Assembly: GCA_040752695.1 (NCBI GenBank)
Contig: JBFMGO010000095.1
Location: 1 to 23,634 of the forward strand
Direction: 5' to 3'
DNA: 23,634 nt
From: a bacterium
GTDB taxonomy: Bacteria; SZUA-182; DTGQ01
The position numbers and the translations under genes were made by a program. Each line of letters begins with the position of its first letter. Position 1 is the stretch's first letter. The notes under the pieces were generated by a model. That model made no database searches, was not told where the DNA came from, and saw only the letters and a program-made list of their open reading frames with translations. Positions 1-23,634 of the stretch are shown in pieces.

Positions 1-1
1 C

Positions 2-217
2 GTCTCCCCGCTCGTTCCTTACAGGCGTAACCAGTGGAGTGTAGGTAATGAACGTATTGTCATAGCTGGGGTATTGGGTTGCGGCCAGACCGTTTCCACT
101 CCCGACTGCCATAACTATTATTGCCAGAATAATTCCAGTAACCGCTTCCTTACCCAGCTTCATCTTTCTTAGCTTCATCTTTCCTAACTTTACCTTTCCT
201 AACCTCTTTATAATCAT
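2..217 (-). CDS. N-terminal part of an exported protein (runs off the window edge); not in the ORF track
   Basis: Read by hand: AGGAG RBS (229-233) then ATG at 217, giving MIIKRLGKVKLGKMKLRKMKLGKEAVTGIILAIIVMAVGSGNGLAATQYPSYDNTFITYTPLVTPVRNERGD. It has a basic n-region, a hydrophobic h-region and a GLA-A cleavage-like site, and stays open to the edge. Confidence 0.8.
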   Translation of the reverse strand, partial: MIIKRLGKVKLGKMKLRKMKLGKEAVTGIILAIIVMAVGSGNGLAATQYPSYDNTFITYTPLVTPVRNERGD

Positions 218-406
218 AATGATAATACTCCTACTCTAAACTTTCCTTAAGCGTCTCTATATTTTCCTTAACTATGTTATACTACTGCTCCGTTACTTAC
301 TATTGTTCTGTTACTGCACTTATTATTGCTTTATTACTGCGACTTTTCAAAAATTGCCTCATATTTGAGGAAGATACTCTCTTATGCAATTGTGCAGTTG
401 AGACTC

Positions 407-850
407 TCAAGACCTGATGATAGAAATGGTTATGAATCGAAGGGTTTCTGAAGGCAGATTGCTTTCCTTTGGAGGAGAGAGAGAATCCGTATTTACTAAA
501 ATCTCGCTATTTATCCTGGGGAGAAAAAACAACGGCTTCTGACAGGGGGTGATATATCGACTTATAATAAGATAGATTCTCTTAATAGCATTCGATAAGG
601 GGAAAACCTGGAAAAGGGTTTCGCAGTAAATCCCGAAACAACGAACCAGACTTTTTGGGGCTTGATTTACAGGCATCTGCATTAATACCCTCAGTCTGTG
701 AGTATCACCTAAGTTCCCACAAACCTCAAGGAATTCACAAACGCCAACCTCATGACATCGGACATATTCTGGTGCATCTAATCCCCCTATTGCACACAGC
801 AAGCTAATGAGAGTAATTTCCAGACCCAGGGTGAATATCTTTGATTTCAC
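407..850 (-). CDS. Small Cys-rich protein with N-terminal signal/TM segment (147 aa); possible metal-related leader ORF
   Basis: Strong GGAGGGAGGAG RBS precedes GTG at 850 (the track start at 874 lies at the RBS). Sequence begins MKSKIFTLGLEITLISLLCAIGG, with CHEVGVC-x5-C and CFGIYC clusters and a C-terminal PP...LRFITISIIRS. It lies between the sigma54 promoters and the exported protein. Confidence 0.55.
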   Translation of the reverse strand: MKSKIFTLGLEITLISLLCAIGGLDAPEYVRCHEVGVCEFLEVCGNLGDTHRLRVLMQMPVNQAPKSLVRCFGIYCETLFQVFPLSNAIKRIYLIISRYITPCQKPLFFLPRINSEILVNTDSLSPPKESNLPSETLRFITISIIRS

Positions 851-953
851 GAGCTTATTATCTCCTCCCTCCACACTACTCTTCTATCTTCCTAAACATA
901 AGGAGAACATCCGGCATAGCTTTAAGATATGTCCGAAAATATCCGTAGATAAG

Positions 954-1031
954 TCCGTGGCCGTAGAGGGGCCGCCCCCTCTACGGTGCCCAGTTGTTTA
1001 CGACCATGTAAACGCTTTTTTTTACCACGGA
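954..1031. other. Predicted three-way-junction stem-loop in the leader of the leftward transcript
   Basis: TCCGTGG (954-960) pairs with CCACGGA (1025-1031), enclosing an 11-bp hairpin CCGTAGAGGGG/CCCCTCTACGG (961-986) and a 6-bp hairpin GTTTAC/GTAAAC (996-1013). Confidence 0.5.
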
Positions 1032-1141
1032 TTAAGTTATTCAATAATCTCTTTGGAGCTTTGCTCAATTATTACTTTGCGGTTATAATCGAGTTTAGTA
1101 TAATACTTAGTATAATACCCAATATACCGGATTTAGCGCTC

Positions 1142-1157
1142 TGCACATAGTATGCCA
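1142..1157 (-). promoter_or_regulatory. sigma54 (-24/-12) promoter, copy 1
   Basis: Minus strand TGGCATACTATGTGCA = GG-N10-GC in consensus context. Confidence 0.75.
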
Positions 1158-1172
1158 ATCTAAGGGGCCCTA

Positions 1173-1188
1173 TGCACACGTTATGCCA
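1173..1188 (-). promoter_or_regulatory. sigma54 (-24/-12) promoter, copy 2
   Basis: Minus strand TGGCATAACGTGTGCA = GG-N10-GC, 31 bp from copy 1. Confidence 0.75.
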
Positions 1189-1265
1189 TTATGGGGAAGG
1201 GTTTAAAATAGAGGAGCTTCCTCCCATCTCCCTAAAATTTCCAGTTAAAATTATCGGGAATTTAC

Positions 1266-1417
1266 GTTTCAAGTTTGCACCAATGGGGTTTTTAGCCTGT
1301 TTCACATCTGGATATTGTTCATTCTGGCTCTATTTAAAAAGGGGAGAATGTAAAAAAATCCTCTTGATATAAAAGGGATGGATTTCAGTTATGGAATGCC
1401 TATTTCAAGTATGAAAC
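1266..1417. promoter_or_regulatory. Cluster of putative bEBP upstream activator sites (TTTCA-N4-TG[A/G/C]A)
   Basis: GTTTCAAGTTTGCAC (1266), TGTTTCACATCTGGATA (1298), ATTTCAGTTATGGAAT (1382) and ATTTCAAGTATGAAAC (1402). These imperfect palindromes lie ~80-230 bp upstream of the sigma54 boxes. Confidence 0.55.
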
Positions 1418-1731
1418 GTTTTATATCGGTGTTTACGCTGCAACGCAGAATAAGCTGACATTTTTCCCGAATCCTGCTTTATTTTTTAGAGCTCTAATGT
1501 TATCCTTTTAAAGGCGCTAATGTTACTCTTTTATCAGGTGCGGGTAAAATCTTGTATTATTCTTTTCTGTTGAAGCCAGAATGCCTTATGGCATAATGAT
1601 ATGGATGTGTCTCAAAGAAACTGCCGCTCAAAATTGCCGCAAGGGAGGCCCCCTTTAGTGGCAGGTGAAGAGGATAACTTGGTTGCATACTTGTAACATA
1701 TCTGATTAAAGAAAGGAGTCCCCGATAACCA

Positions 1732-2742
1732 GTGCATGCACCTGATGGAGTTTATAGTAACAGCCTTTGCCTGATCATGGACCTGGCATCTGCCGGAATC
1801 CTGGCTTATAGTCTGCGGAAGGTATGGAAGCGGGTCGGTACCAGGGAAATTCTGCTGGCCAGTGCTGTGGGCGCTTTTAGCTTTGCCCTGGAACTGGCCA
1901 GCTTTGAGGTCACGAGAGGGTCTACCTGCCACTTTATGGGAGGTGTTTTTGCATCCATTGTCCTGGGGCCGTATCTGGCTACCACGGTCATGACTCTTGA
2001 ACATATTATTCAGGTCTTTCTGTTCCAGGATGGCGGGATCATGGCCCTTGGCCCTAATCTTTTAACCATCGTGTGTATCAGCACCTTTGGAGGCTACTAT
2101 ATTTACTCTTTGCTGAAAAATTTCGTCATCGAGCCATATGGCAGCTACATTAGTGCCTTTCTTTCGGCCTGGCTTACTCTCCTGGTTACCAGTCTGACCG
2201 TTTGCGGTATGCTCTCCGTATGCGGAATCGAAGAGTTTTTCACCACTCTTGGCCCTATGGTGGGACCCCATGTTAAAGTGGGAGTTGCTGAAGGGATGTT
2301 GACGGTGCTCCTTCTGTTTGTCATTCAGGTTTTGGCTCCAGATGCATTCAATTGCCGGAGCCTCCATCAGAAAGAGCAGCAGGAGCAGATGGAAAAGCCG
2401 GAACAGAAAACTCGAAAGTGTTGGAGGCATCAGAACTCCTTGCCGAAATCAGCGAAAAAGGTTGCCTATGTCTTACTGGGGCTTGCCTTAATGGTCAGTC
2501 TGGCCATATCTCCCTTTGCTTCCAGGTCCGCTGAAGGATTGGAAAAATTTGCTCTGGACCGCGGTCATCCTGCCCCCCATAGAATTATCATCCATTATCA
2601 GGCACCGATACCGGAATATCACCTGCCCGGTGTCAGGGATCAGGAGATGGCCAAAATTCTGGGGGGAACGATTGGGACGATTGCCACCTTTGCCGCCTGT
2701 ATGCTGGCCCTTTCCATAATCAGGGCAGGGTCTGAATCTTGA
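1732..2742 (+). CDS. cbiM: CbiM/NikM-family ECF S-component fused to a NikN/PDGLE-like domain (NikMN-type Co/Ni binding membrane protein)
   Basis: N-terminal MHAPDG (family MHIPDG), GSTCHFMGG with the second metal-ligand His, QVFLFQDGGIMALGPN, and C-terminal SPFASRSAEGLEK...APIPEYHLPG (PDGLE-like). GAAAGGAG lies upstream of the GTG start. Confidence 0.9.
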   Translation: MHAPDGVYSNSLCLIMDLASAGILAYSLRKVWKRVGTREILLASAVGAFSFALELASFEVTRGSTCHFMGGVFASIVLGPYLATTVMTLEHIIQVFLFQDGGIMALGPNLLTIVCISTFGGYYIYSLLKNFVIEPYGSYISAFLSAWLTLLVTSLTVCGMLSVCGIEEFFTTLGPMVGPHVKVGVAEGMLTVLLLFVIQVLAPDAFNCRSLHQKEQQEQMEKPEQKTRKCWRHQNSLPKSAKKVAYVLLGLALMVSLAISPFASRSAEGLEKFALDRGHPAPHRIIIHYQAPIPEYHLPGVRDQEMAKILGGTIGTIATFAACMLALSIIRAGSES

Positions 2743-2774
2743 GTCTGAATCTTGAGTCTGGATCTTGAGTCTGA
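2730..2774. repeat. 13-bp tandem repeat (GTCTGAATCTTGA x~3.5) copying the cbiM stop region
   Basis: Units at 2730, 2743, 2756 and a partial unit at 2769; the first unit ends in the TGA stop. Confidence 0.9.
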
Positions 2775-2797
2775 TTAAGGTTGAATTTTGTTGAGAG

Positions 2798-5700
2798 GTG
2801 CTTTCTGTGATTAAGAGGCCCAATGCGATTCTTAAAAGCATATTAGTCCCTTTTCTGCTGGTATTTATTACTATTTTTTTGACTCACATCGGTATGCAGA
2901 CTCAACTGATGGACCAGGAACTGGATAAATTCATCGGGCAGAGCCTTATCAGTGCCATGAATATTATCCAGAATTATCTGCTGGCCGAAGAGTTAAAGGA
3001 TCCGATGCGCAGATTGGAGTTAGCGGCTGATTCTCTTTTACCGGATGCTCTTGATAATCTCAACAACGGCCTGGCGGATAGCCCCTCTCATCTTTTTACA
3101 GCACCGTGGGAAATGCTTGGAAGAGATCTTTCCCTCAATCACATTGCGCTCTTTGACCTGAATGGCAAGGTGATCAGTCAGAGGGATTTCTCCTCTTTCC
3201 ATGGAGGAGAAAGCAGGAAACAGATCCTTCTTGAGTTTCAGGCCCTGATCGCGCAGCGGAAAGTTATGGCCGAAATCAGCGGGATCGGCAAAATGGCTCA
3301 TTCTCTGGTTGCGGAGATGATTTTCCCCGTTCACAACCGGCAGAATGAAAGTATCGGTTATATGTCAGCCATTTGCAGCCTCGATAATCAGTTTTTCGAA
3401 AAAGTTCATCAACTGACCGGCTTTCATATCCTGATCTTCAGGGATGAGGAGTCTGTTTTCAGTACCCTGATAGGTGAAGCAGGAGAGCCGCTGACACTCT
3501 CTCCGAGGATTCAGGAAAAAGCTCTCCGTATCAATATCGATGGGAAACCCTTGGGAGCGATGGAGAGGGTTTTTCTTCTCGGTGCTGAATACCAGGCTGT
3601 TTCTTTTCCTTTTAAAAACATCCAGGGAGAAACAGGAGGAACCTTCATGCTCATTCATGATCTTAAGAACAAAAAGCAGAGCTTGAAGAAGATCGTTTTG
3701 AATCTTTTGTGGGCAAGCCTTATGGGAGTCGCGTTGCTTTTGTTTTTCGGATTCTTTATCAGCAGAGGAATTACCATTCCTATCAATCAACTGATCGAAG
3801 CCACCCGGCGCGTCTCGTTCGGAGATTTTAATACCAGGGCAGATGTCCAATCTCACCGGGAGTTGTTCACTCTGTCCCAGGCTTTCAATGCCATGACGGA
3901 AAATTTAAAGCGGACCTCGATTTCCAGGAATTACTTCCAGACCATTATCGATACCATGAATGATCTTTTAATTATCACATCTCCTGATCTTAACATCACC
4001 TTTGTCAATCAGGCCACCCAGAATGTGCTGGGATATGTCAAAGAGGAACTGATAGGCAAGCCCTTCAATTCCCTCTTCCACAAAGGATGCCCTTTCGAGG
4101 GGATGAATGTCGAGGCCATTGTCCAGCAGGGAATGGGAAAGGATTATACCTGTATCATGGCAACCAAAACGGGTGAAACCATTCCGGTGAGCTTTTCATG
4201 GTCAATCATGCGGGACGAGCAAAAATACCCTGATGAACGTAAAGGTCAGGACGGAAAAGAATACGCCGGAAATAAATCCCTGGATGAGACAGAATCCCCG
4301 GATAAAACCGAATCCCTGGATGAGACAAAATATCAGGATGAGACAGAGTCCCCGCATGAGAGAGAATCCCTGCATGAAGAAATAGATCAGAATGATGGGA
4401 AATCCCGCGATAAGGCCGAATGCCTGACCGAGATTGTCGGGATCGCCCGTGACATTCGGGAAAAGGCAGAGGCGGAGCAGAAGGTCAGGGAGGAGCGCGA
4501 TAAATTGAATACCCTGATCAATACCACCAACGATCTTATCTTTATCCGCAATCTTCAGGGAGAATATATTTTCGTCAGTCACGCTGTCCAGCGTATTCTC
4601 GGTTATTCGCCGGATGAGTTTAAAAGTCTTCCGCCTGAAAGGATCCTGAGCTCCAACCCCCTGAACCAGAACTTTATGGAATCCCCCATTCATTGGGGGA
4701 ACAAGGGAGAGCGGGAGAGGGGAGAACCCTACTGGGTGGAATTTTTGGCCTGCGATGGCAAGCCTATTTTCCTTGAAATCAACGAAACTCCCCTGCAAAG
4801 TGACAAGAGAGGAATTACCCAGATCATGGGAATCGGCAGAGATATTTCGGAAAGGCGAAGGCTGGAAGAGCAGTTGAGGGACTGGCATGAAAAACAGGCG
4901 AGGGTGCGGCAGGAAATATACCGGTTCGGCGAGGTCATAGGCAAGAGCAGGAAGATGCAGGAAATCTATGAACTTATCCAGATCGTTTCCCAGAATAACA
5001 GCACAGTCCTGCTGAAAGGGGAAAGCGGTACCGGCAAGGAGATGATTGCCCAGGCTATCCACGAACACAGCCCAAGGTGCAATTATCCTTTTGTTGAGGT
5101 AACCTGCTCGGCACTGTCCGAGCATTTACTCGAAAGCGAGCTTTTCGGCCACGTCAAGGGAGCTTTTACCGGTGCCATCAAGGATAAACAGGGCCGGTTT
5201 GAGCAGGCCAATGGAGGGACCATCTTTCTTGATGAATTGGGTGATATCAGCCTTAATGCTCAGGTTAAACTGCTTCGGGTCCTGCAGGAGCGGGAAATCG
5301 TGCGGGTGGGCGGGGATGAGCGGATTAAAATTGACGTCCGGATCATCGCCGCCACCAACAAAGATCTGGATGAAGCTGTGGCCAGAGGCGCTTTCCGGGA
5401 GGATCTCTACTACCGCCTCAATGTGGTGCCGATTAACGTTCCTGCCTTGAGGGAGAGAAAAGAAGATATCCCTCTTTTGGTTGATCATTTCATAAAAAAG
5501 ATAGATCGAAAAGTGGGAAAAGAAATAACCGAGATCTCCCAAAAGGCCCTGAATCTGTTGCGGGAATGTTACTGGCCGGGGAACATCAGGCAATTGGAAA
5601 ATGCCATAGAATATGCCATCGTCCGATGCCACGGCCAGGAAATCAGGGTACAGGATCTTCCTGAAGAGGTACGGAACCAGAAAGTGGAAAAGGCCTCGGT

Positions 5701-5857
5701 GCAGGACCTGATAGCCAATACGGAAAAAATGGCCATCCTCGACGCTTTCAAAGGCTGTCAGTGGGATTTGACTCGGACAGCCCGCCAGTTGAATATCAGC
5801 AGGACCACGCTCTGGCGTAAAATCAAAAAGTATGGAATAACCAAGCCAAAAGGATAA
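2798..5857 (+). CDS. Membrane-anchored sigma54-dependent enhancer-binding protein (TM-Cache-like-TM-HAMP-PAS-PAS-AAA+-Fis HTH), no receiver domain
   Basis: Two TM segments flank a ~260-aa periplasmic region. HAMP ([20 protein letters not shown]...[12 protein letters not shown]), two PAS/PAC domains (GIARDI, GIGRDI), Walker [15 protein letters not shown], Walker [27 protein letters not shown], and [22 protein letters not shown]. Confidence 0.95.
4275..4382 (+). repeat. In-frame 18-bp degenerate tandem repeat x6 inside PAS1 ([12 protein letters not shown]...)
   Basis: AATCCCTGGATGAGACAG-like units with period 18. Confidence 0.85.
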
Positions 5858-6088
5858 AGGCCGAACGAGGAGGATATACGGAGAATGGAGGACAGAGGAG
5901 GAGAGTGGAGAATATATGCGGAAGAGTGTGAAGGATACCGCAGGTCTGAATGCTGAAGGCCTGATGCTGAAGGCTGATGCTTAAGTATACCCCACCCATG
6001 AAATACGCGGACGGCCATCATCCTCCCCGCTGGTTATCATCATGTCCCGCCGGTTAATATCTTCCCCCCCTGTGGCAAAAAGGGTTTT

Positions 6089-6119
6089 ATCCCCTTTATA
6101 AAGAGGGTGAGGGGGATTT
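6089..6119. repeat. Short palindromic dispersed repeat (CCCCTTTATAAAGAGGG...GGGGGATTT)
   Basis: Hairpin-forming; its reverse complement resembles 8454-8487. Confidence 0.55.
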
Positions 6120-6213
6120 GAAGAAATGGTTCCATTGAACGATTGGCCGCGAATGGCCGCATAATTCCCGCGATCCGTATTTGAGGGGCCTTGATGCTGA
6201 AGAGGGAGATTGT

Positions 6214-8253
6214 ATGACACAAGTCACGGTACAAAAAAATTCGACACTGATTGGTGCAGCAATCAAAAACAAAGAGATCATCATCTCCTTTTGCCTGTTT
6301 GTCGTTCTCCTTTGCCTGCTCTGCTTTGTGAACAACAGCCTTGAACAGTATTCACCATCCACCATCCAAATGGCTAACCAGGCCACTGCCAGGGTGGTTT
6401 CCGGGATCCTCAACCTGATCAGGATCGAATCCACACCTTCAGAGAGCACCATCAATATCAGCAAAGGGGGATCGCTGCAAATTATATACGAATGCACCGG
6501 GATTTACGTGTTTCTCATTTTCACATCCTTCGTTCTTTCCTATCCTGCCTTTCTTCACCAGAAACTTTTGGGATTAGCCACTCTTATTCCTATCCTTTAT
6601 CTTTTTAATATATCTCGCATTGTCTCTCTGGCTATTGTTCAGATTCACTGGCCCCAGTATCTGGACATGATTCATAAGTATCTTTGGGAAGCCACCTTCA
6701 TAGTGCTGATCCTGGTTATGGCGTATCTGTGGCTCTTGTGGATCAGTGGCCAGCTCAGGTTTTGGAGGTGCGGAAAACTCCTCAAGGCAGCAGCTCAATT
6801 CGTTCTCTTCTCCTGTCTGGGATTTGGCCTTTTGATGCTCCTTTTTAGGCCATACCTTCACCTCCTGGGGGGTATGGTCAATACAGCATTATCCCTTTCC
6901 TGGAAGCACTGGCTGAATTACTGGCCCATGCGCCTTTTTATCGAGAATAAGGATCTTTGGCTGATCTACAGCGGAGGGAAGGTTCAGATACATGATGCTC
7001 AGTTTCTTGTCCCCAACCTGGTACCCTTTGTTTCCCTCATGCTGGTGACCAGGTTGCGGCCCAGGGTCAAAGCTTTGGGAGTTTCTCTTGGCAGTGTAAT
7101 CCTGTGTGGATACCATGCCTTCACCCTGATCCTGGTGATCCAGAAAATGGCCCAAAGGTGGTTATATCTCTACACTTTTTTTCGTGTCTACCTCCTTTTT
7201 CTTCTACCGGTCATCCTGTGGCTCCCCTTTTTCCTCTCGTCGCGGCAGCAGCGGCAGGGGGGGGAAGAAAATGTCGCTGCTGACGGCCGGAGCGGACTGA
7301 AAATCCTGCCAGGCCGAAATCCTGCCAGAACGCAGAAGACAGGGGCAGGGAAAACGGGGAGCGAAGTCGGTAGCGGTGTGAAGATAGCCGGAAGCCAAAT
7401 CGGCAGGGCGGGAGAAGCAGAAAACCACACTGCCAGGGCGGGAGAAGCAGGAATCCACACCGCCAGGGCAGTGAAAACAGGAAGTGGATGTGGAGTCGCT
7501 CGGGGAAGAGGAATGGATACTTTTCCGGGAGATACCGCGGGCTGCAAGGGTTTCTATGTTGTCCTGGGCATTATTCTCCCCATGGTCATCCTGCTCTTTG
7601 GTAATACGCCAGGTCCGGGGTACTATCTGGGGTTTTTCCTGTGGCTGACCGGCCTTGTTCTGATCCTGCCTCAATCCGCCTTTTTAACGGGCGCAAAAGG
7701 GAGAAAGCGGACCTTCGGTTTGATTCTTCTCTCTATCCTCTTCTGGCAAGGCCCGATACTTGCCAATTCTCTCATGTATGTACCTGAAGGGAAAAGGGCG
7801 CTGCTCCTCAAAAGCCCTAGCCAACCTTCTTCGTGTGTTGACGAGGGATTTCACCTTGGCTTTTATCTGGCTCAAAAACTGGTCCTTTTTGACCTGCAGG
7901 ATCGAAAAATCCTCATTCAGATCGGCGCACAGGTGCAAGATGAGCCAAGACCCCTGATAGCCGCTGATCTTGAGATTCTCTGCCATGTGTCGAAGAACTC
8001 CAACCTTGGCCGGATATACCTGGATCTCGGGGACAGCAAGGAAAAGGTTGATCAGGCCCTGGTGGTCATGCTCAAACAGCGGGTAGGCGCTGAAATTCAA
8101 AAATACCTGCCCCGCCTTTCGACCGCAAGCATGGATACCGGACGGATTCGCGCCCATATCATGGAAGCAGTGAAGAAGAGCCTGGATCCTTATAAGATCG
8201 AAGTTACCGGCATGAAAATAATAAATAAAGACAATCCTCAAAGAATACTATAG
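6214..8253 (+). CDS. Exosortase/archaeosortase-family protein (XrtH-like) fused to an exosortase-associated-type membrane domain, a low-complexity linker, TM helices and an SPFH/band-7-like domain
   Basis: Catalytic Cys/Arg/His motifs IIYECTG, LFNISRIVSL and MIHKYLWE. A second multi-TM region has PNLVPFVSLMLVT, and the C-terminus reads YVPEGKRALL...DEGFHL...SLDPYKIEVTGMKIIN. GGGAG RBS favours ATG 6214 over TTG 6181. Confidence 0.8.
   Translation: MTQVTVQKNSTLIGAAIKNKEIIISFCLFVVLLCLLCFVNNSLEQYSPSTIQMANQATARVVSGILNLIRIESTPSESTINISKGGSLQIIYECTGIYVFLIFTSFVLSYPAFLHQKLLGLATLIPILYLFNISRIVSLAIVQIHWPQYLDMIHKYLWEATFIVLILVMAYLWLLWISGQLRFWRCGKLLKAAAQFVLFSCLGFGLLMLLFRPYLHLLGGMVNTALSLSWKHWLNYWPMRLFIENKDLWLIYSGGKVQIHDAQFLVPNLVPFVSLMLVTRLRPRVKALGVSLGSVILCGYHAFTLILVIQKMAQRWLYLYTFFRVYLLFLLPVILWLPFFLSSRQQRQGGEENVAADGRSGLKILPGRNPARTQKTGAGKTGSEVGSGVKIAGSQIGRAGEAENHTARAGEAGIHTARAVKTGSGCGVARGRGMDTFPGDTAGCKGFYVVLGIILPMVILLFGNTPGPGYYLGFFLWLTGLVLILPQSAFLTGAKGRKRTFGLILLSILFWQGPILANSLMYVPEGKRALLLKSPSQPSSCVDEGFHLGFYLAQKLVLFDLQDRKILIQIGAQVQDEPRPLIAADLEILCHVSKNSNLGRIYLDLGDSKEKVDQALVVMLKQRVGAEIQKYLPRLSTASMDTGRIRAHIMEAVKKSLDPYKIEVTGMKIINKDNPQRIL
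7402..7469 (+). repeat. In-frame 30-bp repeat x2.3 (RAGEAENHTA RAGEAGIHTA RA)
   Basis: Direct repeat with period 30 in the fusion linker. Confidence 0.85.
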
Positions 8254-8453
8254 GGCTTATAAAGGTCTTATTCACCGAAGAAAGATACCTTTCCCCATTT
8301 CTCAAAATAGGCACATCTTGCTCACCCTTTCTATAAGTATGCTCCCCGGTGTTATGTCTGTTTTGGCATGTCTGTTTTCGCTTGTCTTTTTTTTCTTTTT
8401 TTGCCAAACTTACAGCCTCTAATCTACTGGTAATTGAGGCATATTCCATGTTG

Positions 8454-8487
8454 AGATCTCCTTACCTCCCTTTATAAAAGGGGGAAC
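8454..8487. repeat. Short palindromic dispersed repeat, inverted relative to 6089-6119
   Basis: AGATCTCCTTACCTCCCTTTATAAAAGGGGGAA. Confidence 0.5.
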
Positions 8488-8532
8488 AACGATAATCGAA
8501 GGGACATTATCCCTTGGGGAAAAGTAAAGTAA

Positions 8533-9291
8533 ATGGAAGGTCTTCTGGTGGCAGTACAATTTCTGACCAGGTTACGAATTAAGGGCGATTTGTACCCTGA
8601 TGCGCAATTACTGGGCAGGTCCACCCAATGGTTTCCCCTGGTTGGTTTTTTGATCGGCTTCATTCTCTGGGGTTGCCATAAGCTCTTGTACATCATCCTG
8701 CCTCAGACGGCATCAGATGTTTTACTTATCCTGATCCTGACCTCGCTCTCCGGCGGGATCCATGTTGACGGCTTTACCGATGCTGTCGAAGGATTCTATG
8801 CAGGCAGGAACAAGGAGGATATTCTGCGCATCATGAGGGATACGCATATAGGGAGTATCGGTGCCCTTGCCCTTTTCTCCTTACTGGCCCTGAAAATCGC
8901 TTTTCTGACTGCCCTGCCTCAGTCTGTAAAAGGGAATATCCTGCTGATCATGCCCATGCTGGGTAGATGGATCATTGTCTTTCTCGCTGCCACAGGAAAG
9001 TATGCCAGAAGCGATGGGGGACTGGGTGAGGCGTTTTTTACTCATACCTCGCGGAAGCAATTCTTCCGTGCCTCGATTTTTCCCCTGATGGTTATCCTCC
9101 TGCTCTTTCCTGTTTGGGGCCTTTTGCTTCTTGGTGTCCTTTTTACTTTAAACTTCGGGCTTTCCCTTTGGGTAAAGAAAAGGATCAATGGGTTGACCGG
9201 AGATATTCTTGGGGCACTTAATGAGGTTACCGAAACCGCCGTGCTATTTCTGAGTGCGGTTTCCGTCCGCCTTGGGCTTTTGTCGCGCTAG
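8533..9291 (+). CDS. cobS: Adenosylcobinamide-GDP ribazoletransferase (cobalamin synthase)
   Basis: QFLTRL, WFPLVG, GGIHVDGFTDAVEG, IMRDTHIGSIG, GLTGDILGALNEVTE. Confidence 0.95.
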   Translation: MEGLLVAVQFLTRLRIKGDLYPDAQLLGRSTQWFPLVGFLIGFILWGCHKLLYIILPQTASDVLLILILTSLSGGIHVDGFTDAVEGFYAGRNKEDILRIMRDTHIGSIGALALFSLLALKIAFLTALPQSVKGNILLIMPMLGRWIIVFLAATGKYARSDGGLGEAFFTHTSRKQFFRASIFPLMVILLLFPVWGLLLLGVLFTLNFGLSLWVKKRINGLTGDILGALNEVTETAVLFLSAVSVRLGLLSR

Positions 9292-9392
9292 ACTGGTTTT
9301 CAATTGCGTATGCTAGAGCGGTTACGTATTTGTTGTGAGATTGATTATGAGACCGGTACGAGATTGATATGAGTTTGGTTATAAGGAAGGGC

Positions 9393-9475
9393 ATGAAGCG
9401 AATGAAGGGTATGAAGCGAATGAAGGATATATGAAGGGCATGAAGTGAATGAAAGGAATGAAGGATATGAGAAAG
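9393..9475 (+). repeat. 9-bp ATGAAGnnn tandem repeat x9 running into the cobC start
   Basis: ATGAAGCGA ATGAAGGGT ATGAAGCGA ATGAAGGAT (AT) ATGAAGGGC ATGAAGTGA ATGAAAGGA ATGAAGGAT ATGAGAAAG. Confidence 0.9.
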
Positions 9476-10072
9476 GTTTTTCTGGTTCGGCATCCTGAAA
9501 TTGAAAATCCTGAATCACGCCGGTTTTATGGAAAAACGGATATTGGCCTCAGTCAGCGGGGTAAGATCCAGGCACATGAGTCTGCCCGGAGGCTGGCTGA
9601 GGAAAAAATTCATCTTGTCTATTCCAGTGATCTTTGGCGTGCCCACTATCCTGCATCCCTGCTGGCCCGCAGGCTGAATATCCGTCATATAAGCCTGGCA
9701 GACCTCGGCGAAATACATTTCGGCGATTGGGAAGGGCTTACCTTTGAAGAAATTGAAGAATCGGCACCCAGCCTCTGTCAAAGCTGGTTGGCTCTGCCCG
9801 ATGTCTTCCGGTTCCCTGCCGGGGAATCGGTTGAAGAATTTCGTCGCCGGGTTCAGAAAGGGTATGATTTTATCCTGGGCTCATCCTCCCCTGACCAGGG
9901 CAACCTGGCAATTATCACCCATGGAGGAGTAATTCGCATTCTCCTGTGTGGGATTCTTGGCCTGGACATCAGTAAAATGTGGGACATCCATCTTGATTTT
10001 GGGGCCATACATATGGTGCAGTACCCGCCAGATGATTCAAAACCCCCCGAAGTAGTTGCTCTGCCCGTGTAA
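9449..10072 (+). CDS. cobC: Histidine phosphatase family protein, probable alpha-ribazole phosphatase (start may be 9458 or 9467)
   Basis: LVRHPE (RHG variant), YSSDLWRA, LGEIHFGDWEGLTF, FPAGES, IITHGGVIR; adjacent to cobS. Confidence 0.85.
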   Translation: MKGMKDMRKVFLVRHPEIENPESRRFYGKTDIGLSQRGKIQAHESARRLAEEKIHLVYSSDLWRAHYPASLLARRLNIRHISLADLGEIHFGDWEGLTFEEIEESAPSLCQSWLALPDVFRFPAGESVEEFRRRVQKGYDFILGSSSPDQGNLAIITHGGVIRILLCGILGLDISKMWDIHLDFGAIHMVQYPPDDSKPPEVVALPV

Positions 10073-10262
10073 CTACCCTGTCGTACTGCTCGCCAGGCTG
10101 CGGCATTGCGGCATGCACGCACATTGCCTGCAAGAGCGAGTTGCCTGTAAGGATAAGATGCTTTGCCTCTGTTATCTGGCCGGTATCACCTGCAAGAAAT
10201 ACAACATCTTGCCCCTATTACCTGCAAGAAGAAAAATGCTTCTTCCCCCCTCCCATTCTTCT

Positions 10263-10380
10263 GGGAGCATCAATTAGAGCGAGCATCGATTAAGAGTATC
10301 GATTAGAGAAAGTATGGTTAGAGCGAGCATCGATTAGAGAGCACCAATTCCAATTAGAGAGCGCCGATTAGAGAGCATCG
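10263..10380. repeat. Degenerate 13-16-bp tandem repeat (ATTAGAGAGCATCG, ~7 copies) copying the rho stop region
   Basis: The last unit (10367-10380) is the rho 3' end (GAT GCT CTC TAA); variant copies extend downstream of the gene. Confidence 0.85.
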
Positions 10381-11624
10381 AGGTTTATGGAATCGAGAAA
10401 ATCTCTGTTGCTTTTTTTAGCCCTCAGTTTATCCAGCAAAAGCTCCATGCACTCAACCACTCCCAGAGAGCCCAGCAGCTTTCTCAAGTGCCAGACCCTG
10501 GTCAGGTCCTCTCTGCCAAGAAGCAGTTCTTCTTTTCTGGTGCCTGAGCGCTGGACATCGATAGCCGGGAAGATACGCTTGTCCACCAGCCGGCGGTCAA
10601 GGTGCAGTTCCATGTTTCCCGTTCCCTTGAACTCCTCGAAAATGACATCGTCCATCTTGCTTCCCGTGTCAATCAGAGAGGTTGCAATAATGGTGATGCT
10701 TCCCCCTTCCTCGATGTTCCTGGCTGTACCAAAAAACCGCTTTGGGGTTTGCAGGGCGTTGGCATCGATACCGCCAGACAGGACTTTTCCACTGGGTGGC
10801 ACCGTCGCATTATATGCCCTGGCTAACCTGGTGATGCTGTCCAGCAGGATAACAACATCTTTTTTATACTCAACCAGCCTCTTGGCCCGCTCCAGGACAA
10901 TTTCCGCCACCTGAATATGCCGCGTAGGGGGCTCGTCGAAGGTCGAACTGATTACTTCTCCCTTGACCGACCGCAGCATATCAGTAACCTCTTCTGGTCT
11001 CTCGTCAATCAGAAGGACAATGAGGATAACTTCCGGGTGATTGATGGAGATGCTTTTGGCAATCGCTTGCAGCAGCATTGTCTTGCCGGTCCTCGGCGGT
11101 GCAACGATCAGTCCCCTTTGCCCTTTCCCGATGGGAATCAAAAGGTCCATTACCCTGGTTGACAATCCATCCGCGGTTGTTTCCAGCTTAATGCGTTCCT
11201 GCGGATAGAGAGGAACCAGGTTATCAAAAAGAACCTTTTCCTTTGCATGCTCAGGAGAGGTATAGTTGATCGTCTCGACCTTCAGGAGGGCAAAATAGCG
11301 CTCACTGTCCTTGGGAGGCCGGATTTGCCCAAAAACCGTGTCTCCTGTAGCTAGGCTGAATCGCTTTATCTGAGAAGGAGAGACGTAAATATCATCCGGG
11401 CCGGGCAGGTAATTGTAATCTGTGGCTCGAAGGAAACCAAATCCGTCGGGCAATATTTCCAGAACACCACCACCGTAAATCATTCCATCCTTGCCGGCCT
11501 GAGTTTCCAGAATTTTGAAAATCAGTTCCTGCTTCCGAAGACCACTCGTGGAAGGTACTCCGACCTCTTTGGCCAAATCATTGAGTTCGGTAACTGTCTT
11601 TGCTTTTAAATCAAGTATATTCAT
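10368..11624 (-). CDS. rho: Transcription termination factor Rho
   Basis: [68 protein letters not shown]; full length 418 aa. Confidence 0.99.
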
Positions 11625-11711
11625 TATAGTAGCCCTTTCCTAAAATAATGGAAAACGATACGCCGCATAATTTATTGGAATGAAGCGATTGTTATCAGGA
11701 AGGCAAAAATC

Positions 11712-11738
11712 TATCACAGCATAATGATTGCTGTGATA
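11712..11738. promoter_or_regulatory. Perfect 10-bp inverted repeat upstream of rho (operator or leader hairpin)
   Basis: TATCACAGCA-N7-TGCTGTGATA. Confidence 0.4.
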
Positions 11739-11928
11739 ATCGTAATAGAAAAACAAATCCCCCCTCTCACCAATTCCTCTGAACCGGTGAATAACCGTAA
11801 TTTATCTCATATTTTTTGATAAGTCAAGGAGATAACCCAACGATTCTTTACGGCTGCCTGTCATTGGTTCACGAGGGGGGCTAAAGATGGAGTCTGATGG
11901 TGAAGCTATTACCTTTTTTTGGCCGAAG

Positions 11929-12058
11929 ATCGGAACAGGCAGGGATAAACGGCGCATGGATAATCGGAACAGGCAGGGATAAGCAGGGCGTGGATAAGCT
12001 GATAGAGTGGAGCAGCAGGAAAGGGGGTAGAGCAGCGCAGGGATAAGCGGGAAGCGGG
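11929..12058. repeat. Purine-rich (plus strand) degenerate repeat tract with a perfect 20-bp direct repeat
   Basis: ATCGGAACAGGCAGGGATAA at 11929 and 11963, followed by further GGATAAGC variants. Confidence 0.75.
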
Positions 12059-12179
12059 CATTGATGTTTGGTTCAGTACAGACCATGATAATAATTATCC
12101 GGTCAATTTGGATAATTCTTAAAAACGCTAACCACAAAAAATCATACAAAGATCATATGAGGAAACCGGGCAGTCACGG

Positions 12180-12217
12180 GGAGTAATACGGTCATAAGAG
12201 GAGTAATACGGTCATAA
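12180..12217. repeat. 18-bp direct repeat (period 20) spanning the ADP-ribosylglycohydrolase stop
   Basis: GGAGTAATACGGTCATAA at 12180 and 12200. Confidence 0.85.
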
Positions 12218-13459
12218 AGAGCATAACGGTAACGGTAATAGCCGCCTGAAACCATGTGCAAGAACCACGAGCAGGAAAAACAGGTTGCGAGGGAAAATGG
12301 CTGGCCAGAAAAGCGAAAGCGGTCCTGGACAAGATCTATCAGTTGATTCTGCTGGTTTTACTAATCCGGCTGATCCGGCTGATCTTGCTGATCCGGCTGA
12401 TCTTGAGGAGCATTTGGGGGAGTATTGTACTAGCGGGAGAAATTGTACAAGCTGGTTTGTCAGTTCTTTTATCCAGGTTACACTTCGGGGCCATTCCATG
12501 ATTCCGGCTACCCACTCCTGTGGTATCCCTGATGCACCAATTGTCGCTCCGACCAACGCACCGGTGATAGCGGCCGTAGTGTCCGTATCTCCGCCGAGTC
12601 TTATTACCTCACTGATTGCACGACGAAAATCACCAGGCCAACGTAACCAGCAAAAGAGAGCAACAGGAACGGTATGATTAATGTAGCCGCTTATACCATG
12701 TGCAAGACTCATCGATTCAACAAGAGCGCCCGGTGATGACCCCTGGATAAGGTGACTTTCAACAAGTTCAAGTAATTCAATCAATTCCTTTCCATTCATG
12801 CGCGCTCTGAGTAAAGTCAAAAATTTTTTTATGTCAATGATGTCAATGTTTGTATCATTGATATCATTGGTGGACGACGTTCTTCTTAGAGCATATGCAG
12901 CAGCAAGTGCCACTGCTAAAGCTCCCTCCTCGGCACGTGGATCTGTATGGGTGATTCTCGTCGAGTAACGCACGAAAGTGCTCAACCGGTCTTCGCTCTC
13001 GCGTTCTTCATCCTGGCCGCCCATCATAGCATTGGCCAGAAAAGCCCCAAGGATAGGAGCGCGCATGGCAGGGCCATTTCCGGCAGAGAAAACCCCGCTC
13101 TTTTCAGGAGGAAAACCGATCCATAGTTTTACTATGGCCCGAAGGGTTGCCCTGCCAATACCAGCAGGTAAGCCGAGCAGCCAAAAACGCAGGCGCCACC
13201 CCAGAGAGCGGACAAAAGCATCCGGATCACCAGCCGAGGCCAGCAGGGCTTGTGCTGTCATGCAAGCATGTTCTGTATCATCGCTTACCATTCCGTGACC
13301 GAAAAAGAAACGGTGGCGTAAATCTCCCCTGAGATACGTGTCAAGACGGTCTGGCGGTAATCCTTCATATGGCAAACCCAGCGCGTCACCGACGGCAGTG
13401 CCCAAAAGAACACCTGCGATCTTATCAAAAGAAGTAACCAGCTTTGCTTCCTGAGTCAT
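12212..13459 (-). CDS. ADP-ribosylglycohydrolase (DraG/ARH) family protein
   Basis: GTAVGDALGLPYE, SDDTEH, SAGNGPAMR, THTDPRA, GGDTDTTAAITGAL. Confidence 0.93.
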   Translation of the reverse strand: MTQEAKLVTSFDKIAGVLLGTAVGDALGLPYEGLPPDRLDTYLRGDLRHRFFFGHGMVSDDTEHACMTAQALLASAGDPDAFVRSLGWRLRFWLLGLPAGIGRATLRAIVKLWIGFPPEKSGVFSAGNGPAMRAPILGAFLANAMMGGQDEERESEDRLSTFVRYSTRITHTDPRAEEGALAVALAAAYALRRTSSTNDINDTNIDIIDIKKFLTLLRARMNGKELIELLELVESHLIQGSSPGALVESMSLAHGISGYINHTVPVALFCWLRWPGDFRRAISEVIRLGGDTDTTAAITGALVGATIGASGIPQEWVAGIMEWPRSVTWIKELTNQLVQFLPLVQYSPKCSSRSAGSARSAGSAGLVKPAESTDRSCPGPLSLFWPAIFPRNLFFLLVVLAHGFRRLLPLPLCSL

Positions 13460-13464
13460 TGACC

Positions 13465-14598
13465 TTAATCATTCCTGATGCCTGCAATAAACTCCTCGGT
13501 CATCCGGTGTGCCTCGTCGTCGGCAAACTGCCGTGGAGGGTGTTTCATGAAATAGGCGGAGGGAGAATACAGGACACCTCCCAGGCCTCTATCGAGGGCC
13601 AGTTTGCAGCATCGAATTGCATCGACGGCCACTCCCGCAGAGTTCGGAGAATCCTCGACGGACAGCCGCAATTCCAGATTCATCGGCACATCGCCGAACA
13701 ACCTGCCTTCCATTCTGATGAAGCAGACCTTGTTGTCATTTTGCCAGGCTACATAATCACTTGGTCCGATGTGAATGTTTTCGGCATCGAGCCTCTCAGC
13801 AAGCACTGACTGAACCGCTTCAGTTTTTGACTCCTTTTTTGAGGTGAGTCTGTTCCTGTTGAGCATATTCAGAAAATCAGTATTTCCACCGGTGTTGAGC
13901 TGATAGGTTTTCTCAAGCTTAACCCCTCGTTTTTTGAACAAATCGGCTAAGGCCCTGTGAGTTATGGTAGCGCCAAGCTGGGCTTTGATATCATCACCAA
14001 GGATCGGTATATTCTTCTTTTGAAATCTCTCTGCCCACTCCTTGTCACTGGCGATAAAGGCAGGCATGTTATTGATAAAGGCCAGGCCAGCATCAAGTGC
14101 GCATTCCGCATAAAAGCGCGTAGCTGCCTCAGAACCTACAGGAAGGTAGTTTAAAAGTATATCGGCCCCGGACTCTTTTAAGATACCTACGACATCCTCT
14201 TTTGATGGCTCCTTTTCCCCGGCCAGGACAAAGGTCCTTGCTTCATCATAATTCCTCATGTGCTCGGAAAGACCATCCAGGATTCTTCCCATCTGAACCC
14301 TGACACCTTTCATGGACACATCCCTGCAGAAAACGACTGTGCAGTTGGGCAGCTCGAAAATGGCCCTGGATATATCCTTTCCGACTTTCCTTTTATCAAT
14401 ATCGAAGGCGGCAACCACCTCGATATCGTATGGTTTATAACCGCCAATGTCCCAATGCATCAGGCCGACAGGCTCTGTGCCGTCATTTTTTTTATAATAT
14501 TCAATACCTTGAATTAAAGAGCTGGCGCAGTTACCAACGCCTGCCACGGCAATTTTCACTTTATCCACTCTTATATTATCCACTCTCACTTTATCCAC
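13465..14598 (-). CDS. ino1: Inositol-3-phosphate synthase (myo-inositol-1-phosphate synthase)
   Basis: AGVGNCASSLIQG, NYLPVGSE, GDDIKAQLGATITHR, YQLNTGGNTDFLNM, VEDSPNSAG, SAYFMKHPP. Confidence 0.97.
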   Translation of the reverse strand: MDKVRVDNIRVDKVKIAVAGVGNCASSLIQGIEYYKKNDGTEPVGLMHWDIGGYKPYDIEVVAAFDIDKRKVGKDISRAIFELPNCTVVFCRDVSMKGVRVQMGRILDGLSEHMRNYDEARTFVLAGEKEPSKEDVVGILKESGADILLNYLPVGSEAATRFYAECALDAGLAFINNMPAFIASDKEWAERFQKKNIPILGDDIKAQLGATITHRALADLFKKRGVKLEKTYQLNTGGNTDFLNMLNRNRLTSKKESKTEAVQSVLAERLDAENIHIGPSDYVAWQNDNKVCFIRMEGRLFGDVPMNLELRLSVEDSPNSAGVAVDAIRCCKLALDRGLGGVLYSPSAYFMKHPPRQFADDEAHRMTEEFIAGIRND

Positions 14599-14650
14599 GA
14601 ATGGTGACCTCCTGCAGCTTAAAGTTATGCCGTAACCATAAAAATTTCAT
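14591..14650 (-). CDS. 19-aa upstream ORF overlapping the ino1 start (MKFLWLRHNFKLQEVTIRG)
   Basis: AGGAGG lies 5 nt before ATG 14650; the TAA stop at 14591-14593 falls just past the ino1 GTG. Confidence 0.35.
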   Translation of the reverse strand: MKFLWLRHNFKLQEVTIRG

Positions 14651-14769
14651 AGTATCCTCCTGCTATGTGGGAGAGCATTCCCCAAAACCTGGTCGTGTAT
14701 ATTGAACATCTTCGGAGTGGATCGGCTTGATGATCTTAAAAATGATAGATTCCCATCATTAATCAATCT

Positions 14770-14798
14770 ATTATACAAAATTTGAGAACTAATCTCAA
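14770..14798 (-). promoter_or_regulatory. sigma70-type promoter for the ino1 operon
   Basis: Minus strand TTGAGA-N17-TATAAT. Confidence 0.6.
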
Positions 14799-15003
14799 TA
14801 ATAAATTACCTCCATAAGATGCCGCATCTTATCCCCTCAGGCACTATCCCAGTAAAACGGAGAGCACCCTGTGGCAGAGGGAGTCTATATGGTTGCGCCA
14901 GTATTTCCCGCCAAGAATTCCATTGAAGGGGTGCTTTTTAAAGGACTGCTGGAAATTCATAAGGTAACTTGGAAAATTGCCAGGGAATTGACAAGGTGCT
15001 TTT

Positions 15004-15062
15004 GAAGACTGCTTAGAAGACTGCTTGAAAAACTGCTTGGAAGACTACTTGGAAAACTGCTG
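15004..15062. repeat. 12-bp tandem repeat x5 (GAAGACTGCTTG)
   Basis: Period-12 units running into the hairpin at 15059-15088. Confidence 0.85.
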
Positions 15063-15088
15063 GAAGAGGAATGCATTCCTCTTCCAGC
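15059..15088 (-). terminator. Hairpin behind the orphaned copy of the TM-helix gene 3' end
   Basis: GCTGGAAGAGGAATGCATTCCTCTTCCAGC is a perfect palindrome, homologous in position and arms to 19902-19932. Confidence 0.55.
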
Positions 15089-15096
15089 GAATAATG

Positions 15097-15140
15097 TTAT
15101 TTCTGTCTTGCCTCTCGCATCTTTTGCAAGTAGTTTGCAG
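15097..15140. repeat. att-like direct repeat (left copy, 44 bp)
   Basis: TTATTTCTGTCTTGCCTCTCGCATCTTTTGCAAGTAGTTTGCAG, 42/44 identical to 19940-19983. Confidence 0.9.
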
Positions 15141-15402
15141 GAAGTAGCGAAAGACATTGAAATAGATTGAATTAGACTAGTAAGGGAAGATTGGCAAAAA
15201 TAATTCATTTTGTAAGTAGAATTAAATAGACTAAATTAGAATGGCTCTTACATAAGGAACTCAAAGTAAGCTAACCTTTTGAAATATTGTAATAATCTTA
15301 AATTCCATGTCAGAGGCTTCATTGGTTGAAAGTTTCTGAGTACAGGCAGCGAGAATTACCCGACCATTTGCAGGGAATAACTCCCCTGGCACAAGTGCTC
15401 CT

Positions 15403-15494
15403 TCGTCATTCCCGCGAAGCAGGGAGCCTCTATGACAGCGGGAATTCATGTTTTTCAAGGGCTTCTGGATTCTAAGCCTTCGCGGGAATGACGA
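15403..15494. repeat. CGTC-type REP-like palindromic element
   Basis: 17-bp terminal inverted repeat TCGTCATTCCCGCGAAG / CTTCGCGGGAATGACGA. Confidence 0.8.
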
Positions 15495-15608
15495 GTAATG
15501 TACTGCGTGGATGTCGGTTCAATGGCTACGTAATTTCTGTGTCCTGTACTTAGGCTTGTCAAGTGCTGCCTTATGCTATAAGCTTATGTAAGTGTCATTC
15601 GTATTAGA

Positions 15609-17690
15609 TTAATTTCGAGGGGAAAGGATCCGAACATCAGTACAACCCTGAATTGTACGTCCATTTAACGTCTTGCCTGTTATACATGCCTGCGTATCAC
15701 CCCTCGTAAATCCTGTTTCATTTGTGTCGTAATGAAGTACCATATCATCACATCCATCCTCATTCATGTCTATAATGCCCACATTTCCTTGCGCTTCGGT
15801 GCAATCGCCAACTCCTCTAATTGTTCCAGGGCCAAAACATATAGTTACAGGATCGATATCGTGGACATCAAGTACGTCTGAAGTAAAGATAGTTACCGCG
15901 ATAACTCCTCGTGACCGCAGGTTGATAGAATTTCTTACTTCAATGTCTACTGAAATTGGCTTGACCGCTGCTTCTACTACAGCGATCATCGCCTGAGCAA
16001 CGCCTTCCCCGGTAACTGCATGGGAACAAACAATCGGATCCCCTTCTTGTATGTCTATTGTTCCATCACCATCACAATCGACACCCCCTTCCGGAGCGAG
16101 CGCATCAGTAGCCTCAGCAATGGCACGTAAGTCTGTCAATGCACCCTCATTATCTCCGGAACGGACACCGATGACTTTTGGTGGATCAAGGGCCAATATC
16201 GCGCTCATTGTGTCATTGAAACTTGGTCCAGGATAAGGGATATCCCCGGGATCACCCGGATAATGAAACGAGGCATCTGTCCACACAAGAAAAAGCTTGG
16301 TTGCATTATTTCTGAAATTGGCCTGTTGACCCGGATTGATACTGGCGGCTGGATATCCCGCACCTGTGAGATCCTGTCCTGCCCCCGTTGCCGCTTGATA
16401 AAGCGCTGCTAATTGACTTTCAGACCAATCGACCCCAGAACCTGGAGAAACAATCGATAATCCATTGATAGCTGTGATCACATTTGTCGTGTTTGCAGTG
16501 AGGTCAAGAACCCGCTGATAAGCATAATCATTATATGTCGAAGAGCCAAAAGGGGGTATTGGATAGTCAATGAATGATCCAAGCCCGACTTTGAGATCGA
16601 AACGGGTATCAAGGTCATTGATCAATGAAGTAGCATTTACTTTAAATTCTGCTATATCATCCATATAGCTGCCTGAAAGGTCTACAAGAAAGTAAAGGTC
16701 AACAGGCTCACCAGTCAACCATCCAATATCCACTAGCAATGCCTCTGCAAGTCCAACATCATGTGAAGCTCCGAGGTATGATGGCTCCATCCGCTGATCC
16801 GGGATGAGTGATGTGCTAAAGTGACATACTGAAGAACCTGGCTCCGCTGGATTTGGAGCGTACATTTCCACATGTCCACTTGGTTGATGTCGTCCAGCGG
16901 TAAGGAATGTGCTTTCTGCAACGACTATCGGCCCTACCCAGTGTAAATCTCCAGTATCTGTGCTCGCAGTAATACGCTCGGCATCTGTCATGTCAGGATA
17001 AAACTTCCCTGTGCTATGATCCTCCAGATAAATCATGAATGAGTCGTCACGGCCATCGAACTTTACCCCTGTGCCGAGATCCACAAAAGTTAGAAAGCCA
17101 AGTCCATGCGCCAGTTCATGTAAGGCTACAGTTACAAAGTCAACCCCACCAGGAGGAGGAGAAGCATCCAGGCCATAGTACCAAGAAAGAGTAGTAAGGC
17201 AACCGGTTGTCCCGACATTACTATTAAATGTTGCTCCGATATCGTTATGTCCCGGATTTGTATCAATTCCACACAATTTATTAGCTAAAGCAATAGGATA
17301 CCAAGTATTTGCCCTCAGTGCTCCAGTAAAATCACGGTTAACAAATAGCGGTCCACAATTAGCGAGAACTCCTCCTGTGGGAGAGCAGGGTGTCATTGGA
17401 TTAAAATTGGCCTCGACTCTGATGTCTACGCTACTCTCAATAAGATCAGCCCAAATATCCGCAGCGAACTGAAGGGCTTGAAGTCGTTGGGCACCCAATG
17501 TGGCACCGGTATTACCACCTGCTGCCGAAGCTGAATCTGGAGCAGCAGGATCATTGAATCCTTCGCCAGGGCCATCAAGATTTATGATCACAAAGTTTGC
17601 TTCGGCATAGACAAAGTATGGGAACATAAGGGATGTTGTTTGGAAAATGGCTACGAGTATAATAATTTTAAACATGTTTTTATTCTTCAT
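15609..17690 (-). CDS. Secreted multidomain protein: HExxH Zn-metallopeptidase-like domain, integrin-beta-like vWA (MIDAS) domain and a C-terminal domain with a DxNxDG Ca-binding-like loop
   Basis: Signal peptide ending VYA-E; GEGFNDP...GGNTGATLGAQR; LHELAHGLGF; DLYFLVDLSGS MIDAS; DMNEDGCDDMVLHY. Confidence 0.85.
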   Translation of the reverse strand: MKNKNMFKIIILVAIFQTTSLMFPYFVYAEANFVIINLDGPGEGFNDPAAPDSASAAGGNTGATLGAQRLQALQFAADIWADLIESSVDIRVEANFNPMTPCSPTGGVLANCGPLFVNRDFTGALRANTWYPIALANKLCGIDTNPGHNDIGATFNSNVGTTGCLTTLSWYYGLDASPPPGGVDFVTVALHELAHGLGFLTFVDLGTGVKFDGRDDSFMIYLEDHSTGKFYPDMTDAERITASTDTGDLHWVGPIVVAESTFLTAGRHQPSGHVEMYAPNPAEPGSSVCHFSTSLIPDQRMEPSYLGASHDVGLAEALLVDIGWLTGEPVDLYFLVDLSGSYMDDIAEFKVNATSLINDLDTRFDLKVGLGSFIDYPIPPFGSSTYNDYAYQRVLDLTANTTNVITAINGLSIVSPGSGVDWSESQLAALYQAATGAGQDLTGAGYPAASINPGQQANFRNNATKLFLVWTDASFHYPGDPGDIPYPGPSFNDTMSAILALDPPKVIGVRSGDNEGALTDLRAIAEATDALAPEGGVDCDGDGTIDIQEGDPIVCSHAVTGEGVAQAMIAVVEAAVKPISVDIEVRNSINLRSRGVIAVTIFTSDVLDVHDIDPVTICFGPGTIRGVGDCTEAQGNVGIIDMNEDGCDDMVLHYDTNETGFTRGDTQACITGKTLNGRTIQGCTDVRILSPRN

Positions 17691-18054
17691 GATCCTGCTC
17701 CCCCCTTTTCTCGAAGTCGTGCTTTATGGTCAGCGAAGGACGAAAATGACCTTTTAAATCGATTATCATGCCGCCACCAGGCACAGGACTTGGAGTCTCC
17801 TCCAGAGCTTCTTTAGGAGATTCTGAGGACTTTTCAACAATAAAAGGGCCTTGACCAGATGGCGCGATAAACTCACCAGTTTCCGGATCGATATAAATCT
17901 TCTGAGCAGCGGTGCCAGCGTCAGGCGATTCACCCGATGCCTGCACAGTATCATCTTGTGCTTCTCTTTGATCTAAGGAAAAAGCCTCTCCCGGACAGTA
18001 AAAGACGCAGAATGCAAATATGCTTAATAACACGGTAAAAATTTTGAATTTCAT
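17680..18054 (-). CDS. Small exported protein (YIDPETGE...GGGMIIDLKGHF type), partner or propeptide-like for the downstream peptidase
   Basis: GGAGG RBS before ATG 18054; signal peptide MKFKIFTVLLSIFAFCVFYCPGEAFS; overlaps the peptidase start by 11 nt. Confidence 0.75.
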   Translation of the reverse strand: MKFKIFTVLLSIFAFCVFYCPGEAFSLDQREAQDDTVQASGESPDAGTAAQKIYIDPETGEFIAPSGQGPFIVEKSSESPKEALEETPSPVPGGGMIIDLKGHFRPSLTIKHDFEKRGEQDHEE

Positions 18055-18277
18055 CTCTTCTCCTCCATCTTTTCTAACCCTACAATGAGACATTCATCAC
18101 CTGTAAGGGGAGCGGGAGCCCCGGATGATCAGGCAATAGAAACAACTACCACCCCATAGATTTGAAGCCAGAAGATGTTCGTATGATGGCAATGGATACA
18201 GGAAAAATTGTAGTATCTAAATAAAACTACTCAGTACACATCACCTTAATTTCGCGACCAGTTAAAGGCAATAAGAT

Positions 18278-18340
18278 ATTTGTAGAGCCTTTCCGTAGCT
18301 CGTTGTGGACGGGGGGCCACAGGAGACCGCCCCTACAAAT
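18278..18340. repeat. Degenerate GTAG-type REP-like doublet
   Basis: ATTTGTAG...GGCCACAGGAGACCGCCCCTACAAAT with terminal inverted ends. Confidence 0.5.
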
Positions 18341-18826
18341 GCAACGTTTCTATCCGGACGCGTATTTATGGCTATTTGTACTTATACCATTTCTCACATG
18401 AAACCAGGCATAAATCATTTCCTTGAAGCGCTGGCCACAAGGATACTTATGCACCAATTGAATTGGGAAATGGTATTAGTTATCACCTTTATCATCTAGA
18501 AGAAAACGCCAAGGGCTACTTAACCATGCCCCTTAATGTCTCATGGTAATATAAAAATTCTGGAATATAAGGAATGCTGCTTATAGAAATTAAGATGCTC
18601 CAAACTATTACTAATAAGATCCTCCTCCTATAGTGTTTACCTAATTCATGTAATTAGCCCAACTTAACCACCCCCCCCGTATATCCCTATGGCCTGAGTT
18701 GTTCCGCTATCTTAAATCCTTCGAGGATGAAATCGAGAAAAGCCTGCTCTTAAATAAATTTGAGGAAGAAAGACAAAGAAATGGATAACGCTTTCTGTCA
18801 AAATGTTCTAAAGAAGGCAGAGTGGT

Positions 18827-19471
18827 GTGACAGGCCCGTGGACAGTTGAAGTAGATGAGATTTACCAGACAGCAGGGCATAAGGATGGTCGCCCCAAGGA
18901 GGACCCTATTGCTTTGAATCGGCCTGCCCGCAGGAGAGGAAAGAAAAAGGGGCCAGGCCGTGGATCTGCTCAGAAGGACTCTCCAGCCATTGAAGGGATG
19001 GTTAGCCGTGATGGCCAAGTGGTGGTAGAAATCGTTGCCGATGTCAAAAGAGAAACTCTGCAACCTGTCTTTGAAAAACGGGTAGAAAAAGGAAGCACTG
19101 TATACACGGATACTGCTTCTTGCTACAGTTTTTTGGAAGAAGCAGGCTACCATCATGAGACGGTCAATCACAGCCACAAAGAGTATGTTCGAGGAGATGT
19201 ACATGAAAACCGTGCCGAGAACCTGTGGTTGTTCTGGCTGATCTTCATACTCCCTTTCAGAAGAGTGGCCAAAGGATATCTGTCTGATTATGCTAAGGTA
19301 TTTCAATTCCAAAGAAACCATCATGCCTTGACCGCCTTCGGAAGGTCTCTGTTTGTGTTGAACTCCCTCTTGCACGGTCTACTCCCTTATATCAAAAAGT
19401 GGATCTCGTTACTTGAGAGCTACTTTATACTCGCTCTCTCCTCAACACATAAAGCTTATTCTGGTGGTTAA
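18827..19471 (+). pseudogene. IS1595-family (ISXO2-like DDE domain) transposase, N-terminally truncated or degenerate
   Basis: VEVDE, GPGRG, VYTD, HETVNHS, YVRGDVHENRAENLW. The N-terminal Zn-ribbon/HTH region is missing and no clear RBS precedes the GTG. Confidence 0.8.
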
Positions 19472-19492
19472 CATGTATAATCGAATATTATA

Positions 19493-19508
19493 TGCAAACA
19501 ATATGCCA
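19493..19508 (-). promoter_or_regulatory. sigma54 (-24/-12) promoter inside the island
   Basis: Minus strand TGGCATATTGTTTGCA, with a very AT-rich tract (19510-19600) upstream. Confidence 0.7.
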
Positions 19509-19901
19509 ATTATATATTTTATTCAAAATAGATTATATTATATAATATATAAAATATATTATATATAAATTTAATATATTTTATAATTTTAATAAAAAAG
19601 GGAAAAATGCGTATAGGAAATATTTTTCACAGTTTCATAATATAATTATGATAATGTGCGAAAAATAAAAACTAATTTTGAAGTGAAAGTTTTTTCATAA
19701 CTATAGTTTTACACTTTTGGTATGGAGCACTTTTGGTATGGATATGAAAATTGACAAGTCCATAGTAGGGGAAGAAGTATCCGAACTTCTTAAAAACCTT
19801 TCTAAAGAAGACAGCCTGCTAGGTATAGCACTTTCGAGATTGCTGATTTGAGGAACAAATTGTACAAAGTTAACCAAAACGGTACCTATCACGATAAAAA
19901 A

Positions 19902-19932
19902 TCCTGGAAGGGTATCGTAACCCCTTCCAGGA
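19902..19932 (-). terminator. Probable intrinsic terminator of the TM-helix gene
   Basis: TCCTGGAAGGG...CCCTTCCAGGA stem followed on the minus strand by TTTTTAT. Confidence 0.65.
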
Positions 19933-19939
19933 TAAAAGA

Positions 19940-19983
19940 TTATTTCTGTCTTGCCTCTCGCATCTTCTGCAAGTAGTTCGCAG
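19940..19983. repeat. att-like direct repeat (right copy, the last 14 codons of the TM-helix gene)
   Basis: 42/44 identical to 15097-15140. Confidence 0.9.
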
Positions 19984-20611
19984 CAGCATCTCTGCCGCCC
20001 AACCCGAAGGCCAGGGCCAAAGCCAGAGAGAAAGCGCCAAAAAGGATGGCGAAAGCTACCGTAACTACCGAACTGGCGATGCGTAGTTGTTGAAGTGCCA
20101 TGGTTATAGCAAGGATAATAACCGCGTACTTGGCGATTTTAGATAACAGAGAGGCTGTATCCTGCCCCAATCCGGCGCTTACCGTCTTAACGACAGGTTC
20201 CAGGAAATTCGATAAAATACCGCCAAAGATCAGTACTCCCACCGCGGCAATGATATTAGGAATATAGAGCACTATCTTATTCAGCAGGTCGTAGATAATG
20301 GGAAGTCCCAGAACATCAAAAGAAGCAATAATTACGATCAGCATGAGAAACCAATATACGAGGGTTGCCAATACGTCCTTGGGTTGTTTTTGGATATTCC
20401 CTTTGGCCAGAAGTTCATTGATGCCTGCCCTCTCGGTCAGAACATCAAACCTCAATGCCCCCAGGACCTTTACAATCAAAGCCCTGGTAACTCGTGCTAA
20501 AAACCAGCCAAGGAGGAACACTATAATCGCTGCCATAAGATTAGGCAGAAAGAGCATGACCTTGGTGGAAATAGCATTCCAGGCACTTATTATATTCGAA
20601 ACAACACCCAT
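19940..20611 (-). CDS. Conserved TM-helix repeat membrane protein (CmpX/MscS-associated N-terminal type, no MscS beta domain)
   Basis: FLPNLMAAIIVFLLGWFLA and YIPNIIAAVGVLIFG repeats; ALAFGLGGRDAA ending. AGGAGGTG RBS favours ATG 20611. Confidence 0.85.
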   Translation of the reverse strand: MGVVSNIISAWNAISTKVMLFLPNLMAAIIVFLLGWFLARVTRALIVKVLGALRFDVLTERAGINELLAKGNIQKQPKDVLATLVYWFLMLIVIIASFDVLGLPIIYDLLNKIVLYIPNIIAAVGVLIFGGILSNFLEPVVKTVSAGLGQDTASLLSKIAKYAVIILAITMALQQLRIASSVVTVAFAILFGAFSLALALAFGLGGRDAAANYLQKMREARQK

Positions 20612-20812
20612 GAATCTCACCTCCTAGCATTAGGTCTTTTTATGTTAGGGTGTCTCTTACAAATACCCTATCCCTTCCAAATACCCTATCGGTTTCAATG
20701 AGAAATTTTGTTTCCTTTTTTCAAGGATAAAGGGGGAATTTTTGTGGTCGGAAGGCATTAAATATCCTGTTTCAATTCCTGCCCCTTTTCTGGCAAGGTC
20801 TATAGCAATTCT

Positions 20813-22252
20813 TCATTCGGTTACTGCTCTTGTAACCAGACGGATGATGCGCTTTTGATCCTTTTGTGCAATAAAGCAATGGGTGGGAAGAGTGAGCAGA
20901 GTCTGAGCCAGCTTATGGGCCGCAGGAAAATTTCCCCTGATAACCTGGCCCTGAAGCTGGTCAATGCCATCGATCGAGTCTGGATACATACGGCTGATAC
21001 CCAGTCCCAGATGCCGTGCCTGCTGATAAAGACGATCTCGCTGATGCGGATCTTTCATGATCAGGGGAAAGCGCAGGAAGGGTAAAGATGCAGATTCTTC
21101 TGTAGCAATGGCTTGCAGAGGAGAGGATATGGCATTGACCGGCTTTATACCGGCGGCGGGTAAGGGTATAGACATGGGATTGACCGGTTTCACACCGGCA
21201 GGCATGGCATCGACCGTTTTCACTGTGGAAGGCATAGTATCGATCAGTCCCAGGGGGGAAGGCATGCTCCTGATCAGCCTCTGATACAGGCGCGCCCTTT
21301 CAAGACGTGCCTGGTTCATGTGGATCATTTTCCTTCTCCACCTTCGCATCAGACCACACTGGAAGCCGGACATCCGCTTCAGGGAAAAGCCGGTGGAAAA
21401 TTCCGTCTGGCCCAGCTTTAAAAAGGGCAAATGGTCGGGCAGCCAGTAGAGGGATGGCCGTAAGAAACATGCCAGTGCCATGGCCTTGGCCACAAGGATC
21501 ACCTTCTCCTGCCAGGAGTACGGGGGCAATTTCTGGTATTCTCTCTGCAAAGCTGCGGCTAGATCAGGATTTCGGGTTACGATGATTCCTCCTTCAACCG
21601 TGCAGATTACCTTCCCCCTGCCAAGGCTGAAGAAGCCCACATCTGCCCTGGTGCCCGCCGCCTTCCGCAGGGCGCAGCAGCCCTGGCCTGGTTTTTCCTG
21701 AGTTGATTCCCCCTGGCCTGGCTTTCTCACATTTTTCTCCACTTGGGCCGAATCAGCCGGATAGGAGATGCCCATAGCCTGAGCTGCATCTTCCACCACC
21801 CATATCCCTTTTGAGCGTGCCAGGTCCAGGCAATGATCCAGGTCCGCCAGCCTGCCCAGGAGATGATTGACGACGATACAGAGTGTTTGCCCGGTAAGCT
21901 GAGATTTGAGCAGCGAATAGTCAAAGTCCAGGGTTTGCACATCAATTTCGCCCAGGGACACGGACAGCCCGGCTTTGACCACTGAAGATGCTACGGAATA
22001 GCAGGTATAAGCTGGAATCAGGACTGACTTTTTCTCCGGCGATAGGGTATGAAGTGCCTTCAGGATCAGGGTAAGAGCCGCCTTCCCGGAAGATACCAGC
22101 CAGCAATCCGTCACTCCGAAATAATTGCACAGCTCTTTTCGAAGTCTCTCGCTGGCCCGCTTCTCACTGAACCATCCATGCAATCCCTCCATAACTTCCC
22201 ACCATGTAAGGGGAGCCGCTGTGGGAGGAAAGGTTCGCTGAATCCGCATCAT
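20813..22252 (-). CDS. DegT/DnrJ/EryC1/StrS-family PLP-dependent aminotransferase-like protein
   Basis: VSSGKAAL, LIPAYTCYSV, VVEDAAQAMG, FFSLGRGK...EGG, LLTLPTH. Confidence 0.88.
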   Translation of the reverse strand: MMRIQRTFPPTAAPLTWWEVMEGLHGWFSEKRASERLRKELCNYFGVTDCWLVSSGKAALTLILKALHTLSPEKKSVLIPAYTCYSVASSVVKAGLSVSLGEIDVQTLDFDYSLLKSQLTGQTLCIVVNHLLGRLADLDHCLDLARSKGIWVVEDAAQAMGISYPADSAQVEKNVRKPGQGESTQEKPGQGCCALRKAAGTRADVGFFSLGRGKVICTVEGGIIVTRNPDLAAALQREYQKLPPYSWQEKVILVAKAMALACFLRPSLYWLPDHLPFLKLGQTEFSTGFSLKRMSGFQCGLMRRWRRKMIHMNQARLERARLYQRLIRSMPSPLGLIDTMPSTVKTVDAMPAGVKPVNPMSIPLPAAGIKPVNAISSPLQAIATEESASLPFLRFPLIMKDPHQRDRLYQQARHLGLGISRMYPDSIDGIDQLQGQVIRGNFPAAHKLAQTLLTLPTHCFIAQKDQKRIIRLVTRAVTE

Positions 22253-22334
22253 TCATTCACTCACTCACTCACTCACTCACTCACTCACTTACTTACTCAC
22301 ACACACACACACACACTCTCTCTCTCTCTCTCTC
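22249..22334. repeat. Compound microsatellite directly upstream of the DegT-like start
   Basis: (TCAT)2 (TCAC)8 (TTAC)2 TC (AC)9 (TC)9. Confidence 0.95.
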
Positions 22335-22419
22335 CCGCACACTCCCTCTGCCTCACGCACTTTTGATCAGGCTCTCACCTACATTTCTCCCTCCCCCCAA
22401 CTCTCTTCCGCTGCAGTTA

Positions 22420-23466
22420 TCAGGGCATGCCCCTGGCCAGTAATGGACCGATAGTCCGTGTGAGAGGAAGAGGCATCCTTTTCCACAATTGGATAGCCAG
22501 GCGGTATTTGGGATTTTCCGGATGGAGGGCCGGAAGGTCTTCCCCTTCTCTCAGCCAGTAGTACCAATACAAGGGATGGGGTTTTGCCCCCCACTGTTGC
22601 TTGAACCTATAGGTTCCCGATCCTGGGGCGGAGCGGCCAAAGTCGAAAGAAGTGTATCCTGCCTCACATGCATACCGCAGTACTCCCCAGTACAGGAGCA
22701 TGTTCGTGCATAAGTGATTGTACTCACGCAGAGAGGATGCCCAGGGAATTTGCAGCGTGTCCCTGAAGCCAAGAATCAGACCGGAGGCAAGGGGCTGCGA
22801 TCCCCGATAAACCGTACAGATTTTGGACCTGTCAGGAAAGGTAGCCAGAACAGCCTGAAAAAAATTTTTTCCCAGGACAGGGGTGCCAAGATCTCGCATA
22901 TTATGTGCAAATACCTGATAGAACGACTCCAGTTCCTCTTCTCCCCCTTGGCGGAAATTAAATCCCTGATGCTCTCCTTTCCGGATCTGGTTTCGCAGTT
23001 TTGCCGAGAAGCCCTGCCAGAGCTCAGCCCAGGAACCCGGCAGATCCAGCGTCATTGCCACCCGGTGCTGCTTGACCGGAAGATCCCATGAGTAGGTCTC
23101 CATCTGTCTGAGCTCGAGATGCCGTGCTCCAACCCTGCAGGCAATCTCTGTACCGCGCTGGAGCAGCATCATTTGCACTCCGGAGTCATGGGCACATACT
23201 CCCCCATAGTTAAAACAAGGGAGCGAAATCAGACGGGAGCCGAACAGCCAGCTTTTCAGATGGGCCATGGGCAAGACCCCGACCACCTCACCCTCTTCGT
23301 CTTCAGCATACAGATAATAGGCAGGATGGCCGAGGACTGGCTCAAGGACCTTTTTCCAGGCCGAGAGGTGATAAAGGCTGGAAATGGGACAGCTATGGAC
23401 ATATTCATCCCATCGCTCCCGATCGCGGTCTTCGAGTGAATAAATTGTCACTTTCGGTCCAGCCAT
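22420..23466 (-). CDS. FemAB-family GNAT protein of the type found in PEP-CTERM/exosortase-A EPS loci
   Basis: WDEYV...YHLSAW, LISLPCFNYGG, KLRNQIRK, NMRDLGTPV, FDFGRS...GTYRFKQQWGA, NPKYRLAIQLWKRMPL. AAGGAG RBS favours ATG 23466. Confidence 0.9.
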   Translation of the reverse strand: MAGPKVTIYSLEDRDRERWDEYVHSCPISSLYHLSAWKKVLEPVLGHPAYYLYAEDEEGEVVGVLPMAHLKSWLFGSRLISLPCFNYGGVCAHDSGVQMMLLQRGTEIACRVGARHLELRQMETYSWDLPVKQHRVAMTLDLPGSWAELWQGFSAKLRNQIRKGEHQGFNFRQGGEEELESFYQVFAHNMRDLGTPVLGKNFFQAVLATFPDRSKICTVYRGSQPLASGLILGFRDTLQIPWASSLREYNHLCTNMLLYWGVLRYACEAGYTSFDFGRSAPGSGTYRFKQQWGAKPHPLYWYYWLREGEDLPALHPENPKYRLAIQLWKRMPLPLTRTIGPLLARGMP

Positions 23467-23634
23467 AGCCAAGTCTCCTTCCCTGCACGTATGAGATATG
23501 TGAAGCCTCGAACTTCCAAGACATAACCCCTATCGGTATTCTTTTAGTATATTTATTACGCTATTATTACATTTATTTTATTCCCATTATTATCTTATTT
23601 ATTACTAATATATCACTAATTTTAATCAATATTT

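Follow-up and report, generated by a model that had tools for sequence, protein, structure and literature searches.

The question raised by this locus is what a nickel/cobalt S-component of the NikMN type does when the gene that follows it encodes a regulator of transcription and no Q/O genes lie beside it. The window, by which we mean the whole 23,634-nucleotide stretch analysed (contig JBFMGO010000095.1 of assembly GCA_040752695.1), carries such a gene next to a membrane-bound sigma54 activator (bEBP), an exosortase-family gene and a divergently oriented set of genes and promoter elements (Table 1). An initial annotation had proposed that the S-component acts as a metal co-sensor for the bEBP, and that the two, together with the exosortase, switch on a surface-sorted metal or cobamide acquisition protein. 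The gene layout on which this proposal was built was confirmed, with the open reading frames in place and a gap of 55 nt between the S gene and the receiver-less bEBP gene. The interpretation itself was partly supported, and the system that emerges is narrower than the one drawn there: the NikMN-like protein is probably a metal-binding receptor subunit of membrane sensors, predicted in this window to control a sigma54 activator that drives a divergent exported-protein operon.

Table 1. Positions, strands and supporting analyses of the features discussed.
Positions	Strand	Feature	Basis
2-217	-	N-terminal 72 aa of a secreted protein of ~755 aa, cut by the contig end	orthologues
407-850 (ORF 407-874)	-	small exported-type Cys/His protein, first gene of predicted target operon	ORF, family alignment
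1142-1157	-	sigma54 -24/-12 site, downstream copy, 31 nt repeat of upstream copy	TGGCA-N7-TGCA pattern, locus alignment
1173-1188	-	sigma54 -24/-12 site, upstream copy, facing Cys ORF	TGGCA-N7-TGCA pattern, locus alignment
1266-1281	.	conserved weaker palindrome GTTTCAAGTTTGCA, about 80-90 nt upstream of promoter	five-locus DNA alignment block
1381-1418 (TTTCA-N4-TGAAA-type sites at about 1383-1396, 1403-1416)	.	two adjacent palindromes matching TGTTTCA-N4-TGAAACA, predicted activator binding sites	
1732-2742	+	fused NikM-NikN-type S-component (CbiM + PDGLE), 336 aa, sensor-linked clade	Pfam, alignment to PDB 4M58, conservation, trees
2798-5857	+	one-component membrane sigma54 activator (bEBP), 1019 aa, no receiver domain	Pfam, TM and motif scan
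6181-8253	+	exosortase-family fusion, ~10 TM helices + C-terminal soluble domain; genus-level neighbour	TIGR04178, triad

The S gene starts at a GTG codon, and the M-H N-terminus of its product is forced because an in-frame stop lies two codons upstream and there is no earlier start. Pfam identified CbiM at residues 2-204 (1e-39; 136.7 bits against a cut-off of 23.1) and PDGLE at residues 242-331. Alignment to PDB 4M58 (E 3e-19) matched M1, H2 and H67 to the TtNikM2 ligands, so that the metal ligands are retained as annotated, and second-shell residues were found at T65, Q94, G101, G102, N109, H180 and E187; the free M1-H2 N-terminus, H67 and the Q94/N109/H190/E198-equivalent network are thus all present, with residue roles taken from the NikM work (PMC3945884). 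From this conserved site we infer that the protein binds Ni2+ or Co2+. Nickel is favoured as the ligand because the closest relatives are NikMN-type proteins with a PDGLE N domain and because the genome encodes several NiFe hydrogenases and three CODHs. A nine-row AlphaFold model of the protein was too poor to use (pLDDT 49.8) and was dropped.

The common CbiM and PDGLE domains, the fused M-N arrangement and the full set of first- and second-shell residues are shared with the NikMNQO/CbiMNQO group I ECF importers (TtNikM2, PDB 4M58; RcCbiM, PDB 5X3X). Unlike these importers, the protein has no neighbouring Q/O, has a signalling partner, passes none of the nine NCBIfam cbiM models listed (best score 110 against a cut-off of 401) and belongs to a clade that forms a long separate branch in trees, the first of which left out 13 proteins without a recognisable start and the mis-framed control L075, while the second was built from 57 chosen rows. 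The clade occurs in 10 of 20 class genomes, all within one order. Residues H2, H67, Q94, N109, H180 and E187 are unaltered in all 19 sensor-linked S proteins and in 10 of 10 sequences of a natural fusion described below; both S copies in genome G004 that lack an adjacent sensor carry Arg in place of His2. C66 and H91 are conserved gains of the clade (90-93% of 40 members vs 0% of 56 transporters), and C158 and M160 are also clade-specific.

Linkage was scored at 22 loci with a full S domain and downstream DNA. A homologous TM-Cache-TM-HAMP sensor is the next gene at 19 of these (12 sigma54 activators and 7 kinases), so the annotated adjacency of S gene and sensor is conserved in relatives; of the others, two are solitary and one lies on DNA that ends 257 nt later. 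The absence of adjacent cbiQ/cbiO noted for the window holds at all 22 clade loci. Among 11 more distant CbiM/NikM loci used as controls, a Q- or O-like gene was adjacent at nine by motif tag and a sensor was next at none. Reciprocally, an S gene lies directly upstream of 15 of the 18 sensor matches in the class. The three exceptions show that the sensor can exist without the S subunit: two are in G005, which also holds one unlinked intact S gene, and one is in G007, a 98% complete genome in which the search found no member of the clade. Six genomes each contain two paralogous cassettes, and every S gene groups with its own sensor. The S and sensor trees match (Mantel r 0.94, 0 of 2000 permutations; nearest neighbours agree in 13 of 19), the two reading frames overlap or nearly touch, and the pair has been kept through several duplications, moves to new neighbourhoods and output-domain swaps. 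The adjacency and the matching trees cannot be counted as separate events, because neighbouring genes co-duplicate regardless of function and the unfused cases all come from one order.

These data bear on whether the protein is an ordinary S-component that works with a Q/O module encoded elsewhere, its adjacency to the regulator being historical linkage. All but one of the 20 class genomes contain CbiQ-family genes, one of which stands alone on contig C99, stand-alone S copies exist, and the small-residue motif of helix 2, which may bear on docking with the T component, is not visibly lost. Q/O genes are available elsewhere in this genome, with CbiQ matches on other contigs, as the initial annotation had recognised might count against its proposal; two sets, however, belong to transporter operons that are complete, separate and equipped with M subunits of their own. 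Furthermore, chance linkage is not expected to give a kinase fusion, near-touching frames or retention of the pair through duplications and moves, and metal ECF transporters are of type 1, all components of which are encoded in a single operon (PMC3945884). We regard this explanation as very improbable.

The fusion, P0101, is a single-chain CbiM-PDGLE-Cache-HAMP-PAS-HisKA-HATPase protein that ranked 13th of 1.84 billion sequences searched with the sensor profile (E 1e-25). It is represented by three sequence clusters of 86-89% identity, comprising 12 members drawn from several sources; in one cluster a member is split into two ORFs. An S-alignment search for longer proteins returned only one match, an M-N-Q fusion, and it was with the sensor profile that the kinase fusion was recovered. 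The S domain of P0101 groups as the sister of the sensor-linked clade (support 99/97), and the fusion is one further lineage beyond the single order of unfused cases. Its genomic context was not found in four small phyla (2, 13, 13 and 38 genomes), a search that had no positive control. Because the S protein has a complete Ni/Co site and is associated with a single sensor family, as a gene neighbour or in one chain, it is likely a metal-binding receptor subunit.

The partner in the window spans TM1 (10-28), a dCache-like region, TM2 (303-321), HAMP, a PAS domain with a low-complexity insert, a second PAS, AAA+ and a Fis-type HTH. Pfam gave a weak dCache_3 match, HAMP, two PAS, Sigma54_activat and HTH_8, and no receiver domain; Walker A/B and GAFTGA motifs in the AAA+ domain, together with the HTH, mark it as a sigma54 activator, and the genome holds one rpoN. 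The TM-Cache-TM-HAMP input module is homologous across all S partners and to P0101, while the outputs behind it vary among sigma54 ATPase, kinase with response regulator, and hybrid kinase. Mean identity among the sensors is 25% in the Cache domain, where mostly structural residues are conserved, vs 43% in TM1 and 39% in TM2, an excess that is partly due to low-complexity composition. Taken together, these comparisons make it reasonably likely that evolution has recruited ECF metal S-components as a portable Ni/Co receptor module, docked on a dedicated TM-Cache-TM-HAMP transducer whose output may be a sigma54 ATPase or a histidine kinase, in two genes or one chain. Under such an arrangement, Ni2+ (or Co2+) would reach the M1/H2/H67 site from the outer side of the inner membrane and bind there, and a shape change or tilt of the S-component would pass through helix contacts to TM1/TM2 and HAMP. 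HAMP-PAS would then release or restrain the AAA+ domain bound at TGTTTCA-N4-TGAAACA sites, whereupon sigma54 polymerase would open the divergent promoter.

The NikMN protein might instead be a solitary, ATP-independent metal permease, with a sensor that reads flux or delivered metal (for example through PAS) or needs a metal cofactor. M and N alone give basal uptake and constitute a minimal unit (PMC3945884; PMC7689651), flux sensing via a transporter is described for BceS/BceAB (PMC8534201), the N domain is kept in both clade and fusion, and C66, H91, C158 and M160 could form a relay. Against this, the genome already has two full importers, and PAS as a universal metal reader is ruled out by the kinase relatives L024 (truncated) and P0096, one of them S-linked, which show no PAS. 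A permease role is accordingly unlikely.

For the receptor reading, the DNA between the divergent genes contains the predicted control elements. The window contains three TGGCA-N7-TGCA sites vs 0.30 expected, a number reached in 0 of 100 shuffles. Of the tandem sigma54 promoters originally annotated, the divergent promoter is conserved but the tandem pair is peculiar to this window, since orthologous regions keep one intact site. The enhancer-like palindromes fared better: TGTTTCA-N4-TGAAACA was found at 5 of 5 defining loci and 7 of 7 other bEBP loci (0.47 expected), and at one of six kinase loci (0.48 expected). No such palindrome occurs within 600 nt upstream of the nik and cbi operons, and no cobalamin riboswitch was found by Rfam in eight sources. 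Scans for sigma70 promoters (18 vs 11.0 expected) and terminators (11 vs 10.5 expected) were set aside.

The Cys ORF downstream of this promoter belongs to an order-restricted, multicopy family with a DAxxY-x-C-x-H-xxx-CEFL motif and a conserved C-terminal S-I-I-x-S, and gave no usable Pfam or Atlas match. It was considered as a CruR/CutF (DUF2946) leader, the traits of which are a CXXC motif and a C-terminal RAPP arrest motif (PMC9426467); ten family members gave no DUF2946 match at E up to 1, the family motif is C-x5-C and its end is S-I-I-x-S, and the ORF thus does not fit the assignment. The secreted ORF at the contig end likely continues on contig C48. Its Atlas matches were sub-threshold Ig/cadherin-like leads only (best 0.83), and its full-length orthologues end in PWWS-Y/L/I without a sorting tail, which speaks against the surface-sorted target of the original proposal. 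A paralogous cassette on contig C27 faces a lipoprotein and a Rieske protein instead. The targets predicted across loci comprise exported proteins of Ig-like, Pro-rich, lipoprotein and Rieske/cytochrome type; no recognised Ni/Co importer, exporter or Ni enzyme was found among them, and the suggested metal acquisition role is thus not borne out.

This target set, along with the clade's conserved C66 and H91, which are absent from transporters, would fit an S protein that serves as a structural or inhibitory membrane partner, its metal being a fixed cofactor that senses gas, redox or envelope stress and not metal level. The fusions, however, keep the ordinary transporter residues G66 and L91, and the four-nitrogen NikM site is present without modification, making a fixed-cofactor role quite improbable. 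As metal-level receptors, these proteins could offer a nickel tracking route to an uncultured anaerobe with several nickel enzymes; no NikR was found in G000 (96.6% complete).

Sensors that take their signal from a transport protein include DcuS/DctA, UhpB/UhpC and CbrA. The sensor described here is predicted to do likewise, as BceS does with BceAB (PMC8534201), although the BceS/BceAB-type systems use whole ABC or secondary transporters and no lone ECF S-component or transition-metal site was found among those considered. The same source describes KsAmt5 of Ca. Kuenenia, an ammonium sensor kinase in which a transporter domain is fused to a histidine kinase. As in KsAmt5, a transporter fold would be kept as the selective ion-binding input to a signalling output, and a fused form exists; unlike KsAmt5, with its Amt fold, the receptor is an ECF S-component, mostly encoded as one of two genes, with an extra Cache-HAMP between receptor and output and the possibility of a sigma54 ATPase output. 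CzcRS and CnrYXH also relay extracytoplasmic metal sensing across the membrane to transcription, and CnrX/CnrY, too, are a pair of membrane proteins that divide binding and transmission between them; the binding domains of these systems are unrelated and they control efflux pumps, whereas the predicted sigma54 targets here are exported proteins (PMC7689651). According to this 2021 review, only a small number of extracytoplasmic metal sensors had been characterised, and a protein sensor of cobalt that regulates an importer was not known. Transporter-as-sensor systems are thus known already, and the ECF S-component family has been treated as transport-only; literature searches, mostly of freely readable main texts, found no description of a sensor that has an S-component as its partner or within the same chain. 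If correct, our interpretation would provide the first ECF S-component signalling role found in the searchable literature, and these proteins would be extracytoplasmic transition-metal sensors of a new kind. The single-chain NikMN-kinase would offer a one-gene handle, its ligands pre-mapped by the NikM structure, on whether metal binding or S-component toppling can drive HAMP, with a bearing on how S-components move and possible use as a high-affinity Ni/Co biosensor.

The exosortase was retained as a family member but not as part of the core module. It passes only the family signature TIGR04178 (52.9 vs 23), falls below every subfamily cut-off, and has a Cys-Arg-His triad that is invariant in five of five orthologues; it follows the S-sensor pair in G000, G001, G002 and, among metagenome loci, in two that are of the same type, and is linked in one genus only. 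In G005 and G007 it sits on a different contig, and the remaining genomes of the order yielded no match. The proposed cobamide link was abandoned, because at none of the other loci read is the cassette followed by cobS/cobC. An exosortase-family gene with a sigma54 activator close by recalls PrsK/PrsR, but the bEBP was rejected as a PrsR, having no receiver domain and a TIGR02915 score of 327.8 against a cut-off of 502.6; in addition, the exosortase is not XrtA, the target has no CTERM tail and the linkage is genus-limited. No nearby target with the C-terminal motif, TM helix and basic tail of a dedicated exosortase system was found. Elsewhere, the genome holds PEP-CTERM-like proteins and four exosortase-family genes.

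The S protein, encoded by the cbiM-like gene of the window, is probably the metal receptor subunit of the membrane sensor encoded directly downstream. All genes listed in the initial annotation were located at their given positions by an ORF check in the window, which is contig C95 in full and belongs to G000, a 6.05 Mb genome that is 96.6% complete. The S protein (336 aa) carries CbiM and PDGLE domains (Pfam), the layout of a fused NikM-NikN, and scores under the cut-offs of all nine listed NCBIfam cbiM/cbiN models; its M-H start is fixed because an in-frame stop lies two codons upstream. Alignment to TtNikM2 (PDB 4M58; E 3e-19) bore out the proposal that the metal ligands (M1, H2 and H67) are retained, and the network T65, Q94, G101, G102, N109, H180 (=H190) and E187 (=E198) is kept as well, the TtNikM2 site and network being described in the accessible part of PMC3945884. 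Six of these residues (H2, H67, Q94, N109, H180 and E187) are unchanged throughout the sensor-linked S proteins (19 of 19) and the sequences in which S protein and sensor are fused (10 of 10). The metal could instead be a fixed cofactor of a protein that senses some other signal, which we consider quite unlikely. The lone, unlinked copy of another genome of the class (G005) also has an intact site, and in G004 two near-identical copies without an adjoining sensor carry Arg in place of His2, with a Cys-rich stretch of the CGCCGTCTCG type inserted into the metal-site loop, which may reflect a different ligand and not decay.

A profile search with the S protein returned 35 proteins at 345-574 bits, the next score falling to 208, and in trees these proteins formed a single branch (40 rows, support 100, length 0.81). 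Strong matches came from 10 genomes, every one in the window's order, which accounts for 13 of the 20 genomes of the class. We counted 22 loci at which both a full S domain and sequence downstream of it could be read (18 in genomes and 4 in metagenomes, several of the latter closely related to genome loci and not independent), leaving out three more that are cut within the S gene. As initially annotated for the window, the S gene is followed by a sensor and lacks cbiQ (T component) and cbiO (ATPase): a sensor is the next gene at 19 of the 22 loci, and Q or O at none. Two of the remaining three S genes stand alone and one locus stops 257 nt past the gene. Of more distant CbiM/NikM loci (11 in all), nine have an adjoining gene that is Q- or O-like by motif tag, two have neither, and none has a sensor as the next gene. 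The outputs of the 19 adjoining sensors comprise 12 sigma54 activators, 5 kinases (four followed by a sigma54 response regulator, one truncated where its contig stops) and 2 hybrid kinases. A search of the class with the sensor input module gave 18 matches in 11 genomes, 15 with an S gene upstream, these being the same 15 from which the profile was built; the other three lie in G005 (two), whose single S gene is not linked to them, and in G007 (one), where no member of the S clade was found. Six genomes hold two cassettes each, and the S and sensor trees are near-congruent across paralogues (Mantel r 0.94). Linkage alone would likewise yield such congruence, and the weight lies on a pair that has outlasted duplications, output swaps and moves to new neighbours; that an ordinary S-component became linked to the sensor by chance is very improbable.

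The partner in the window is, as proposed, a receiver-less, membrane-borne sigma54 activator, whose domains are HAMP, two PAS, AAA+ with GAFTGA and HTH, besides two TM helices and a region that matches dCache weakly. One TM-Cache-TM-HAMP input module is common to all S partners, whatever output they carry. Its TM1 (K-I-x-x-x-I-x-x-P-F-x-x-x-F) and TM2 show higher conservation than the Cache domain, where almost every conserved position is Gly, Pro or a hydrophobic residue, a weak hint that the input is something other than a conserved Cache pocket. The acidic insert of the window's activator is missing from its orthologues, which run 50-70 aa shorter.

A second S-sensor pair of G000 lies on contig C27, its S protein 66% identical to that of the window. 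The initial annotation had raised the prospect of cognate cbiQO elsewhere. Q and O are indeed present in G000, as a complete cbiM-N-Q-O importer inside a cob cluster (C81) and a complete nikM-Q-O-O operon with two accessory genes upstream (C90), but both have M subunits of their own, and the orphan S genes are therefore extra rather than the cell's sole M subunit. Since M+N alone gives basal uptake, the S protein might act as a solitary permease, the sensor reading flux or a cytoplasmic signal; we judge this unlikely. A stand-alone CbiQ/EcfT-family gene (locus L015) was also seen, between ftsZ-like and purB-like genes and without an adjacent S or ATPase gene.

When the sensor-module profile was searched against 1.84 billion representatives, rank 13 (E 1e-25) was P0101, a single chain of 1081 aa with CbiM (2-204), PDGLE (224-310), Cache, HAMP (627-679), PAS, HisKA and HATPase, matching the window's S protein at 35% over 322 columns and its activator at 26% over 436 columns. 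The fusion is present in three clusters with 12 member sequences (Logan, ENA, NCBI, JGI and GEM), on contigs reaching 263 kb; in one cluster of 8 members, two are halves of one split copy. In the tree, the S domains of the fusions form the sister group of the sensor-linked clade (support 99/97), and a single origin of the partnership would fit. NikM has seven helices and an outside N-terminus (PMC3945884, accessible part); with two NikN helices the chain would come to lie inside, where TM1 starts, and the topology of the fusion would fit. The same input module recurs in proteins P0099, P0100, P0102 and P0103 of other lineages, which comprise kinases without the fusion and one chemotaxis-type fragment.

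As a metal receptor, the pair would work like the transporter-derived sensors KsAmt5 and BceS/BceAB (PMC8534201, in part) and would parallel CzcS and CnrXY (PMC7689651, in part). The S protein falls within the CbiM/NikM family, and its locus, without Q/O genes, is not a NikMNQO importer operon. The accessible part of PMC2667541 treats M, Q and O as near-universal components and mentions no sensor link, and that of PMC7726332 handles nikMN/cbiMN as transport only; no published description of the pairing was found in the literature searched, most subscription papers lying outside that search. Nickel is the favoured candidate ligand because of the NikN-type domain and, in G000, several NiFe hydrogenase matches and three CODHs above cut-off; NikR was not found in this 96.6% complete genome.

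The tandem sigma54 promoters proposed to point divergently were located: two sites are directed away from the cassette, and a single intact site is kept in all five orthologous regions. The enhancer-like palindromes were substantiated: TTTCA-N4-TGAAA, read from these five regions and scanned with one mismatch allowed over the 600 nt preceding the S gene, occurs in 5/5 defining loci. Beyond these it is present in 7/7 activator loci, where shuffles predict 0.47, and in 1/6 kinase loci (0.48 expected). The consensus is TGTTTCA-N4-TGAAACA. Genome-wide, 13 sigma54 sites of G000 have the palindrome upstream (5.1 expected). They include sites at the divergent operons of both cassettes and at the genes of four small Pro-rich exported proteins, and others close to a pair of related activators (C50 and C168) that may share the motif; none was found within 600 nt upstream of the nik and cbi operons of G000. 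At C27-type loci the divergent genes encode a lipoprotein, a Rieske protein and once a cytochrome c. A third perfect site in the window lies further upstream of the metalloprotease-like/vWA gene, separated from it by a transposase.

The family of the first divergent gene is restricted to the order (12/13 order genomes, 0/7 other class genomes) and has no library match. Its members have a hydrophobic stretch at the N-terminus, the motif C-x-H-xxx-C, a middle part that varies and a conserved C-terminus, and often sit ahead of exported-protein genes. The layout resembles the metal-responsive leader ORFs CruR/CutF but lacks CXXC and RAPP; the family might represent a novel type of leader or arrest peptide. 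The second divergent gene encodes a secreted protein (~755 aa in orthologous loci) with several copies in G000, for which an Ig/cadherin-like fold is only a lead. Contig C48 likely continues the operon, because it opens with the last 40 residues of this protein and then carries the two genes that also come next in G002; the break of C95 falls within a duplicated gene. Small exported Pro-rich proteins with a ALPPYNTLWPLW motif (about 29 copies/loci in G000) and a PWWS-ended secreted protein (at least 7 paralogues), both without library matches, are possibly a lineage-specific surface system.

Features and their coordinates (contigs other than the window are from G000 unless noted)
Feature	Location	Strand	Remark
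Duplicated segment at contig break	window 1-136; C141:1-136		98.5% alike
Last 40 residues, second divergent protein	C48:2-121; C176 end		
First divergent gene	window 407-850	-	paralogues in G000: C10, C78 (two), C122, C124, C141
S gene	window 1732-2742	+	
Activator gene	window 2798-5857	+	
Acidic low-complexity repeat insert	window 4225-4425	+	DETESP-like; within first PAS domain
Exosortase fusion, C-terminal soluble domain	window 7699-8250	+	
Secreted metalloprotease-like + vWA protein	window 15609-18093	-	small exported ORF upstream
IS1595-family transposase	window 18827-19471		
Third sigma54 site	window 19493-19508	-	
DegT-family aminotransferase + FemAB-family gene	window 20813-23472	-	FemAB gene above XrtA/PEP-CTERM-associated cut-off (TIGR03019)
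Stand-alone CbiQ/EcfT-family gene	C99:11634-12467	-	
S copies with His2 to Arg (G004)	L064:7437-8402; L065:1442-2407		

Parts of the wider system first proposed did not hold. The exosortase fusion keeps its triad, but its linkage to the cassette is limited to G000-G002 and two similar metagenome loci, and in G005 and G007 it is unlinked; it was ruled out as part of the S-sensor system. The suggested association with cobS/cobC was likewise dropped, because none of the other loci read has these genes after the cassette. A riboswitch search of 8 sources gave no match. The middle of the exosortase fusion has further TM helices, and its C-terminal domain, without a library match, by eye resembles a degenerate SPFH/band-7 domain. 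The DegT and FemAB genes at the window's far end are probably the edge of an exopolysaccharide locus unrelated to the cassette.
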